From IMG/VR virus record IMGVR_UViG_3300000176_000001: DNA of 64,000 bases; one strand, written 5' to 3'. The notes below the pieces were generated by a model that saw only the letters and a program-made list of their open reading frames with translations, was not told where the DNA came from and made no database searches. Both the position numbers and the translations under genes were made by a program. How positions within the stretch are numbered: position 1 is the first letter of the stretch; each line of letters starts with the position of its first letter. This stretch comes from a virus. Of this stretch, positions 1 to 64,000 are shown one piece after another.

Positions 1-70
1 AGATACACACCCAGCCGGAATGTCCCGCTACCGCCGAACAACTAGGGACTTCAACCCTCGTATGTATCCA

Positions 71-140
71 TGGTGGACCAGCCGGGTACCGCCCCCGGGT
101 CCAGTATGTCTATTCTGCTTTCGTCATCAACAACAGCATA
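71..140 (-). ncRNA. ssrA: Acceptor piece of a circularly permuted (two-piece) tmRNA; coding piece would lie off the left edge
   Basis: Minus strand ends GACCCGGG-GGCGGTA-CCCGG-CTGGTCC-A-CCA. This gives a T-arm with the alphaproteobacterial GGCRGUA loop, U70 (Ala identity) and encoded CCA. TATAAATA lies immediately upstream; downstream 1-70 folds back (GGATACATAC/GTGTGTATCT) like an intervening segment. 5' end approximate. Confidence 0.8.
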
Positions 141-143
141 TAT

Positions 144-151
144 TATTTATA
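144..151 (-). promoter_or_regulatory. T4-type late promoter TATAAATA
   Basis: Exact match. Other exact copies on minus: 17674-81, 20415-22, 36829-36, 40083-90, 58118-25, 60726-33, 61206-13, 62835-42. On plus: 49218-25, 53836-43, 55746-53. Confidence 0.8.
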
Positions 152-178
152 CCATAGAGTGTGATATTTTGTACACAC

Positions 179-613
179 TTATTTTACAATTTCGAGGTGA
201 TCGTCTACAACTTTAAACTTAACAATATTGTAGTCACCGAAGTCGTCACCACCGTAGCGGAAGTAGTCGCGACCGCCATCTACATATGCTCCATTCTTTC
301 CTGCACGATAGTCGTGCCTATAGCGAGAGTATACCACCTCGCCCTCTGCCTCTAGGCCTGTAAACTCCTCGTCGATGATCGATGGACCTGCATCAGTGAT
401 GTAAGAGGTTCCTTTTTGGTCAAAGTATATTGCGAAGTAGTTAGAACCACCTGGATACGCCTCGTCTTGATAGAATACAGCTGCAGGGAAGTTTGCCCAC
501 CCGCCCCCACGGGCACGAAGGCACGTCTCGAAAACGTACGTAGCCTTGTACTGTTCCTCGATCTTAGCGATGTTCTCTGGCTTGATAAAGCTACACTCGT
601 TTAGTATGTTCAT
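179..613 (-). CDS. Hypothetical phage protein
   Basis: 144 aa; contains YSRYRHDY and VDGGRDY motifs; overlaps upstream gene stop. Confidence 0.7.
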   Translation of the reverse strand: MNILNECSFIKPENIAKIEEQYKATYVFETCLRARGGGWANFPAAVFYQDEAYPGGSNYFAIYFDQKGTSYITDAGPSIIDEEFTGLEAEGEVVYSRYRHDYRAGKNGAYVDGGRDYFRYGGDDFGDYNIVKFKVVDDHLEIVK

Positions 614-1716
614 TTGATCACCTTTAGTAGGATAGTGTTCTCGTTGATACGACCGTTGACGTCATTCTTCATCTCATCGATGAGTCGCTTGACGACGATC
701 TTGCCGCCCTTAAGTACAGTCTCCAGACGCTCTTGAGTCTTACGACCTATTTGAATAGCCTTAGAGCTTGACTCATCAAAATTAGTAATGGTAGTGCCGC
801 GAACACTGAGACCAGCGGGACCCATAGCATTATAAACACTAAGAGTGCTATACCTCGTATTAAATGTCCAGAGTATCTTGGCACCAATGATAGACTCTGG
901 ATTAACAGACGCGATCTTGTGCTCATTGCTGTCTTTCTGATACTTGAAGTTCTTGAGTAGCTTCTCTGTTGTCGGCGCCTTCTTCTTGCGGGGGGCACGT
1001 GTCTTCTTGGTGTTATCGCCGTATCGCTCAGCGTCATCGACGAGTTGTAGGTAGAAAGCCACTCGCGCCTTGAGTTGTGACTTAGACCAGTTCTCATAGC
1101 CCTCGATCCTACCGGCCTGAGCATCGACCATCTCTTTACAGACAGCACCGTAGTAGTCGCCGATCTTCGTGGCGTACATAGCCGGTATCTCATTCTTCTT
1201 GAGCCAGTCATAGAGCGAGAACTCCTCACCCTTATCGATCAACTCCTCGACGTCGCCGATGATGTCTTGAGCACGGTCGCGAATACGATCCTGAATGTTT
1301 GGCTTATCGACCTTCTTAGTCTCCACCTTCTCTTCCTTGACGTGTGAGATAGAGGTCTCGATTAGGCCCATGAACTTATCATACTCGTGCGGCTCGATAG
1401 ACGACTTCTTGCGCTGCGCGATGCGCGCCATCCACGCTGCTGTGGTAGGGAAGAACGAGTCTGGGACCTTATCCAGTTTCTTGGATAGGTCTGTACGGTT
1501 CGTGATTGTTAGGTAGTCCTTGAGATACCCGCGCGCCTCGTCCATCTCACACATGGCGTTATACCAGTTGAAGGCACGGATCTGATCAGCGATTGACTTG
1601 AAGTTGGAGTCTGGCTCATCGCCAAGATACTTGAAATTAACCAGGTACTGCTCGGACTTTGTCTTACGAGCTACCTTCTGCTTGGGCTTACCCTTTAGAT
1701 TTACGCCTCTGGCCAT
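610..1716 (-). CDS. Hypothetical protein of T4-like phages
   Basis: 368 aa Lys-rich ORF with AAGGAG RBS and own early promoter. Confidence 0.75.
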   Translation of the reverse strand: MARGVNLKGKPKQKVARKTKSEQYLVNFKYLGDEPDSNFKSIADQIRAFNWYNAMCEMDEARGYLKDYLTITNRTDLSKKLDKVPDSFFPTTAAWMARIAQRKKSSIEPHEYDKFMGLIETSISHVKEEKVETKKVDKPNIQDRIRDRAQDIIGDVEELIDKGEEFSLYDWLKKNEIPAMYATKIGDYYGAVCKEMVDAQAGRIEGYENWSKSQLKARVAFYLQLVDDAERYGDNTKKTRAPRKKKAPTTEKLLKNFKYQKDSNEHKIASVNPESIIGAKILWTFNTRYSTLSVYNAMGPAGLSVRGTTITNFDESSSKAIQIGRKTQERLETVLKGGKIVVKRLIDEMKNDVNGRINENTILLKVIK

Positions 1717-1742
1717 GTGTGCGTCTCCTTGGTTATATTTTG

Positions 1743-1780
1743 ATATTACACCAAGACAGGACTTTTGTACACAACTATTT
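1743..1780 (-). promoter_or_regulatory. Phage early promoter AAATAGTT-GTGTACA-N17-TAATAT
   Basis: Intergenic GTGTACA (or close variant) recurs at about 170, 1766, 2597, 4511, 6779, 7575, 8229, 9024, 9505, 9851, 11435, 14625, 19624, 28579, 50544, 51627, 63392. Confidence 0.8.
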
Positions 1781-4556
1781 TACAAGGCAGACCCACTCCG
1801 CGTCACCTATCTTGTAACGAGCATGGGTCTGCTTGTCCATGTCCACGCACTTGCCCTGGTCCATTGACAGTATAGGCCTAAACTCTAAGCGTGCACCTAT
1901 ATAGACACCGTCGACGCCGTCTTGTCTCTTGGCGAATTGGCACACCTCGTGCCGTACCCATGTTGTATTATCCCACTGCACCGCGAGGTAGTCACATGTG
2001 ACAGGCATAGTTCCTCCATAGGACTATTTAGCCTACTCCGTTCTCTGCGTACTGCTTGGCCTTGGCGAGTCTCTCCTCATCGTCCGTAATCACAGGCTTT
2101 AGAAGGTTGTCGTAGTAGGCCACGTCCATGACCTCTTCTGCAACATCCTTTACGGTGTAGCTATCGATCTCTGCGGTCAGCTGCGAGACCTTGGCCTCTA
2201 GCTGGTCGATGTAGTAGGCGGCTCGAGCTAGTTCCCGAAGGTCTAGGTCGATGCCGCGGCTCATCTCTAGCATTCGCTCCGCGAGTCTCACATCGGGTCT
2301 CCGTCAACCATCTCGAGGTGGCGACCGTCAAAGACGTAACCCATTGCCCTGAGAAGAGTCTCGAACTGGCGGCACATCGTGTCGATATTGGCGTCCGTTG
2401 CGTCGAAGTCCATCAGCATGTTGGTGTCGGGGAACCGCTCGTCGTGGTGCCCTGTCTGGTTAAAGCTAAAAGTGCAGCCTACCTTATACTCGTCTTCCAT
2501 ATCATAGTCCTCTCTGTTTGTCACTAGCTTACGCTTGTTCATGTCGTACTCACTGTTTGCTGTTTGATATATCTATTATACACAGATCTGTGGTTTTGTA
2601 CACAGCTTATTCATCTTCCAACTCATTTAATAGTTGACGAGCCATTCTCCTCCAGTAGTCATATTGGATAGGAATTTTCTCGAAGCTCATCTCCATCGGC
2701 TCGTTGGCAAAGGACATCATGAAGTCACGATAGTGCTCAGCGCGCTTGATGTCCTTCTCGAGTTTCTTGACACGCTGCTCGGCACGTATCATCCTCTGGT
2801 CAGTGATAGGAAGAGACTCTACCCAGCTCTCTAGGGCATTGACCGCTGGCACGATCTTTTTAAGGTAGTCTAGATAAGCGTCTACAGTCTCTTCAGGAAC
2901 CTTGAACTCCTCAGGGATATCAGTTGCCACAGCCGTAGTCTCCACAGTTGCTCTTGCATCCCTTCATATTAATAGGGCACTTCCACTCGCTCATTACTTA
3001 TCTCCTTTTAAGATAGATGCATACACCAGTACGTTCTCTCTCACCTGCTCGAGGTAGCACTGCTTCCAGGTCTCGGACTCTGTCTTGAGTACATCAGCCT
3101 CTCTGCGTAGGCGACCTACTTCATTGCCTAGAATGGCTAGCTTAGTCTCGGCGCGACCCGAGAGCGTGTGCTCATACATGCGGATAGGGGTGTTCGGATT
3201 GCTCTTAATCCACTCGTTGCACAGCTGATCACACAGATGCTTTACTTCCTCATCCATTACTTAGCCTCCCGCCATGCTAGCACAGTAGCACCCATATGGG
3301 GCATATTGCCGATATAATAGTTTTCGTCGATCCGACCGTCATTGTACATGACATCGATGTATTTGACATCGCGAGGGATTGGGGCGGTGGCACTCCACAG
3401 ACGTTGCTTCTTTGGCTTCTCGTAGTGCATCTTCGCCACTATTTCCTCGAGCCACTTGTACTTGACCTCGAGATCACTCAGGCGCTTCTCTGTATCATTC
3501 ATCTTATAAGAATCCTTTCTCATGTAGTACTTACCTGTCGGGCCATAGATGCTGCCCCTCTCGACTTCCCGACTAAGGACGTAGTCGACGAGACTAAAGT
3601 TGATCGGAGCCAGCTGGTTGATTATGGTATCCCGCGTAAACGGTTTATCTGCCTGAGGGCTAGAGATCCATATTAGTATTCGATTTACGTCGTACTCTGT
3701 GCGGTGCATCACTTGACTCCAAATCGTTCTCGCAACAGATCTGAAGCACGCCAGAGCGCTGCTCCATTATGACCAGCCAGTAAGTCCTCGCTCAGCTTCT
3801 TCTCTGATTTACCGAAAACGTCACCGTTCTCTAAATCACTACCAAATTCGTCTATGAAGTCGACGCACTCCCTAACGATCAGCTCAGCGAACTTCTCAAC
3901 TTCTTCTTGTTCGGCATGACCATTAATGAAGTAGCGTCTAGGTGTTTCATGATCTACATAGTTCAACAACCCAGCATCAAGTGCGAGTTTTATAAAGATA
4001 TTGTTCATCACGCAACCTCCCACTTGTAGTCGTCCTGTGTCATCACCGTCTCCATGCCGTCGTACTCCTCTATGCGGTACAGCGTACCAGAAGGGACTTC
4101 TTCGATCAACAGAGTAGTGAAGTCGGCTGCCTCCTTGCCCATCTCCTCGACTACCTGTACTAGGAAGGGGTCCGTGCGCTTCAGATCATGCTCAGACCAG
4201 AAGTCACCCTCGGGAGTCTCCCAGTGAAGCGACTGTTCTAATCCGGAGAAAGACCTCTGAACCAACCCAAGGCCAGCCAAGTCGCTGTACCGCTGCACTG
4301 CCTTATCGGACAGGCCGAACCATCCGTAGCTGGCGTTGTATACTATCTTAGTCATTAGTTATCCCTCACGAGTCTGTACATGAAAAACAATAGAGCGCTA
4401 GCCCCCAGCACCGCACAGAGTGACTGAATGGCGACGAGTAGGTTGGGTCCGATCTCTAGCATGTTTATCTCCATAGCTTATATTCTGATAGTATTATAGG
4501 GTGGGTATTAAGTACACCCACCCTGCTGCATAGCTGCTATACCGTTTCAGTATAGC

Positions 4557-4997
4557 TTAGAAGTCCCCTGGGGCCACCTGCAACACACGAATACCCTGTG
4601 CACGAATAGCATCCACCACCTGCTGGCGATCATCGAACCAGAGCCATGGCTTCACGTATTTTGCCTTGATAGCGTTCAGCAGCTCTACCTTGACGATGGC
4701 GTCAGAGCGATAGTCTTTCTCTGGCCTCATAAAGATGTCTTTGGCATAGCGAGCCAGATACTGCTCCTCTAACCATCTCTGAGTCACTTCCCGGTACACT
4801 TCCTCACGACCTGTACAGAGAATGATATGATTATTCATTGCTAGAGTTATAAGCAACACAGCAACGTCCTCGATCAGACCATCCTTTGACATGGTGGCGT
4901 TGTAGCTCTTCCAGTCCTTCTTGCCACCCATGAGGTGGTGCTGGCGGTGGCTGTTGTCGGCGATAGTGCCGTCGATGTCAAACACCACGACACTCAC
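4557..4997 (-). CDS. HAD phosphatase, stand-alone PseT-like polynucleotide 3'-phosphatase domain
   Basis: FDIDGTIA (DxDGT), TGR, MRPEKDYRSD..VK, FDDR motifs. Confidence 0.8.
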   Translation of the reverse strand: MSVVVFDIDGTIADNSHRQHHLMGGKKDWKSYNATMSKDGLIEDVAVLLITLAMNNHIILCTGREEVYREVTQRWLEEQYLARYAKDIFMRPEKDYRSDAIVKVELLNAIKAKYVKPWLWFDDRQQVVDAIRAQGIRVLQVAPGDF

Positions 4998-5541
4998 TTG
5001 ACACCTACAAACAAATTCTTGCCCTGCATGCAGATCGTGTGGTCGATATAGACCCCACCCAGAGTCTCACAGGCAAACTTCAGGCTCTTCTCCTGCTCGT
5101 TGGCGTCGTAGATGATGAACCCCAGCAACAAGAAGGGGCCGACCATCACCAACGGCATTAGTATGTAGTCAACTATGGTCTTCTTCACTCTCGATCTCCT
5201 TAATCATCTCGGCGATGTCATCCATCAGGGCGTTCAACACCAGCATGGTCTTGGGAGGAGCTTCCACTGTCTCCGCAGCCGTGTATAGGTCAAGTGCCAG
5301 AGACCACATCTCACGAAGGGTCTCCAGCCGTTGTACTAGCAGCTGCCTCACGCTGCAGCCTTGTATAGGTAAGCGTATGGGCCTTCACCACGAAACTTTC
5401 CAACATAGATTAGGTGGCAAAGGTCGTGCTTCTCACGAAAGAGCTCCCCAAGTTCAAGATCCCCATCGTCTTCAGCGAGCTCCGCATTATGCAGAAGGTT
5501 GTCCATTGCGTCCCTAAGCTGTTGTATCGTAAAGTCTTCCA

Positions 5542-6495
5542 TCACGCGGCCTCTGCGAACTCAATCGCAGTCTCCAAGGCCTTTGTCTTGAGGCCCTTGT
5601 TGTAGCCGTACCAGGCAGAGGACAAGCGGCTGTCGGCGTTGCGGCCCATGAGATGGTCCGTCATGTACGTGACGGCGTTGAATGCCTGCCACCATGAACC
5701 CTCTGCGTAGTTAGCGCCTGGCTGGTCGTGCAAGACGTGCATGGCCAACTCAGCGTTGCGGGACTTCTCTTTCTTAGAGTCAGAGGAGGTCACTGGGAAC
5801 ACCCGTGTGAAGTACTCCACGATCGACTCGTCATTGAACCGCTTGGCACCCAGGTACGCTGCCATCTCCTTGTAGGTGGCAAGCTTGTCAGAGGCGATGC
5901 CCAGCATCTGCTTGACGTTGTCACCATCGAACTTGTTGCGGTGAGAGATCTTGCAGAAGTTGTTGGTGCCCTCACCCAAGGCCACTGCAAGGGTGTTGTT
6001 GCACACCACGCGGGTAGGGGTGAAGCGTACGTCCGTGGAGTAGCCATACTTGTGGAAGTTGCTGAAGAGCAGGTGGCCCTCGACCTTGTCGCCACCAAAG
6101 AGCTCAAAGGAGTCCTTGATCTTGGCCATGCCCCACACGATCTTGCCATCCTGCAAGGAACCTGCAGTGTGCATCTCCATGTCGCCAGCAGCCACGAAGT
6201 CGTTGAAGAACTCAAACGCTTCCTGGTTCTGCACTGGGTTCCAGTCGTCAGAGACCACGTCGATGAGGGCGTCGTCAAAGGACCGGACAAGGGCAGACTT
6301 GCCCACAGCGATCTTCTCGCCTGCAACCTCAGCGAAGGCAGGAACCTTGCGAACAGTCCAGTCAAGGCCTGCAGCTTCCAGCATCTGTGCTGGTGTCAAG
6401 TCTGCAGGGACTGATGTGCCAAGGCCGTGCCATGGGGTCTCGCCAACGTATGCCATCTGGGCCTTGCCGTTGACCATCTCGATATTATGTGCCAT
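5542..6495 (-). CDS. DUF932 family phage/plasmid protein
   Basis: PWHGLG, AGLDWTV, VQN.EAF.F, TAGSL..G, RVVCNNT, W.AFNAVT motifs. Confidence 0.85.
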   Translation of the reverse strand: MAHNIEMVNGKAQMAYVGETPWHGLGTSVPADLTPAQMLEAAGLDWTVRKVPAFAEVAGEKIAVGKSALVRSFDDALIDVVSDDWNPVQNQEAFEFFNDFVAAGDMEMHTAGSLQDGKIVWGMAKIKDSFELFGGDKVEGHLLFSNFHKYGYSTDVRFTPTRVVCNNTLAVALGEGTNNFCKISHRNKFDGDNVKQMLGIASDKLATYKEMAAYLGAKRFNDESIVEYFTRVFPVTSSDSKKEKSRNAELAMHVLHDQPGANYAEGSWWQAFNAVTYMTDHLMGRNADSRLSSAWYGYNKGLKTKALETAIEFAEAA

Positions 6496-8989
6496 TGTAG
6501 TGTCTCCTAATGTGTGTGATTAGATAAAAACGTTTTGGTGTGGATATCCGATTTCGTCGAGAGCGGCGAGAGCGGATTGTTTGGATGGGAATTCAAGAGT
6601 TACAGTTTGGGTAGGTAAGTCGATATTGAGGTTGTCGGATGATACGAGTTTGGCGGAGTAGGCGTTGATGAAGTCAAGGAAGTCGAAGAGGGTGGTGTCG
6701 GTGGGGAGGGTGATTTTGATGAGAGTCATTTTGTATCTCCATTGCTTATAGTACCAATGTATCTCATCAAACCAATTATGTACACCACATTCTCGTCATA
6801 GCAGCCATACCGCTGTGGTATAGATCGGCCGGCCACAGCTCCGCCAATGGAGCAAGCAGTCGGCCCACCTGTCTCAGGCAAAGGTCTCCTCAAGGGAGTA
6901 GCTATCCTGCTCTATGAGGTGGTCGAAGCGGTGTGCCAGCTCATTGGCAAGACCGGTGATCTTGTCAAGGAAGGCGTCTGCCAATCCATAAGCCCCACCG
7001 TCCATGGCGGCAGAGTAGTTGGCTTCCATGTGGTCCAGAGCAGACCGAAGCTGCTCGATGCTCAGATAGTCGTACTTCATCATCATCTCCAAAATGTTTG
7101 TCAGAGGTTATTCAACGATCTCAAAAGCTTCACGGATGATGTCCGCCATATCATTTTCGCCTATGCCGTCTTGCTGAATAAGCCATGATATATTGCTGAC
7201 CATGACATCGTAGCCGACGACCTCGGCTAGCTCGTCAAAGAGCTTAGACTCGGCTTCGTTTAATTCTAAAGAGATTTTAATCTCAACAACTTGGTTTTTC
7301 ATATCCTACATCCTTCATAAGAGTGTTTGCCCGGCGCACCTATAGATAGGGCTCTCTGGTGACACCGGGCGCGCGGTCTTACCGCTTTCCTACATAAGTC
7401 ATCACGTAAGTCTCAGAGCCGTCTGGGTGCTTGTGGCACTTGGTGACAGCCCATCCACGCTTGTGGTAGTCCCGCACCTTGCGGGTGACGTAGGCCTTCT
7501 GGCCAGTAAACACGGTAGTCATATCTCAATCTCCATAATCATTATATTCTTACAGTAAGACATAATGCGGATTATGTAAACACTATTCTTGTCATAGCAG
7601 CTATTCACCCACGGTATAGCTTGTTGGTGTTGAAGACCGTGATCTTGTAGAAGCAGCCACGATCGTCTGCTTCCTGGGCTATGTTCTTGGTGGCACGGTT
7701 GCGAGCCAACATAGCCTCGTCCTCATTGTCAAAGACCCCAATGACGTGCACTGAACAGTAGGTGGGATCCACCACGGATATGACGTATGACTGCATCATG
7801 CTGCTTCCCTTCCGACTGGATGACCTGCGAATGCCTCGAGTATGCCGTAGTACCATGCCTCATCGGAGTCCCTTAAGACTGCCAGTGGAGCCTTGCCTGA
7901 GGCCAGCTCAGAGAGGTAGCTACCGATCGTGTGGTTGCTCGCCAGCTGCTTGAGGAACTTGGCCTTGGTGAACGGCCCGCGGTGCTTAAACCGAGCGATG
8001 AAGCGAAGATCACCTGCCACCTCGTAGTACACGCGGTCACCGACAGTGACGAAGAGCTTCTTGTCAAAGTAGTTCATTGTGCTTCTCCCATGAAGAAGAA
8101 CTCATACACTGCACAGACGGCAATGCCGCCAAGTGCTATCTCTAAGAAGGGGGCGTAGGCAAGGATCACTGTAAGCATGTCAATCTCCATTCAGCTTATA
8201 TTCTTACTGTACGATAAGAATAAGATAATGTACACAAAAAAGTGCGGGTCACACAAACTTTTTTATGCGACCTTCAACATGCTGAGTGGTACGTTAAAGG
8301 TCATGGTGTTCGCAAAGATGGCATAGCCTGGGAGCTCGCACTCCACCACTGCCTTCTTGACCTTCACGGAGATCACGACACCCTTATAGATTTCACCCTT
8401 GCTGGTGAATGACACCTTATCACCCTTCTTGATGCTATACTTGACTTGCTTGGCGAGCTGCTCACGGCGCTCCTTGACAGCCGCCACGACCGCGTTGAGG
8501 TCGTCGATACCGGCTTCAGTGAGGATGTAGGTGAGGGCGAGGATACGATCGTTCATGGTAGTCTCCATTGGTTATATTCTTATACTAAGTGGAAGTCCAG
8601 AATATGTCAACCAGTTTTTTCTAAAAAGATGAACTTTTTTTACTCAACGACGTCAATGGCTTAGATCACTCCTCGTCTTCCGGCTGGTCGACCACGTACT
8701 GCCACACCACGTCCTCGTTGGAGTGCCAGCGGCCGGCTCGGCCCAGCTCAACCTGATAGACGTTGTAGAAGTCGGCCGGAGAGATGTTCCCCTGCGACCG
8801 ATCGTCGTTGGCGGCGCGGTCGGCGTACGACTCGGCGGCAGCCTGAGCATCCTCTAGGGAGGCGTACACCCCCACAAACTCCTCGCCCTCGTATTGGGTG
8901 GACCCAACGCGGTATTGGTGCGCACCGGTAACTACAAAAACATCTACCATGATCAATCTCCGTGTTCAGCTTAGTGTGTGTGTGTTCAA

Positions 8990-9039
8990 CTTATATTCTT
9001 ACAGTACGATAATCTTCTGATTATGTACACAACTATTTT
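8990..9039 (-). promoter_or_regulatory. Repeated early promoter cassette GTGTACA-N17-TACWGT-AAGAATATAAG
   Basis: Near-identical copies at about 7542-7587, 8195-8240, 8990-9039, 9471-9520, 9817-9862. Confidence 0.85.
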
Positions 9040-9531
9040 TAGCCTACGACAACTTTCTTTCGCTGGCTCCAGCTAGAGTTGGCCACGCCCATCCCCTCAG
9101 AGGACAGACGGCTGTTCCAGTACATGCGCATCACGTCGTACGGCTTCCTGCAGTTCCTGTCGATGTCGTTCAGCATCATCTTCAGCTGCACAGGATCCTG
9201 TATCACCTCAGTCAGGTGCTCCTTCAGTACCTGCTTGCCGCGCTCCAGTGGCAGCCTCTCCAGCATCATCAGTTCCTGACTCATTGAACCGCCTCAGCCG
9301 CCAGTTTGATAAGACGCTTAAGCGCACGCTCAGAGGACTCAGAGAAGTCGATGTCCATATCAGACTCCATATAGTCCTGAATACGCAGTGCCCGATCCGT
9401 GTCACAGCCTACAACCTCAGCGATCATCTTAGTGTACATGTTCATGACAGTCTCCATAGTGTAACCACAGCTTATATTCTTACTGTACGATAAGTTGAGA
9501 ATAATGTACACAACTATTTTCGCTGTGACAT

Positions 9532-9559
9532 AAAAAAAATAGGTCCATTGTGGACCTAT
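9532..9559 (-). terminator. Rho-independent terminator
   Basis: TAGGTCCA-CAA-TGGACCTA followed by a T run on minus. Confidence 0.7.
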
Positions 9560-9989
9560 CTTACTCTCCGATCATCTCTTGCATAGACTCGTTTGTCTGT
9601 ATGCAGATGTCCTGAATGAACCGCTCATGAGTCTTGCCCTGACGCTTCAGCTCACGCTCTACGAAGTCTTGGAAGATCTGTGCGATCTCCTCGACCGCAT
9701 AGTCCTCATAGCCCTCGAGGTTGTCCAGCATGCTCAGCGTGTAGTCAGAGATCTTGAAGTACAAGGCTACCGAGAATGTATTGCTCATCGTGTGTCTCCG
9801 TGTGTGTTTGCTTTAGCTTATATTCTTACAGTACGATGATTTGTGGCTTATGTACACAAAAAAGTGCGCCTGACACGAACAAAATTTAGGTCCATTGTGG
9901 ACGCTTTTGCGAAGCCTTACCTCGCGTTTGTTTAATTTAATGCGGTTTAAATTAGGTCCAGAATGGACCAAAGTAGGTCCACTTTGGAC

Positions 9990-10403
9990 CTATTCGTCAT
10001 CGTCCTCGTTGATATACGGTGACTCTGAGTCTACCTGTTCTACAGGTTCTGGATCTGTGTCGATGACGATATTGCCGAAGTGCAGCTTTCCCTTGTCATT
10101 GTATACCTGAAAGCTTTCTGTAAACTCGAAGACTCTGGCCATTGGTGAGTTGAATGAGGTTCCTTTATCCCAACTCATGATGCCTATCGTTCCGCTGTCT
10201 ACGTAATAGACATTCTCGTTGTTGTCGGAGTATGATCCGTCACCGTATTTTGTGTTGAGAATGACGAAGGAGTGGTCTGTTCCCTCGTATGAGCTGTGTA
10301 CTTTACCACTCATTCCCTTAGTGGAGATCATCTGGTCCCACACGTCCTCGTCGCGGTAGCATAGGTCGCCGATCAGGTATCGGCCTGCTGGTAGTGTTAT
10401 CAT
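9990..10403 (-). CDS. Hypothetical phage protein
   Basis: 137 aa; GDLCY, TKYGDGSY and VDSGTIGI motifs. Confidence 0.65.
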   Translation of the reverse strand: MITLPAGRYLIGDLCYRDEDVWDQMISTKGMSGKVHSSYEGTDHSFVILNTKYGDGSYSDNNENVYYVDSGTIGIMSWDKGTSFNSPMARVFEFTESFQVYNDKGKLHFGNIVIDTDPEPVEQVDSESPYINEDDDE

Positions 10404-10422
10404 GTGTGTGCATCCTATATGT

Positions 10423-10446
10423 AAAAAAGGTCCAGAAGTGGACCTA
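10423..10446 (-). terminator. Rho-independent terminator
   Basis: AGGTCCA-CTTC-TGGACCT followed by a T run on minus. Confidence 0.7.
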
Positions 10447-10754
10447 ATGTGACCAGCGCGTCTTGTTTGGATTGACGTACGTCATGTGAGCCGTGTCGTT
10501 CATCGATGCCAGCTTACGGTACGTGTTGATCTCATTGACTAGACTCTCGAATAGTGGCCAGTCATAAGTCTTATAGTTATCGATAGCATTCTTGATCTTA
10601 TCATTAGCCGAGTCCTGTGCGACCTTCAGTATATAGTCGTGCGGTTGCTCAGGTATACAGGCACAAAAATACTCGTAAGCCGCCTTAAACAACAGGTCGG
10701 CTAACTTCACCGAGTCCTTCGGCGCGTCCTTCAACTCTAAGATCTTATGAGTCT

Positions 10755-11405
10755 TCATCGTATGAATATATCCTTCACTGTGTCCACATACTGGTCTTTC
10801 TGCTTCACGAATACCTGTGGTTCCTCATGGTCAACAGCTATAATAATCACAAACTGTGGGACAGGTATACCATACATCTCCTCCACCATCATAGCATACA
10901 CGGTCGACTGAAGAAAGTAGTTGGTGATCCACTCTTCACGTTTTGGCTTAAGAGATGTCTTGAAGTCGATGATCGAGTTGACACCGTCATACTCGGCTAT
11001 AAGGTCAGAGGTTCCTGCTGCCTTAAGCGTCGGTGAGTATAGCATGTGCTCGATACCATATATCTTGCCGATATGCTGGTCAAGAACTGGTCGAATACCA
11101 TTGAATGTCAGTATATTAGACGGCATTGCCCTACGAGCGAAGTCCTCGTAGTTGTTCAGGTAATTCTCACACAACTCGTGAACTGCAGTCCCTCTGTTAG
11201 CTGCCTGAGTCGTGATCTTGCTAGCCTGCTCCTCACCGACACGAGCTCTCCACGCGTCGAGATGCTCCTTGCCCATGTGGTCGCCGATGATGGTGGTGAC
11301 CGACTGATAGGTGCCGGTCGGACACACGTAGTACCGCTTGTCGTGCCGCATCACTCTGGTCACGCCAAGTGCCGGCAACGGGTCGTGCTCGAATACTCTT
11401 CTCAT
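10755..11405 (-). CDS. PD-(D/E)XK exonuclease
   Basis: SVTTI, RGTAVH, AGTSDL, IIDFKTS, Y..Q...Y motifs. Confidence 0.85.
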   Translation of the reverse strand: MRRVFEHDPLPALGVTRVMRHDKRYYVCPTGTYQSVTTIIGDHMGKEHLDAWRARVGEEQASKITTQAANRGTAVHELCENYLNNYEDFARRAMPSNILTFNGIRPVLDQHIGKIYGIEHMLYSPTLKAAGTSDLIAEYDGVNSIIDFKTSLKPKREEWITNYFLQSTVYAMMVEEMYGIPVPQFVIIIAVDHEEPQVFVKQKDQYVDTVKDIFIR

Positions 11406-11649
11406 TCTATAATCCTATCACATAATAAAATTAATGTACACAACTAATTTGGTCTCTTAAACGGTATTACGTTATCGACGTATTCTCTCAATACGAACTT
11501 CTGCTCCTTGTGTCCGGCAGGCATCGGTGTACCCAACATCTGCCATATCTCTGACTCCATCACGACCGATCGGCCAGATTGTAACTGCTGCATCAGGTAG
11601 TCTTGTATGAATGCTGCCAACCACTCAGCATACTCTTCATTCTCGTACA

Positions 11650-12396
11650 TCATGCAACTATCCCCAACCGATCCTTGGCTATAATATACTCCTTGACCAT
11701 GCTGGATCGAACGATGTCATTCTCGTCGAACTCCACGAACTCGAAGCTCTTCATCTTGTTGATGATCTTCATAAAGTCCTTCAGTCCCTCTCGGTCGGCA
11801 TACCTTGTGAAGTCTGACTGCCTGAAGTCACCGCAGAATAGTATCTTACAGTTCTTACCGACTCTGGTTATAACTGAGTCTAACTCGTGAATAGTAAGAT
11901 TAGCGATCTCATCCACAACAACGATACAGTCGTTAAGAGTAATCCCCCTAATAAATGAGGTAGATATGAAGTCGACAAAACCCTTCTGCTTAAGGTACTC
12001 ATAAGCGTCTGAGCGGCCAAACATCTCTGTGAATATAGACTGATACGGTGCCTCATATACCTTGGTCTTCTCCTTGTTATTACCTGGTAGAAATCCCATA
12101 TCTCTAGTCGGCACCACCGACCTAACAATAACCAACTTCTTAAACCTGTCAGAACCGTCGATGATCTCTCTCATCGCCATATAACACGATATGAAGGACT
12201 TACCTGTTCCCGCTATACCATGCAGCATCATATTCTTACCGTCCTCGTATGCCTCGAACGCACGCTGCTGGTTCTTAGTCATCGGCTCGATATACTTGAG
12301 CCTGAAATTTAACTTGACTATGTTCTCTTCCGGCTTAATTCCCTGCTGTCTTGCTACTCTTCTCTGTTTTCTCGTTAGACGCTCGGTTGTTTCCAT
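11650..12396 (-). CDS. phoH: PhoH-family ATPase
   Basis: GIAGTGKS Walker A, MGFLPG, RGITL, DEIAN, TRVG, GDFRQSD, DIVRS. Confidence 0.95.
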   Translation of the reverse strand: METTERLTRKQRRVARQQGIKPEENIVKLNFRLKYIEPMTKNQQRAFEAYEDGKNMMLHGIAGTGKSFISCYMAMREIIDGSDRFKKLVIVRSVVPTRDMGFLPGNNKEKTKVYEAPYQSIFTEMFGRSDAYEYLKQKGFVDFISTSFIRGITLNDCIVVVDEIANLTIHELDSVITRVGKNCKILFCGDFRQSDFTRYADREGLKDFMKIINKMKSFEFVEFDENDIVRSSMVKEYIIAKDRLGIVA

Positions 12397-12420
12397 AGGT
12401 ATTCTTCTTATTGGTTAGTG

Positions 12421-12657
12421 TTAAAACGTGTTTACTGTCGAGCGCTTAAAGCCTCGTGAGTTCTCCCTTTTAATTCGCTTTAATACATCACGAAATCCTG
12501 CGTCAGGCTTGGTCGCCACTCCTGACACAATTGCTGGGGCAGATACTAACTGCTGCACGTTTGCATTCTCTGCCAAATACTTCTCTAAGTCTGAGTAGCT
12601 CATAAACATCTCAAACTCCTCGCCCGTATCAGTGTTCATCAGGTTGTAGGTGGGCAT
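12421..12657 (-). CDS. FmdB-like small protein
   Basis: MPTYN...TGEEFE N-terminus; adjacent to phoH. Confidence 0.55.
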   Translation of the reverse strand: MPTYNLMNTDTGEEFEMFMSYSDLEKYLAENANVQQLVSAPAIVSGVATKPDAGFRDVLKRIKRENSRGFKRSTVNTF

Positions 12658-12869
12658 GTCTCAAGCCTTTCTCGTCTAATAGGTCTAGTAGCTCAAGCTC
12701 TTCTAGATAGTCATAGTCCATCGGGTCAAGTCCCTCGTCCTCTTCCTCGATAAGGTTATCGATATTCTTAGTGCGCAGAAGATACTCTACGCGCTTCTCT
12801 TTACGACTCTCCTTATTGCGCTTCGTAACGCCGTAACCGTCCATGTACTCACGGTCCGCATAGCGGTCG

Positions 12870-13334
12870 TTATGCTTGCTGTGCTTCGACTTGCCCATCT
12901 GACTTTTTTGGCTCCTCTCCTAATAGACCAGGGAATGCTTCTGCTACAATGTCTGCCGTGATCCCCTTGTACGGCAATTTCTTCTCCTTGATGGCACACA
13001 GCAACAGCGCGTCGGCTGGTGTCACTGCCTCAAGCAACTCAATGAACATAGCCTCGCGCTGGGTCTGTGACCTTACAGGCTGACCGTTCTTCACAAAATA
13101 CACGAGTCTACGCGCCTCTTTGTGAAGCATGTTCTCTTGGTCTTGCAGCTCGTTAGCCTTAAATGGTGGTTGACCCGGCGGCAATAACCACTCGAGATTA
13201 GGATGGAATGCACCCTGTAATACTGTCTTCAGTGAGAAGAAGTCATTAGCCTTCAGTGCCTCGACCTTCTCTTTACGTGACTTTAGCTTAGAGACCTTCT
13301 CGAGGAACTCAGCCACACCTATAACCATACCCAT
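12870..13334 (-). CDS. Hypothetical T4-like protein next to rnh
   Basis: WLLPPG.PPF, REAMFIELLE, LPYKGIT motifs. Confidence 0.7.
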   Translation of the reverse strand: MGMVIGVAEFLEKVSKLKSRKEKVEALKANDFFSLKTVLQGAFHPNLEWLLPPGQPPFKANELQDQENMLHKEARRLVYFVKNGQPVRSQTQREAMFIELLEAVTPADALLLCAIKEKKLPYKGITADIVAEAFPGLLGEEPKKSDGQVEAQQA

Positions 13335-13335
13335 A

Positions 13336-14181
13336 TCAATACTCCTGAATGTGCTCTACTAGGTGTTTTAACCTGTGAGCAATAAAATAATCAAACAGCT
13401 TGTCTCTGGTCTTTACTTCCTGACCATTGTATTCAGCCAAGATCTTCTCCTGTACTTCTTTAGGAATCATAGTAAGATCGATCAGAGTCTTGTTACGCCA
13501 GTAGTTACGCCACTGTGGGTGGTCGAACTTGGCCTCGATGCTCAACTCAATGAACGCGTCGATCTTCTTCTGTGTCAATGGCTTCTGTCTGCCACCTGTG
13601 ACAAACACGTCGTCGGGCGACAACACGTTAGGGATACCGTCACCGCTATCACCCTTCAAGATGTGCTCGTCTAGGTATCGGTCAGGATTATCATGAGTGA
13701 TCCACTTCTTACGAACAGGATCATACTGCTTCACGTTGCTAAACTTCTGCAACTGAATGAAGTCCTTGTCACCTGATAAGATCAATACGTCCTCGTCTAC
13801 ACTAGCAGTCACTAGTGTAGCTATGATGTCGTCTGCCTCACAAGTCTCGATATCGATCACCTTATAAGGAAAGAACTCCTTCAACTCTGCACGTATCTTG
13901 TTCATGCAGTCGAAGATGCTTGCCCAATCAAGCTCTGACTTCTCGATATTCTTTTTGCGGTTGGCTTTGTAGTAGGGGAATGTTTGTTTACGCCAGTAGT
14001 TCTTGTTGTCACACGCTATGACTAACTCGCCGTACTCGTCGGCAAACTTACTGCGATATGATCTAAGAGAGTTCAATACCATGTGCCGAACCATATTCTC
14101 CTCAACCTGTGCGTTAGTGTGATTGCCTAACTGCATCATTAGGTTGGATAGCATTACCTGTGATAGGTCAACTATAATCAT
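13336..14181 (-). CDS. rnh: T4-type RNase H / 5'-3' exonuclease
   Basis: YWRK..FPYYKANR, EADDII, SGDKDFIQL, GDSGDGIPN. Confidence 0.95.
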   Translation of the reverse strand: MIIVDLSQVMLSNLMMQLGNHTNAQVEENMVRHMVLNSLRSYRSKFADEYGELVIACDNKNYWRKQTFPYYKANRKKNIEKSELDWASIFDCMNKIRAELKEFFPYKVIDIETCEADDIIATLVTASVDEDVLILSGDKDFIQLQKFSNVKQYDPVRKKWITHDNPDRYLDEHILKGDSGDGIPNVLSPDDVFVTGGRQKPLTQKKIDAFIELSIEAKFDHPQWRNYWRNKTLIDLTMIPKEVQEKILAEYNGQEVKTRDKLFDYFIAHRLKHLVEHIQEY

Positions 14182-14637
14182 GATGTATCGGCCTTAGCCG
14201 TTTCCTTCCTCTGCGTTGGTGTCTTTGAACTTAACTGTTATCGCCTCAACGATCTTTAGTGTGCCGTACTCATCCTCATCGTCTGGTACAAATATATGCT
14301 CTGCGATGTCTGAGAATGGGTGATATAAGCCGTGATACTTACACAGCATGGCACGTATTGCCTCGACAGCGAACGCGCCGTCCTTGATGAATGGGTCTGG
14401 TTCCCCTTCCTCAACACCGAAGTCAAATCCAGCAGCGTCTAGCCTGCTAAACAGCATCGGCAATATTACTTGTAAAGTTTCATAGACATGGTGCATCTTT
14501 AACTCATCGACCATATTATCCACGTCCTCGAAGGACCTGGGCTCACCGGTATATGGTGTCTTTTTGTTAGGGAACTTGATGATGTTATCCATAATATTCC
14601 TATATTAAATCAAGTCTGCAATAATGTACACAATTAT

Positions 14638-15228
14638 TTATAGTTTGGGGATATGGTCGGGGTCACCCTTAAGATTGCTTGTACGTATCTCCTGAGATGT
14701 GGTATGCATGATGATCGAGTGGCAGTCCTCAACAATGCCATAGTTGGTCGACTTGACATGGATTAGTATATCACACAGGCTTTCACTCTTCATCTTACCG
14801 CCATCAAATCCAACCAAACCAATGGTTGTGAATCCCATCTCTCTTGCCTGATTTAATCCATTAAGTACGTTCTGTGAGTTGCCGCTGGCTGATATACCGA
14901 TGGCTATTCCATTATCATGAGGAAAGTGTCTGAGCTGGTGACTAAACACACTGTCATAACCGATATCATTTGCCAAGGCAGAGAACAGTGCCATGTTCGA
15001 GCTCAGGCTGATAACGTTAGGAATAAAGTCAGTGTCTGTCAACACACCCTTTGAGTGGTCACATGCGAAGTGGTCTGCGGTCGAAGCCGATCCACCGTTA
15101 CCAAACACATAGACTGGCTTATTTGTGCGAGCAGCGTGTGTCAGATGAAACACCATACCAGCATAATCGCCTTGGTCGATAGTGTCTAGCGCTTGATTAA
15201 GATACTGAATGTATTTGCTTAAAGTCAT
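14638..15228 (-). CDS. gmhA: Phosphoheptose isomerase (SIS domain)
   Basis: FGNGGSAS.ADH, ANDIGY, ISASGNSQN, GFDGG, VEDCH. Confidence 0.9.
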   Translation of the reverse strand: MTLSKYIQYLNQALDTIDQGDYAGMVFHLTHAARTNKPVYVFGNGGSASTADHFACDHSKGVLTDTDFIPNVISLSSNMALFSALANDIGYDSVFSHQLRHFPHDNGIAIGISASGNSQNVLNGLNQAREMGFTTIGLVGFDGGKMKSESLCDILIHVKSTNYGIVEDCHSIIMHTTSQEIRTSNLKGDPDHIPKL

Positions 15229-16217
15229 ATAGATAGCTCCACTGTCGATCCCTTGTCTGTAAACTTAAAGTCCATCTGTTTATATCCCTCTTCAGCCATC
15301 GTCTCTCTGAGTTGTGCCTGTTTACTCTTCGGTATATAGAACAGCATGTAGCCACCGCCTCCTGCACCGAGCAGCTTGCCACCTAGTGCGCCGCAGCTCA
15401 TTCCCTGCTCATACATTATATCTATGATAGGATTTGATATACTCTTTGCCAACTTCTTCTTGATGCGCCATGATGTATCGAGTAGTGCACCAAAGTCATC
15501 TAAGTGTCCATTCTCTATATACTTGAGTGCTACCTCAGCTATATCTACAAGACTGGATGTCTGATTGATTGTTGTGTTCTGCGTAATGCCACCCTCTAGT
15601 CCCTTGACCTGCTCTTTCAGCACAGAAGACGCTGCTCTTGTGACACCAGTGTTGAAGCACAATAAGTTATCGTTTAGCTCCTCAACAACAGATGGCTTAA
15701 TAAAGACAGGTCTCACCTCAACTCCTGATGAGTTAAACCTAATCACGTTGAAGCCACCAAAGGCTGCAGCGTACTGATCCTGCTTACCAATCGGCTCACC
15801 GCACATATTAATCTCGATATGTGACGCGAGCTCAGCTAACTCAAGACGATTAGTCTTCTTACCAAGCATCTCGAACATAGCGTGTAAGCTACCGACGGTG
15901 AACGTTGAAGATGAGCCTAATCCACTACCACGAGTATCAATGTCAGAGAAACTGCATAGCTCTACATTGCCATACACATTAAAATATTCCATGATTGCCT
16001 TGATGCGATCATGCTTGATGTCTACCCTATGATTAGTCAGCTCGAGCTGTGAGTAGATGATCTTAAAGTGGTTGGCCTGACACTTATTGGCTGCGATGTA
16101 TATGTTCTTATCAATAGAGGTGGAGATGACCATACCTGGATACTTGTTGTAGTACTGCGGTATGTCACTTCCACCCCCAAAGAAAGATATCCTTAACGGA
16201 GTCTTTGTTACAATCAT
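15225..16217 (-). CDS. hddA: D-glycero-alpha-D-manno-heptose-7-phosphate kinase (GHMP family)
   Basis: TPLRISFFGGGSD, GSGLGSSS, IGKQDQY, GGKLLGAGGGGY. Confidence 0.9.
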   Translation of the reverse strand: MIVTKTPLRISFFGGGSDIPQYYNKYPGMVISTSIDKNIYIAANKCQANHFKIIYSQLELTNHRVDIKHDRIKAIMEYFNVYGNVELCSFSDIDTRGSGLGSSSTFTVGSLHAMFEMLGKKTNRLELAELASHIEINMCGEPIGKQDQYAAAFGGFNVIRFNSSGVEVRPVFIKPSVVEELNDNLLCFNTGVTRAASSVLKEQVKGLEGGITQNTTINQTSSLVDIAEVALKYIENGHLDDFGALLDTSWRIKKKLAKSISNPIIDIMYEQGMSCGALGGKLLGAGGGGYMLFYIPKSKQAQLRETMAEEGYKQMDFKFTDKGSTVELSI

Positions 16218-17227
16218 TAGACTTTATACCTAAACATCTCTCTCTTCTTCAATGCTCTCGACTCTGCGTCTGGATACTGCTGAAGTAGTCCCTTCATCAC
16301 TGTATTCCATTGGCTAGATATCTTTTGGATATTAAATCGTGCATCAGCATATGTCTTTGTAAAGCCTAGATAGTTTTGTGCATTCTCGGTGTTAACAATA
16401 TTAACAGCCTCATCAAGATGTGCATAAAAGATATTGGCGTGATTGTTTGGATTGGTGTCATATGGGTACATAGATGTTAATCCACCTGAAGTGTCGGCCA
16501 ATGCACCGAAGTTAGGATGCACGCACAACAGACCGGCACTCATCGACTCCATCAATACGCGGCAGCTCGTCTCAGCCCAGATAGATGGATATGCTAGGAT
16601 GTGTGCCTTGCTAACAGCCTCACGCAATACATCATTAGGCTGGAAGCCATGATAAGTCATCTTTGGATGATTGCGTATGCGATCGAATAGTGCCTCATAC
16701 TTCTCGTCTGCTTCTTCCCAGCCATAGATCTTATAGCTAGAGAACACATCGAGATGAACGTTGTCATGGTGCTTTGCAAGCTCTTCAAACACAGGCACTA
16801 GCAACTCTAGACCACGATGTGGTGTCGAGAAATAGATGAGACGAACCTCATCTTTGCTCTTCTCTACACGCTTGAATGGTTCAATTGGTGTCTCTAATAC
16901 AACTGAGTCGGATGACTGTGGGAAACCAAGCTTATCGACATACTGCTGATATTGCCAGTTGCTCGAGAACACAAACTTATGAAAGCGATCACGACTGCGT
17001 GGATCTTGCAGGTGATTGGCTTCTGGATCTTCTGCTAGGTCATGTAGCCAGTATATACGAATCTTGTCGTCTTGCAACTCACGCACGCGTGCAGGAATAA
17101 CCTGAAAGTTACTTGCTAACTCTGGGTCGACCAAGGCGGCGATTGATCTCTTAGTGATCTCTGTGCCGCCTTGTGATTTTTTTGATATCTCATTCTCTTC
17201 AAAAGCATTATATTGTTCTTCAGTCAT
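16217..17227 (-). CDS. GT-B (GT4-like) glycosyltransferase
   Basis: GGTE, WLHD, YFSTPHRGL, YPSIWAETSC...ESMSAG (EX7E). Confidence 0.85.
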   Translation of the reverse strand: MTEEQYNAFEENEISKKSQGGTEITKRSIAALVDPELASNFQVIPARVRELQDDKIRIYWLHDLAEDPEANHLQDPRSRDRFHKFVFSSNWQYQQYVDKLGFPQSSDSVVLETPIEPFKRVEKSKDEVRLIYFSTPHRGLELLVPVFEELAKHHDNVHLDVFSSYKIYGWEEADEKYEALFDRIRNHPKMTYHGFQPNDVLREAVSKAHILAYPSIWAETSCRVLMESMSAGLLCVHPNFGALADTSGGLTSMYPYDTNPNNHANIFYAHLDEAVNIVNTENAQNYLGFTKTYADARFNIQKISSQWNTVMKGLLQQYPDAESRALKKREMFRYKV

Positions 17228-17253
17228 GTCATCCTCAATAATTTATCTATAGT

Positions 17254-17637
17254 TTATACTGTTTCTGTTGAATTTTCAGACGGTGCTTGACGTTCTAAGA
17301 AAGCCGTACGAAAGTTTGTATACTTAAAATACTTCTTAGTTAGTTCAATAACAATCTGTGGGTCATATGGCTTGCATGAGAAAACATCAAGATAGAATGT
17401 ATTATTTTCTTCTACAAAGTGCGCGCAGATATTAGAAGTCTCGATTAATTGTACGAGAGTATATCCTTGCTTATTACCACTACCAAAGTTAACTACCTGT
17501 GGCTCACCATATGGTACCATATCGATGTCTACTACTAATTGTTTTGCAAATGCTGTGATATTATCAGCAGATGAGATAGATTCCGGATTACAACCGGATG
17601 CGTCAATGATTAGGTGATATCCCCAGTATTCACTCAT
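17254..17637 (-). CDS. speD: Pyruvoyl-dependent S-adenosylmethionine decarboxylase-family proenzyme
   Basis: GYHLIID..GC, LIET-SNICAH (self-cleavage Ser), YLDVFSCK. Confidence 0.85.
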   Translation of the reverse strand: MSEYWGYHLIIDASGCNPESISSADNITAFAKQLVVDIDMVPYGEPQVVNFGSGNKQGYTLVQLIETSNICAHFVEENNTFYLDVFSCKPYDPQIVIELTKKYFKYTNFRTAFLERQAPSENSTETV

Positions 17638-17672
17638 TAGTCAGTACTCCCATGTACATTGTTAAGGTGATT

Positions 17673-18635
17673 TTATTTATAGATCCTAAACGCGGCTGCT
17701 TCACCAGTACGTTGTCCCAAGCATTCCCACTTAAAGCCGGTGCGATCAAGGAACTCTAGGAAGTTCTTATACTCATGCTCTTTATGGTCAGGGTGACCGT
17801 GTATCTCATCGAACACGATGATAGTGCCATCAACAAATCTGTCCTCGAGTGTGCGCATCACGTAGTCTGTTGATGAGTATAGATCTGCATCAAGATGTAT
17901 AACAGATAAAGGACCTGGATTATTTGTGGCCCACTCTTCTAGAGTATTGTTAAACCAGCCGATGACTAACTCAACGTTGTCAGCCAAGTCTGTTGGTGGC
18001 TCACAGGCGAAAGCACCTTTTCCAACATCCTCTTTCCAGTCTTCTGGAAGTCCTTCAAACGAGTCAAATCCCCAGATCTTTCTATCTGGTGCTGCAGCAG
18101 CCATCTCCCTAATAGACTTACCCTCAGCAACACCAAATTCAAGCACTAAGCCATCAGGCAAAGCTCGTTCAAATATATCATTAAATGTAATATTACCAGC
18201 CATAGTAATATGTTTAATAATATCCTCTTCATTATTTCCACTAAGAGTATGTTTAAGGTCTGCTTGTCGACGCATAAAATTAGTTTTATATACTTTCATT
18301 CCATAATGTTTAGCCATCATATTAATGATAGGTTCCTGATTAAATGATCTATCAATCATCATATCAAAGTAGATTGCACTGTCACTGGGATTTGTGTATA
18401 TACTAATCATTCCAGTTACTAGTGCTTGATGAATAGCTAATGCATCAGATTCAGGATTATACTTAAATACGTTTGGATAACCGGATGCTGGAATTGGATA
18501 TACAGAGTATATTGATAGCAACTCAATTAAAAATTGTTGTGATGTATCAAATGATTTAAGACTTTCTAGATCACAATCAGATCCTTCAACTGTGTAGTGA
18601 TAGCCAAAGGACTGACCCCATACTCTATTTGCCAT
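17673..18635 (-). CDS. Fusion of a degenerate SpeD-like domain and a TylF/MycF-like SAM O-methyltransferase
   Basis: aa 10-126 align by eye with the adjacent SpeD. C-terminal LEFGVAEG, GFDSFEGLPEDW, GWF, HLDADLYSST, FDE. Confidence 0.8.
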   Translation of the reverse strand: MANRVWGQSFGYHYTVEGSDCDLESLKSFDTSQQFLIELLSIYSVYPIPASGYPNVFKYNPESDALAIHQALVTGMISIYTNPSDSAIYFDMMIDRSFNQEPIINMMAKHYGMKVYKTNFMRRQADLKHTLSGNNEEDIIKHITMAGNITFNDIFERALPDGLVLEFGVAEGKSIREMAAAAPDRKIWGFDSFEGLPEDWKEDVGKGAFACEPPTDLADNVELVIGWFNNTLEEWATNNPGPLSVIHLDADLYSSTDYVMRTLEDRFVDGTIIVFDEIHGHPDHKEHEYKNFLEFLDRTGFKWECLGQRTGEAAAFRIYK

Positions 18636-18973
18636 ATTATAATCCTATAGCTACAGACACCATCTGCTCTTTAACACGATCTTGCATTTTTTGTTCTAAC
18701 TTTTCTGGATCCATGATAAACTTAAGCTTTTGCTCAGTAGTCCAGTCCTTGAGATAGTCGTTCTCTTTGTCGAAGAGCTGTAAGTACTCTTCAAATGTAA
18801 TGTCACGGTGTCCAATAACTTGTTCACCGATCCATGTTTGAGACATCTCTTCGACTGAGTCATCACCAATAAAGTCCAGCACTAACTCACTAGGAATACC
18901 CTCTTCTTCACTAAAGACGTATGAGTGGGCAAATGTGCTGATAGTCGTTACTAGTACGAGTTTCTTCGCCATA

Positions 18974-19243
18974 TTAATATCCATCAATTGCTTGAGCGTA
19001 TTCAACCGAGTCTACACGAAACGAACGCCAACCGCCATTTTGTAAATCCCATACAGCAAGCACGTCTGTGTTGCTATTCTTATCGTGCTCTTCCTCAAGC
19101 TTTTGAATATTAGTTTGAGGAGGAAGAAGGTGCGGCTGAAGTGTGCAGTGCATCACACGCTTCTCGCCATTGACTTTGGTAAAGCGAACTTCGACTGCGT
19201 GTAGTTTAAGATCGTTTAACAGATTCTGTCTTGTATACTGCAT
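18974..19243 (-). CDS. WYL-like/SH3-fold protein (DUF2693-like)
   Basis: FTKVNGEKRVMHCT and WDLQNGGWRSFR; start reassigned to MQYTRQ behind a GAGGGGG RBS. Confidence 0.75.
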   Translation of the reverse strand: MQYTRQNLLNDLKLHAVEVRFTKVNGEKRVMHCTLQPHLLPPQTNIQKLEEEHDKNSNTDVLAVWDLQNGGWRSFRVDSVEYAQAIDGY

Positions 19244-19244
19244 T

Positions 19245-19514
19245 TCACTCCCCCTCATTAAGTAGTTGCTTGTCACTCTTGTATTCCTCATTGATCTTCT
19301 CTTCCAACTGCGAGTAGCCGCCGATATGGAATCCATCGATAACTACTAATGGATAAGTCTTAGCGTGTGGGAACTTCTCTAGAAGAGTCTCACGCGTGAA
19401 GTCTTTGTTGAGCATCTGCTCGTTAAATGGGATATTCATGGTCTTTAGCAGGTGCTTTGCACGCGTGCAGTAAGGACAGTCAGGCTTTGTGTATAGTTCA
19501 ACGTGGTTGATCAT
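19245..19514 (-). CDS. Glutaredoxin
   Basis: CPYC active site, TYP, HIGGY. Confidence 0.92.
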   Translation of the reverse strand: MINHVELYTKPDCPYCTRAKHLLKTMNIPFNEQMLNKDFTRETLLEKFPHAKTYPLVVIDGFHIGGYSQLEEKINEEYKSDKQLLNEGE

Positions 19515-19632
19515 AGTCTAGTGCTCCAATATAATTCAATCTCTGTGTCAGGGTCAAAACCATTTCTCATCATGTCTTCCCTAACTAGCATCTCAAGTTC
19601 ACTGTATATCATAATCTTCATAATGTACACCT

Positions 19633-20391
19633 TTATTTTAGGCTAAGTTGCTGATCCTTCATTGTCTTCTCGTAGTTATTCATCTTGTCAAGATATCCAC
19701 GGTTACGGAGCTCCTTGAAGACTAGGTTCTCAAAGCTAAACTCACCACCCTTGGCAATACCGGCAGATCTCATGTCTGCCATCTTCTTTCTCAGATCATT
19801 AAACACACCGGCATCCATCTTGTTCTTAATCATGTCGTCGATCATATGTGCATAGAACATAACCTTCTTCTTGAGATTCTTATCAGACTTAAAGTCTAGC
19901 TTCTCATGATTAGGCTTTTGAATCCACATGTTTCTCTTAAGACTGAATACTCCTTGACCAGATGCATGAGCTTGATTTATATCTTGAGCATATGGCTCGA
20001 TAGGATACCCTAGTATCGTGACATTATGGGTCATTGTCCACAGTACTTTCTTGGCTTGTAAGTACTCGTCGACAAACTCTCTGTCAGGATTAATCTTATT
20101 TCTATCTATAAGCAGATGCACATCTATATCTGATTTAGGTGTATAGTTGTAATTTGTATTGCCACCTATCATAATGATGTCTTTAATCATACTTGGTTGT
20201 ATTTTGGCAAACTCAGCCCATGTCTTTGCGAAGTCTAGTAGCTTCTGTCTAACTTCAGGCTTTAAGTCCCATCCATTCCATAATTTAGGATTCAGCTCGT
20301 CATGGTACTCAAGACTAATCTTAGTCTCATTGAGTGGAAGACCACGCTCCTCGCGAACCACTTTCTTCATAGTTTTTAATATTGACTTCAT
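19633..20391 (-). CDS. Pol-beta-fold nucleotidyltransferase-like protein
   Basis: IGG.TNYNYT..SDIDVH (hG[GS]...DxD) and later IEPY; late promoter upstream. Confidence 0.65.
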   Translation of the reverse strand: MKSILKTMKKVVREERGLPLNETKISLEYHDELNPKLWNGWDLKPEVRQKLLDFAKTWAEFAKIQPSMIKDIIMIGGNTNYNYTPKSDIDVHLLIDRNKINPDREFVDEYLQAKKVLWTMTHNVTILGYPIEPYAQDINQAHASGQGVFSLKRNMWIQKPNHEKLDFKSDKNLKKKVMFYAHMIDDMIKNKMDAGVFNDLRKKMADMRSAGIAKGGEFSFENLVFKELRNRGYLDKMNNYEKTMKDQQLSLK

Positions 20392-20423
20392 AGATGCACC
20401 CCTTTTAGATCATCTATTTATAA

Positions 20424-20513
20424 TGGCGGAAGGGGTGGGATTCGAACCCACGGTACCGGTTAAGGTACGTCTCGTTAGCAGTGAGGTGCTTTAGGCCACT
20501 CAGCCACCCTTCC
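20424..20513 (-). tRNA. tRNA-Ser(GCT)
   Basis: Cloverleaf with long variable arm, loop CTGCTAA, GTTCGAATC, CCA. Confidence 0.9.
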
Positions 20514-20932
20514 TAATTCTTTGGTAAATGACTTCTACTAACCTTGGCTATGATCCAACCATTGTAGTAGTCATCTTTATTTAGCACGTCTGCATCAAAC
20601 TGTGCTTTAGCCTCGTAATAAGTGCACTCGCCTTTGGTCTTACACAGCCTGAGTATCTCACGCTTAAAGTTACTAGGAGCCATGCCTTCACTGTTTAACT
20701 CGACTAATAGATCTTTATTAGATCCATAGTAGTCTTTCCAGTCAGACTCGACTAGTGAGCGCTTCTTCTTACCCTTAACTTGGCGTGTCTTTGACTTCTT
20801 TAGAAGCTTCTTACCTATATATTTCTTATTGTTTGTGAGGTTCGTGATAATGTATACAAATCCTATATAGTTCTCTAGGATCTCTGAGTCGACTACATTA
20901 TTGTTGAACGTCCATGGATTCTCGTAACTCAT
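20513..20932 (-). CDS. GIY-YIG endonuclease
   Basis: GFVYIITN...KYIGKK, YYGS, FKREIL, YYN. Confidence 0.85.
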   Translation of the reverse strand: MSYENPWTFNNNVVDSEILENYIGFVYIITNLTNNKKYIGKKLLKKSKTRQVKGKKKRSLVESDWKDYYGSNKDLLVELNSEGMAPSNFKREILRLCKTKGECTYYEAKAQFDADVLNKDDYYNGWIIAKVSRSHLPKN

Positions 20933-21656
20933 TCCACATTATCACTTCCATCGTACCATCGAGGTGCTCGACTATAGCGCTACAGGTCTCACACCAGTCG
21001 CCACAGTTTATATATGTAATTCCGTCGATGTCACGTATGTTTGGATGATGAATGTGTCCACAGATTATACCGTCTGCTCCCTTGCTATTAGCATAGGATG
21101 TTAGGTTCTCTTCGTAGTCTCCTATAAAGTTGACTGCAGTCTTTACTTTGTACTTTGCCCACGCGCTAAGTGACCAGTATGGTCTACCTAGCATGGTTCT
21201 AAGCTTTGATAGTAAGACATTGATGTCGATAGTCACGTCATATGCCCAGCTACCAAGATGTGATAGCCACTTCATATTGTTTACTACGACATCAAACTGG
21301 TCACCGTGCATGACCAGATACTTCTTACCATCTACACCGATGTAAATATCTTTATCTACGAGTGATATCTCACCGAATGTAGTGTCACAGAAACTGCGTA
21401 AGAACTCGTCATGGTTACCAGGAAGATATACTATCTTAGTGCCCTTACGAGCCTTACGCATTAATTTCTGTATGACGTCATTATGCTCTTGTGGCCAGTA
21501 GAAGCTTTTGTGCATCGCCCAGCCGTCGATAATATCACCAACAAGATATAAGGTATCGCACTCAAATGATTTAAGAAAGTCTAATAGAAATCTAGACTGG
21601 CTCATCTTAGTTCCAAGATGAGTGTCAGATATAAAGACGGTGCGATACCTATTCAC
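20898..21656 (-). CDS. LpxH-like calcineurin-type metallophosphoesterase
   Basis: SDTHLG, GDIIDGW, GNHDE, HGD, GHIH, GDW. Confidence 0.88.
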   Translation of the reverse strand: MNRYRTVFISDTHLGTKMSQSRFLLDFLKSFECDTLYLVGDIIDGWAMHKSFYWPQEHNDVIQKLMRKARKGTKIVYLPGNHDEFLRSFCDTTFGEISLVDKDIYIGVDGKKYLVMHGDQFDVVVNNMKWLSHLGSWAYDVTIDINVLLSKLRTMLGRPYWSLSAWAKYKVKTAVNFIGDYEENLTSYANSKGADGIICGHIHHPNIRDIDGITYINCGDWCETCSAIVEHLDGTMEVIMWNELRESMDVQQ

Positions 21657-21919
21657 GAGTATTACTCTTCGTCTTCTTCGTCGAGCTCTTCCTCATCTTC
21701 TTCATCGTAGTCTGACTCTTCAATAGTCATATTAGCTTCGATTTCATCATGAGCGGTATCAAATGCATCATCCATACCGACTACGTCGCCGAAGTCGTCT
21801 TCACCTTCAGAGATGAAGAGGTTGATTAGGTCGTGGTAAATGTTAGTACGTTGAGCTTCATCATCAACAGTGTCCTTAAGAATGTTGATGAGGTCTTCCA
21901 TTTCTATGTCGGCCATTTG

Positions 21920-22723
21920 TTACTCCTTACATTGCTTTTTCTTGTCGTCTGCGAGAGTCTTGAGATCCGTGTCTGGGACCTTGTTCTTCACTGTCTTAGC
22001 ATCAGGAATAGAGAATGTGATACCGCTTGCCTTCTCTACGTCAGCAACCGTCACCTGGTATTTAGTGAAATCGGCGTCTAGTCCATCTTTGTGTGGAAAC
22101 AAAAATGCATATGTCTGCTTAGTAGTGTCATCGGTAACAATCTTAAATAGATAGTCAGGCACTGCAACTTTATTAAGGCCAATTGTCTTACCATTAGCCG
22201 AGTAGATATTACCAGCAATGATAGTGAATGGATGCTTAAGCTTATAGACCCATGCGCGCTCTGCAGACTCAAGGTTCTTCCATGTACCACGATTAACTGA
22301 CGGTAATTGCGGGCTCATGTTAGACATGTAGAACGACTCGTGTTCAACTTGTGGATCCCATGACATGTCTGCATCATTAGCTAGATGACCTTGGTCATAA
22401 CCAGATCCTGCATAGTCTGCAGGAGTAGCGTGACCTACTGTCAGAAGAGACTGGTCAGTTGCGAAAGCATTAGTACGAGGAACACAACCGATGGCATGGT
22501 CAGGTGTAAGTGTCCATGCGACCCAATTAGGAATCTTAGCAACTGGATCGGACTCAAGTATATAAGCATTACGACAAATAACAGGATGACCTGCGACCGT
22601 AGACGGCTGTCCGTAGGGTACCTGTACTTTACAAGTATCAACTGGTTTTGGTGGCTGTTGATCAGCGGCATATGCTGATGCAGCGACTAATAGACTAAAG
22701 AGAAAAACCTTTAAACGAATCAT
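21920..22723 (-). CDS. Secreted DNA/RNA non-specific endonuclease (NucA/Serratia family)
   Basis: Signal peptide ending AYA; YDQGHL (DRGH variant), SNMSPQ, NRGTWKNLE. Confidence 0.88.
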   Translation of the reverse strand: MIRLKVFLFSLLVAASAYAADQQPPKPVDTCKVQVPYGQPSTVAGHPVICRNAYILESDPVAKIPNWVAWTLTPDHAIGCVPRTNAFATDQSLLTVGHATPADYAGSGYDQGHLANDADMSWDPQVEHESFYMSNMSPQLPSVNRGTWKNLESAERAWVYKLKHPFTIIAGNIYSANGKTIGLNKVAVPDYLFKIVTDDTTKQTYAFLFPHKDGLDADFTKYQVTVADVEKASGITFSIPDAKTVKNKVPDTDLKTLADDKKKQCKE

Positions 22724-23816
22724 TATTAACATCCTTCTTAACGCCACCGCCAATATAGCTGGTGATCTCAGTTTCTTGTGGAGCTACTTGAACTTCAGCG
22801 CCGCTGATCCACTTCTGCGTCCACGGCAGAGGATTAGACCCGGTTTTGTATGGACAAGGAAGACCTACTGCAGTCATTCTCTTATGTCCTATCCACTCTA
22901 TATATTCAACCAAAAGAGCTTCATTTAAACCTATCATTGAGCCATCTTTAAATAGATAGTTAGCCCATGCCTTCTCTTGATCAACCGCATCAACAAACAT
23001 CTTGATGCACTCATCCTTTGTCTCTTCACGTATCTTAGCAAAGTCAGGATCATCAGTCGGTAGTACCTTAAGTAGTTGTTGTGTACCTGCAAGATGAAGG
23101 TTCTCATCGCGAGCGATCAGCTTGATGATCTTAGCGTTGCCCTCCATCTTCTTTACCTCAGCAAAAGCCCAAGAGCAGGCAAAGCTGACATAGAAGCGAA
23201 CACCTTCTAGAATATTAACTGACATAAGAGTAAGCCAGAGAGCTTTCTTGTGTTTATAAAGATCACTATAATCTGAAATACCAGCATCTATTTTATATCC
23301 ACTCAATTCGTGGAAATTGTTCAACATAATCAACTTGTCGTAGTACTTGCTGATGTCGCCGGCGCAGTCTACAATCTCTTTCATGTCCATCATTCCGTCG
23401 AATATAACCGACGGGTCAGCGTATACGTTCCGAATGATGTGAGTGTAACTGCGTGAGTGTATAGATTCGCTGAATGCCCATGTAAGGATCCAATTCTCGA
23501 GTTCAGGAAGTGAGCAGATAGGACTGAATGCTGCTGTTGGTGCGCGCCCTTGAACGGAGTCGAGAAGGATCTGTCGCTTGAGATTAGAGGTAAAGATGTG
23601 CTGCTCATGCTTTGTCAATGCCTTAAAGTCTTTAGCGTCACGAAACACGTCGATCTCTTCTGGTCTCCAAAAGAAGCCAAGTTGTGACTGTGTAAGCTTC
23701 TCAAGGAAGGGATACTTCTGCTTATCGTAACGCGCGATAGTTACAGGGTCGTCAAAGAATGCCTTGACTTTAGTTGGATCTTTGTGATTAGTCGCATCGA
23801 ATACTGACATCACCAT
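22695..23816 (-). CDS. nrdB: Ribonucleotide reductase class Ia beta subunit
   Basis: FFWRPEE, ESIHSRSYTH, EGVRFYVSF, DENLH, VAPQETE. Confidence 0.97.
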   Translation of the reverse strand: MVMSVFDATNHKDPTKVKAFFDDPVTIARYDKQKYPFLEKLTQSQLGFFWRPEEIDVFRDAKDFKALTKHEQHIFTSNLKRQILLDSVQGRAPTAAFSPICSLPELENWILTWAFSESIHSRSYTHIIRNVYADPSVIFDGMMDMKEIVDCAGDISKYYDKLIMLNNFHELSGYKIDAGISDYSDLYKHKKALWLTLMSVNILEGVRFYVSFACSWAFAEVKKMEGNAKIIKLIARDENLHLAGTQQLLKVLPTDDPDFAKIREETKDECIKMFVDAVDQEKAWANYLFKDGSMIGLNEALLVEYIEWIGHKRMTAVGLPCPYKTGSNPLPWTQKWISGAEVQVAPQETEITSYIGGGVKKDVNNDSFKGFSL

Positions 23817-24204
23817 CTCCCATCGTCTATAAACATATAAAACTTAATAAAACCTAACTTCACAATTAAGTCGAGTACTAATCCAGGATCTTGATCACTC
23901 TGTGTACTATAGTCAAAGTAAAATGACCATCTAGATGGATTTAGTAGAATAGTGATAATGATGTCAGAGTTTTTTAGGTAGTCAACCAGTTTTGTCATCG
24001 AGAATTGGTTTTTCATATTTTCTTCCATAAGTAAAGTTTTGATCGAGTCTCACGTCTTTGTTACTCCAGGTCCAGCACTCACCTGTATCATTCTGAAAAC
24101 ATACCCAGAGTAGATCATGCTCCATGCCATAGTCGATGACAAAGTGAGCCCATGCTTTTCCCTTTGGTGTCCAGAAACACAAGGGTACGTCCAGTTGTTT
24201 CATC

Positions 24205-24576
24205 TTAGAATCCTAATCCGTTGTCGCAGACATCGTTGTAGTTACAGGTTATCTCCTCACCAGCCATGATGTCTCTAGCTGCATAATGTATATATTTAGT
24301 AAAACAATCAAGGTTAGGATCTTCACTATGATTTATAAACCTAACATTGTCTGCAAACATGATAAACTTCTTAAGTGTTTTATCATAGCAGTACATCCAT
24401 GTGATCGTCTCTCTAGTTAGATCATCATATGGATAGTCTTCAGGATCAGGTAACCAACCATCAATGATAGGATCGTGCACCCACACGAGTGCACCTTCCC
24501 TAATATCTTGGTCTGCAAAGAGACCAATACCACGACCATCTACTTCAGCTAAGTATGTTCTAACCTTTAGTGTCAT
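24205..24576 (-). CDS. SET-domain protein (putative lysine methyltransferase)
   Basis: GRGIGLFA, RFINHSEDPN, ARDI.AGEEITCNY. Confidence 0.9.
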   Translation of the reverse strand: MTLKVRTYLAEVDGRGIGLFADQDIREGALVWVHDPIIDGWLPDPEDYPYDDLTRETITWMYCYDKTLKKFIMFADNVRFINHSEDPNLDCFTKYIHYAARDIMAGEEITCNYNDVCDNGLGF

Positions 24577-26849
24577 ATCTTACAGGCCTCGCAAGATTCA
24601 TCGTCTACCTCACCGAGTGGAGACCCTAGATCAATCTCGCCTGCCTGATCGTTTGTGTTAAAGTAGTAAAGTTGTTTTCCACCATATTTATAGAACATCA
24701 GCATGTGCTGCAGCATAGTAGACATAGGTATCTGCTCCTCATCATAGAACTTAGGGTTGTATGATGTGTTTACTGATATTCCCTGATCGATAAACTTTTG
24801 CAGCACGCTAGCGATCTTAATATAGCCTTCCGGGGAAACTTGCTCCCAAAGCAGATCGTACTTTCTCTTAAGACGTCTAATTTCTGGTACGACTTGCTTG
24901 AGAACACCGTCTTTGCTCTGCTTAACAGTGATGAGAGACCTAACCGGCTCGATGCCGTTCGTCGAGTTTGATATCTGAGCAGAGGTCTCCGCTGGCATGA
25001 GTGCCATGAGGGTGGAGTTACGAATGCCATACTGTTTAGCCCTTTCACGTAGTATATTCCAATCCAACTTGTAATCAGGAGTTACAAGTTCATCTACTTC
25101 TCTCTTATAGGTATCGATAGGCATGATGCCCTGGGAGTACTTGGTCTGGTTAGACTTAGAAGGAGCTCCCTTTTCAGCTGCGAGATCAATCGAGGCTTTA
25201 ATGAGATAGTAAGACCAAGCTTCGGCGTACTCATGTATCTTCTTTAAACCTTCAGTATCGATATGCTGATAAGTGAGATCATTGCGAGCCAACCAATAAG
25301 CGAGATTAATAATGCCAACACCAAGGGGTCTTCGTGCCATGGTTGAGTTTCTGGCTGCAAGGACAGGATAGTCTTGATAACTAAGTAGCTCATCGAGAGC
25401 ACGGACAATAAGAGTACAAGGACGCTCAAAATCATTTGGATCTTTAATCTTTCCCCAATTAATTGCTGCGAGTGTGCATAGTGAGATCTCACCGTCAGGA
25501 TCATTAAGATCATTGAGTGGCTTAGTAGGCAAGTCGATCTCTGAGCACAGGTTGCTCATGCGAATAGGTGCTAACTCCTTGATAAAGGAGCCGTGATCAT
25601 TTGCATGATCTACGTTTTGTAGGTAGATGCGACCTGTATCCTTACGCTCTTGCATGAACGCAGAGAATAAGTCGATAGCCGATACTACTTTCTTTCTTAT
25701 CTTTGTCGAGCGCTCGTACTTTTCATAGAGTTCTTTAAACTTGTCCACGTCAGTAAAGAACGCATCGTATAGATCAGGTACGTCAGAAGGGCTGAATAGA
25801 GTAATATTGCCGCCTGTAAGCAGACGTTCATATAAAACTCGGTTGAACTGTACTCCGTAATCAAGGTGTCTAACACGATTATCCTCCGTTCCTTTGTTGT
25901 TTTTTAATACTAAAATGTCTTCTACTTCCAGATGCCATGCAGGATAGTAAAGAGTAGCTGCACCGCCTCGTACGCCTCCTTGGCTGCAAGACTTAACTGC
26001 TGACTGAAAATGTTTATAGAACGGAATAACGCCAGTGTGAGACGCGTCACCACTACGAATAGGACTACCAACAGCGCGAATGCGACCTGCACCAATGCCA
26101 ATACCAGCTTTTTGAGAAACGTACTTAACAATCGAAGAGCTCGTGGCATTAATAGAGTCAAGGCTGTCGTCTGTCTCGATAAGAACACAAGAGCTAAATT
26201 GCTTTTGTGGTGTACGTAGTCCAGCCATGATTGGCGTAGGAAGCGATATCTCGAAATTAGAAACTGAGTCATATAGTTCTTTAATCCATTTTAAGCGGTC
26301 TTCCTTATAGTCTCTAAAGAGCACCATTGCGATGAGCATAAAAGTCATCTGAGGTGTCTCGTAGTATTTACCAGTAACACGATTTTTGACTAGGTACTTA
26401 CCACGAAACTGTTCCATACCAGCATACGTAAGAGTGAAATCGCGCTTATGATCAATATAGCTGTTGAGTAATCGCAGATCGTCTGGTCCGTACCATGATA
26501 GGATCTCAGGGTCATAATATCCTCCATCAACAACTTGTTTAATATGAGTAGCAAGATCAATTGGATTAAAATCACCGTATACTTCCTTTCTCAAGTTGTA
26601 ATTAATTAAGTTGCCAGCGACATATTGATAATTAGGTGTATCCTCAGAGATAAGATCTGCGGCTGCCTTGATGAGTGTCTCTTGAATATCAGTGGTCTTC
26701 ATACCATTAAAGAACTGGATCTGAGACTTAATCTCGATCTCACTCTCTGATACTCCTGTTATACCCTCGCATGCCCACTCTACGACTTTATGAAATTTAT
26801 TGAGGTCTAATGCTTCTTTTGTTCCGTTTCTTTTTACTACCGATATCAT
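24573..26849 (-). CDS. nrdA: Ribonucleotide reductase class Ia alpha subunit with ATP cone
   Basis: VVKRNG ATP cone, FSSCVL, SNLCSEI, C-terminal CEACKI. Confidence 0.98.
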   Translation of the reverse strand: MISVVKRNGTKEALDLNKFHKVVEWACEGITGVSESEIEIKSQIQFFNGMKTTDIQETLIKAAADLISEDTPNYQYVAGNLINYNLRKEVYGDFNPIDLATHIKQVVDGGYYDPEILSWYGPDDLRLLNSYIDHKRDFTLTYAGMEQFRGKYLVKNRVTGKYYETPQMTFMLIAMVLFRDYKEDRLKWIKELYDSVSNFEISLPTPIMAGLRTPQKQFSSCVLIETDDSLDSINATSSSIVKYVSQKAGIGIGAGRIRAVGSPIRSGDASHTGVIPFYKHFQSAVKSCSQGGVRGGAATLYYPAWHLEVEDILVLKNNKGTEDNRVRHLDYGVQFNRVLYERLLTGGNITLFSPSDVPDLYDAFFTDVDKFKELYEKYERSTKIRKKVVSAIDLFSAFMQERKDTGRIYLQNVDHANDHGSFIKELAPIRMSNLCSEIDLPTKPLNDLNDPDGEISLCTLAAINWGKIKDPNDFERPCTLIVRALDELLSYQDYPVLAARNSTMARRPLGVGIINLAYWLARNDLTYQHIDTEGLKKIHEYAEAWSYYLIKASIDLAAEKGAPSKSNQTKYSQGIMPIDTYKREVDELVTPDYKLDWNILRERAKQYGIRNSTLMALMPAETSAQISNSTNGIEPVRSLITVKQSKDGVLKQVVPEIRRLKRKYDLLWEQVSPEGYIKIASVLQKFIDQGISVNTSYNPKFYDEEQIPMSTMLQHMLMFYKYGGKQLYYFNTNDQAGEIDLGSPLGEVDDESCEACKI

Positions 26850-26858
26850 CTTATCTCC

Positions 26859-27515
26859 TTATACGACCTCTAGTGTATCCTTTAACGAGGGAAACTCTGC
26901 TGTTATTTGATACCACGCATCCCTTGCTATTTCTCTATGTTCTTTCTGTGTACCATTACCCATGCGTAGCTCACAATAGTGTATCCAACTTCTAAGAGAA
27001 CCAGCCATGTAAAGACGAGAAGAAGTAAGACCTTCTGGCAATACTGCACGAGCTTGTTCTTTTGCAATACCATTTTTAATTGCCCATTCATATGCAAGAT
27101 TTGCTTTTCTCAATACTTCTTTTTGAGCATTATTCCAAAGACTGTCAAGAGCATCATCGTCTACTTCGATGGAGTTCTGTCTGTTCTTAGTATCTTGGAG
27201 ACGGGCTTCACGAGTGACGAACCCGAGGTCTTTCGTTGGGTCCGCATATCTTTGGCTAAATTCTTGGAAAGAAAAGCTACGGTGGCGTAAAATTTGTCGA
27301 GCGATATCACGAGTTGTATTAATCTCCATGACTATGTGCACCATCTCAAATGGTGACCAGTGCTTATTCTTAATAAGATACTTCAGCAGTTTCTGCGATG
27401 TCTCTTTGTTATTTTGATTAGATGGGTTAGATACACGAGCTACATATGATATGAACTCATCCACACCTAGTCCGCTTGTTGGTCTCGTCACACCTATAAT
27501 ATTCGCTGTATTCAT
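26859..27515 (-). CDS. thyX: Flavin-dependent thymidylate synthase
   Basis: HWSPFE, RHRSFSFQEFSQRY, TQKEHR. Confidence 0.97.
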   Translation of the reverse strand: MNTANIIGVTRPTSGLGVDEFISYVARVSNPSNQNNKETSQKLLKYLIKNKHWSPFEMVHIVMEINTTRDIARQILRHRSFSFQEFSQRYADPTKDLGFVTREARLQDTKNRQNSIEVDDDALDSLWNNAQKEVLRKANLAYEWAIKNGIAKEQARAVLPEGLTSSRLYMAGSLRSWIHYCELRMGNGTQKEHREIARDAWYQITAEFPSLKDTLEVV

Positions 27516-28534
27516 CTCTTACTCCATTTAGTGAGAGCCATCTTAGCTGCTAGGTCTTTATATGTATTTTGGTCTATTATATATCTGATAAACTCTGCGC
27601 TGAGGCCCGATTTTACCATATCATTAACATCTTTATGCTCTAAATTTTCAGGCCATATACAGACCTTAAAACCTTGCATAATAGCTTTATCGATCTTCTT
27701 TATCGTATCTTTAGATCTTGGCTCGTTGTCATACACAACGACGGCGTTTGATTTGTAAGCACTAGGTAGTGCGGAAACAATATCACCACCAGCAGTAGCG
27801 ATACTATTAGGAATAAACATACTATCGATAGGACCTTCCAAAACATAAAATCCAATATCGAAGTTAACCGTGTCCAACCCATATAGCTTCTCCACACTCT
27901 CGTCCAATACTATAGTTATGTACTTTACACCAGTGCTCTTTAAAGACCTGCCTTGAATAGCGTGAACCTTACCTTCCTTGTTAATAAAAGGAATAAGTAA
28001 GCGTGTCTCATCATGGTCTAGCGACTCCTTAGAGAACTTGTCAGGTACTAAGTCATTAACAAAAGCGTAGAAGTTTGGGCACTTAAACATCTTAGCATGA
28101 TACGGATTAGGTATCATACGATTGACGACATACTTTTTTAATGGATCATCAGGAGATAGCTGGCTGATCTTCTTGAGGCCTTTCAATATACCTTCCTTAC
28201 GGAATACAGGCGGCTTCATCTTGTTTACGAATGTCTCTAAGTCGACCTGTTCAGGAGTCTTATTCTGGCTGATCTTCTCCATGTTATACTCATTGTATAA
28301 CCCCTGGTCAAGCATCTTGATGAACTTAGGCACACCCATAGACACTTCACAGTTGAAGCAATGGAATACACCATGCCCCTGCTTGTCATAGATCCAACCT
28401 CTGGCCTTGTACTTACTAGACTGTGAGTCCCCGCAGACTGGGCAGCGGAAGTTAAACTTACCTGATGATTTTCGTGTGAATCTGTCTAGCCGGTGTGACA
28501 ACATACCGACGTATTTCTGGTCTAACCAGTTCAT
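27512..28534 (-). CDS. DNA primase (T4 gp61-like)
   Basis: CPVCGDS...HCFNC zinc finger, EGPIDS, DNEPR, KDVND. Confidence 0.95.
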   Translation of the reverse strand: MNWLDQKYVGMLSHRLDRFTRKSSGKFNFRCPVCGDSQSSKYKARGWIYDKQGHGVFHCFNCEVSMGVPKFIKMLDQGLYNEYNMEKISQNKTPEQVDLETFVNKMKPPVFRKEGILKGLKKISQLSPDDPLKKYVVNRMIPNPYHAKMFKCPNFYAFVNDLVPDKFSKESLDHDETRLLIPFINKEGKVHAIQGRSLKSTGVKYITIVLDESVEKLYGLDTVNFDIGFYVLEGPIDSMFIPNSIATAGGDIVSALPSAYKSNAVVVYDNEPRSKDTIKKIDKAIMQGFKVCIWPENLEHKDVNDMVKSGLSAEFIRYIIDQNTYKDLAAKMALTKWSKR

Positions 28535-28797
28535 GTTTACTCTCCAATATAGTCCTATTATACACTAATCGAAGGATTTGTAAACAATTATTTTATGGGG
28601 CGACGAACTTAAATCCTGTGATAATGTCGTCGATGTCATTATGTATATACACAATGATCGTGCCTGGATCCTCGCTAACGAGGCCGATTCCATCCGGCCA
28701 TGGTAGTGTCTGGCAACCTACTGATGCTGAGAATGCATCAATCTCTTGGGATGACTCGGCAAATGTCTTACCGATAAGATGTGCTAGCTTTTCCATA

Positions 28798-29202
28798 TTA
28801 ATGTCCTAATATCTTGAAGTAATTTGCTACGTACGATAATAACCAAACACCAACCATACCACCACCGATAGCCATCCATATAAACTGCTCCATCTTGGAT
28901 ATCTTACTAGACATCTCTTGGTGCTGCTTATTTGACTCTGCTCTAAGGATATGGATCTCGTCTAAAATCTTATTGTCCTGCTCTCTCATCGTATTATACA
29001 CATCATCTATTTGTTTGTCCATCTGTACTCTACGCTGCTCGACTATGTCTTCCATATAGTCTTGCTGCTTATCGTGTTGTGATAATCTCTGCTCGTGTAC
29101 TGCAAGCATACTCTTGAGATCGACTGACACCTCTGTCAATCTCTGCATCCAGCTATCTATCTTATCAAATCTATTGTTGATCCATCCGCTATCTTCAACC
29201 AT
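28798..29202 (-). CDS. Coiled-coil protein with C-terminal membrane anchor
   Basis: LAVHEQRL heptads followed by a hydrophobic C-terminus. Confidence 0.6.
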   Translation of the reverse strand: MVEDSGWINNRFDKIDSWMQRLTEVSVDLKSMLAVHEQRLSQHDKQQDYMEDIVEQRRVQMDKQIDDVYNTMREQDNKILDEIHILRAESNKQHQEMSSKISKMEQFIWMAIGGGMVGVWLLSYVANYFKILGH

Positions 29203-29352
29203 TTGGAACTAGCCTTTTAACCATAGGTGTAGGGGCTATGTCACGTAGTTTCTTTTTCTTCTCTCTCTGGAGAATAGGATCGATAGTCTGTATCGGTCCT
29301 GAAGTAGAACTCGATGGGCCCATAGCATTTGCTGGTACTGCGGATTCAGTCA

Positions 29353-29748
29353 TTATAGTTTCCTTAATGCGTCGATTATTCGTTCATCCATCGGTATCAT
29401 ACTTAAGTCTATGTTGTCTTCGTCTTTAATATTGTATATTCGATCTGGCATAATATTTAATAGAATCAAAAAAGGCTTAACGTAACTAAATTGTGCTTTC
29501 ATCTTTAAGTATAATATACGGCAAAGATGCTCAGCTGTAAAAACGTTACAGAGAATGATGACGTGATTGAGTATTAACCTCTCCTTCAAGTCTCCATTCT
29601 CTATGTATCTTGTCAATAATTTCTTGATATATCTAATTCGCTTTAGATCCTCAACGAACTCTTCAGTAGAGTAGCACTGTGGATTATCATAATGTTTGGC
29701 GCAATATATTAAAAAGTTATCATCAGTCAATCTCTCATAATTCATCAC
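29353..29748 (-). CDS. Hypothetical T4-like protein
   Basis: YDNPQC...EF.EDLKR..YIK, ERLILNH. Confidence 0.7.
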   Translation of the reverse strand: MMNYERLTDDNFLIYCAKHYDNPQCYSTEEFVEDLKRIRYIKKLLTRYIENGDLKERLILNHVIILCNVFTAEHLCRILYLKMKAQFSYVKPFLILLNIMPDRIYNIKDEDNIDLSMIPMDERIIDALRKL

Positions 29749-30155
29749 TGTACCATAATTAGAATGCAGAGTCTAACGGAACTCTCTTCCAAATATTTTG
29801 TGAAACACAAACATAAAGATAGTTAAGATCGTGTTTTATTTGTCCGGCTGACCCTAAAGATACACTAGTAACCGGTACGTTATCAGTAGATACTGATACA
29901 CTAATTGCAGCAGTATTAGCATCTACATTAATGCTATCGCCAACCCTAACTATTCCGGGTTGAGTCGTATTAGCTATAGGAAAGTTATTTTGAGATAAAG
30001 CTAAACCGAGATTAGGTAGCAATATCGACTGCACGTTGGCAATCGGTGTTCCTGGCCCGGTGAGGACCACCACTCTGTCATTTGATGTCAGAGTAGTAGG
30101 TACACCGAGCTCAGATATTCTTTTTGAGTTATTCGCCATTATCTATAATCCAATC

Positions 30156-31106
30156 TTAGACGTATTGGTCAACGGTATTTGAAGATATAGAAGCAGGTGT
30201 ACCATACTTACCGTCGGTCTCACCGAGTGATCCCATTGCAACTAGTGTCTCATATTGTATACGACCTGCACGACCACCGGTTCCCTCTGTGCGTAGAACC
30301 CAACCAGCATGAGTTACTTGTGGAAGAACACTGTTAGTGTCGACATATCCAGTTGCTGTTGTACCATAGAAGCCAAAACCAGCAGCAGTTGTACTATTTC
30401 CGCTAGCTTTTGTCATTGCAATAGGTGTGCCACCTTGTGCAGTTGATATCTTAAATGCTGTTGTATTTGATAGTACGACATAATATGTACCACCACTAGT
30501 TAATCCACCAGGCAACGAAGATGCATTAGACGAGATAGTAAGCTGATCGTTTACAAGGAAGTAGCTATTAGCTGAAGTAAACGTGATCGTATCGTTGCTG
30601 ATCGCAGTATTACCATTAACTGCAAGAGTATTTGGAGGTGTGATTGTAATCGTAGGAGCGGTGACATAGCTGTTACCGCCAGCAGTGATATTGATTGCTG
30701 TTACTCTACCACCAGATACTTGAGCATTAGCAGCTGCACCAGATCCACCATTTGTAGAGACAAATGATACGTTTGCGTTTGCATTGTAGCCTGAACCACC
30801 GAATGTTACAAACGAGATAACTACGTTACCGCCTGTTGCTTGCATCTGAGCAGTGTTAACTGCAAACACGCCTACAGCCTTATTAGGTTGGAAAGCACCG
30901 ACCGTGGTGTTACCAAACATGTTAACGTCGGTATAAGCTCTCGAGCCAACCGATGTATTACCGAAGTGAGCATTTGCAGCATCTGCACGGTTAACCTGGT
31001 CGCCCTTGACCAAGGCGTAGGTTCCGATCGGTGCGCCGTTAGAAGTTTCTTTAGTCGTAGTGCTGTTGGCAGTAACACCTTGATCGTTTCTACCCCATTG
31101 TGCCAT
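30156..31106 (-). CDS. Probable virion structural protein (Gly/Asn/Thr-rich beta repeats)
   Basis: GGSGY and AGGNSY...P repeats; HAGWV...GRAGRIQYETLVAM. Confidence 0.65.
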   Translation of the reverse strand: MAQWGRNDQGVTANSTTTKETSNGAPIGTYALVKGDQVNRADAANAHFGNTSVGSRAYTDVNMFGNTTVGAFQPNKAVGVFAVNTAQMQATGGNVVISFVTFGGSGYNANANVSFVSTNGGSGAAANAQVSGGRVTAINITAGGNSYVTAPTITITPPNTLAVNGNTAISNDTITFTSANSYFLVNDQLTISSNASSLPGGLTSGGTYYVVLSNTTAFKISTAQGGTPIAMTKASGNSTTAAGFGFYGTTATGYVDTNSVLPQVTHAGWVLRTEGTGGRAGRIQYETLVAMGSLGETDGKYGTPASISSNTVDQYV

Positions 31107-31387
31107 TGTATTAGTCCTCCTAGAGAATTGGTTTTTATTATTTATTGTTCTTAAAGATTAGGCACCAGTCATGTCTATCATATACTTTGATGGTCTACGA
31201 TTTAATGTCTTTTTAATAGGCATTAATGCTCCTTCTTCTGGAGTAACGTACTTCGGCTTCACTGGATTCTTATTCTTTACAACTATAGATCCAGCATTTA
31301 AGGCTTTCTTATCTTTAGGTGGAGTTGCTGCTTTAGCAGGCTGCTCAACCTTAGGTGCTTGAACTATAGTGTTAGCATTAAGTGCCA

Positions 31388-32530
31388 TTATTTCTGTGTT
31401 CCTGTGATCTTACCAGCGAGACTAACTTTATGTTTCTTCTCAGCTGGCTTACCCGATAGAGCATCTTCCATAGACTTCTTGCTGTGATGTACGCGCTGTG
31501 CAAACTCATCCTTCTCTGCAGACGTCTTCATGTTGTCATGCATATGAAGGATTTTATGTGCAACCTTAGGATCCATCATGTGCTTCTCACCACTCTTGTG
31601 AGTAAACTTATGTTGACCACGCATAGAGATAACCTTGCGAGCCTGCGCAATTGGATGCTCATCCTCGGTAGAAGGACGTCCTACCTTTGCCTCATCAACT
31701 TGCTCGATCTCTTCCTTGTGCATCTTCTTAAGAGTCATTGCAAGACGAGCACGCTTACCGGCCTTACCACTGTCATGCATGTGTTCTTTCTCGTACTCGG
31801 AGTTAGACACACCCTCACGCTTAGCAGCTGCAGTCATAGCGCCTGGCTTCTTAATAGCGTTAGCGATCCACTTCTTTTCATCTAGGCGAATAAAACCTTC
31901 TTCTAGATTCTTAGCGAACACTGCGTTAACGTGATTGATCTCTTCTTTATTCATCGAGCTCATGTCTTTCTCCAATGTATTTTTAGATGCTTGTTGTCTT
32001 TTTTGAATCTCTTTTTGCATATTGCTATGCTGTGTATCTTTTTGCTTGTCAGCATTAACTTCTTTGTTAGAAACTCTAGCATTGGCTGCAGTCTGTAATG
32101 CTCTGGCACTTGCTGGTGCGTTTCTAGCTATAGATCCAACAGGAGCCTTTTGTGTGACTTGCTTACCGCCTGCACTAATAGCTGCATTAACACCCTCGGT
32201 GACTTTAGGAAGCTGGTATGGCCCAGGCTTCTTAACACCGGCTGCCTTGTCTACCGCGCGCTTTAGTGTGTGATATCCTGCCTCAGTCTTGTGTGGAACA
32301 GGAGGTGTTCCTGTCTTAAGATCACCTAGTGCTCTCCTTCTATTCACTGCACCTACAATTTCTGGAGACAACTCGGCAATGTACTCATCACTGATTGTAT
32401 AGTCAGTGACGTTGCTCTTGTCATTGTAACCGGACTGGTCGCCGTTTTGGCGACCAGTACCGTTACCGATTGTAGGCTTGTCCATGGGCTCTTTTTTCTT
32501 TCTTCCCATGACTTTTTCAAATATATTCAT
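31388..32530 (-). CDS. Probable capsid-internal protein precursor
   Basis: Lys/His-rich modules separated by IAE, VTE, LEE and EEIEQVDE; KWIANAIKKPGA module. Confidence 0.55.
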   Translation of the reverse strand: MNIFEKVMGRKKKEPMDKPTIGNGTGRQNGDQSGYNDKSNVTDYTISDEYIAELSPEIVGAVNRRRALGDLKTGTPPVPHKTEAGYHTLKRAVDKAAGVKKPGPYQLPKVTEGVNAAISAGGKQVTQKAPVGSIARNAPASARALQTAANARVSNKEVNADKQKDTQHSNMQKEIQKRQQASKNTLEKDMSSMNKEEINHVNAVFAKNLEEGFIRLDEKKWIANAIKKPGAMTAAAKREGVSNSEYEKEHMHDSGKAGKRARLAMTLKKMHKEEIEQVDEAKVGRPSTEDEHPIAQARKVISMRGQHKFTHKSGEKHMMDPKVAHKILHMHDNMKTSAEKDEFAQRVHHSKKSMEDALSGKPAEKKHKVSLAGKITGTQK

Positions 32531-33567
32531 TATTCTACTTCATGCTGTTGTGCAATTGATGCAATCATCTCTAACTCAGCATCAGAGAACTCAACTTCTT
32601 CTTTAGCAAGTCTTGATTTAATTTCATTTTTCTTTGATGCAACGTCTTGCTTGTTGATCATACCAGATTTTGTAGTTCTCATCGCTGATGCTGGCTTTGC
32701 ATCTTTTAGTTTATCTCTTTTAAAATAATCTGATGACGTTTTACCAGGCTCGTTGCGTCCATAAGCATCTGTGTGTGCTTTAGTGTCAGCGTGTTCACCG
32801 GCTTTTTCGCCATGCTTCTTTACGATCGCGGCTTTGATTCTGTCGCCTTGGTCGTGAACTTTATCGCCGTAGTTGTAGTCGGCGTCGGGATGCTGAGTAG
32901 CAGCGTACGCGTGTATCTTCTTCTTTAAGCTGATCTCGTCGATCTGTTCAACTTCTTCCTTCATTGCTTTATGGCGTGCCATTGCACGGTCAATTTCATC
33001 ATCGTCATATGAATAATTCTTCTTTGCGAGTTGCTTTTTAAAGTGACCATGTTCTTTATCTCCAAGGACATGTCTTATCTTTTCATGCGAGTCAGCGTCA
33101 CCGACTTGTGAATTATCAGCATGAACAGCTCCAGTAACACGATGATGAATAGCAGAAGCCACATCTTTACCATGGGAGGTTTCAATTTTAGACTTTATAT
33201 CGTCTGCTTTCTTTTTACTACTTTTGATACTAGCAGGACTAGCATCAGACTCATGTCCATAATGCGCATTACTAAGATGATGATACAAGTTAGCTGCCAT
33301 ATGACCTAAACTAGCTTCAGTGATATGCTCGACTTCTTCTTTCTTTACACTCTCACACATGCAAGGTGACTTACCGCATGATGGGCATTTAGCTTCCATC
33401 ATCTTCTTCTTTTTATGAAGAATATTAAAGTCACCCTTATCGATCTTACCATTATGGTTCTTATCGATATTCTTAGCTTGTGCAGGAGTTAGTTTCTTCT
33501 CAAGGATCTCTCTAGCAGCCGCAATCATGGCTTCCGATAGACCTAAGTTTCCATTTGATTTTAGCAT
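32530..33567 (-). CDS. Probable capsid-internal protein precursor
   Basis: EF-hand-like DKNHNGKIDKGDF; EEVEHITE and EEVEQIDE linkers. Confidence 0.55.
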   Translation of the reverse strand: MLKSNGNLGLSEAMIAAAREILEKKLTPAQAKNIDKNHNGKIDKGDFNILHKKKKMMEAKCPSCGKSPCMCESVKKEEVEHITEASLGHMAANLYHHLSNAHYGHESDASPASIKSSKKKADDIKSKIETSHGKDVASAIHHRVTGAVHADNSQVGDADSHEKIRHVLGDKEHGHFKKQLAKKNYSYDDDEIDRAMARHKAMKEEVEQIDEISLKKKIHAYAATQHPDADYNYGDKVHDQGDRIKAAIVKKHGEKAGEHADTKAHTDAYGRNEPGKTSSDYFKRDKLKDAKPASAMRTTKSGMINKQDVASKKNEIKSRLAKEEVEFSDAELEMIASIAQQHEVE

Positions 33568-33568
33568 G

Positions 33569-34441
33569 TTAGTATCCTTCTACTTCTACTTGTTGACCGT
33601 GTTTCATGTGCTCAGGCATCTTGACAATATACTTTTTTCTATCTAGTGTCTTTATGACAGACGAACCTTTGTGCTTATCAGAGATCTTATCTGCCGTGTC
33701 ATAGTCTACTAGGTGGGTGTTACCATCCTTAGCTAAAACCTTACCAAATGTAGCATGATCCTTGACGTGATAACCCTCAAAGATAACCTCTTCCTTCATA
33801 GGCGCACCTTTCTGTCCGATCTCTTTATTGGCCTTCTTACGACCCTTCTTAGCAGAGTCGTCCTCATCTGTCTCTGAGTTAACCTTGTCATCTGTCTTTG
33901 GATTAAGCTCGACCTCAGTAGTTCCACCTTTGACCTTCTTGGCGTCATCAAGATCATGGTCTTCGCTGTCGGTTGGCTTTGTCTTCTTTGAGCTAGGTGA
34001 CGGTGAATTCTTTTTGTCAGTAACCTCTACATCATCAAAGTTTTTATCTTTTGCCTCTGTGATCTTAGGCATTTTAGGTTGAAACATACTAGGAGTATTA
34101 TTCCAAACATTAGGCATCTTTGGAGTACTGCCTGTAGTAGTTACCGGAGTCTGAGAATTAGCAGGCGATGACATATTGTCAGGAGGACCCTTACCAAACA
34201 TAATGTCCTCTTTCTCGACTTTTTTCTTCTCGTCGATAATCTTAGTCTTAATCTCGCCTTGCTTTGCTAGCTCTGACTTAGGAGACATAACATTGTCATC
34301 CATGTGCTTTGGATTACGCTTATTAAATGTCTCGCGATCAACATTCTCGACATCCTTCATGCGGATCTTCGAGTTGCGATTCATGGCCATCTCTCTGATG
34401 ACGGACTCTAGAGACTTAAACTTGTTTTCCATCTTAGACAA
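33569..34441 (-). CDS. Probable capsid-internal protein
   Basis: Highly charged low-complexity sequence; ITE and KEEVIFE sites. Confidence 0.5.
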   Translation of the reverse strand: MSKMENKFKSLESVIREMAMNRNSKIRMKDVENVDRETFNKRNPKHMDDNVMSPKSELAKQGEIKTKIIDEKKKVEKEDIMFGKGPPDNMSSPANSQTPVTTTGSTPKMPNVWNNTPSMFQPKMPKITEAKDKNFDDVEVTDKKNSPSPSSKKTKPTDSEDHDLDDAKKVKGGTTEVELNPKTDDKVNSETDEDDSAKKGRKKANKEIGQKGAPMKEEVIFEGYHVKDHATFGKVLAKDGNTHLVDYDTADKISDKHKGSSVIKTLDRKKYIVKMPEHMKHGQQVEVEGY

Positions 34442-34874
34442 CCTTTGTTATGGATCTTAGCATCCAATGATGCTTATAGTGTACATCTATTCTATCTTGT
34501 AGAAAGTTAGAATAGCCTACAGAGTTTTGTGCATCTGCGAGCTTTTGTGTATCTTTTAATAACTTAATAACGTTAAGGTTATCATCCATCAGTTTTGTCA
34601 TCATCGACAGAGGAGGTGGAATATTAGTTTCATCCTTAACGATAGATAGCTCGCTGAATCTAATAAAAGATCCAGGAGCATATCCATTCGATGTTCTAAT
34701 CTCTTCGGCGTGTCTGTCGACTGAATCGAAGATATCTTCATACATCTTTTGAAGGAACTTATGATTGCTATAAAAGTTTGGACCCTCCACATTCCAATGG
34801 AAATAGTGTGTCTTTAGGTACAGCGCGAAAACGCTGGCCAAGCAAACTTTCATCTGTTCAATCAGTTCATCCAT
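34434..34874 (-). CDS. dps: Dps/ferritin-like protein
   Basis: HYFHWNVEGPNF..NHKF, D..AE.IR, K..WML. Confidence 0.9.
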   Translation of the reverse strand: MDELIEQMKVCLASVFALYLKTHYFHWNVEGPNFYSNHKFLQKMYEDIFDSVDRHAEEIRTSNGYAPGSFIRFSELSIVKDETNIPPPLSMMTKLMDDNLNVIKLLKDTQKLADAQNSVGYSNFLQDRIDVHYKHHWMLRSITKVV

Positions 34875-35138
34875 TACTTTGTTACCTTCTTCTTCGTAAC
34901 TCTCTTAGGCTTAACAGGAGTAGGAGAGGCTTGTACAGCTTTCTTTCTGCCTCTCTTAGGCTTAACTGGCTCTTCTACGGCTTCAATAACAGGCTCAGGC
35001 GCAGGTGCAACTTCAGGTTCCTTAGGTTGCTCTGGCTCAGCCTTTACAGTCTCTTTAACACTCATTAGACGAGTTAGACCCCATCCAGCTAGTGCTATAA
35101 ATGCTATAACTAACAGTATTTCAAAGTTCTCGTTCATT

Positions 35139-35765
35139 TCAATCTCCATCTTTAAATATTTTAATAGAACCATCTGGTTGGGCATGATATGCCACAAACT
35201 TAACACCAGGGTGTTCCTTCTTCATTGCTAGCAAGGCTCTCAAATTAGTCTTACTATCGTCATACATCATCACTTTTTTATATCCATGTTTCTGTATGTA
35301 GTCTTTGATTATTCTTGTCTTTGCTACTGCCGGTGACTCATTAGATTTTTGAATGTTACCAGCGCGATGGACATGAATGTCATCAATATCAATTCCTTGA
35401 TTCTTAAATGTCTTTAAGAACTTATCTTTATCATCAAAGTCAGATCTTGCAGTATTTATAATTACTTTGCTGTGTGGATTCTTCTTCACTGTACCATGTA
35501 TTCTCTTAACTTTGCTTATCATCTTGTGTATAGGATGTGACTCATCATGAAACTTTTTTGCAGACTTAAACTCTTTAAAGTCATACTTTTCACCTGGTTT
35601 TAATTTATAGTCATTAAACTGAGAGTTACTGAGATACTTAACTATCTTACCACTACTATTTCTAACACGTACTTTAGCTGTAGTGTGAAACATCGTGTCA
35701 TCTATGTCAAATACATGCAACGCTGGTTTCTTCTCTTCATCTAAGAATTGTGTAAATCTAATCAT
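35139..35765 (-). CDS. HAD-superfamily phosphatase, RNA-repair-like
   Basis: FDIDDT, NTAR, K, YDDS..N; start reassigned to MIRFTQFLDE. Confidence 0.7.
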   Translation of the reverse strand: MIRFTQFLDEEKKPALHVFDIDDTMFHTTAKVRVRNSSGKIVKYLSNSQFNDYKLKPGEKYDFKEFKSAKKFHDESHPIHKMISKVKRIHGTVKKNPHSKVIINTARSDFDDKDKFLKTFKNQGIDIDDIHVHRAGNIQKSNESPAVAKTRIIKDYIQKHGYKKVMMYDDSKTNLRALLAMKKEHPGVKFVAYHAQPDGSIKIFKDGD

Positions 35766-35766
35766 G

Positions 35767-36102
35767 TCAGCAATGCCACTTTCTAAGTGCCTTATTGATG
35801 CGTGAATCAGGATCATGAGCAGTCTTAGATCCCGTTAGTCTCTTCTTCATTCCACCCATTCTTGCACAGAATGACTTACGACGATTTGCAGCCTTACTAC
35901 CAGCCTTTAACTTAGAAGGCTCTGCAGTGACTGCAGTCTTAAGATGATGCCCTGGATTCTCTCTATTGTATCTATCAACACCAGCTTTAGACATACCGCC
36001 AGAAGGATTCTGATCCTTCTTGTTTAACTCTTCAAGATGCTTACCGCAAGTGCAGTTACCGTTACACTCAAATAAGTTTGAAAACTCTATAAAACTCTTC
36101 AT
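35767..36102 (-). CDS. Small basic phage protein (DUF6321-like)
   Basis: RRKSFCARM...SRINKALRKWHC. Confidence 0.65.
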   Translation of the reverse strand: MKSFIEFSNLFECNGNCTCGKHLEELNKKDQNPSGGMSKAGVDRYNRENPGHHLKTAVTAEPSKLKAGSKAANRRKSFCARMGGMKKRLTGSKTAHDPDSRINKALRKWHC

Positions 36103-36764
36103 TCACCACCGTCACCCGAGCTTGAACTCTTACCTGGATAAGCAGAGTGCATCTTCATGTCAGAGCCTCTGAACTTCTTCTTTTCAACAGGAATCTTCTT
36201 GCCTGAAGCGTCTCTGACATACATCTCTTTGACAACTCTCTTAATTGTCGATAGGGTCTTACTATAACCTGGAGTCTGGCTTTTGTACACATCTGTTAGA
36301 GCAGTTGTGCCCATAAATCTGCTTGATGGATCATCAGAATTGTGTGATACTTTCTCAGCACCAGTATACTCTTCTTTTTTAGATTGAGAATCTATAAAGT
36401 CCTGCTTTGAAGGTGCACCCTTTGAACCGGGCTTACGCATATGCTCACCAGAGCCATGCTTGATTCTTTCTCTCTTTGCGTGAATGTTATCCCAAAGACC
36501 ACGCTTTTCTAATAGATCTTTATCGATTTCTGTTGCAGCTCCACCGGCTATAAATGAGTTGACCCTATTAAAAGCTAATTGCTCGTCTAGAGATGCGGCA
36601 AAGCCTCTCTTGTACACTTCTAAAAGTGTATCAAAAGAAATGCCACTCTGCTCTGACTTCTTATATAGGGAGATAATTTGCTTATGCGAAGGGGCTACGG
36701 CAACCCCCTGTTGCTCTACGAAAACTAGCTGAGGACTAGATTGGAGACTTATTTCTTTCGACAT
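36099..36764 (-). CDS. Probable capsid-internal protein
   Basis: GLWDNIHAKR..IK.GSGE.MRKPGSKGAP module; late promoter upstream. Confidence 0.55.
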   Translation of the reverse strand: MSKEISLQSSPQLVFVEQQGVAVAPSHKQIISLYKKSEQSGISFDTLLEVYKRGFAASLDEQLAFNRVNSFIAGGAATEIDKDLLEKRGLWDNIHAKRERIKHGSGEHMRKPGSKGAPSKQDFIDSQSKKEEYTGAEKVSHNSDDPSSRFMGTTALTDVYKSQTPGYSKTLSTIKRVVKEMYVRDASGKKIPVEKKKFRGSDMKMHSAYPGKSSSSGDGGE

Positions 36765-36831
36765 TGGTGTTTCCCTTAGGCTTAACCAAACAACAACGCA
36801 GGATTGCCGTAGCTTTCTGCAGCATTTGTAT

Positions 36832-38865
36832 TTATATTTTAGTACGCTTTGGCTTAGGCGGTTTCTTTGTTGCTAATGGCTTTTTTGCTGGTAAAGTCTT
36901 CTGCGTTGTTGCAGCTGGCTTAGTAGCAGCCGGTGTACCCCTTAGTTTATTGTTTTTCTTTTCCATCTCTTTCATGATCTCTCTGCGCTGTTGCTCTTTT
37001 CTAGCTTTCACACCAATAACGTCATCACGCTTGGCATATTTTCCAAGTGATATAGGATTAGTATCTTGATCGATCTTAATGTCCATACCCTGCTTAATAT
37101 CATTAAACAATTCCTTAGCATGCTCATCTTGCATATCTTTAGGAAGACCTTTCTTAAACTCACCAAACTTATTATTGATGGCATGTGATCTCTGTCTGGT
37201 AGCTGATACACTTGATGGATCCTCGGCATCAGCGTCAGGGTCTCTTGTTCCTGCTGAGACGACATCGATTCTCTTAAAGTTATACTCTTTACCATTATAT
37301 GTATCGAGTAACTTCTTAAACTCATCGACACGATCTGATCCAGCAACCATTATGAGATGATCGATGCCCTTGGCAGCTAGCTTCTTTGCTTGCTCAATAA
37401 CAGTAGGTGCATCTTTACCAGCAGCCTCTACATTAACACCAGGGAACATGCGCTTAGCGTGCTTTACCTTTTGTTCCGGTGTAAGTGGATTTTTCTCTGG
37501 ATCTTGTGTTCCTGAAAGCACAACGGTGTGACCGGCTTTTCTGTCTTTAGCTAACTCAAGTACCTTATCTGTAAGTACTTTATGACCAGCAGTAGGTGGA
37601 TTCATACGGCCAAATGCCATGACATGCGGGTTCTTAGTATCTGACTCCTCTGCAGGAGTAGCATCAGGGTCACCCTTACCACGATTATTAGCAAAATTAT
37701 TCTTACTGAACTCTGCACGATCCACGAGTTTTGTAGGTCTACCATTACGTGTAGCAACAAATCCTTCTGGCTTAACTTCTTTACCGCCGACGGTGTGCTT
37801 ATATGGTGTAGGGTTTCCTATAGCCTTGACAAGGACATCTTTAGCCTTTTGTAGATGACTGTGCATCTCAAAGAGTTTCTTAAACTCATCTTTCTTTTCT
37901 TTGGCATGGTCTATGACCTCGTCTGCAGCTGCAGCTATCTTCTGCTTGCCCTTGTCAGACTTAGCCTTATCCACATCTTTCTTTTTCTTAGCTTCAAGGA
38001 ACTGTATGTATCCTCCAATAGAAGGAATGGTGTCATCACGAACTGTCGAGTTGATATATGTCTTCATTGTTATCTCATGCTTCTCTAGATCATCTAGAGT
38101 TGCAGGATCCATCTCAGAGTATACTTTTGCAGCTTCTTCTTTATGCTTCTCAAACTCTTTCTGCATCGAGGAAGAGTAGCGTGTCTTAGACTGGTCAATC
38201 TGTGGATTGATTATATTGACATCAGGATCTTTCTGGAAAGCGTCCTGATCCACATCAAAACCTGCTTTCATGTCATCCAAGCTTTTACCTTCATACTTCG
38301 TGTGTACGACAAACCCCATTTCAGACTTATTAATCTTACGACCTTCAGGACCGTTTTTAGGAATAGAGTAAGTGATCGTATTAGGCGTAAAGCTATAATC
38401 GCTTGAGTTCTCATCTCCTGATAGATCTCCTTTATCATACATGAAGTCGCCTTGGTAGACTCCCTCAGGTTTACCCTTCTCATTCTTTGGCATGATCTTT
38501 GGTAAATGTTCTAGCGCGGCTTTAAGCTTAGCTACTAGACCAGGAGAGTGGCCATGATTGTTCTCAATGTCTTTAACTGTATAGTTGATCTTAGGCTCCT
38601 TGTTAAACACAGACTTGGATCCTACGAAGAATTTACCATTCTCTGGATTAATACCAAATACAATTGATGGAGATCCATCATACTTTGTCGTTATCGTAGA
38701 TCCACCAGCACCTGTCTTAAGAAAGTTATCGATGTCATCGAGAGTATCTGCTGCGTGTCCTACGCCTTCATGGCCACCATGGATTATGTGATCCTCGGCG
38801 TGCTCAAGATGCTTGAGCTTATCAACGTCTAAAGATTCAACTAAGAATGTTTTAAATGTTATCAT
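36832..38865 (-). CDS. Fusion of an RNA-ligase-like domain (DUF6267-like) and an HxGH-type cytidylyltransferase-like domain
   Basis: TKYDGSP (KxDG), YQGDF, PEGFV, TKLV; then FGRMNPPTAGH, AGSDR, SAT. Confidence 0.7.
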   Translation of the reverse strand: MITFKTFLVESLDVDKLKHLEHAEDHIIHGGHEGVGHAADTLDDIDNFLKTGAGGSTITTKYDGSPSIVFGINPENGKFFVGSKSVFNKEPKINYTVKDIENNHGHSPGLVAKLKAALEHLPKIMPKNEKGKPEGVYQGDFMYDKGDLSGDENSSDYSFTPNTITYSIPKNGPEGRKINKSEMGFVVHTKYEGKSLDDMKAGFDVDQDAFQKDPDVNIINPQIDQSKTRYSSSMQKEFEKHKEEAAKVYSEMDPATLDDLEKHEITMKTYINSTVRDDTIPSIGGYIQFLEAKKKKDVDKAKSDKGKQKIAAAADEVIDHAKEKKDEFKKLFEMHSHLQKAKDVLVKAIGNPTPYKHTVGGKEVKPEGFVATRNGRPTKLVDRAEFSKNNFANNRGKGDPDATPAEESDTKNPHVMAFGRMNPPTAGHKVLTDKVLELAKDRKAGHTVVLSGTQDPEKNPLTPEQKVKHAKRMFPGVNVEAAGKDAPTVIEQAKKLAAKGIDHLIMVAGSDRVDEFKKLLDTYNGKEYNFKRIDVVSAGTRDPDADAEDPSSVSATRQRSHAINNKFGEFKKGLPKDMQDEHAKELFNDIKQGMDIKIDQDTNPISLGKYAKRDDVIGVKARKEQQRREIMKEMEKKNNKLRGTPAATKPAATTQKTLPAKKPLATKKPPKPKRTKI

Positions 38866-40073
38866 TTTAGTAAATCTTTCTTTAGTTGATCAATTTTAGA
38901 TTTTGAATTAGATTTAGCAGCTTCAAGTGAATTCTTAAATTTCTCTGAATAACTTTTTACGACACTATTATTTGGCCAAATAACAGCGCGTGCATTAGAA
39001 AAACCACCTTGATTTAAACCTTGTGCTTCTGATTTAATTAAAAACATTGCTGGTGAATATATATCATCTTTATTAGAGACAAAAGCAGGACCACCTAATA
39101 ATGGATTTACAGTAGTGTGATAACTACCTTGTAATTTAAATACATTAAGTCCTTTTCCTGCAACTGGAATAAACTTTATATCTCCATCTATAAGAATTGA
39201 ACAATTATTTAAACCTATAACTCCTGTAGAATAGTCTTTACCAAACATAACTTTATAAGCTACAGAAGCATCGCTAATTAATTTAGCAAAATTAGATCCT
39301 TTTTTCAATTGATTAAAATCATATCTTCCATTAGAATCTTTACTAAGACCTAAAGCTTTAAATATAGTTTCTACTTCTGTAATAAAATTATCAATTTCTG
39401 GAAATGACTTAGCAGTAGATTTATCAGTAACACCTAAATCTGCGGAGAAACCCCCATATTGTTGGAAATCGCCAGCTTTAGATCCTTTTTTATGAGACAC
39501 AAATATTTTTGATATTGTTCCATCTTTAAATACCATATCCGCTTTAGGTCGACCAGATACTTGCTCAAATATATTAACATCATATGACTGGTTTCCAACA
39601 ACTAATTTAATTGAACCGTATTCATTAATTAAATTTTGAAGTTGGTATTGAGTACTAACAACTTGTTCAGACTCTACAGCTTCAGTTTTATCTGATTCTG
39701 TAAGAACTTTGCTAGGATCTTTAGATAAAAAATAAGCAGCAATTAAGATTACTCTATTTTGCTTTGACATAGACAATGTTGGATCTATATTTTCAAATAC
39801 AGTTTTTGATACACCTGAAACAGATGTTTTTAATCCATCAGGATAAGAACTAAAACTTTTTATTGAGCTTTTGCCGACACGAAAAGCTACGCTTTTAGAG
39901 AAAATATAACATTTCCAACTTAAAGATGATTTTGATAATTCTCTAACAATATCAGAAGCTTCTTTATCGGCTAATATTCGGCTATATAAGGCATCGCGAT
40001 TTTTATTAGCAGAAGCAATAGCTTTTTCCATATCTAGTTCATTTTGAAATTTAGTCATGTAAACCTCTGTCAT
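38862..40073 (-). CDS. AT-rich protein, possible PD-(D/E)XK nuclease
   Basis: PKADMVF...FVSHK...FQQYGG; visibly AT-richer than flanks. Confidence 0.45.
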   Translation of the reverse strand: MTEVYMTKFQNELDMEKAIASANKNRDALYSRILADKEASDIVRELSKSSLSWKCYIFSKSVAFRVGKSSIKSFSSYPDGLKTSVSGVSKTVFENIDPTLSMSKQNRVILIAAYFLSKDPSKVLTESDKTEAVESEQVVSTQYQLQNLINEYGSIKLVVGNQSYDVNIFEQVSGRPKADMVFKDGTISKIFVSHKKGSKAGDFQQYGGFSADLGVTDKSTAKSFPEIDNFITEVETIFKALGLSKDSNGRYDFNQLKKGSNFAKLISDASVAYKVMFGKDYSTGVIGLNNCSILIDGDIKFIPVAGKGLNVFKLQGSYHTTVNPLLGGPAFVSNKDDIYSPAMFLIKSEAQGLNQGGFSNARAVIWPNNSVVKSYSEKFKNSLEAAKSNSKSKIDQLKKDLLK

Positions 40074-40093
40074 GTTTTACTATATTTATAATG

Positions 40094-40126
40094 AAAAAGG
40101 GGTGGACCCTATGGATCCACCCCTCT
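40094..40126 (-). terminator. Rho-independent terminator
   Basis: AGGGGTGGATCC-ATA-GGGTCCACCCCT-TTTT. Confidence 0.75.
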
Positions 40127-40450
40127 CAGTGTTCTAAAAATAGTATGGCCGGGCGGAACCCCACCGTTTTCTCCCAGCTTTTCCTCGATTTTACGACTTG
40201 CCTCTTTGCTGTGCACAAGCAAAACATACCATTCTTTGCAGTTATTTATCAGAAACCCTAGCAAAAATCTGATCCACATTCGCTTTTTTTGTAAAAAAGT
40301 TAGGTGTCCAGCCATCAAATGCTGCACCGAAGTTTAGCTTACGAGACATAGTCTTAGCCTTGTGCTCATCATTGCTCTCAAAGATGATATGGTTAGTCGC
40401 ACTCTCGACTACACCGTACAACGAATCAAACTTCTTTACTTTATAGGATG

Positions 40451-41836
40451 TCATTTGAACCCCGCAAACTTTGATTTATCGAACTTAGGTTTAGATCTCT
40501 CATTGTCTTCATGGCCGAACTTAGTCGTATCCATGATAGGCACGTCAATATCTGCTTCGTCTGTATCAAATAATCTCATCTTACTCCTGTCAACTCCCAA
40601 CACAAACTTCTTTATGCTGTTAGGATCAGCATAACGATTCTTCAGCTGCTTAACCATGATCTGACTTGACTCTGCCAACTCATCGGTAGAGATGAGTGCA
40701 AACATCAGATCTGCGGTAGCAGGAAGACCAAACGACTCTGAGGTGTCCTCGAGTCCAACATCACTGTTAGAGTAGCCAGACCTGGTGGTCTGTGTGGCTG
40801 ATATAAGTGGAACGTTAAACTCAACTGCTAGTCCACGAAGCTCCTCGGCGATAGCCTTGACATACGTGTATGAGTTAACGTTAGCACCAGCCTTCAAGCG
40901 TGACGACATGCATATATTTAGATAATCGACATATATAACATCTGGAATAAAGTTGCGCTTGATCTTCAGCTCGTTGAGTAAGTGCCTAAAGTTACCAGAG
41001 CCGGCACACGCTGTAGGATATTCCTTGATGATAAGTTTGCCCTTAGTCTTCTCACGAAGCTTGACTACCTTACGATCGTACATATCTTTCGGCATGTCTT
41101 TAAGCTGTGCGATATCGATGTCAAGTAAGTTAGCATCAATACGCTCTGCGATCTTCTCTTCAGACATCTCTAGAGTGATGTATAGAACATTGAGACCAGC
41201 CATGAGGTTAGCCGATGCGCAATGACACATGAAGAGCGATTTACCGACACCTGTACCGGCGAGAGCAATGTTGAGTGTCTTTCGTGGAAGACCGCCCTGC
41301 GTAATCTTATTAAAGTAGTCGAGGTCGAACGGTATGCGGACTTCCTTTGAGTGGTAAAACTCAAAACGGCCATCCGCATCTTCAAGGAAGTCATGCCCGA
41401 TGTGAGTGTCAAATGATACAGCCAAGGAATCTGAGAGAATTTGGGGAATAGAACCCTTCGACTTAGCTCCTGTCTTGTCATCCAAGATCTGGATCGAGGA
41501 CATGATCGCGTTGTATACGGCCTTCTCTTGACAGAACTTTTCTGTCTGGTCGAGTAGCCAGTCGATCTTCGTTTTATCATCTGTCGATAAGCCATCGACT
41601 AACTCCTTAGACTTATCATACGTCTCTTGACTAATGTTATCTTGATTACGAAGGTCTACGAGTAGAGCCTCCTTAGTAGGAAAGGAGTTGTACTTGTCGA
41701 CATACGTGTTAATGAGTTTAAATACATTCTTGTCTGTGAAGTCAGAGAAGTACTCATCCTTCAAAAACGGTATTACCTTGCGGCCGTAATCCTGGTTCAA
41801 TATCAAGTTGCTGAATATTAACTTTTCGATACTCAT
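40451..41836 (-). CDS. Replicative helicase (T4 gp41-like)
   Basis: AGTGVGKS, TLEM.EE, KEYPT, VDYLNI, ATQTTR, QLKNRY. Confidence 0.96.
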   Translation of the reverse strand: MSIEKLIFSNLILNQDYGRKVIPFLKDEYFSDFTDKNVFKLINTYVDKYNSFPTKEALLVDLRNQDNISQETYDKSKELVDGLSTDDKTKIDWLLDQTEKFCQEKAVYNAIMSSIQILDDKTGAKSKGSIPQILSDSLAVSFDTHIGHDFLEDADGRFEFYHSKEVRIPFDLDYFNKITQGGLPRKTLNIALAGTGVGKSLFMCHCASANLMAGLNVLYITLEMSEEKIAERIDANLLDIDIAQLKDMPKDMYDRKVVKLREKTKGKLIIKEYPTACAGSGNFRHLLNELKIKRNFIPDVIYVDYLNICMSSRLKAGANVNSYTYVKAIAEELRGLAVEFNVPLISATQTTRSGYSNSDVGLEDTSESFGLPATADLMFALISTDELAESSQIMVKQLKNRYADPNSIKKFVLGVDRSKMRLFDTDEADIDVPIMDTTKFGHEDNERSKPKFDKSKFAGFK

Positions 41837-41990
41837 CTAATCTCCCTGCGGCCCGCTCTTTAATCTCTCTCTTCTGCTCTGTATTAGCAGTGTACCAGTC
41901 TGTAGCCTCCTGTGATGATCTACCACAAGAGCTACAGACATAGTCATTCATTCTAAAACAACAAGAACCCTTACAGATGCCGTCTGACAT
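41754..41990 (-). CDS. DUF1289-like Cys-rich protein
   Basis: C..SC...VCSSCGRS..E..DW. Confidence 0.55.
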   Translation of the reverse strand: MSDGICKGSCCFRMNDYVCSSCGRSSQEATDWYTANTEQKREIKERAAGRLDEYRKVNIQQLDIEPGLRPQGNTVFEG

Positions 41991-42166
41991 CTTCTACCTT
42001 AAACACACCATCGGCAAAATTACGAGCAGCACTCTCTACGTAGTGCATACTCTTGTCAGGATACTCGATGTCACCAATATTCACATCGTTATCAATGAAC
42101 TCAATAGATAGTGTTTCTTTGTTTAGGTGTATCTTGGCTACTCGCGTCTTATCGCTATTTGTGTAC

Positions 42167-43216
42167 TCAGTTATCTTCATCGTCATCTCCTAAGATTGCT
42201 CCTCCTGAACCCATCATGTAGCGGTTCTCAATATACTTAGCAAAGTCAGTGTCCTTAAAGAGCTTCATCCAAAACTCTTTATTATCGACGATGTCACCAG
42301 CACGCATACTAGGCGTGTGTACCTCGCCAGTCTCTTTGTCTACTGTAGCATACCAGCCAACTTTTGGCTTAATAATATACCCACCATCAACAGCGATGTC
42401 AAGAAGGCCAGACCATCGATTGATACCGCCCTCATAAGAGATAGTAATTGGAATCTTAGACTTTTCCTTAACATAGCGAGACTTCTCCACATTGATGACG
42501 AAGTGATATCCCTTGATCTCCTTGTCGTCCTTGTCTTGCTGACGACCAAGGATCCAGATATTATCAGATCCATAATAAGAACCTGTACCACCACCGACAA
42601 CATCCTTCGAGTACATCTCAATAGTCTTATAGGTGTGGTTGATGACTACCATAGGAATATCCTTGAGAGTCAAGTGAGGTGTGATCATGCGGAACAGAGA
42701 CTTAAGCTGTTTAGCGCGTGACATATCAGCTACAGACTTACCGTCCATAGCATCATCAACTTCTTTCTTAGAAGCAAGATTGCCAATAGAGTCAATAACG
42801 ATCATGACATGCTCATCGCGTGTCAACTCTTTCATCTGCTGCATGATGTCAAACTTTAACTCCTCGATATCGGTGATAGGAGTATGTACTACAGAGTCAA
42901 ACGGAATACCAAACGTGTTAAAGTATGATTGAGGAGTGCCGAACTCTGAGTCATAGAATAGTACTATACCATCTTTATACTTTTTTAGGAATGCTGACAC
43001 CATTAATAGGGCGAACCCCGTCTTGAAGTGTTTCGATGGACCAGCTAACATCGTAAGGCCTGGTGTTAACCCACCGTCCACTGTCCCAGATAAAGCTACG
43101 TTTATCATTGGCACCGGCGTCGGTATTATGTCTTTCTTTGTGAATATCTTGCTGTCTGTCAGAGTCGACGTCATGTCGATCGTCGAGTTCTTTATTAACT
43201 TGTCTCGTAGTAACAT
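42167..43216 (-). CDS. uvsX: RecA-like recombinase
   Basis: AGPSKHFKT, YDSEFG, DSIGNLASKKE, DMSRAK. Confidence 0.96.
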   Translation of the reverse strand: MLLRDKLIKNSTIDMTSTLTDSKIFTKKDIIPTPVPMINVALSGTVDGGLTPGLTMLAGPSKHFKTGFALLMVSAFLKKYKDGIVLFYDSEFGTPQSYFNTFGIPFDSVVHTPITDIEELKFDIMQQMKELTRDEHVMIVIDSIGNLASKKEVDDAMDGKSVADMSRAKQLKSLFRMITPHLTLKDIPMVVINHTYKTIEMYSKDVVGGGTGSYYGSDNIWILGRQQDKDDKEIKGYHFVINVEKSRYVKEKSKIPITISYEGGINRWSGLLDIAVDGGYIIKPKVGWYATVDKETGEVHTPSMRAGDIVDNKEFWMKLFKDTDFAKYIENRYMMGSGGAILGDDDEDN

Positions 43217-44018
43217 TTATATCTCCAAATACATTACTGTCAATATTCAATATACCATTTTCATCTATATTTGTAAACCTTTTTATTTGTGTTAATCCAT
43301 GATTGGCTGCCAATAAAAGAACCACAGCAAGCGGATCAAAAACAATAACAAGGAGAATAATAACCCACCTAACAGCCAATTCAAGATTTTCAGGTCCAGA
43401 GGTTCCATATAATGCCGCTGCGATATATTTAATCGGTCCAACTTCTGCCTCGAGTTTCTTAATGCCCGAGTCAAGTTTAACTTTTTGTGACTTGAGATTT
43501 GCAATAATCTCTGTATGTTGATTCTTTTGTTTTGTAAGGTCATCACGGATCTTTCTTTGTTTTTCAGCAGCCTGAAGAGAACTAGCGGCTTGACCTTTAT
43601 CAGTCATTTTTGTAACTGCAGCATCAATCTGAGATATTTGTTTATTTAAGTCGTCAATAGTCGCTTGCTCTACATCTATCTTAGTCTGTACTATCTGAGC
43701 ATCATCTGCATTACCAGTAGTTATGTTTATATTCTGCTCTATATGTGCTTTAGACAAGAAGCCAAAAGTACCCATGCTAGTTATAAGCATCAAGACTATA
43801 ACAGCTAATATAAGATATATCTTTAATAATAAAGGGCATTGCTTCCAATTATGGAATAGCCAGGTTGATCCTATAAGTTTACCAACCTCTAAAGCTGTAC
43901 CCATTACTATCACTGGATAGTAGGATGCAGAGAAAATAGCAGTTAGTCCTATGATGCTAAAGTATGCTGATACTCCTGATATGCAGAATGATACCAGCAA
44001 TGCTACGATATTAATCAT
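42975..44018 (-). CDS. Membrane protein with coiled coil
   Basis: Three N-terminal TM segments, TSMGTFGFLSKAH, EVGPIKY, VFDPLAV. Confidence 0.7.
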   Translation of the reverse strand: MINIVALLVSFCISGVSAYFSIIGLTAIFSASYYPVIVMGTALEVGKLIGSTWLFHNWKQCPLLLKIYLILAVIVLMLITSMGTFGFLSKAHIEQNINITTGNADDAQIVQTKIDVEQATIDDLNKQISQIDAAVTKMTDKGQAASSLQAAEKQRKIRDDLTKQKNQHTEIIANLKSQKVKLDSGIKKLEAEVGPIKYIAAALYGTSGPENLELAVRWVIILLVIVFDPLAVVLLLAANHGLTQIKRFTNIDENGILNIDSNVFGDINVTTRQVNKELDDRHDVDSDRQQDIHKERHNTDAGANDKRSFIWDSGRWVNTRPYDVSWSIETLQDGVRPINGVSIPKKV

Positions 44019-44299
44019 TGTCTACGTAGTCGTTTACTTTCTTAATGAATGCCTTTATTTTTTCAGATCTATCAGGCCACAGAATATATGTCTTATCTGG
44101 ATCTTTTGAGAGATTATTAAGCAGCGGCATTATCATATCGCGTAAGCCATGTAGTTTGTCTGTTAAGTCTGATGTAGTCTGTATTACTACCTTAGACTGC
44201 TCCTCAACTTTCTTTTTAAGCATTTCCTCGTGTGCTCGAAGCTCTTGCTCTGATACTAAACTAAAACCAAAATCATCTTCACTCATTGTGTTACCTTTC

Positions 44300-46801
44300 T
44301 TAGCCAAAGAAGCTCTCCAAGTTTGCGACCTTCTCGGTCTGCCAACCGATGATGTTAGTGATAGACTTGAGCGGGTCGAGGAAGGCCTTCTCGAACTGCA
44401 TGTTACGATCAATGTACTTATCAATATTTAACTCAGGTGGAAGAGTGTCAGGTGCAGAGATCACGCTATCTCCAATAGGATTAGGGAACTTAAGATACGC
44501 AAATTTAATCTTGTCGCCGTTCTTGATAGGAGCGACATTCTTAACCTGATTGCGTTGTATAGCATGGTTAAACAGTAGTGCACCTTTGACTTGAATAGGT
44601 GTACCCTTCTCGTAGATAGTCCTAGAGTTGCGGTACTTCTCCATACCCTTAATACCACGAGGGAATGCCACCTGCTCAAATGGAAACTCCATAAACTTAG
44701 CACGGAAATCTTCAATGAACAGCTGAAGATCGTCTTCAGACTTATTCATGATGATAGTGAGTGCCTTCTTAATGTTCTCACGGCAAGAGTAAGGAGTAGA
44801 AGACCGCACAGCCGATAGCCCCGAAATCTTTAGCTTAGGCTCATCGTACTGTACACCCTCGATGTTCCATGCATTGAGCATGTACATCTTCTTGGCAATC
44901 CATATACCCTTGCTGGCGATCGTCTCACGCTTCATCTGCATCTTCTGCTGACGAGCATTCATCATGTCAGCGAGCTGCTGATAGCACTCGTTCATGTAAG
45001 GCTGAATGCGAGCCTCGATGAACTCATCTAGCATCTGAACGATCTTTAGCTCATCAGTCTCACCAGCCCAGCATACAAGACCGTCAAGCTCGATATAGAT
45101 GGAGTCAGTGTCAGAGGCGATGATGTAGTCCTTATTAGTCTTGAGCATCTTGTTTAAGAACTCATTCATCTTCTTCTCAATCCAGCGAATAGACAGCTGG
45201 CCAGATGTAGTTATGGCCTCCGCGTTGTTGAAGCTAAACCACCTGAAGTATTCATTCCCCAGTGCACCATAAGCAGAGTTGAGCTGAATCTTTTTTGCAA
45301 GTTGCATATTGTGGTAACGCGCGACGAGTTTGGCATCTTCACTAGACTTGGTTTTTTCGTATTTCTTTTTTGCCTCAAGCATCTTTTTCTTATACATCGA
45401 GCGGTCATTATACATCTTCTCCATTAGTGCAGGAAGGAACCCTTGTTTGTCTCTCTTGTATGCACAACCATTAGCAGCCCAAGAGAAACCCTCACCATTA
45501 CCTTCTGCGTAGTTATACTCACCAGACAAGAGTTGATCGATAGATGGGAATGATCCGGCACGAGCGTATAATGTTTCCGGACTAATATTGTACTGCATGA
45601 TAAGGTGAGGGTACAGCGAGTTTAAGTCAAACGACACGACCCACTTGCTAAGACCGACCTTAGGATCCTTAACATGACCACCGACTAAAGCCATAGGCAT
45701 AGCGTGTTTTGTAGATTGAGGGATGACAATATTCTGATCTAACAGATAGTTGTGTATGATAATATCCCATGGCTTGACAGTCGCCATAGTGTCATTGTAG
45801 TTGACCTTAGCATCGTACGCTAGAGCCATGACCTGCTCGATGAGTTTAAGTTTGTCCTCTAGTTTGTCTACGAGTACGCAGTCGTGTATATTATACTCGA
45901 TGAACTTTTGAAAGTCGTTCTTATATAACTCGAGCAGCGACCCGTGCTCAGAGTAGTCTATCTTCTTCTCACCGAGTTCCACTTGTGCGATATAGTCAAG
46001 CTTATACGACTCTTGATTTGAGAATGAAAACTTCTTATAGAGTTCTAGATAATCGAGTGAGGCGATACCGGCAATATCATACACGATATCTTTTTTACCA
46101 GATCCATTAGCGACTGACTGACCACGTGTAATCTCACGCTCCTGTACAAAACCCCATGGCGATAGCTTGTTAACATCCTTATCGCCTAATAGACGCCGAA
46201 TACGATTGACAAGATAGGGAATATCAAAGAACTCAGTATTCCATCCAGTTAAGATGTCAGGCATCCATGCATCAGACTGCCACACTTGCAGAAACTTCTG
46301 CAAGAGATCATACTCGTCCTCACACTTGAGATAGGAGATCTTAGAGTCATTGGTGTAGAAGTCGCCACAACCAAACACGGCTGACTGACCCTTGCTGCGA
46401 AGAGTGATTGCAGTGATAGCCTTGTCAGCTACTTGAATATTAGGGAAACCATCGTCAGATGCACACTCGATATCGAGTGATACAATATTAATAGTCGAAG
46501 GATCGTATTGTATCTCACCTTTATAGGTGTCATATATGTAAAGATACTGATAGTTAGTGAGGCCATAATACTCAAAATTGTCTACACCCTCATAGCGCTT
46601 GACAAAGTCGCGGGCCTCATACGCGCTATCAAAGTTTAACTTATCAACAGACTTACCATCTAGTGTCCTGTACTTACCCTTCTCAGATGGAAGGAATAGA
46701 TATGGCTTATACTTTATGACTTCTTTAGTTCGGATACCCATATCGTATCCGCGGCAGTACACTTTACCACCGCGGAGAAATACGTCTGTGTAAAACTTCA
46801 T
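44300..46801 (-). CDS. Family B DNA polymerase (T4 gp43-like)
   Basis: DIEC exo I, FDIPY, SFDLNSLYP, KIQLNSAYG, SDTDS. Confidence 0.98.
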   Translation of the reverse strand: MKFYTDVFLRGGKVYCRGYDMGIRTKEVIKYKPYLFLPSEKGKYRTLDGKSVDKLNFDSAYEARDFVKRYEGVDNFEYYGLTNYQYLYIYDTYKGEIQYDPSTINIVSLDIECASDDGFPNIQVADKAITAITLRSKGQSAVFGCGDFYTNDSKISYLKCEDEYDLLQKFLQVWQSDAWMPDILTGWNTEFFDIPYLVNRIRRLLGDKDVNKLSPWGFVQEREITRGQSVANGSGKKDIVYDIAGIASLDYLELYKKFSFSNQESYKLDYIAQVELGEKKIDYSEHGSLLELYKNDFQKFIEYNIHDCVLVDKLEDKLKLIEQVMALAYDAKVNYNDTMATVKPWDIIIHNYLLDQNIVIPQSTKHAMPMALVGGHVKDPKVGLSKWVVSFDLNSLYPHLIMQYNISPETLYARAGSFPSIDQLLSGEYNYAEGNGEGFSWAANGCAYKRDKQGFLPALMEKMYNDRSMYKKKMLEAKKKYEKTKSSEDAKLVARYHNMQLAKKIQLNSAYGALGNEYFRWFSFNNAEAITTSGQLSIRWIEKKMNEFLNKMLKTNKDYIIASDTDSIYIELDGLVCWAGETDELKIVQMLDEFIEARIQPYMNECYQQLADMMNARQQKMQMKRETIASKGIWIAKKMYMLNAWNIEGVQYDEPKLKISGLSAVRSSTPYSCRENIKKALTIIMNKSEDDLQLFIEDFRAKFMEFPFEQVAFPRGIKGMEKYRNSRTIYEKGTPIQVKGALLFNHAIQRNQVKNVAPIKNGDKIKFAYLKFPNPIGDSVISAPDTLPPELNIDKYIDRNMQFEKAFLDPLKSITNIIGWQTEKVANLESFFG

Positions 46802-46816
46802 AACAACTCCAATTAA

Positions 46817-47428
46817 TCAACTGAAGAGTTTAAGTGCCTCTTCATATAGAGCAGTGCGCTCTTCAAGTCCTATAGTACCACCATTGATACGTTTTGTACA
46901 ATGAATAATATCACCCGAGTCAGCTAATTCATTTAAATTATTTACACTCCAAAACCAACCCGCAGACATAGCTGCTCCTTCTTGTGTTTCTAGATACTCT
47001 ACAGCGTCATCAGGAACCATTCCCATGTCTTTTGCAAAATGAGAATAATTTGCTCTTCCTGTAAGTTGTATAAGACCACGGCCCCTAAACTTATATCCAT
47101 CACCAGAATCTTCATCACCATTTCCCATACGATTAGCATAGACACGATTAGCTATTTTCTCCGGATTATGGGCATAATCATCAGGATCTACATCATGAAA
47201 ATATTTTGGAAATGTACGTGTTAATCCTTCTGACTTATAATTTAAATTCTCTTGTGTGTGATTAAGTCCACCAGACTCATGGCCAACTTGTGCAAGAAAC
47301 ATAGCAATTCTTTGTGGTGTATTAATTTCAAATTTATCACATGCCTTGTTAAGTGGCTCAACGAATGAATCTATAATAGATTCTTTTGTGTCCTCAAAGA
47401 AGGACTCTAGATGATCTTTTGTAATCAT
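46817..47428 (-). CDS. GH19 chitinase-like endolysin
   Basis: FLAQVGHESGG, ENLNY, FRGRGLIQLTGR.NY, TKRINGG..GL. Confidence 0.92.
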   Translation of the reverse strand: MITKDHLESFFEDTKESIIDSFVEPLNKACDKFEINTPQRIAMFLAQVGHESGGLNHTQENLNYKSEGLTRTFPKYFHDVDPDDYAHNPEKIANRVYANRMGNGDEDSGDGYKFRGRGLIQLTGRANYSHFAKDMGMVPDDAVEYLETQEGAAMSAGWFWSVNNLNELADSGDIIHCTKRINGGTIGLEERTALYEEALKLFS

Positions 47429-47514
47429 AATAATTCTCCAAAAATGATAATGGGGCATTGCGCCCCATTATTTATTACTTGCATCCCTCATTGATGATTA
47501 CGAGTTCATCTTCA

Positions 47515-47682
47515 TTATAGGGCCACATTGATAGCCTCACGAGAAATTCTGTTGATATCACAACGGTTAATACCAATATCAGCAAGATCTCTATCTGTTA
47601 GCTGATTAAGTTCTATGCGCGTGCGTCTTATTCTCTCCTCGCGCTTAAGCCAGGAGTTTATCTTTTCTAGTATCTGTGTCAT
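47515..47682 (-). CDS. DUF1127 (YjiS-like) small protein, 55 aa, absent from the ORF track
   Basis: Hand translation: MTQILEKINSWLKREERIRRTRIELNQLTDRDLADIGINRCDI... Confidence 0.85.
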   Translation of the reverse strand: MTQILEKINSWLKREERIRRTRIELNQLTDRDLADIGINRCDINRISREAINVAL

Positions 47683-47684
47683 TT

Positions 47685-48182
47685 TTAGTCCTTAGTTTTA
47701 ATTTTATCTGTAGAAGTGACTTCTGTGATGTCGATCTTCTTGGGTTTCTTGTCCTCTGGAATGATGTGCTCAAGCCAAATCTTCAATAGACCATTAACTA
47801 AGGCAGCATTATTAACAACAACATTATCGGCTAGTGTGAACGAGCGAGTAAATGGGCGATCAGAGATGCCCTTGTGCAAGAAAGATTGATTAATACCATC
47901 TTCAACTAGTGTATCGACTGTAGTAGAACCCTTAACAATAAGCTTGTTATCTTCAAGAGTCATCTCTAGGTCTTGCTTGCCGAAGCCAGCAACAGCCATC
48001 TCGATAACATAAACATTATCGTCTGTCTTTTTTAAGTTGAATGGTGGATATGTAGCCATAGATGAGTTAGCTAGGTAGTTCGCTGTCTCTGTGAGACGGT
48101 CGGCAAACTTATCTGCGCCGACAAAGAACTTATTGAACTTATCGAGTTCTGCGAAAGTGTGATCGAATAGAAATTTAGTCAT
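47685..48182 (-). CDS. Small heat shock protein (IbpA/Hsp20)
   Basis: YPPFNL, IEMAVAGF, LHKGI..R.F.RSFTL, NGLL.I.LE..IPE. Confidence 0.93.
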   Translation of the reverse strand: MTKFLFDHTFAELDKFNKFFVGADKFADRLTETANYLANSSMATYPPFNLKKTDDNVYVIEMAVAGFGKQDLEMTLEDNKLIVKGSTTVDTLVEDGINQSFLHKGISDRPFTRSFTLADNVVVNNAALVNGLLKIWLEHIIPEDKKPKKIDITEVTSTDKIKTKD

Positions 48183-48240
48183 GTAGACCTCCTGTTAGGC
48201 AAGGTTAATAATACAACGGAACCCGAAGCGATCCGTCATA
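48183..48240 (-). promoter_or_regulatory. ROSE-like RNA thermometer leader
   Basis: Two hairpins; the 3' one, ACCTTGCCT-AAC-AGGAGGT, sequesters the SD with a bulge. Confidence 0.5.
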
Positions 48241-49246
48241 TACTATATATGTATCCAGAGTGAGTTTGTTAACCCCCTCAGTGATATTTTTTTCTAAGTT
48301 TTTCTTCAGTAGTAACCATTAGATTTTGCATGTTTGTATCACACAGAAATACCGGTGTTAAACCGACCATCCTAAAACTCTGTGCACCCTTAAGTAGCAT
48401 AGAAAAATTATTATCAGGATCTTCTTTCTCCATGTCTTTGGCGGCTTTAATCACCATCTCCTCAGGCATGACCATTAAGTTACTTACTCGTAATCCATAG
48501 ACTGTGTCCATTGGAACTCCTTATTATTATTATTTTTAGTCCCACAACCCTCTATAGTATTTACCAAAAAGGATAAGTCCATTGGAGATACGAGCATTCC
48601 ACTTATCGTATCCCTCTCTGTCAAACTCGTGTGTATTGTTTGGTCCGTGGACCATCTCATACATCTTCTTACCGTTGATCTCAGTCTCTTCCCACCTAAT
48701 ATCATAGTTACCAGTATGGAATTGTGAGTCGGCATTTTCATCGAGAATCTGAGAGAATGCCCAGATCATCTCGTCGAGTACCCACTTCCATCTGTCGTGA
48801 TGATTGTCATCTGTGTCATACTCATTCTCTTTTGGAGGAGCAGCGGTTGACTTTAAATAATCGGGAACATCCTCGTCATCAACGAGCGGGGATCCATGCA
48901 TTACTTCTCTTAACTTGACAAGAGTAGGATGGATTATATAGGCAAGAGTATGATCCGCAGACCATACATCATATCCATCAATATGAACTTTAATCTTACG
49001 GTTCTTCCATGCAAAGAACTTATTGATTGTGATATTTAGTACGTCTTGCCACTTATCGATCAGCCAGATAACTGTCTTGTCCAGCTTAGTGTACTCTTCC
49101 TCCTCGACTTGCCAGCCGTACTCAACCTTGTGCATCATAGCCAAGTATGATTTTTCAAATTCGTGTGTTGACCAGTGAGGAACGTAGGGTCCAAGATATA
49201 CTTTCATGTCGATATCCTATAAATACAAAAAAATGGGAGGTTCATT

Positions 49247-49588
49247 ATGGTTGCAAGACTACAGTTTTATATATTCATATTTGTCATACTATCGAGCGGA
49301 TTTGCTTATTGGAAAACCCAAATAGAAAAGCAAGCTTTAATGGCATATAACCAGAAGCAGCTTGAGCAGGTCATGAAAGACCAGCAGGCTTTCCAGGCCA
49401 AGATGGACGAGTTAAATTCCAAACAAAAAGATATTGAGAAAGATCTAACTGCGCAAAATCAAGAGATCGATACAAAGATGAAGAGTCTCGAAGATTATTT
49501 ATACTCAGCAGAGACAAAGCTGCTTGAGAAGCCAGCTACGATAATCTTAAAGAATACTATGTCCCAAATGAAGGGAAATACGAAATGA
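49247..49588 (+). CDS. Inner-membrane spanin (Rz-like)
   Basis: N-terminal TM plus coiled coil; late promoter; overlaps a lipoprotein gene. Confidence 0.7.
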   Translation: MVARLQFYIFIFVILSSGFAYWKTQIEKQALMAYNQKQLEQVMKDQQAFQAKMDELNSKQKDIEKDLTAQNQEIDTKMKSLEDYLYSAETKLLEKPATIILKNTMSQMKGNTK

Positions 49589-49863
49589 AGAAGTTAATCC
49601 CACTCGTAGCAATAGTTCTTTCAGGCTGCCAGACTGCTGATGTACAGATGTTGACTACTAAGGAGCAAGTCGTCATAACACCCAGTGAGTCTATGTATAA
49701 CTGCCCAACAATTAGTAGTCTACCGGATCCCAAGACACTTACTGATCTTCAAGTAGCAAAGGTATTATTTGAGTTAAACAAGAATAACAGTGTCTGTAAA
49801 AATAGTATCACCTCCATCAAGAAATATCTTGAGGAGGCTAAGAAGACTGTTGAGAAGAAGTAA
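49585..49863 (+). CDS. Outer-membrane spanin (Rz1-like lipoprotein)
   Basis: Lipobox VLSG-C, Pro-rich, two further Cys. Confidence 0.75.
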   Translation: MKKLIPLVAIVLSGCQTADVQMLTTKEQVVITPSESMYNCPTISSLPDPKTLTDLQVAKVLFELNKNNSVCKNSITSIKKYLEEAKKTVEKK

Positions 49864-49981
49864 CGTAGCTATTTGCTACCGTTAACGAATTGGTTATGAT
49901 TACAACTCGATTGTTACGTGTTATGATGTATTGTCTCTTCCCCCGAGAAGATATACGAACACACACGTTGTACATCTCTCA

Positions 49982-50272
49982 TTAGTTACAAAATACACGA
50001 AAGACTGGCCGACCATAAAAGTCGTAGCCAACTAAAGCACGACGACATACAGGTTCATAATCAAAATACTGTTGCTGATATGGTTGTGCATACCTAGGTT
50101 GGCTCATGCCCTCGAGGATCCCACCAAGTATCATTCCGCCAACCAAGGGTGCAACCCAGTTGCCACCTCCACCACCACGATTGTAGTGATAGTGGTCATG
50201 GCGGTAGTAGCCATCAGCCATAGCTGGTGTGGCTAGTAGGGCAACGGCAGCGATGATCGCTAGCTTACGCAT
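49982..50272 (-). CDS. Secreted Gly/His/Tyr-rich small protein
   Basis: Signal peptide ending AMA; GGGGNWVAPLVGG glycine-zipper-like segment. Confidence 0.6.
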   Translation of the reverse strand: MRKLAIIAAVALLATPAMADGYYRHDHYHYNRGGGGGNWVAPLVGGMILGGILEGMSQPRYAQPYQQQYFDYEPVCRRALVGYDFYGRPVFRVFCN

Positions 50273-50550
50273 GTTAGACTCCAAATGTATCAAGGGGGAT
50301 ACGGGCCGGTTGGGTAGTCATATTAAAGACAGACTCTATGTAGTCCAAGTCGAAGTCGTTGGTGTGAGAAGCTACAAATGTAACTACGTCACGAACGTCT
50401 CCAAGGCCTTCTTCCAAGATGGCACGCAGCACCAAAGTCTCCTGCAATTCCAGCTGGGCAGAGTAACGGTTCATATCTTCTTCGTTCCACATGATCAATC
50501 TCCATATTGGCTATATTCTCAGTGTACACCATATTTAGATTAATGTACAT

Positions 50551-50590
50551 AAAAAAATAGCGCCAGGACGGATCCCAGCGCTATTTTTTT
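50551..50590. terminator. Bidirectional terminator
   Basis: AAAAAAATAGCGC...GCGCTATTTTTTT. Confidence 0.75.
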
Positions 50591-50603
50591 AATGTCAGAA
50601 GTA

Positions 50604-51254
50604 TTAGAACTTGACAGTCAGACCGAGCATAAATTGGTCGCCGGTAGCATTAAAGTTCGATGACGTATCAAAGTTTCGGTAGTACTTAGCACTGACGGCA
50701 TAGGCTGGAGTGACTTCATAGGTCACACCGGTACCTAGCTGGTTGCTCTGATAGCCATAGGTACCGGTATCAAAGGCAGTACGGTAACGATAGCTGACTG
50801 CATTCCATGTAAGCTTATCCATGACCTTGTAGTCTGCGCTTCCGTAGACTGCAACGTATGGGAAGTTAGCAGTAGTGAACTTCTCACCGACACCAACCTT
50901 ACCAGTTACCGAGAGTCCGGTCATTACTGGAAGGGTGTAGCTAGCCTGTGCCTCAAGGTTCTGGTTAAGCTGAGAACCAGGAACCTGGGTTGTCTGTGCC
51001 ATACCACCGATGGCAAAGCCATTACCCAGCTTGTGAGCATAGGTTAGCTGATAGATGTCATCAGTCTTGGAACCTAAGTTGCCAACAGCCGTATCCTGGC
51101 CATAAGCAGCTGTCAAACTATCGGTGCTCTCTGCTGGAACAGCAGCAGCTGCGACTGGGGTAGGCAATGGTGCCTTCTTCTTGTTAGGAAGATCAGTAGC
51201 ATATGCGGATGTTGCTGCAACAAGAGCAGCAATAGTCAATAGGGTCTTCTTCAT
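50604..51254 (-). CDS. Outer-membrane beta-barrel protein (Omp25/RopB-like)
   Basis: Signal peptide, ATDLP.KK.AP linker, alternating beta strands, C-terminal Phe. Confidence 0.8.
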   Translation of the reverse strand: MKKTLLTIAALVAATSAYATDLPNKKKAPLPTPVAAAAVPAESTDSLTAAYGQDTAVGNLGSKTDDIYQLTYAHKLGNGFAIGGMAQTTQVPGSQLNQNLEAQASYTLPVMTGLSVTGKVGVGEKFTTANFPYVAVYGSADYKVMDKLTWNAVSYRYRTAFDTGTYGYQSNQLGTGVTYEVTPAYAVSAKYYRNFDTSSNFNATGDQFMLGLTVKF

Positions 51255-51277
51255 TTAGTACTCCTTGGTTATAATAA

Positions 51278-51353
51278 TGGTGCCCACGGTCAGACTCGAA
51301 CTGACACTTTGGAGATTTTAAGTCTCCTACCTCTGCCGTTGGGTTACGTGGGC
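51278..51353 (-). tRNA. tRNA-Leu(TAA), short variable arm
   Basis: GGAGA-CTTAAAA-TCTCC; CCA. Confidence 0.9.
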
Positions 51354-51642
51354 TTGTTAGAGCCCGAGAATGTTAGACTTATATGTCAGTTTACCTCCTT
51401 GGTAACCAGTACGAAGATACTCCTCTAACATCTCAAATCGGAAGGCAGCGTCTTGGTCGCCTTCCTTCTCTAAGTCCTCTTTAGCGGACTTACAGAAATC
51501 TACTAGATCACGTAGTGCAATGCGGTCTCCGTCACGGAGAACCGCTGAGTGTGTCTTACCTGGTCTCTGGTTCATATTTATATCCCTCGTTAACCATTTA
51601 GATATAATAAACCAGTTTTCAGATAATGTACACAACTATTTT

Positions 51643-51717
51643 TGGCTGAGGGACTAGGATTCGAACCTAGGTTGACGGAGTCAAAGTCCGCTGTCCTACC
51701 TGTTAGACGACCCCTCA
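51643..51717 (-). tRNA. tRNA-Gln(TTG)
   Basis: Cloverleaf, loop CTTTGAC, CCA. Confidence 0.92.
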
Positions 51718-51722
51718 AGAAA

Positions 51723-51798
51723 TGGCTGGGGGTCAAGGACTCGAACCTCGGACATGCAGAGTCAGAGTCTGCCGTTCTACCAACTGAACTAACCCCCA
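51723..51798 (-). tRNA. tRNA-Gln(CTG)
   Basis: Cloverleaf, loop CTCTGAC, CCA. Confidence 0.92.
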
Positions 51799-51799
51799 A

Positions 51800-51874
51800 T
51801 GGTGGAATGCCAGGGAATCGAACCCTGTCTTTCTGCGTGCAAGGCAGATGTGCTCCCGTTATCACTAGCACCCC
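51800..51874 (-). tRNA. tRNA-Ala(TGC)
   Basis: G3-U70, loop CTTGCAC, CCA. Confidence 0.92.
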
Positions 51875-51946
51875 ATATTAATAAGTGGCAGATTCTGAGT
51901 TTCTCTTACGTGTGTTTCTTCTCAGCAAAAACACAACCACTTATAT

Positions 51947-52021
51947 TGGAGCGGACGATGGGATTCGAACCCACGACATTTTGCTTGGCAAGCAAAAACT
52001 CTACCCCTGAGTTACGTCCGC
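51947..52021 (-). tRNA. tRNA-Gly(GCC)
   Basis: Loop TTGCCAA, U73, CCA. Confidence 0.92.
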
Positions 52022-52053
52022 GTATAGAGGGTGAAGGGATTCCCCTCTATTTA

Positions 52054-53490
52054 TTAGTAATTATAACGCTCAGACATGATTGTCTTGAGCATAATAGCTT
52101 CTGGTGTAAAGTTATCCAGATCTGCTGCCAGAACTGACTTAACAATTGCTGGAGAGAAACCAGATATCAAAGCAGCACCACGCACATCATACTTGACAGG
52201 AACATTGTCTTGAGCATTTAGGTTCCAAAACACAATGTTAGGAATTGTGTAGCCGGCCTCTGCATACTTACGCGCAATCATCTGCATTGCTGAGTCGTCG
52301 AAACGAGCGCATTGGTCAAATTGCATGTCAGACAGAATCAACAGAGCTGCTGGCATCTCTTCGTGAGGAACATTATTCTCAATAGCAACATCTAAGATCT
52401 TTTGAATAGCTGCATTAAGGTTAGTGTTCATTTCCCATTCAGATGATACCATCTGCTTCATCTTATCAAGGATATTACCAGTGAGATTAAGAAGCTTAGG
52501 TTTTTCAGAGAAAGTCAAGAAGGTATCCTTGAACTTACCCTTGTTCTTATCTGCAAGGTAAAGACCTAGAGACACAGATACATCCAAGCAAGTAACAGAA
52601 GACTTAGAGTTATAGCCACCTGCCTTAGATATCATAGAACCTGAAACGTCAACTAGTGGAAGAATATTAGCATCACCAACATAGTTAGGCAATGCTTCCC
52701 ACTGAGCCAAGATGTGGTTCATGTTAGACTGATCATAGTTATTACGATAACCAGAAGGCCAAACACCTTTAATAACATCGTAAGGATAAACTGCACCAGC
52801 ATTAACCTTAACCTCTGCACGATCTTCAGGCTTATCAGAGACAAGCTTTGCAGCCCATTCCTTATACTTCTCAGTGTGACGTGAGAATGCCTTCTTATAA
52901 CGTGAAGAAGCAACAGAAGGAACGTGGTTGAAGTTAATGTTATCCCAGTCCTTTGCACACATCTGAGTCTCAACAACTTGTGTCAATTCAACCAGACGCT
53001 TACGATAGAACTTAGGAGTCCAACCAAGGTGCTTACGAAGCTTTGCAGCTACTTCACCCTGACGAGGCATCCACTTTGCACAAAGACCATTGCCCTGCAT
53101 AAGAGCAGCATAGATGAATGAGAAAGCAAAGCCTTCTAACTCAGTATCAACTAGGACGAGCAAGTCATCCCAACGACCAAGTTCTGGTACCTTCATGATC
53201 ATTGCACGTGCACGATCCTGATCTGTCTTAGCAAGATCCAAAAGGATGTCACGGAAGATCTTACGCTCACCAGCACCACCACGGATGTCACGAGCCCACA
53301 ATGCAATACGACCAGCGATATCTGCATCTTGAACACGAGCTGCTGTGAAAGCAGGAATTACGTTTTGCCCACGCATAGCACCAATCTTGAAGAACAAGTC
53401 AGTAAGAGCGTTAGCAGTAGATGCACGAGCCTTCATGCCATTTGTAGTTCTATCAGATTGATTTTGAACAGCGCTTGCAAATGTAGTCAT
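52054..53490 (-). CDS. DUF2828 family TROVE-like/vWA (Ro60-related) protein
   Basis: ARDIRGGAGER, GRWDDL, AKWMPR, VPS.A, MIDAS DVSGSM, LSDMQFD, FWNL, SGFS; start reassigned to MTTF behind a GGAG RBS. Confidence 0.85.
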   Translation of the reverse strand: MTTFASAVQNQSDRTTNGMKARASTANALTDLFFKIGAMRGQNVIPAFTAARVQDADIAGRIALWARDIRGGAGERKIFRDILLDLAKTDQDRARAMIMKVPELGRWDDLLVLVDTELEGFAFSFIYAALMQGNGLCAKWMPRQGEVAAKLRKHLGWTPKFYRKRLVELTQVVETQMCAKDWDNINFNHVPSVASSRYKKAFSRHTEKYKEWAAKLVSDKPEDRAEVKVNAGAVYPYDVIKGVWPSGYRNNYDQSNMNHILAQWEALPNYVGDANILPLVDVSGSMISKAGGYNSKSSVTCLDVSVSLGLYLADKNKGKFKDTFLTFSEKPKLLNLTGNILDKMKQMVSSEWEMNTNLNAAIQKILDVAIENNVPHEEMPAALLILSDMQFDQCARFDDSAMQMIARKYAEAGYTIPNIVFWNLNAQDNVPVKYDVRGAALISGFSPAIVKSVLAADLDNFTPEAIMLKTIMSERYNY

Positions 53491-53510
53491 ATCACTTCTC
53501 CATTTTACTA

Positions 53511-53566
53511 CAGATTCAACTTTTGTTTGTTTCGATACAAATTTTGAGGGTTGCGGAACTGAATCT
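53511..53566 (-). ncRNA. Y-RNA-like element 1 (short)
   Basis: AGATTCAGTT-CCGCAA...AAACAAA-AGTTGAATCT-G terminal helix. Confidence 0.6.
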
Positions 53567-53573
53567 AAATCGA

Positions 53574-53635
53574 CAGGATCTATTCTGCTTTTTCCATAAA
53601 AAAGTGCCTTACGGCAATTGTGCTGTAAAGATCCT
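53574..53635 (-). ncRNA. Y-RNA-like element 2 (short, GNRA hairpin)
   Basis: AGGATCT-TTACAGCA...TGCC-GTAA-GGCA...GCAGAAT-AGATCCT-G. Confidence 0.6.
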
Positions 53636-53643
53636 AAAATCAA

Positions 53644-53752
53644 CAGAGTGAATTTTGTTTGCCTCACCACGAGGCGGACTCGTCAGATGTGACGAATATT
53701 GGAGTCGAACCAATCATAGGCTTTTAGGCCATTTATTTGCTGAACTCACTCT
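53644..53752 (-). ncRNA. YrlA-like Y RNA with permuted tRNA domain
   Basis: Terminal helix AGAGTGAGTT/AATTCACTCT encloses a T-arm, a loop-closed acceptor-like stem and a D-arm, in that order. Confidence 0.72.
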
Positions 53753-53758
53753 AAAACT

Positions 53759-53834
53759 TGGTAGTCGGTGACGGGCTTGAACCGCCGACATTCTCGGTGT
53801 AAGCGAGATGCTCTACCAACTGAGCTAACCGACC
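53759..53834 (-). tRNA. tRNA-Val(TAC)
   Basis: Loop CTTACAC, CCA. Confidence 0.92.
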
Positions 53835-53876
53835 GTATAAATATGCTTTATTATATATCTTTATTGGAGCAACACT

Positions 53877-54623
53877 ATGATAAATGATTTAAGTTTCCTA
53901 GAGAAAGCCTATCAATTTGCAGTATTAGCTGGTGCTGCCTATAAGGATGATTGTAGTAAAGAATTTAATGACCTAGGTTTAGGTAACTATGTATTCTTTG
54001 ATAATGCAGGAGCACAGGGTCATGCAGCTTGCAATGACACAGACTTAATCCTGACATGCAGAGGCACACAACCAACCTCCGTTAATGACTTACTAGCAGA
54101 TCTAGACACTATTCCAAAAACACATGGCTTTGGCTTTGTACACTCTGGCTTTAGAAAAGAAGCCCGTAAGATCATGCCAATGATGTTTAACTATGTTAAG
54201 AGATATCCTGGTCGCAACATATGGATTACCGGTCATAGCCTAGGGGCTGCAATGGCAACCTATATAGCCCAAGAACTTGAGTTCGCAAATCTAACTCCTA
54301 AGATGTTATTCACATACGGAAGTCCTAGAGTTGGAAGCCAAAAGTATGTCGACTATTTTCCAGTAGAGCATCATCGCTTTGTTAACTGCAATGATGGTGT
54401 CACAAATGTTCCACCTGTATTTTTAGGATTTAGACATCATGGAAGTCTTCACTATATCAACTTCTATGGAAACATACGCGAGTTGACACAGTGGCAGAGA
54501 ATTAAGGATAAGTGGAGAGCCCACATAAGATCTTGGAAACAGGGTAAATGGGTTGACGCTATAGAAGATCACAGCATCAGTCTATACGCTGAGAAGATCA
54601 AGAACATAGACCCATCAAAGTAA
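53877..54623 (+). CDS. Class 3 lipase
   Basis: RGT, VHSGF, TGHSLGAA, YGSPRVG, D.V..VP, DH. Confidence 0.92.
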   Translation: MINDLSFLEKAYQFAVLAGAAYKDDCSKEFNDLGLGNYVFFDNAGAQGHAACNDTDLILTCRGTQPTSVNDLLADLDTIPKTHGFGFVHSGFRKEARKIMPMMFNYVKRYPGRNIWITGHSLGAAMATYIAQELEFANLTPKMLFTYGSPRVGSQKYVDYFPVEHHRFVNCNDGVTNVPPVFLGFRHHGSLHYINFYGNIRELTQWQRIKDKWRAHIRSWKQGKWVDAIEDHSISLYAEKIKNIDPSK

Positions 54624-54660
54624 TTGGTGTCCCGTTTTAAGCGACGGGACCAGCGCTAAC

Positions 54661-54750
54661 TGGCGGAGTGATGGCGGAATCGAACCCCTGGCCTTTCGGC
54701 TCCTACCGCTTTCAAGGCGGTGCTAGCATCCCCGGCTAGACATGCACTCC
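54661..54750 (-). tRNA. tRNA-Ser(TGA), non-canonical 8/4-like fold
   Basis: ACCGC-CTTGAAA-GCGGT, long variable arm, G73, CCA; bulged stems. Confidence 0.8.
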
Positions 54751-55185
54751 TTATAATCTTTTCATTATCTCCTTATAATATCTAGTGTTCTTAGATATTC
54801 CTGCTACGCCACTCGCGTAGTAATTAACGGCTTGTCTTATATCGCCGTTAGAGATATCTAAGCCCTCTTTGAGATAACTCATGGAGTATTCCAGATTAGT
54901 CTCAGGATCGTTAAGCTTATCACACTTTCCGACCATGCCTAGCATCTTGGCTGTTGAGCATCTAATCTGTCCGAGACCATATTCCCCCCGAACTCCTGTG
55001 ACGTGTGTACTGTAGTTTGACTCCAGGCTAATAACGGCCTGCGCTAACGCTACAGGTACGTTATGTTCTGTTGCTTTCTTACTGACTAATTCAATTATGC
55101 CCGATTTGTCTTGAGCATATCCAGTCGAATTCAATGAAAACAACGTAAGTAGTCCTATAGCTAGGACTAAATGCGGTTTCTTCAT
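54751..55185 (-). CDS. Lytic transglycosylase (SLT domain), secreted
   Basis: Signal peptide, LESNY, GLGQI, NL. Confidence 0.85.
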   Translation of the reverse strand: MKKPHLVLAIGLLTLFSLNSTGYAQDKSGIIELVSKKATEHNVPVALAQAVISLESNYSTHVTGVRGEYGLGQIRCSTAKMLGMVGKCDKLNDPETNLEYSMSYLKEGLDISNGDIRQAVNYYASGVAGISKNTRYYKEIMKRL

Positions 55186-55200
55186 GTTTTGTCCTTCTGT

Positions 55201-55274
55201 TGGTTGCGCAGCTAGGAGTTGCACCTAGAACTGGGGATTATGACTCCACTGTGATACTGTTTCACTACCGCGCT
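55201..55274 (-). tRNA. tRNA-Met(CAT), initiator-like
   Basis: CAT anticodon, 1:72 mismatch, atypical TGCAACT T-loop. Confidence 0.75.
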
Positions 55275-55308
55275 CCGGTTTTAACCTGTCCTGAATTGAA
55301 CAGGTCTA

Positions 55309-55731
55309 TTATATATCCGTCTTAGAAAGTCCAGCCCTCTGCCTCAGCTCAGTGGTAGAGAACCTATGTTTACGGGAATTGTATTCTATATCAATACCAG
55401 CATCAATACAGTACTGTTTTCCTGTAAAATCTTTGCCAATATAGTCTTCCCCGATAAATCTAATATTAATATCAGCTGTCTGTAATATATCCATAAGATC
55501 CTGCTCGGTCTCATACACTATAATCTCATCGATATATTTGACTGCTTGTAGTTGCAATTGTCTCTCTACAATAGATTGTACGGGTTTATTCTTAGTATCG
55601 GGCCTATCTATTGTAGGGTCTGTCTGTAATCCTACAATAAGATAGTCGCAATTATTTTTTGCCTCCATGAGCATAAGGACATGACCGGCATGAAGAAGAT
55701 CAAAGGTACTACAAGTAAATCCAGTTTTCAT
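55309..55731 (-). CDS. TagD/HldE-C-like cytidylyltransferase-family nucleotidyltransferase
   Basis: TFDLLHAGH, ER, VKYIDE, GEDY, STTELR. Confidence 0.9.
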   Translation of the reverse strand: MKTGFTCSTFDLLHAGHVLMLMEAKNNCDYLIVGLQTDPTIDRPDTKNKPVQSIVERQLQLQAVKYIDEIIVYETEQDLMDILQTADINIRFIGEDYIGKDFTGKQYCIDAGIDIEYNSRKHRFSTTELRQRAGLSKTDI

Positions 55732-55826
55732 TATACACCCCATTTTATAAATAAGTACACATGAATTTTAGTTATTTACTGTGAATTTTAGTTATTTTTT
55801 TACATAAAATTACCAGGAGATAACTA

Positions 55827-56324
55827 ATGCTCGATCCAAAGTCCGCAGCAAAGCTGGGCAGTTCTCTAGGAAAGGGTCTTAGCGACCAAGTATTCGGCAT
55901 CGTAGACGATGTCAGAAACGCTAAAAATATTAAGGCTGCTAATAATCAAAGAATTATTAATCAGAATAAGATCACTGACATCAACAATCAAGTAACGCGC
56001 AATAATAACAGACTGCGCGAGCAAGCTATGCGAGAGATCGCTGCAGAGCAAGAAGCTACGATGATAGCCAAGATGTCTCCGGCTCAGCGCCAGCAGTACT
56101 ATAAAGATAAAGCAGATGCTGCAAAAGAAGCACATAGAGCTAAGGTAGCTGCAGAGAGAGCACATGAGGAAATGATGGAGCTCGTGTGGGTAGGTGTTAT
56201 ATTATTTATCGTTGTTCCATTCATGGTATGGATTGGACTACTTATATGGGGTATGTCTGATGTATTGGCTTGCTATAATATGAAGGGTATTATTCCTCTC
56301 ATGAAAGCACTATGTGGTCACTAA
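55827..56324 (+). CDS. Membrane-anchored coiled-coil protein
   Basis: First gene of a plus-strand late unit; C-terminal TM. Confidence 0.6.
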   Translation: MLDPKSAAKLGSSLGKGLSDQVFGIVDDVRNAKNIKAANNQRIINQNKITDINNQVTRNNNRLREQAMREIAAEQEATMIAKMSPAQRQQYYKDKADAAKEAHRAKVAAERAHEEMMELVWVGVILFIVVPFMVWIGLLIWGMSDVLACYNMKGIIPLMKALCGH

Positions 56325-56591
56325 TGGTTGAGCCTGTTTCTAAAGAAGATATCGACACTCATCCATGGTTAGCCTCATGGAATAAGATCGATAATGATGC
56401 ACGCATGGACATTATACGATCTAAGTTGATGGAGTTAGAAGATAATTTAGGAATCGCCTCTATAATCTTGTTAACACTAATTAGCATATTAGTAATAGGT
56501 GTTGGATATGTCCTTGTGAATGAATTATCAAGTGGATCAGTATCCATAAGCCAAGTTGGTGGATTAGTCAAACAATTTACGGGGAAGTAAT

Positions 56592-57179
56592 ATGTCTACA
56601 GTATCAGATAAAACAGCTCAGATGAGCGAGACGCTAGCAGCGAGTGCTAGCAAGAGTGCATTGGTAGAGAAGATCGTATTTGCAGCAGTTCCGATCTTAT
56701 TCTCTTGTGTAGTATACTTATTCACCGCTCTTAGTTCTTCTAATCATGCTATCACGGTTCTTGAGAGTAAAATTGCAGTTGTAGTCAATAACGACAACAA
56801 GGCAATCCCTCCACAAGGTACCACGATCGACATGGCTCAAATTCGTGAGAATCTTAACACGAAGATCGATAAACAAACAGGTGAGCTCGGTGATAAGATC
56901 GACAAGGTAGAAAAAGACGCTGCTCTCGCTCGTGCTAATATGACTCTTGAACGCGAGAAGCAACTTGCGGCTTTAGAGAAGCAGCGTATGGACATGACGG
57001 CTGAGGCAGCAACCGCTCGTGCAAATATAAGAGCAGACGCGTCCATGGCAACTCAGCAACTTAAAGAAGCTCTAAATGATAGAGTAGACGGTGTCGAGAA
57101 GAACTCTGCTCTTGCTAGAGCAGAACTTGATAAGAGAATAGCTTTAATAGAGCAACTCATTAAAATGGGAAAGAAGTAA
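56592..57179 (+). CDS. Membrane-anchored coiled-coil protein with internal repeats
   Basis: N-terminal TM; AALARAN / ATARAN / SALARAE repeats. Confidence 0.6.
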   Translation: MSTVSDKTAQMSETLAASASKSALVEKIVFAAVPILFSCVVYLFTALSSSNHAITVLESKIAVVVNNDNKAIPPQGTTIDMAQIRENLNTKIDKQTGELGDKIDKVEKDAALARANMTLEREKQLAALEKQRMDMTAEAATARANIRADASMATQQLKEALNDRVDGVEKNSALARAELDKRIALIEQLIKMGKK

Positions 57180-57180
57180 T

Positions 57181-57714
57181 ATGGTTATGAAAGACAAGAC
57201 AGGTAAGATACTGTCTCGCTCGGAGGGTGAGGCGATCATGAAGAGCCGTGGTGCTATCACTATATCTATATATGCAGCGCTACTTGCTATATGCACACTT
57301 ATCGGTGGTAGCTTGAGCGGTAAGATATTATCAAATAATATCGCAGCTTCTGACACGTGGGCATTCTATCAAGCTAAGTCAATTAAGCAAGACCTTTATG
57401 AGGTAGCTAATAATATGATTACTGATATGAGTCTGCATGAGTCTTATATTAGAAATATAAACAAGCTCGCCGATGATCGTATGGAGATATACGATAAAGC
57501 TAAGAAGCTTGAAGCTGAGCGTGATGAGGCAAAGAAGAGAAGTCCATATATGAACTTTGCGTCTGCATTCTTGCAGATAGCTATTGTGCTAAGCTCGACA
57601 TCTATTCTTGCAGTAAGCATGGAGCTTCTTTTTGCTTCTATATTAATAGGTGTATTAGGAGGATTATTCCTAGCAAATGGTATATGGTATTTCTTCACTA
57701 TACCTTGGCTATAA
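57181..57714 (+). CDS. DUF4337-like membrane protein
   Basis: ASDTWAFYQAKSIK, LQIAIVLSS. Confidence 0.75.
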   Translation: MVMKDKTGKILSRSEGEAIMKSRGAITISIYAALLAICTLIGGSLSGKILSNNIAASDTWAFYQAKSIKQDLYEVANNMITDMSLHESYIRNINKLADDRMEIYDKAKKLEAERDEAKKRSPYMNFASAFLQIAIVLSSTSILAVSMELLFASILIGVLGGLFLANGIWYFFTIPWL

Positions 57715-57789
57715 TGGTGCAGGTAATTGGAATCGAACCAATCTTATGCGCCTTATGAGAGCGGTTCGACACCTTGCCGACCTACCTGC
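57715..57789 (-). tRNA. tRNA-Met/Ile2(CAT)
   Basis: Loop CTCATAA, CCA. Confidence 0.8.
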
Positions 57790-58125
57790 TTAACTAGGAT
57801 CTTCTTTTTTCTTTGGCGGTGTAGTCTCAAATCTTTTAGTTGCAGGAATCATTCCTTTACCAGAAGATATACCACACATTGTACCCTGCTCAGTAAGCTG
57901 TACTACTGTCCAGCTACCGTTATCGGGATTTACGTACATAATAAATTGTCTATCATGTTCATCTTTCATCTCAATGAATGGTTTTTCACTATAATTGTTT
58001 GAAATAAAATCATGTACTGTTTGTGCTGTTCCACATGGTTGTTGTTGTGCTAGTGCCGATGTTGATATCAATAGTAGGGGTATTAGGTATCTCATGCTTA
58101 CCTCCCTGTTAAACTATTATTTATA

Positions 58126-58200
58126 TGGTGCTGCCTGACAGGATTGAACTGTCGACCTCATCATTACCAATGATGTGCACTACCACTGTGCTAAGGCAGC
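58126..58200 (-). tRNA. tRNA-Thr(GGT)
   Basis: Loop TTGGTAA, CCA. Confidence 0.92.
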
Positions 58201-58201
58201 A

Positions 58202-58278
58202 TGGCGATCACGGAGAGACTCGAACTCCCAACCTTATCCTTAGGACGGATCAGCTCTGTCCAGTTGAGCTACGTGACC
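58202..58278 (-). tRNA. tRNA-Arg(CCT)
   Basis: Loop GTCCTAA, CCA. Confidence 0.88.
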
Positions 58279-58439
58279 TCTTGACCCAATACTTATTGTA
58301 AAAGTATATCTTAGCCATATCGGCTCCGTAGTTCCAGAACCTCTCTTTCTCTACACGAGCCAGGGAATCAAACCATTCCCAGAATGCAATAGAGAAGTCT
58401 TCTTTCTCCATCTCCTCATCCATATGGTTCTCCTAAATT

Positions 58440-58516
58440 TGGTGCGCATGGAGGGACTTGAACCCCCAGAACCTAGTTTCTAAGACTAGTACGTATACCA
58501 ATTCCGTCACACGCGC
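58440..58516 (-). tRNA. tRNA-Leu(TAG), short variable arm
   Basis: CTAGT-CTTAGAA-ACTAG, CCA. Confidence 0.9.
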
Positions 58517-58653
58517 TAATTAAGTTCGGTAGGAACGAGTATGCATCCTCTTTTCAGTGCACGGGTTTCCAAGGTTATGAGGCACTGCCTCCCCGACCTC
58601 GCCATGAGAGCGACCCATGACCGACCATATGTTCTACACTGCCTACCGAATTC

Positions 58654-58728
58654 TGGAGCGGGCGATGGGATTCGAACCCACGACATTCTGCTTGGAAGGC
58701 AGAAGCTCTACCACTGAGCTACACCCGC
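58654..58728 (-). tRNA. tRNA-Gly(TCC)
   Basis: Loop CTTCCAA, CCA. Confidence 0.93.
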
Positions 58729-58743
58729 ATATCTCTATATATC

Positions 58744-59214
58744 TTAAGCTGCTAGTATCTCTTTAAGCCTATCTGCTGCGTAGCTGGCTGCCCAAGCATT
58801 TGGTTTTACCATAGGAATTACATTACACATACCTCTAATATACCCTGTTGCCTCATTAATTACACATGATGAACCATGATGTTCATCAGGATTAATGTCA
58901 AGGTGTACTTCCACAAGACGATCTTCTAAAACTTCAGCCAACTTCATATAAAGTTCGGCAATCTTAAAAGTTTCATTCATAAGTCTAAGGCGTGGCTTGT
59001 CTTTCTGCTGGTCAAAGTCACGCTCGCGCTGTACCTCACCAAATATCTTACAGCCACGATTACCATTATAGTGCACGACTACAGCAAGGGTATAGTCGGC
59101 GTACCATAATCCCTTCATATTAAATCTCTCGGAGTCACCACCAATATAGATCTTGGTCTCTGGAGACTGAGCTGCGATGAACTCTTTTACCTCTTCTATA
59201 TTAATTTTCTTCAT
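58744..59214 (-). CDS. RNase H-like YkuK (DUF458) family protein
   Basis: IYIGGDS, RLMNE, EVHLDIN, VKP.AWAASYAAD. Confidence 0.8.
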   Translation of the reverse strand: MKKINIEEVKEFIAAQSPETKIYIGGDSERFNMKGLWYADYTLAVVVHYNGNRGCKIFGEVQRERDFDQQKDKPRLRLMNETFKIAELYMKLAEVLEDRLVEVHLDINPDEHHGSSCVINEATGYIRGMCNVIPMVKPNAWAASYAADRLKEILAA

Positions 59215-59231
59215 GGTATACTCCTTTATTA

Positions 59232-59308
59232 TGGAGGACCCGAGAGGACTCAAACCCCTAACCTCCGCGTTCGTAGCGCGGCGCTCTATTCAGTTGAGCT
59301 ACGGATCC
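59232..59308 (-). tRNA. tRNA-Arg(ACG)
   Basis: Loop CTACGAA, CCA. Confidence 0.9.
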
Positions 59309-59509
59309 TTAGTGAACTACACAGTGTTTTATTCTATCTGGACTAAACAATATCACAGCTTTAGGATTAGTTACTTTTATATCGTCTACTTTAACTGATC
59401 CTTGATCAATCATACGGCGAGCTTCTGACTTAGTCTTTGCTAAGCCGGTCAACACCATACTCTCTGCTACAGTGATTCCATCCCAGGCTAGTAGATCTTC
59501 AAAGGTCAT
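59309..59509 (-). CDS. Stand-alone S4 RNA-binding domain (TyrRS C-terminus-like)
   Basis: GLAKTKSEARRMIDQGSVKVD..KV. Confidence 0.8.
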   Translation of the reverse strand: MTFEDLLAWDGITVAESMVLTGLAKTKSEARRMIDQGSVKVDDIKVTNPKAVILFSPDRIKHCVVH

Positions 59510-59523
59510 AGTGTTCTCCTATA

Positions 59524-59599
59524 TGGTGCTTGGAGACGGGATCGAACCGCCGACACCCTGCTCTTCAGGCAGGTGCTCTACCAGCTGAGCTACCCAAGC
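59524..59599 (-). tRNA. tRNA-Phe(GAA)
   Basis: Loop CTGAAGA, CCA. Confidence 0.92.
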
Positions 59600-60256
59600 T
59601 TATCTTCTCATTAGTTCGTCTACAAACTCTAACAATAATTTGTGATTGTGTTTGGCAACATTCTCATCCCAGACTTTATTCATCCAGCTATATTCTGTGT
59701 ACCAGTGTCTCTCAGCTTCTGGGTGAGAACCTATTAGACCGATGTTCCTTTGGAAACCTGCCATAATATCACCATTTGTATAAGTTGCTACAGTATTGAA
59801 TTTACCATCCCCGATAATACTGCAGCCATCATACCAGAACATCTTCTCTTTTTGACCGTTCCACGTGACTTCTAAGTTCTTAGCGTGTGGTCTTCTGGTG
59901 TCTGTGCCGGGTCTTGCTAGATACTGCACACAGTCTTTGTTCTCTAATATGTTTAGATATTCTTTTCCTGCCCAATAAGCACCCATGCATATACCAAGAT
60001 ACTTACCACCTTGATTTAATACAAAGTCTCTTATAACAGGTATATGTGGTCTCATGATACGATTAAAGGTATCAGCATCGCCAATACCTCCAGGCACAGC
60101 TATCATATCTACGTCATCGAACCAATCGTCGTAGAGTATCTCGTGCTTGGTAAAGATCTTAAATTTGTAATATGGTTGCAGGATATTCATGATGCCATTC
60201 ACACCATGAATGGAGCACCTTGGGTGATCTATGAATAGAGCTATTTTTCCTGCCAA
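59600..60256 (-). CDS. BPL_N-like class I glutamine amidotransferase-fold protein
   Basis: VPGG, YLGICMGAY, HPE. Confidence 0.8.
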   Translation of the reverse strand: MAGKIALFIDHPRCSIHGVNGIMNILQPYYKFKIFTKHEILYDDWFDDVDMIAVPGGIGDADTFNRIMRPHIPVIRDFVLNQGGKYLGICMGAYWAGKEYLNILENKDCVQYLARPGTDTRRPHAKNLEVTWNGQKEKMFWYDGCSIIGDGKFNTVATYTNGDIMAGFQRNIGLIGSHPEAERHWYTEYSWMNKVWDENVAKHNHKLLLEFVDELMRR

Positions 60257-60275
60257 TCATATCCCCCTATTAAAG

Positions 60276-60349
60276 TGGCGAAGGTGCAAGGATTTGAACC
60301 TTGACTAACAGTTTTGGAGACCGTTGTGCTACCGTTACACTACACCGAC
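60276..60349 (-). tRNA. tRNA-Trp(CCA) with two acceptor-stem mismatches
   Basis: Loop CTCCAAA; acceptor GTCGGTG/CACCTTC. Confidence 0.8.
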
Positions 60350-60702
60350 AATTTTTTTTTTATATTTTTCGCTGCATACGTATCTTGTTGTGTATGACAG
60401 TTTGGACATAAAAATCTTAAATTACTAATTTTATTGTCATTATTTACACCATTGATATGATCAAGCTGTAATACTAATTTTTTGTTATTATAATTTCCAT
60501 CATTATAACACTCTTGACATTCATATTTGATTAAATTTTGTTTAATCAAACGTTCTTTAAGACGATGTCTTGGATAACTAGAATTTTCAATAAATATTTC
60601 ATCATTACTGAATATTTTTCTAGAATTCGCGCAAGAATATGAACAATAAACACCATTTTTATTATGACTGTTATTGCATTTCGGGCAAAGTTTCATAAGC
60701 AA
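60340..60702 (-). mobile_element. HNH homing endonuclease gene
   Basis: CQEC, LQLDHING..NDN..NLRFLCPNCH; very AT-rich. Confidence 0.9.
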
Positions 60703-60740
60703 TCCTCTCTATAAACATTTTTTTATATTTATAAATTATA

Positions 60741-60780
60741 GGTTCTAAGAACCTGCGGATTACCATCTTCCCCGACCGAC
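60741..60780 (-). pseudogene. Orphan tRNA 5' half
   Basis: GTCGGTC-GG-GGA-AGATGGTAA-TCC-G-CAGGT; no T-arm follows. Confidence 0.5.
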
Positions 60781-61213
60781 ACTTTATTAAATTAAAAACT
60801 TAATTGCAGTTACTATACCAATAATAAAGACTGCTGCGACAATAACTGCTTCAATCTTATGAGCTGTTGTCATCGAGTACCACTTTTTCTTTTCAGCCTG
60901 AACGACACTAACAACATTCTTATTACTAAGAATTGAGTGACTCTCATTTAACTTGGCATTAAAAGACTCAAGTATATTTAACAGTTGCTTATGTTTTGCA
61001 ACCTCTGTACTGACATAGTCAACGATATTAGAAACATTTCCAATGAGCTCTAGATGATGCTCAGGTGGAATTGGATCTGTGCTTAGTGGTTGTGCTTGTG
61101 CAGCTGGATTAATAGGTGACTTAGATAATGTATCTAAGACCGATTTAAGGGCTGCTTCAACATCTGTATTATCTGTCATGTTATATCTCCAATTATTTCA
61201 TAATCTATTTATA

Positions 61214-61288
61214 TGGCGACCTGTAGGGGTTTCGAACCCCTCTAACTCGTTAGACAGACGAGTATCTACACCAGCTGATTCACAGGCC
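61214..61288 (-). tRNA. tRNA-Asp(GTC)
   Basis: Loop CTGTCTA, G73, CCA. Confidence 0.88.
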
Positions 61289-61400
61289 GTATTGGCGCCG
61301 CCGAAACATTCGTCTAACCTCATGTCTTCACGGTAGCTAACTCCGTTACTAGATAGGTAGGACTTCAGAGGTCCGTGTCTCGAATGTTCCAGCTATTAGT

Positions 61401-61474
61401 TGGAGGCTTGACCGAGAATCAAACTCGGATAGAAGGTTTTGCAGACCTTTGCATCATCATTCTGCCATCAAGCC
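61401..61474 (-). tRNA. tRNA-Cys(GCA)
   Basis: Loop CTGCAAA, U73, CCA. Confidence 0.88.
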
Positions 61475-61632
61475 GTATAACGTATTAAATTTTAAAACTC
61501 CGCAGTAACCATTCCTACGCACTACCTCAATTAAGCTGAGCCTCACGTGTTGGCTCGAATGTTGTCTAGGATTGCGACAAGCTCCACCAAACACGGTCGA
61601 CACTGGGTGGGCTAATGGTACCTAGATCAAAG

Positions 61633-61706
61633 TGGTGCCCAAAGAGAGGATTGAACTGCCAATAAATGATTACTAATCAATTGTTATACCATTTAACTAC
61701 AGGAGC
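61633..61706 (-). tRNA. Chimeric tRNA-Thr(AGT), possibly a pseudogene
   Basis: Loop TTAGTAA; acceptor GCTCCTG/TTTGGGC and T-stem GGCAG/CTCTC mismatched. Confidence 0.7.
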
Positions 61707-62104
61707 ATAGATGATTCTTTGGTTAACCAATATTTGGTTTCATTATATTCTTCCCATTTATCACAAAAATTTATATACAATTTGAGATCATGGAAAACTA
61801 ACATGTTTGCAAATTCATTTGGTCCATCTATTGCAAGAAGCATATGCAAATCATAAATGAAATCCAACGTGAAATCTTCTTCACTAAAGCCTGTATTAGG
61901 CCAATGAAATGCTAATTGTTCAATTCCCATGCATACCTCAATGAACTGGGCGGGAGTCCAGAAATGGTCCAGATTACAGTCGAGCATTTCTGCAAGACCC
62001 TCCCGATATATGTAGTGGCTCTTTTCTCTAATCACTCCCGATAGATGCTGGCCAGCATAGGGCATAGAGGTCTGAACGGTGGACGCCACCTTTTCACTAC
62101 AAAC

Positions 62105-62178
62105 TGGTGCTCCCACTTAGAATCGAACTAAGAACTGATGCTTACAAGGCAACTATTATTCCATTTAACTATAAGAGC
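62105..62178 (-). tRNA. tRNA-Thr(TGT)
   Basis: Loop CTTGTAA, CCA. Confidence 0.85.
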
Positions 62179-62801
62179 TTATCTTTTACTTTATCCCAAC
62201 TTAATTCATTTTTATTTAAAATAATAATATTAATATTATTTTGTTCACATACTTTTTTTATTTTTTCTTTATCAGAAAATCCTAATGATGGATTAATATT
62301 TTCTATTAGAAAGTCGTTTTTAGGGTCAAGATACACATCATAATCAATTAAATATATATCCGGTGTGTATGTTCTTGATTTACCATTAGGGTCAATATAA
62401 TTGAATCTCTTACATGTATCCCATTTTATATTATTTTCATCTAATGATTTTGCTAATATCAGTTCATATGTAGAACCTAACGTTTTACCTTTATATTTTA
62501 TCCACTTAGATTGTCTGACACCACCTAAATTTCTTTCTTTAGCAAGTTTTGATAATTTTTCAATTGTTTCTTTTGATTTAGGAGGTTGCATTTTTGATTT
62601 TTCTGACATTTTTTTTCGTGTATTGTCAGAAATAACATAATTACCCTTTGTCCATTGATTAGCTTTTTTCTTATTTTTTTGAATCTTTAAATCTTGAAAT
62701 GGTGTGTGTTGTTTTTCAGGATTAAGTTTACATAATCGTTCATGATTTCTCAAAGAGTTATCATTTTTTCTTTCTTGTTTACAAAATTTACATATGTTCA
62801 T
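62169..62801 (-). mobile_element. PD-(D/E)XK (TnsA-N-like) putative homing endonuclease
   Basis: CKFC..H..LC zinc finger, NUMOD-like S..T.KKMSE, YTPDIYL...YLDPK; very AT-rich. Confidence 0.75.
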
Positions 62802-62845
62802 ATCATTAGCTTTCGGTAGAGCAATCTTATATTTTATTTATATAA

Positions 62846-62876
62846 AACCGTTGCACTACCGCTGTGCTATTTGGGC
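62846..62876 (-). pseudogene. Orphan tRNA-Thr-like 5' half
   Basis: GCCCAAA-TA-GCAC-AGCGGTA-GTGC-A-ACGGT, breaking off at the anticodon loop. Confidence 0.75.
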
Positions 62877-63181
62877 TAAAAGGGTGGAAAGAAGTCTCTG
62901 TCGTTAACTGCCTTGTCGTCAATCCAAACATCATAGTCTGGTTTACCAACTCTTGCGGTTGTGAACTTACAACCCCAAGCGTTCAGCTGATACATGGTCA
63001 AGTGATTCCAGTCCTTGCCGCTAGAGCTTCCCCTAGCAGTCCAGTAATGGATCTCATGACCTTCGTCAAAGAGTTGATTAAGATAGTCGATACGGGACTG
63101 GATCGGAATTGAATTCTCATAGTCACGATTAGTCGTGACGCAGATAGTTCCATCGATGTCAACCATATACTTCATCAACAA
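62876..63181 (-). CDS. Small capless HAD phosphatase (EcbF/BcbF-like)
   Basis: VDIDGTIC, WTARG, GKP.YD..IDDKA. Confidence 0.8.
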   Translation of the reverse strand: MLMKYMVDIDGTICVTTNRDYENSIPIQSRIDYLNQLFDEGHEIHYWTARGSSSGKDWNHLTMYQLNAWGCKFTTARVGKPDYDVWIDDKAVNDRDFFPPF

Positions 63182-63274
63182 CTCCTAAACTGGGCGGGAG
63201 GCTGGCTAGAACGCCAGCAGATTACGATCCGGTGTTTCCATCCAGACCCTCCCGATATTGGCTATAAGCCAAAA

Positions 63275-63351
63275 TGGCTCCTGGAGTAGGAATCGAACCT
63301 ACCTGATGAACAGATTAACAGTCTGCTGTCCCACCTTGTGACCGTCCAGGA
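63275..63351 (-). tRNA. tRNA-Asn(GTT)
   Basis: Loop CTGTTAA, CCA. Confidence 0.9.
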
Positions 63352-63406
63352 ATAAACTCTATAAGCTTACTATATATCATTCTTGCATATATGTACACAA
63401 ATATTT

Positions 63407-63482
63407 TGGTGCTCCCAACCGGATTCGAACCGGTGTGATCCACGTGAGAGGCGGGTATCCTAGGCCGCTAGATGATGGGAGC
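63407..63482 (-). tRNA. tRNA-Glu(CTC)
   Basis: Loop CTCTCAC, CCA. Confidence 0.88.
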
Positions 63483-63606
63483 AAATTAGTGTTAGTTTTT
63501 TGTGTGTCAGGAAAACTAACAAACCCCGCGGCAGCAGCCCATCTCACCATTTCGCTCCGGCGGTGGCGGGTACATTTTCCACAGGTGAGCCCGCCATATG
63601 TATTTA

Positions 63607-63682
63607 TGGTCCGAGTGGTGTGATTCGAACCGGTGTGATCCGCGTGAGAGGCGGGTATCCTAGGCCGCTAGATGATGGGAGC
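63607..63682 (-). pseudogene. Chimeric tRNA: Glu(CTC) body with a Pro-like 3' end
   Basis: First ~61 nt match 63422-63482 with one mismatch; 3' ACACCACTCGGACCA cannot pair with them. Confidence 0.8.
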
Positions 63683-63688
63683 GGATAT

Positions 63689-63765
63689 TGGTCAGGGAAA
63701 CAGGAATCGAACCTGCAACCTTTGCGTCCCAAACGCAACGCTCTACCAGATTGAGCTATTCCCTG
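63689..63765 (-). tRNA. tRNA-Pro(TGG)
   Basis: Loop TTTGGGA, CCA. Confidence 0.93.
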
Positions 63766-63773
63766 ATATATAT

Positions 63774-63851
63774 TGGTCCCGTGTATCGGATTTGAACCGA
63801 CGATCTCCACGCTTGAAAGGCGGGTATGTTAGACCGCTACACCAACACGGG
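63774..63851 (-). tRNA. tRNA-Glu(TTC)
   Basis: Loop CTTTCAA, CCA. Confidence 0.88.
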
Positions 63852-63852
63852 T

Positions 63853-63929
63853 TGGTTGGCACAGATGGATTCAAACCATCGACCTCACGATTATCAGTCG
63901 TGTGCTCTAATCATCTGAGCTATGCGCCA
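63853..63929 (-). tRNA. tRNA-Ile(GAT)
   Basis: Loop CTGATAA, CCA. Confidence 0.9.
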
Positions 63930-63937
63930 GTAAACTT

Positions 63938-64000
63938 TGGTAGACCCTGCAAGGATCGAACTTGCGACAAAGAGATTAAGAGTCTCCTGCTCTACCAACT
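63938..64000 (-). tRNA. tRNA-Lys(CTT), 5' end cut by window edge
   Basis: Loop CTCTTAA, T-arm, CCA. Confidence 0.88.

Follow-up and report, generated by a model that had tools for sequence, protein, structure and literature searches.

SpeD protomers of class 1b have the form of an alpha-beta half-sandwich, and the open face of the beta-sheet requires a second half as partner. Bacterial half-enzymes dimerise through these beta-sheet faces (PMC5201418), and catalytically dead relatives of the decarboxylase have been described in several settings. Human and animal spermine synthase (SMS; 3C6K/3C6M) combines a dead AdoMetDC-like N-domain with a C-domain of the class I SAM-methyltransferase fold, the former being non-catalytic but needed for dimer formation and stability (PMC13700777). 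The trypanosomatid AdoMetDC prozyme (5TVM/5TVF) is a dead pyruvoyl-decarboxylase paralogue without processing residues, encoded alongside the live enzyme; it is a class 2 double-domain protein that associates edge to edge via a dimerisation domain specific to eukaryotes and lifts the autoinhibition exerted by the N-terminus (PMC5201418). Neofunctionalised SpeDC/SpeDA decarboxylases are known from phages and bacteria (Li et al. 2023, PMC10407285; PMC9992855), and in the SpeD-degraded SpeDC fusions of Victivallis vadensis a class 1b homologue that has lost active-site residues and does not self-cleave is joined to its live paralogue in a eukaryote-like pseudo-dimer. Our literature search found no account of a fusion between SpeD and a methyltransferase.

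Such a fusion is encoded on the 64,000-nucleotide stretch of viral DNA analysed here (the window; IMG/VR record IMGVR_UViG_3300000176_000001), next to a second, intact SpeD homologue (Table 1). Pfam matches of the fusion protein (TylF 3.5e-14, Methyltransf_24 1.9e-10, AdoMet_dc 4e-4) agreed with an earlier note, made from the sequence alone, in which the fusion partner had been read as a TylF-like O-methyltransferase. The general description given in that note, a dead SpeD paralogue fused to this enzyme, in tandem with an intact SpeD and conserved as an architecture, was borne out by our data, but its prozyme-like mechanism of SAM channelling was not. The start of the fusion gene is coupled to the upstream ORF via TAATATG, and the live SpeD gene has its own ribosome-binding site (GGGAG).

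Table 1. Coordinates of the fusion gene, its domains and the associated genes in the window
Feature	Coordinates	Strand	Basis
Whole fusion gene (320 aa), with dead SpeD-like N-domain, linker and sugar O-methyltransferase C-domain	17673..18635	-	ORF and Pfam
N-domain, aa 1-127: SpeD/AdoMetDC class 1b fold, predicted catalytically dead	18255..18635	-	Fold and substitutions
Linker, aa 128-135: low-confidence, fast-evolving	18231..18254	-	pLDDT and alignment limits
C-domain, aa 136-320 and stop codon: apparently intact metal-dependent sugar O-methyltransferase of the TylF/CalS11/MycF/NovP type	17673..18230	-	Profiles, structures, residues
Live SpeD homologue, 127 aa: T67-S68-N69 processing site, His73, Cys88	17254..17637	-	Pfam AdoMet_dc 3.3e-22
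GT-B family 1 glycosyltransferase	16217..17227	-	Pfam Glycos_transf_1 5e-10, phrog_2170 2.5e-43
GHMP kinase resembling HddA (D-glycero-D-manno-heptose 7-phosphate kinase)	15225..16217	-	NCBIfam NF049969 3.5e-50 (below curated cut-off); Pfam GHMP N and C domains
GmhA-like sedoheptulose 7-phosphate isomerase (SIS domain)	14638..15228	-	TIGR00441 gmhA 4.4e-29 (below cut-off); Pfam SIS_2
RfaE-domain-II-like heptose 1-phosphate adenylyltransferase, dispersed	55309..55743	-	TIGR02199 2.5e-21, Pfam CTP_transf_like 5e-13
Conserved ORF of no assigned family, 122 aa, preceding the fusion and coupled to it	18637..19005	-	Positional conservation

The end-to-end homology claimed between the N-domain and the neighbouring SpeD was recovered by BLASTP (E=4e-10, 23% identity over 116 aa, 4 gap positions). 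With the 127-aa SpeD as query against the 320-aa fusion, SpeD residues 6-118 aligned on fusion residues 11-125, and all six motif pairs quoted earlier were present in this alignment. The Pfam profile AdoMet_dc (PF02675) covered fusion aa 13-123 (profile positions 1-106 of 107); the score of the window's N-domain, 21-24 bits, was just below the cut-off of 25 bits, while the N-domains of four orthologues reached 28-35 bits. The AF2 model of the N-domain (pLDDT 86.8) had T. maritima AdoMetDC as its best Foldseek matches (1VR7/1TLU, TM 0.73/0.81), and 1VR7 was matched also by a model built from an alignment without SpeD rows. Structure and profile both support the SpeD fold. When fusions, methyltransferases and SpeDs were aligned together with MAFFT, the SpeD rows were split over both domains, and this alignment was discarded.

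As already noticed from the letters, the pyruvoyl-forming serine is replaced by glycine (Ser68 to Gly75, codon 18411-18413) in all seven known variants of the fusion, and the catalytic cysteine is lost (Cys88 to Asp95 in the window, codon 18351-18353; Asp or Asn across the variants). Two further substitutions are common to all fusion variants: His73 is replaced by Tyr80 (codon 18396-18398), a loss absent from the earlier note, and Thr60, an invariant of the live family, by Ala67. Because Ser, His and Cys are all replaced, the dead copy is incapable of self-processing or catalysis, which makes the N-domain an inactive SpeD paralogue. Residues common to both paralogues were found in the sheet region (G11/Y12/H13, Q70, T74, Y89, D91, R123). 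A search of the whole library with the N-domain yielded no further dead-SpeD architecture; apart from the fusion clade, it returned three ordinary SpeDs, as well as two repeat proteins that we take to be spurious matches.

In the full-length model, fusion aa 123-132 have a pLDDT below 50, the alignment of stand-alone methyltransferases to the fusion begins at aa 136, and the segment aa 128-159, as delimited for the dN/dS analysis, is the least conserved stretch of the protein. The C-domain matched phrog_6608 (8.7e-45) and scored 53 bits on PF05711 (cut-off 23) and 42 bits on PF13578 (cut-off 26.3). Its PDB sequence matches were CalS11, SpnH, NovP and MycF, and the top Foldseek matches were identical; CalS11 is a TDP-rhamnose 3'-O-methyltransferase. 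Residues E166, G168, G172, D191, D249, D251, D276 and E277 are kept and are invariant across 31 stand-alone homologues, the motifs LEFGVAEG, GFDSF, HLDADLY and FDE are retained, and SAM motifs I and II do not differ from their counterparts in the stand-alone homologues, in comparison with which changes of the cofactor pocket were sought and gave no signal. From its closest structures and the heptose-gene context, we infer a conventional sugar O-methyltransferase, the sugar substrate being presumably a heptose. Sequence, fold, SAM motif I and the DxD...DE acidic residues are shared with the TylF/MycF/NovP/CalS11/SpnH enzymes and with mycobacteriophage O-methyltransferase or glycosyltransferase-methyltransferase genes. 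However, the phage domain is compact (about 185 aa) and lacks the N-terminal lid of the antibiotic-pathway enzymes, the dead SpeD domain occupying the N-terminal slot. Other N-terminal additions are frequent in this methyltransferase family, for example CTP_transf (P0012), TPR (P0074) and, in mycobacteriophages, a glycosyltransferase.

In Foldseek, the full fusion model matched human spermine synthase (3C6K_B) over both domains (388 columns, E 7.8e-8), and the N-domain by itself matched this structure too. Unlike in SMS, the C-domain is of the TylF sugar O-methyltransferase type and not an aminopropyltransferase (its only Pfam matches were TylF and Methyltransf_24, with no PF01564), there is no central beta domain, and the sequence link of the N-domain to live SpeD is still detectable, with the live paralogue adjoining. 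The resemblance is an analogy of architecture and does not imply membership of the family, and the SMS and phage fusions appear to be independent, convergent events. The prozyme and the N-domain have in common that both are dead paralogues encoded alongside a live enzyme, but the phage domain consists of just one half-sandwich of 127 aa, has no dimerisation or autoinhibition elements and is joined to an enzyme of another kind. It likewise differs from the V. vadensis proteins in being fused to a methyltransferase, with the live paralogue encoded by a separate gene.

The seven fusion variants were all found on contigs of freshwater T4-like phages; the orthologues are 318-322 aa long and 57-88% identical. 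In every one of the seven, the fusion is followed by SpeD, the glycosyltransferase, the HddA-like kinase and GmhA. The glycosyltransferase was found at the locus in every related phage examined, and most relatives have a positional counterpart (91-115 aa) of the upstream 122-aa ORF, for which no match was obtained in Pfam, PHROG or NCBIfam. The dispersed RfaE-II-like protein is likely the nucleotide-activation step of the heptose pathway, and its counterpart lies inside the cluster in two relatives (L005 and L015). In L005, a stand-alone 184-aa orthologue of the methyltransferase is located between the RfaE-II-like gene and a GmhA-GmhB-transaldolase-GT1-HddA series; because it stands alone there within a complete heptose pathway, the methyltransferase can be considered an enzyme of the sugar module. 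A methyltransferase of some family occurs near SpeD in several related phages, so that a link between SpeD and methyltransferases may exist. In one relative (L017), a 274-aa ORF upstream of SpeD was considered as a diverged dead-SpeD fusion and was rejected, as it is instead a weak methyltransferase-like protein.

The neighbouring SpeD was correctly described as intact, since it keeps Ser68, His73 and Cys88, all of them invariant in its family. By family profile, its Ser68 aligns with the processing serine of Aquifex AdoMetDC (2III); this profile was needed to reach 2III, a phmmer search of the PDB with the single SpeD having returned only spurious MxiH matches. The family comprises more than 2,700 homologues (clusters) of 117-135 aa, nearly all without a dead paralogue; a search for longer relatives yielded fusions of other kinds (DDAH-like, M74 peptidase, WYL_2), with no methyltransferase fusion among them. 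Freshwater phage SpeD homologues that have been assayed are ornithine or arginine decarboxylases and do not act on SAM (PMC9992855), and the protein of the window resembles these phage homologues of 117-122 aa. Its T-S-N site differs from the E/D-S-H of cyanophage B23 and phiN3 and resembles the E-T-S-H of pelagiphages, and it scored only 40 bits on TIGR03330, the cut-off of which is 75.65. Sinorhizobium phage phiN3 has the closest cultured homologue (35% identity), however, and this one is a true AdoMetDC. Judged by family resemblance, the live SpeD is probably not an AdoMetDC but a pyruvoyl decarboxylase acting on ornithine (or arginine), and its annotation as a SAM decarboxylase is probably unwarranted.

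The explanation that we favour, with a probability of roughly 55%, is that the fusion is a working methyltransferase of the heptose module carrying a duplicated, dead SpeD as homodimerisation scaffold, and that the live SpeD is independent of it. The 320-aa protein would be a SAM- and metal-dependent sugar O-methyltransferase serving a phage heptose-glycan module made up of GmhA, the HddA-like kinase, the RfaE-II-like adenylyltransferase and the GT1 glycosyltransferase. At its N-terminus it would have gained a duplicate of the small pyruvoyl decarboxylase of SpeD type that the phage encodes, and the live SpeD would adjoin the fusion because the dead copy arose from the live SpeD family at the same locus. 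Since a half-sandwich needs a partner sheet, the dead domain may be a pairing module, most likely homodimerising the methyltransferase in the manner of human spermine synthase, and the live SpeD would be a separate auxiliary enzyme, probably an ornithine decarboxylase. The full-length model, with its disordered linker and a pTM of 0.63, does not predict the sheet face of the N-domain to be buried against the methyltransferase. Homodimerisation through the N-domain is inferred, the choice between homodimer and heterodimer being made by analogy and residue logic. The tandem arrangement of SpeD and fusion in all seven variants would also be expected under functional pairing and, like the methyltransferases near SpeD in several related phages, counts against a view limited to a scaffold.

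Under functional pairing, which seems unlikely to us, the sheet face of the dead half-sandwich would lie against that of a live SpeD protomer, and the decarboxylase would be either regulated or tethered to the methyltransferase. The tandem pair is retained down to 57% identity, the paralogues share the sheet-region residues listed above, and pairings of live and dead SpeD are known from the V. vadensis SpeD-degraded SpeDC and from eukaryotic class 2 enzymes (PMC10407285), a general pseudoenzyme principle (PMC5201418) pointing the same way. However, the two paralogues are merely 23% identical, and the live SpeD does without the fusion in nearly all of its clusters. Co-adaptation columns sought in the SpeDs of fusion-bearing phages amounted to one weak diagnostic column, and the SpeD of L005, a phage without the fusion, is nearer to that of the window (75% identity) than the SpeD of fusion-bearing L001 (73%). 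The dead domain is devoid not only of the cis residues Ser and Cys but also of the His and Ser/Thr lent by one half to the active site of its partner, the counterparts of human His243 and Ser229 when the T. maritima and human enzymes are compared; a mixed dimer would therefore have no complete site. Because of these losses, a heterodimer would more likely brake or titrate SpeD than activate it as a prozyme does. A still more tentative proposal is that, during infection, such a hybrid complex links polyamine synthesis to the methylation of virion or host glycans, or holds both back; if true, a phage pseudoenzyme would regulate its live paralogue although it is itself part of an unrelated enzyme.

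The mechanism of the earlier note, a prozyme-like activator docking the methyltransferase on an AdoMetDC in order to share SAM or to use decarboxylated SAM (dcSAM), is very improbable, even though a dead and a live paralogue are paired at the locus, bacteria have SpeD fused to an aminopropyltransferase (BpsA_C), and SpeE is absent from one relative (no PF01564, spermidine synthase, in the 99%-complete 164-kb G001). Against it speak the methyltransferase, which belongs to the heptose module, stands alone in L005 and has unaltered SAM motifs I and II, and the live SpeD, which is of T-S-N type, akin to the assayed ornithine/arginine decarboxylases (PMC9992855) and not of the canonical E/D-S-H type. 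Likeness to the prozyme fails in that the trypanosome mechanism requires a eukaryote-specific dimerisation domain and an autoinhibitory N-terminus, both missing from bacterial half-enzymes (PMC5201418), and the live family, widespread without a dead paralogue, needs no activator. Alternatively, the vestigial pocket might still bind a small molecule (a polyamine, ornithine or an adenosyl compound), by which the methyltransferase would be regulated or targeted. Several pocket-region residues of the live family are kept (among them T74 beside the lost Ser, Y89, D91 and R123), the domain is under purifying selection, and the dead T. brucei prozyme binds putrescine between its sheets (PMC5201418); the retained residues may nevertheless be merely structural, and we regard ligand sensing as doubtful. 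It would in any case add to the dimer model without replacing it, because a half-sandwich pocket needs a partner sheet. Last, the N-domain could be a functionless, decaying remnant of a tolerated duplication: it evolves faster than its neighbours (comparison of the window with L001 gives 39% identity, whereas SpeD reaches 71-73% and the methyltransferase domain 78%), and its stem branch in the tree is very long. Yet the domain has its full length and no interruption in any of the seven variants, its fold is predicted confidently from six sequences, and its dN/dS of about 0.08 indicates purifying selection (0.08-0.09, where live SpeD has 0.075-0.08 and the methyltransferase domain 0.04-0.07; the values are rough because dS is near saturation, at 1 or more), all of which makes a relic hard to believe.

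These observations flag a variable heptose-glycan module in freshwater T4-like phages. Beyond this, the fusion is apparently an independent second case of the event behind animal spermine synthase, in which a SpeD/AdoMetDC half-enzyme lost its catalytic function and was reused as an N-terminal module on a transferase of the SAM fold. Because the live parent family is still recognisable and adjoins it, the phage fusion would offer a small, tractable system for the recruitment of pseudoenzymes as scaffolds, and the pair lets one ask whether a pseudoenzyme domain still talks to its live paralogue.

The N-terminal domain of the fusion was found to be homologous to the neighbouring live SpeD over nearly the full length of the latter (BLASTP E=4e-10, 116 residues, four gap positions). 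Residues 13-123 matched the Pfam profile AdoMet_dc (profile positions 1-106/107), the window domain scoring slightly below the gathering cut-off and four orthologous N-domains reaching 28-35 bits. An AlphaFold2 model of residues 1-132 (pLDDT 86.8) had the AdoMetDC structures of Thermotoga maritima and Aquifex as best PDB matches (TM 0.73/0.81, rmsd 2.3 Å). The alignment behind this model included SpeD rows; when the full-length protein was refolded from an alignment without them, the N-domain kept the same order of strands and helices and the T. maritima structure (1VR7) was again matched, which confirms a SpeD fold.

Residues were compared in an alignment of six fusion N-domains and 22 live homologues. 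The live-family invariants Ser68, His73 and Cys88 were replaced by Gly75, Tyr80 and Asp/Asn95 in each fusion aligned, and Thr/Ser60 mostly by Ala67; a seventh variant, from the 99%-complete IMG/VR relative G001, carried the identical set of changes. The Ser of live SpeD aligns at the position where Aquifex AdoMetDC has its processing Ser, and the Thr preceding the lost Ser is retained in the dead domain. The homology and the loss of the pyruvoyl Ser and catalytic Cys, reported in the earlier note, were thus borne out, while the His to Tyr80 change is an additional catalytic loss absent from its list. In a tree, the dead domain was placed within the live phage SpeD family and not as sister to its own neighbour; its stem was very long, and long branches make the placement unsure.

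Residues 136-320 are the counterpart of whole methyltransferases (about 185 aa) that stand alone and are common in both bacteria and phages. In sequence as in fold, the nearest solved structures were all TylF-family sugar O-methyltransferases: CalS11 (TDP-rhamnose 3'-O-methyltransferase), SpnH, MycF and NovP. The fusion retains each residue that does not vary among 31 stand-alone homologues, among them those of motif I (LEFGVAEG), GFDSF, HLDADLY and FDE. Relative to these homologues, the fusion clade displayed three substitutions beside the FDE motif (Tyr281 to His, Tyr284 to His, Ala291 to Asn), which may reflect an altered acceptor pocket. Other N-terminal partners in the same methyltransferase family include CTP_transf, TPR and glycosyltransferase domains.

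The family of live SpeD comprises more than 2,700 clusters (117-135 aa) on phage-like contigs. The processing site of the window SpeD reads E-T-S-N; the canonical cyanophage site is A-E-S-H ... HTxPE, and a pelagiphage homologue has E-T-S-H. The closest homologue from a cultured phage (35% identity), that of Sinorhizobium phage phiN3, is a proven AdoMetDC with the site Q-D-S-H. Li et al. (PMC9992855) identified the homologue from HTVC201P as an arginine decarboxylase. They also showed ornithine decarboxylase activity for five homologues (117-122 aa) from freshwater Myoviridae/Caudovirales, none of which complemented a speD mutant. Judging from family resemblance, the window SpeD is probably an ODC-type enzyme. 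No spermidine synthase was found in G001.

Both genes lie in a single minus-strand gene string of this T4-like phage. The start of the fusion is coupled to the upstream ORF (TAATATG), and SpeD has its own ribosome-binding site (GGGAG), 35 nt past the fusion stop. The same slot of a related 84-kb phage contig (L005/L006) contained SpeD, Cpn10, an RfaE-II-like adenylyltransferase, a stand-alone methyltransferase (184 aa), GmhA, a GmhB-like phosphatase, a transaldolase, GT1 (a GT-B family 1 glycosyltransferase) and an HddA-like kinase. This block covers every step from sedoheptulose 7-phosphate to nucleotide-heptose and adds a transferase and a methyltransferase. The window module is reduced and split, its RfaE-II-like gene lying 37 kb away, and neither GmhB nor transaldolase was found for it. 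SpeD and GT1 were always in the WYL_2-RNase H slot of related phages, with surrounding genes swapped, and a methyltransferase of one family or another recurred near SpeD in three further contigs (L015, L016, L017). These contexts indicate that the methyltransferase belongs to a variable module for sugar modification; SpeD is always nearby, in a plastic region where unrelated auxiliary genes also collect. Three other window proteins are included in the table.

Features of the window and of related phage contigs (L numbers)
Contig	Position	Strand	Feature
Window	14.6-19.5 kb	-	Gene string, in order: glutaredoxin, WYL_2 protein, unknown 122-aa ORF, fusion, SpeD, GT1, HddA-like GHMP kinase, GmhA-like isomerase, unknown ORF, T4-type RNase H
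Window	17673-18635	-	Fusion, 320 aa
Window	17763-17804	-	Fusion aa 278-291, clade substitutions
Window	17254-17637	-	SpeD homologue, 127 aa
Window	14638-17227	-	GmhA, HddA-like kinase and GT1
Window	55309-55743		RfaE-II-like gene
Window	24205-24576	-	SET-domain protein, 123 aa, adjoining ribonucleotide reductase genes; also one in L007
Window	36832-38865	-	DUF6267 plus weak cytidylyltransferase-like domain, 677 aa; 98% identity to G001 counterpart
Window	52054-53670	-	DUF2828/DUF7788 protein, 538 aa
L005	7603-12396		Complete heptose block including transaldolase
L015	6001-11527		Epimerase and Methyltransf_23 enzyme near SpeD/GT1
L016	5039-7976		Methyltransf_11 enzyme and AhpC near SpeD/GT1
L017	5172-8973		Weak methyltransferase-like 274-aa ORF near SpeD/GT1

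The fusion is rare: a search of 5.8 billion proteins gave five other clusters (318-322 aa, 57-88% identity), and when the whole library was searched by HMMER with the N-domain as sole query, the only matches were the fusion clade, a small number of ordinary SpeDs and a pair of repeat proteins that we take to be spurious. All fusion-carrying contigs came from lake or other freshwater-type metagenomes and had the identical order fusion, SpeD, GT1, GHMP kinase, SIS; the architecture is present in other phages. Pairwise Nei-Gojobori dN/dS values, rough because dS is near saturation, were 0.08-0.09 for the N-domain, 0.075-0.08 for live SpeD and 0.04-0.07 for the methyltransferase domain. Between the window and the fusion-bearing relative L001, identities were 39% (N-domain), about 72% (SpeD) and 78% (methyltransferase), the N-domain diverging faster over long distances. 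The N-domain, though dead as an enzyme, is not junk.

Each protomer of a bacterial class 1b enzyme is an alpha-beta half-sandwich that pairs with another via the beta-sheet face, and eukaryotic AdoMetDC is two such halves fused (PMC5201418). Prozyme action relies on two elements that bacterial enzymes lack, an additional domain for edge-to-edge dimerisation and an N-terminus that autoinhibits (PMC5201418), so that a prozyme mechanism in the strict sense cannot apply to the fusion, and the prozyme-like docking proposed in the earlier note is not supported. A half-sandwich dead domain would require a partner sheet. Since the N-domain was not confidently packed against the methyltransferase in the full-length model (linker pLDDT <50, pTM 0.63), the partner left would be a second dead domain or live SpeD. 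A homodimerisation scaffold for the methyltransferase is favoured, at a probability of roughly 0.55, because of the precedent of human spermine synthase, whose dimers cannot form without a non-catalytic, AdoMetDC-like N-domain placed ahead of a transferase of class I fold (PMC13700777). Foldseek aligned the phage fusion model to this enzyme (3C6K_B) over both domains.

A regulatory or tethering heterodimer with live SpeD would supply the partner sheet too, but seems rather doubtful: the large live family needs no helper, SpeDs from fusion-bearing phages carry no co-adaptation signature and the two paralogues are just 23% identical. Moreover, T. maritima Ser55/His68 are equivalent to Ser229/His243 in the second half of the human enzyme, the His and Ser that one half contributes to the active site of its partner; by these equivalences the dead domain lacks the contributed residues as well, which would leave a mixed dimer without any complete site. 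A ligand-sensing add-on is unlikely. The chance of a SAM/dcSAM channel, another part of the earlier proposal, is slight: compared with the 31 stand-alone homologues, the fusion has no pocket change of the type that would adapt a methyltransferase to dcSAM, and its SAM motifs are as in those homologues. Highly improbable, too, is a pure relic, the N-domain being under purifying selection.

SpeD domains joined to other enzymes are already known. In bacteria of candidate phyla, mostly candidate division WWE3, AdoMet_dc is linked to BpsA_C of the aminopropyltransferase BpsA (branched-chain polyamine synthase) in a 298-member ESM Atlas cluster with a 439-aa representative; DDAH-like and M74-peptidase partners occur in metagenomes. 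Live phage-type SpeD was fused to a DDAH-like (pentein) domain in P0263/P0264 (414-415 aa), which may combine an arginine decarboxylase with an enzyme that processes agmatine, to an M74 murein endopeptidase in P0266 (481 aa) and to WYL_2 in P0262 (252 aa). No description of a dead SpeD with a sugar methyltransferase was found in the literature searched. As a homodimerisation scaffold, the dead SpeD on a sugar methyltransferase would represent a new form of the theme of pseudoenzyme domains serving as scaffolds, with spermine synthase as its precedent.

What the first reader, a model, noticed from the sequence alone, without database searches (positions are those of the whole stretch)
53644..53752. 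Circularly permuted tRNA mimic (YrlA architecture) inside element 3
Seen, 5' to 3': variable-arm-like GGC-CTAAAA-GCC; T-arm ATTGG-TTCGACT-CCAAT; a directly stacked 8-bp acceptor-like stem ATTCGTCA-CATC-TGACGAGT closed by a loop; a 2-nt linker; D-arm GCCT-CGTGGTG-AGGC with GG. The terminal helix replaces the anticodon arm. Known: this T, acceptor, D order is that of bacterial YrlA RNAs. Inference: an unchargeable tRNA-elbow decoy or tether that tRNA finders would miss.
Basis: partly seen in the sequence, partly recalled or inferred. Interest (0 to 1): 0.8.

Follow-up and report, generated by a model that had tools for sequence, protein, structure and literature searches.

The report
Phage tRNA-mimic Y RNA beside Ro60-like gene
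A large phage carries a roughly 110-base RNA built like a transfer RNA with its parts in a different order; it lies just before the gene for a ring-shaped Ro60-like protein and is most likely that protein's partner RNA, in a little-described branch of the known Ro60/Y-RNA particles.

Summary
On the minus strand, 53753..53644 folds as described: a terminal helix enclosing a small hairpin, a canonical T-arm, a closed 7-8 bp acceptor-like stem, a 2-nt linker and a D-arm with GG. A covariance model finds 31 such RNAs in 24 related phage loci. In these, 97.6% of pair cells are paired and 21 of 23 pairs show compensatory changes.

The YrlA reading is largely right, for three reasons:
- The element is the first of three tandem RNAs that share one handle (UAGG-stem, CAGCAA ... 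A-rich strand, stem-CCUGUUGA).
- The array ends about 20 nt before a DUF2828/DUF7788 gene whose predicted fold is Ro60 (Z 18.2 to phage phiLo Ro60).
- All 69 homologous loci with enough upstream DNA carry such RNAs, on the gene strand.

It is not a member of Rfam YrlA:
- The window copy gives no match to the YrlA model; relatives score 37-40 bits against a cut-off of 69.
- It has CAGCAA in place of the GNCGAA motif.
- The protein has no Pfam TROVE match.

The handle resembles Dictyostelium Class I RNAs. I call it a new variant of a known kind. Protein binding and the role of the tRNA-like part are inferred, not shown. This scan has noted the same protein-plus-CAGCAA-RNA pairing on many other genomes.

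The parts
53759..53834 (-). tRNA-Val(UAC) with encoded CCA. It ends 5 nt before the U that opens the terminal helix, so the RNAs are probably co-transcribed with the tRNA cluster.
   Evidence: ARAGORN; Rfam tRNA 66.8 bits.
53743..53753 (-). 5' strand of the terminal helix (UAGAGUGAGUU). This is the handle stem.
   Evidence: MFE fold. The helix is 100% paired in 128 distinct related RNAs, and 6 of its 7 modelled pairs covary.
53737..53742 (-). CAGCAA motif directly 3' of the 5' stem strand. It is the presumed protein-recognition element.
   Evidence: In 128 distinct RNAs, the G and first A of the GCA core are invariant; the core C and the motif's opening C are each conserved in all but one or two. 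It is also present beside the gene in Mycobacterium, Escherichia, Synechococcus and Listeria phages.
53719..53730 (-). Variable-arm-like hairpin GGC-CUAAAA-GCC.
   Evidence: A similar hairpin is seen in L044 and other long-class relatives. I did not test it for covariation.
53698..53714 (-). T-arm: 5-bp stem with a G53-C61 equivalent and the loop UUCGACU.
   Evidence: The helix is 100% paired in 29 distinct relatives, and 4 of 5 pairs covary.
53678..53697 (-). Acceptor-like stem closed by a loop. It is 7 bp in the model register, with G1-C72 and A at the discriminator position; an eighth A-U pair is possible. There is no CCA.
   Evidence: All 7 pairs covary, with 93% of cells paired.
53661..53677 (-). 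Linker CC plus the D-arm GCCU-CGUGGUG-AGGC, which contains GG. It is non-canonical at the equivalents of positions 8, 14, 15:48 and 21.
   Evidence: All 4 D-stem pairs covary in relatives.
53640..53660 (-). A-rich junction (AAACAA), the 3' strand of the terminal helix (AAUUCACUCUG) and the conserved tail UUGA.
   Evidence: The C, G and U of the 3' CUGU are invariant or nearly so.
53574..53635 (-). Second handle RNA (module B, 62 nt): AGGAUC stem, UUUACAGCA, two small internal hairpins, GAUCCUG.
   Evidence: R1 31.9 bits; motif scan; the same type occurs in L006 and L011.
53511..53566 (-). Third handle RNA (module C, 56 nt). It ends 21 nt before the ATG, just ahead of the GGAG ribosome-binding site.
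   Evidence: R1 28.8 bits. It aligns full length, weakly, to Rfam Dicty_Class_I_RNA (13.5 bits). A module ends within 60 nt of the ATG in 61 of 69 loci.
52054..53490 (-). Gene for a 478-aa Ro60-fold protein (Pfam DUF2828 + DUF7788; a helical ring part plus a vWA domain with DxSxS).
   Evidence: Pfam; phrog_850 'RNA-binding protein'; AF2 model, pLDDT 76; Foldseek top 13 hits are all Ro60; Z 18.2 over 401 residues to 9kop.

Best explanation
The element is a Y-RNA-type non-coding RNA. It is the first of three tandem RNAs made from the tRNA-cluster transcript, just upstream of a Ro60-like (DUF2828/DUF7788) gene.

The conserved handle consists of a roughly 10-bp terminal helix whose base reads UAGG/CCUG, the CAGCAA strand facing an A-rich strand, and the tail GUUGA. 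It most likely docks the RNA on the ring-shaped protein encoded next to it.

The cargo is a circularly permuted tRNA body: variable hairpin, T-arm, a closed 7-8 bp acceptor stem stacked on the T-arm, and a D-arm. The handle sits where the anticodon arm would be. This cargo presents a tRNA elbow and acceptor-T minihelix to some tRNA-recognising factor (a modification enzyme, RNase P, an exoribonuclease, a repair ligase or a defence nuclease). The particle would then act as a tether or decoy, as Rsr-YrlA and Rsr-Yrn1-PNPase do in bacteria.

Shown here: the structure, its conservation and covariation, its fixed strand and position next to the gene, and the Ro60 fold of the protein model.

Inferred: protein binding, processing into a separate RNA, and the partner of the tRNA-like part.
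For: Structure:
- There are 31 relatives with 97.6% of pairs kept and 21 of 23 pairs compensatory.
- In the long class U8, A14 and A21 are kept, and the Levitt pair 15:48 covaries: mostly G:C, with A:U three times and U:A twice.

Linkage to the gene:
- All 165 model hits lie on the gene strand.
- A motif scan gives 268 modules on the gene strand against 15 on the opposite strand, and 255 upstream of the gene against 8 elsewhere.
- 69 of 69 loci with at least 400 nt upstream have 1-6 modules within 1 kb.
- The nearest related phage record lacks the protein gene and the RNAs together at this spot.

Protein:
- The top 13 Foldseek hits are Ro60/TROVE structures over the full length.
- Z is 18.2 to 9kop, 14.5 to 1yvp and 13.5 to 2nvo.
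- The MIDAS motif DxSxS is invariant.

Reach:
- The same RNA type lies beside the gene in Mycobacterium phage LeBron (59 bits), Synechococcus phage BUCT-ZZ01, Escherichia phage EC6 and a Listeria phage.
- Rfam YrlA gives full-length matches of 37-40 bits on relatives.

Precedent:
- Y RNAs lie next to Ro60 genes in bacteria and phages and carry V-T-AS-D tRNA mimics (PMC4201824).
- Phage phiLo Ro60 binds two upstream Y-like RNAs (PMC12135203).
Against: - There is no direct evidence of transcription, processing or protein binding.
- The window copy lacks the U8-A14 and R15:Y48 equivalents (it has C8, C14 and G15/G48), so its elbow may be less tRNA-like than that of most relatives.
- Rfam YrlA gives no match on the window copy at E <= 10.
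- A phage with a 99% identical protein (L004) has a short non-tRNA module in place of this element, so the tRNA mimic is not essential to the protein.
- A Felixounavirus Ro60-like protein, Bas63 gp130, countered the Ppl defence when expressed alone from a plasmid or from T7 (bioRxiv 10.1101/2024.10.10.617714). At least that activity may therefore not need phage-encoded RNAs. I did not verify that gp130 belongs to this family.
Confidence: 0.8

Rival explanations
1. The three modules act only in cis, with no trans-acting RNA. They would be operator sites in the 5' leader through which the Ro60-like protein regulates its own mRNA, and/or processing punctuation that frees the mRNA from the tRNA transcript (the tRNA-like part serving as an RNase P or RNase Z signal).
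For: The array sits between tRNA-Val and the ATG, and module C ends 21 nt before the start codon. In 61 of 69 loci a module ends within 60 nt of the ATG. The 7-bp stem with G1-C72 is the kind RNase P recognises (PMC4201824).
Against: In LeBron, EC6 and BUCT-ZZ01 tRNA-like modules lie downstream of the gene or are scattered among tRNAs. Loci carry up to 6 modules with very different cargo. Covariation of D-arm tertiary positions is more than a cleavage signal would need.
Confidence: 0.12
2. It is a permuted tRNA precursor. RNase P cleavage in the loop, trimming and CCA addition would open it into a two-piece, chargeable tRNA-like molecule that is used in translation or as a primer.
For: The stem is tRNA-like: 7 bp, G1-C72, A at the discriminator position, stacked on a canonical T-arm. 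M. smegmatis YrlA is cleaved by RNase P and gains CCA in vivo (PMC4201824).
Against: There is no anticodon arm. Its place is taken by a 10-11 bp helix and the CAGCAA loop, which are shared with non-tRNA modules. There is no encoded CCA. ARAGORN and the Rfam tRNA model give nothing.
Confidence: 0.05
3. It is a decayed remnant of tRNA genes: the T-arm of one and the D-arm of the next, or a dead tRNA. It would have no function of its own.
For: It lies in a cluster of 25 tRNA genes. Chen et al. 2014 note that tandem tRNAs can mimic YrlA in searches.
Against: Only a 4-nt loop separates the two acceptor strands. All four helices covary across 29 distinct relatives. The handle is conserved in 128 RNAs, and strand and position are fixed relative to one gene family.
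Confidence: 0.02

Closest known systems
YrlA, the tRNA-like Y RNA of bacterial and phage Ro60 (Rsr) (Rfam RF02553; Chen et al. 2014, PMC4201824; structure preprint 10.1101/312249)
   Same: - V, T, closed acceptor-like and D stem-loops occur in that order inside a 5'/3' terminal helix.
- The T-loop is canonical and the D-loop has GG.
- Relatives show Levitt-pair covariation.
- It is encoded next to a Ro60-fold gene, often with a second or third Y-like RNA.
- tRNA finders miss it.
   Different: - The protein-binding module differs: CAGCAA with a UAGG/CCUG-based helix, not GNCGAAN0-1G.
- The partner is Pfam DUF2828/DUF7788, with no TROVE match.
- The window copy has no RF02553 match, and relatives reach only 37-40 of the 69 bits required.
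- The acceptor-like stem is nearly always 7 bp.
- The RNAs occur in arrays of up to 6 with interchangeable cargo.
Thermus phage phiLo Ro60 with Yrl1/Yrl2 (PMC12135203; PDB 9KOP, 9L5Y)
   Same: A phage Ro60-type ring protein with tandem Y-like RNAs directly upstream of its gene. It is the best structural match to the model (Z 18.2).
   Different: About 16% sequence identity. The phiLo RNAs were picked by a CGAA motif in an internal bulge and are not described as tRNA mimics.
Dictyostelium Class I RNAs (Rfam RF01414; PMC7919456)
   Same: The handle is alike: a short terminal stem starting with a conserved G, the motif CCUUACAGCAA next to the 5' strand, variable cargo, and a 3' end CUG(U) whose C pairs with the 5' G. 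RF01414 gives weak full-length matches exactly on short modules in relatives (17-24 bits) and on module C here (13.5 bits).
   Different: The Class I RNAs are eukaryotic, 42-65 nt, have no tRNA-like cargo, and their known binder is the RRM protein Rnp1A. All matches here are below the 41.5-bit cut-off. The element under review is 109 nt and gets no match.
Deinococcus Yrn1 with Rsr and PNPase (RYPER)
   Same: A Y RNA with a Ro-binding stem plus a tRNA-like effector part that tethers a second protein. This is the working model used here.
   Different: [quoted passage not shown] No PNPase link was tested here.

Membership tests
YrlA (Rfam RF02553) | V, T, acceptor-like (closed) and D stem-loops in this order, enclosed by a helix of the 5' and 3' ends | tested here: met
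   conserved with covariation in 31 relatives.
YrlA (Rfam RF02553) | Conserved tRNA nucleotides and tertiary pairs (T-loop, G18G19, U8-A14, Levitt 15:48 with compensation) | tested here: inconclusive
   The window copy has the T-loop, G53-C61 and GG, but C8, C14 and G15/G48. Most relatives keep U8, A14 and A21 and covary at 15:48.
YrlA (Rfam RF02553) | 5' motif GNCGAAN0-1G, the presumed Rsr contact (PMC4201824) | tested here: not met
   The 5' strand reads GUUCAGCAAAU. The family consensus is NUWCAGCAA.
YrlA (Rfam RF02553) | Score at or above the family's gathering cut-off (69 bits) | tested here: not met
   No match at E <= 10 on 53400-54000. Relatives in LeBron, L010 and L044 score 37-40 bits.
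YrlA (Rfam RF02553) | Encoded within about 4 kb of a Ro60 orthologue | tested here: met
   It lies about 150 nt upstream of a gene whose model matches Ro60 structures over the full length. The protein is not a Pfam TROVE member.
YrlA (Rfam RF02553) | Bound by Ro60; modified by TruB and DusA | not testable with these tools
   Needs immunoprecipitation and modification mapping.
Ro60/TROVE proteins (for the neighbouring gene) | Helical-repeat ring plus a C-terminal vWA domain with MIDAS | tested here: met
   AF2 model, pLDDT 76. Z 18.2/14.5/13.5 to 9kop/1yvp/2nvo over about 400 residues. D281-x-S283-x-S285, T356 and D388 are invariant in 30 homologues.
Ro60/TROVE proteins (for the neighbouring gene) | Match to Pfam TROVE (PF05731), or sequence match to solved Ro60 | tested here: not met
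   No TROVE hit at E <= 10. There is no Ro60 among the PDB sequence matches, whether searched with the single sequence or a profile.
tRNA / permuted tRNA gene | Anticodon arm with a 7-nt loop; detection by tRNA models | tested here: not met
   There is no anticodon arm. ARAGORN and Rfam RF00005 are silent on 53640-53756.
Dictyostelium Class I RNA (Rfam RF01414), for the handle only | Short terminal stem with a conserved 5' G, the 11-nt motif CCUUACAGCAA, 3' CUG(U), length 42-65 nt, score at least 41.5 bits | tested here: inconclusive
   The stem, the G, CAGCAA and CUGU are present. Module C scores 13.5 bits, and short modules in relatives score 17-24 bits. The 109-nt element itself gets no match.

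The most novel reading that the evidence does not exclude
The CAGCAA handle is the universal docking module of a separate DUF2828 branch of Ro60 proteins. That branch runs from phages of many hosts to eukaryotes (Class I RNAs of social amoebae). The swappable cargo, here a permuted tRNA body, would make the particle a programmable decoy or tether aimed at tRNA-directed host factors such as defence nucleases or repair enzymes. This RNA would then be part of a phage counter-defence system.
Probability: 0.3. Interest if true: 0.85.

Novelty: new variant of a known kind. Interest (0 to 1): 0.64.

Why it matters
Ro60/Y-RNA particles are known from animals, some bacteria and a few phages, and their tRNA-mimic Y RNAs have no settled function. 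This RNA belongs to a large set with a different handle and a divergent Ro60-like partner. That partner gene is found in 711 cultured phage records, including Felix O1-like coliphages, Listeria, Staphylococcus, Campylobacter and mycobacterial phages. In the seven phage records I examined, no such RNA is annotated.

One Felixounavirus Ro60-like protein already has a counter-defence phenotype, and its authors only guessed at partner RNAs (bioRxiv 10.1101/2024.10.10.617714). Defined RNAs with a clear handle make that question directly testable in laboratory phages.

Tried and rejected
- A megablast of the region against cultured phages found only a 40-nt tRNA match.
- nhmmer with the single sequence found only five relatives. 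The covariance model was needed.
- The unguided MAFFT alignment misaligned the acceptor and D regions, and RNAalifold recovered only the terminal helix, the T-stem and 3 acceptor pairs. I realigned with the model.
- Sequence and profile searches of the protein against PDB gave no Ro60. Only the fold comparison did.
- The sigma-70 promoter and terminator scan of 53300-54000 found nothing.
- Modules B and C are not thermodynamically outstanding on their own (z = -2.0 and -0.6). Their support is comparative.
- The window's own genome is not held, so I could not check it for a canonical TROVE gene, RtcB or PNPase.
- The supplementary phage list of Chen et al. 2014 is not held. I could not check whether any DUF2828 phage was among their 22 phages.
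- The + strand reading is rejected: every model hit lies on the gene strand, and G-U pairs would become A-C mismatches.

Full report
**What is there.** Read on the minus strand, 53753..53644 is an RNA of about 110 nt. It starts 5 nt after the CCA of tRNA-Val (53834..53759).
- an 11-bp terminal helix
- the strand CAGCAA
- a GGC/GCC hairpin
- a T-arm with a canonical loop (UUCGACU) and a G-C pair closing it
- directly stacked on the T-arm, a 7-8 bp acceptor-like stem closed by a short loop
- a CC linker
- a D-arm with GG

The minimum-free-energy fold is this structure (-36.4 kcal/mol, z = -3.5, none of 200 shuffles as stable). It survives folding in a 274-nt context. ARAGORN and Rfam find the 25 tRNAs around it but not this RNA.

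**Surroundings.**
- The 260 nt between tRNA-Val and the next ATG (53490) hold three RNAs in a row, 7-8 nt apart: 53752..53644, 53635..53574 and 53566..53511. They share conserved ends.
- The gene that follows (53490..52054) matches Pfam DUF2828 + DUF7788 and PHROG 850 'RNA-binding protein'.
- It has no TROVE hit and no sequence match to solved Ro60.
- Its AlphaFold model (pLDDT 76) nevertheless matches Ro60 structures over the full length. The top 13 Foldseek hits are all Ro60. VIA-align gives Z 18.2 (401 residues) to phage phiLo Ro60, 14.5 to Xenopus Ro60 and 13.5 to Deinococcus Rsr. Lower hits cover only the vWA domain.
- The MIDAS residues are invariant in 30 homologues.
- The window is from a large phage: DNA polymerase, helicase, primase, UvsX-like recombinase and ribonucleotide reductase.
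- In the nearest held phage record, tRNA-Val is followed directly by tRNA-Ala. The RNAs, the gene and a tRNA-Gly are missing together at this position.

**Comparative evidence.**
- Eighty viral loci encode homologues of 62-99% identity.
- A motif-plus-pairing scan found 268 modules on the gene strand against 15 on the other strand, and 255 upstream of the gene against 8 elsewhere.
- All 69 loci with at least 400 nt of upstream DNA have 1-6 modules within 1 kb. In 61 of them one module ends within 60 nt of the ATG.
- A covariance model built from 21 tRNA-like modules gave 165 hits, every one on the gene strand. In the window it hit exactly the three RNAs (84.7, 31.9 and 28.8 bits).
- Thirty-one hits of at least 64 bits, in 24 loci plus the window, have the full permuted tRNA body.
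- On their alignment 97.6% of pair cells are paired and 21 of 23 pairs have changes on both sides. With partners slid by 1-3 columns only 37-45% pair. That alignment was fitted to the model. However, RNAalifold on the unguided MAFFT alignment independently recovered the terminal helix and T-stem with no broken pair.
- The terminal helix is 100% paired in 128 distinct RNAs, with all four Watson-Crick types at its inner positions.
- The handle consensus is UUUAGGWUNN-NUW-CAGCAA ... AAAAR-N-NNAWCCU-GUUGA.

**tRNA likeness.**
- Most relatives ('long class') keep U8, A9, A14 and A21, a D-arm reading GCUC-AGUGGUA-GAGC, and a Levitt pair that covaries: mostly G15:C48, with A:U three times and U:A twice.
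- The acceptor-like stem is 7 bp in nearly all. Its last pair is G1-C72 in 19 of 29.
- The window copy has the V hairpin of the long class but the D region of a 'short class' (C8, C9, C14, G15, G48, G21). Its elbow contacts beyond G18/G19 with the T-loop are therefore uncertain.

**Reach.**
- tblastn finds the protein in 711 cultured phage records.
- The model finds the same RNA type next to the gene in:
  - Mycobacterium phage LeBron (59 bits, in the gap after gp53)
  - Synechococcus phage BUCT-ZZ01
  - Escherichia phage EC6, where one tRNA-like and three short modules are scattered among the tRNAs after the gene
  - a Listeria phage
- None of these RNAs is annotated in those records.

**Comparison with known families.**
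- Chen et al. 2014 (PMC4201824) define YrlA by the V-T-AS-D order, tRNA-like conserved nucleotides with Levitt compensation, a 5' GNCGAAN0-1G motif, and location next to a TROVE gene.
  - Here the order, the neighbourhood (by fold) and, in relatives, the tertiary covariation are met.
  - The motif, the Pfam family of the protein and the Rfam score are not. There is no RF02553 match on the window copy, and relatives score 37-40 bits against a cut-off of 69.
- Phage phiLo Ro60 with two upstream Y-like RNAs is a close precedent (PMC12135203).
- Earlier notes of this scan pointed to Dictyostelium Class I RNAs, and I tested that lead. The Rfam consensus (G-stem, CCUUACAGCAA, variable part, stem-CUG) has the same build as the handle. 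RF01414 gives weak full-length matches exactly on short modules (17-24 bits in relatives, 13.5 bits on module C). All are below the cut-off.
- I found no paper that describes these RNAs. A preprint reports that Felixounavirus Bas63 gp130 looks like Ro60, counters the Ppl defence, and 'possibly' uses Y RNAs among its tRNA genes (10.1101/2024.10.10.617714).

**Mechanism.**
- Most likely (0.8) the handle docks the RNA on the Ro60-like ring and the tRNA-like cargo recruits or distracts a tRNA-recognising factor, as in Rsr/Y-RNA particles.
- Binding, processing and the partner are all inferred.
- Two facts argue that the cargo is an accessory. A phage with a 99% identical protein has a short non-tRNA module in this slot, while modules B and C are identical. 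And Bas63 gp130 works without its phage's RNAs in the Ppl assay.
- The rivals are a purely cis-acting leader or processing signal (0.12), an openable and chargeable permuted tRNA (0.05) and a dead tRNA remnant (0.02).

**Verdict.** The YrlA-type reading is supported in architecture and context but not in family membership. This is a new variant of a known kind. The same protein-RNA pairing has been noted by this scan in many other genomes.

Noticed in passing
L004:2795-2984 compared with window 53752..53507: A viral contig whose DUF2828 protein is 99% identical has modules B and C identical to the window's. In place of the 109-nt tRNA mimic it has a 53-nt non-tRNA module, and a protein gene instead of tRNA-Val upstream. 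This looks like module swapping at the conserved handle ends.
   Followed up: partly
L014:2697-2816, L018:1197-1316, L017:1453-1555: Some handle RNAs carry a tRNA body in normal order (D-arm, a full anticodon arm with a 7-nt loop, variable region, T-arm) but no acceptor stem. Both permutations of tRNA mimicry therefore occur in this family, and these copies display anticodon loops.
   Followed up: partly
L042:1292-1482, L067:1171-1379: In two relatives the loop that closes the acceptor-like stem is expanded by about 75-95 nt of extra, apparently structured RNA. The rest of the tRNA mimic is kept.
   Followed up: no
L084:4219-4997 (Escherichia phage EC6, NC_027369.1, about 12100-12880): Four unannotated CAGCAA-handle RNAs, three short and one tRNA-like, lie between the tRNA genes just after the Ro60-like gene of this Felixounavirus. 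Their stem base reads AGACC/GGUCUGG rather than AGG/CCUG.
   Followed up: partly
window 53491-53670 (minus strand): The reading frame of the DUF2828 gene stays open upstream of the real ATG as far as a GTG at 53670, running across modules B and C and into the tRNA mimic. A database entry of 532 aa (P0003) shows that gene callers take the longer form. Homologues all start at the ATG that follows GGAG.
   Followed up: partly
L089 (Listeria phage LMTA-34) 5350-6503; LeBron, per PMC13148394: RNA-repair genes accompany the Ro60-like gene in some phages: a tRNA-splicing (RtcB-type) ligase 1.3 kb downstream in the Listeria phage, and an RNA ligase and polynucleotide kinase elsewhere in LeBron.
   Followed up: no
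NC_014461.1 61564-61678 (Mycobacterium phage LeBron): The Rfam YrlA model gives a second full-length sub-threshold match (36.8 bits) about 21 kb from gp53. It could be another tRNA-mimic RNA or a tandem-tRNA artefact.
   Followed up: no
window 53877-54623 (+): A class 3 lipase-like gene is transcribed divergently from the tRNA/Y-RNA cluster. An SLT lytic transglycosylase, a cytidylyltransferase-like gene and a DUF4337 gene are interspersed among the tRNAs.
   Followed up: no
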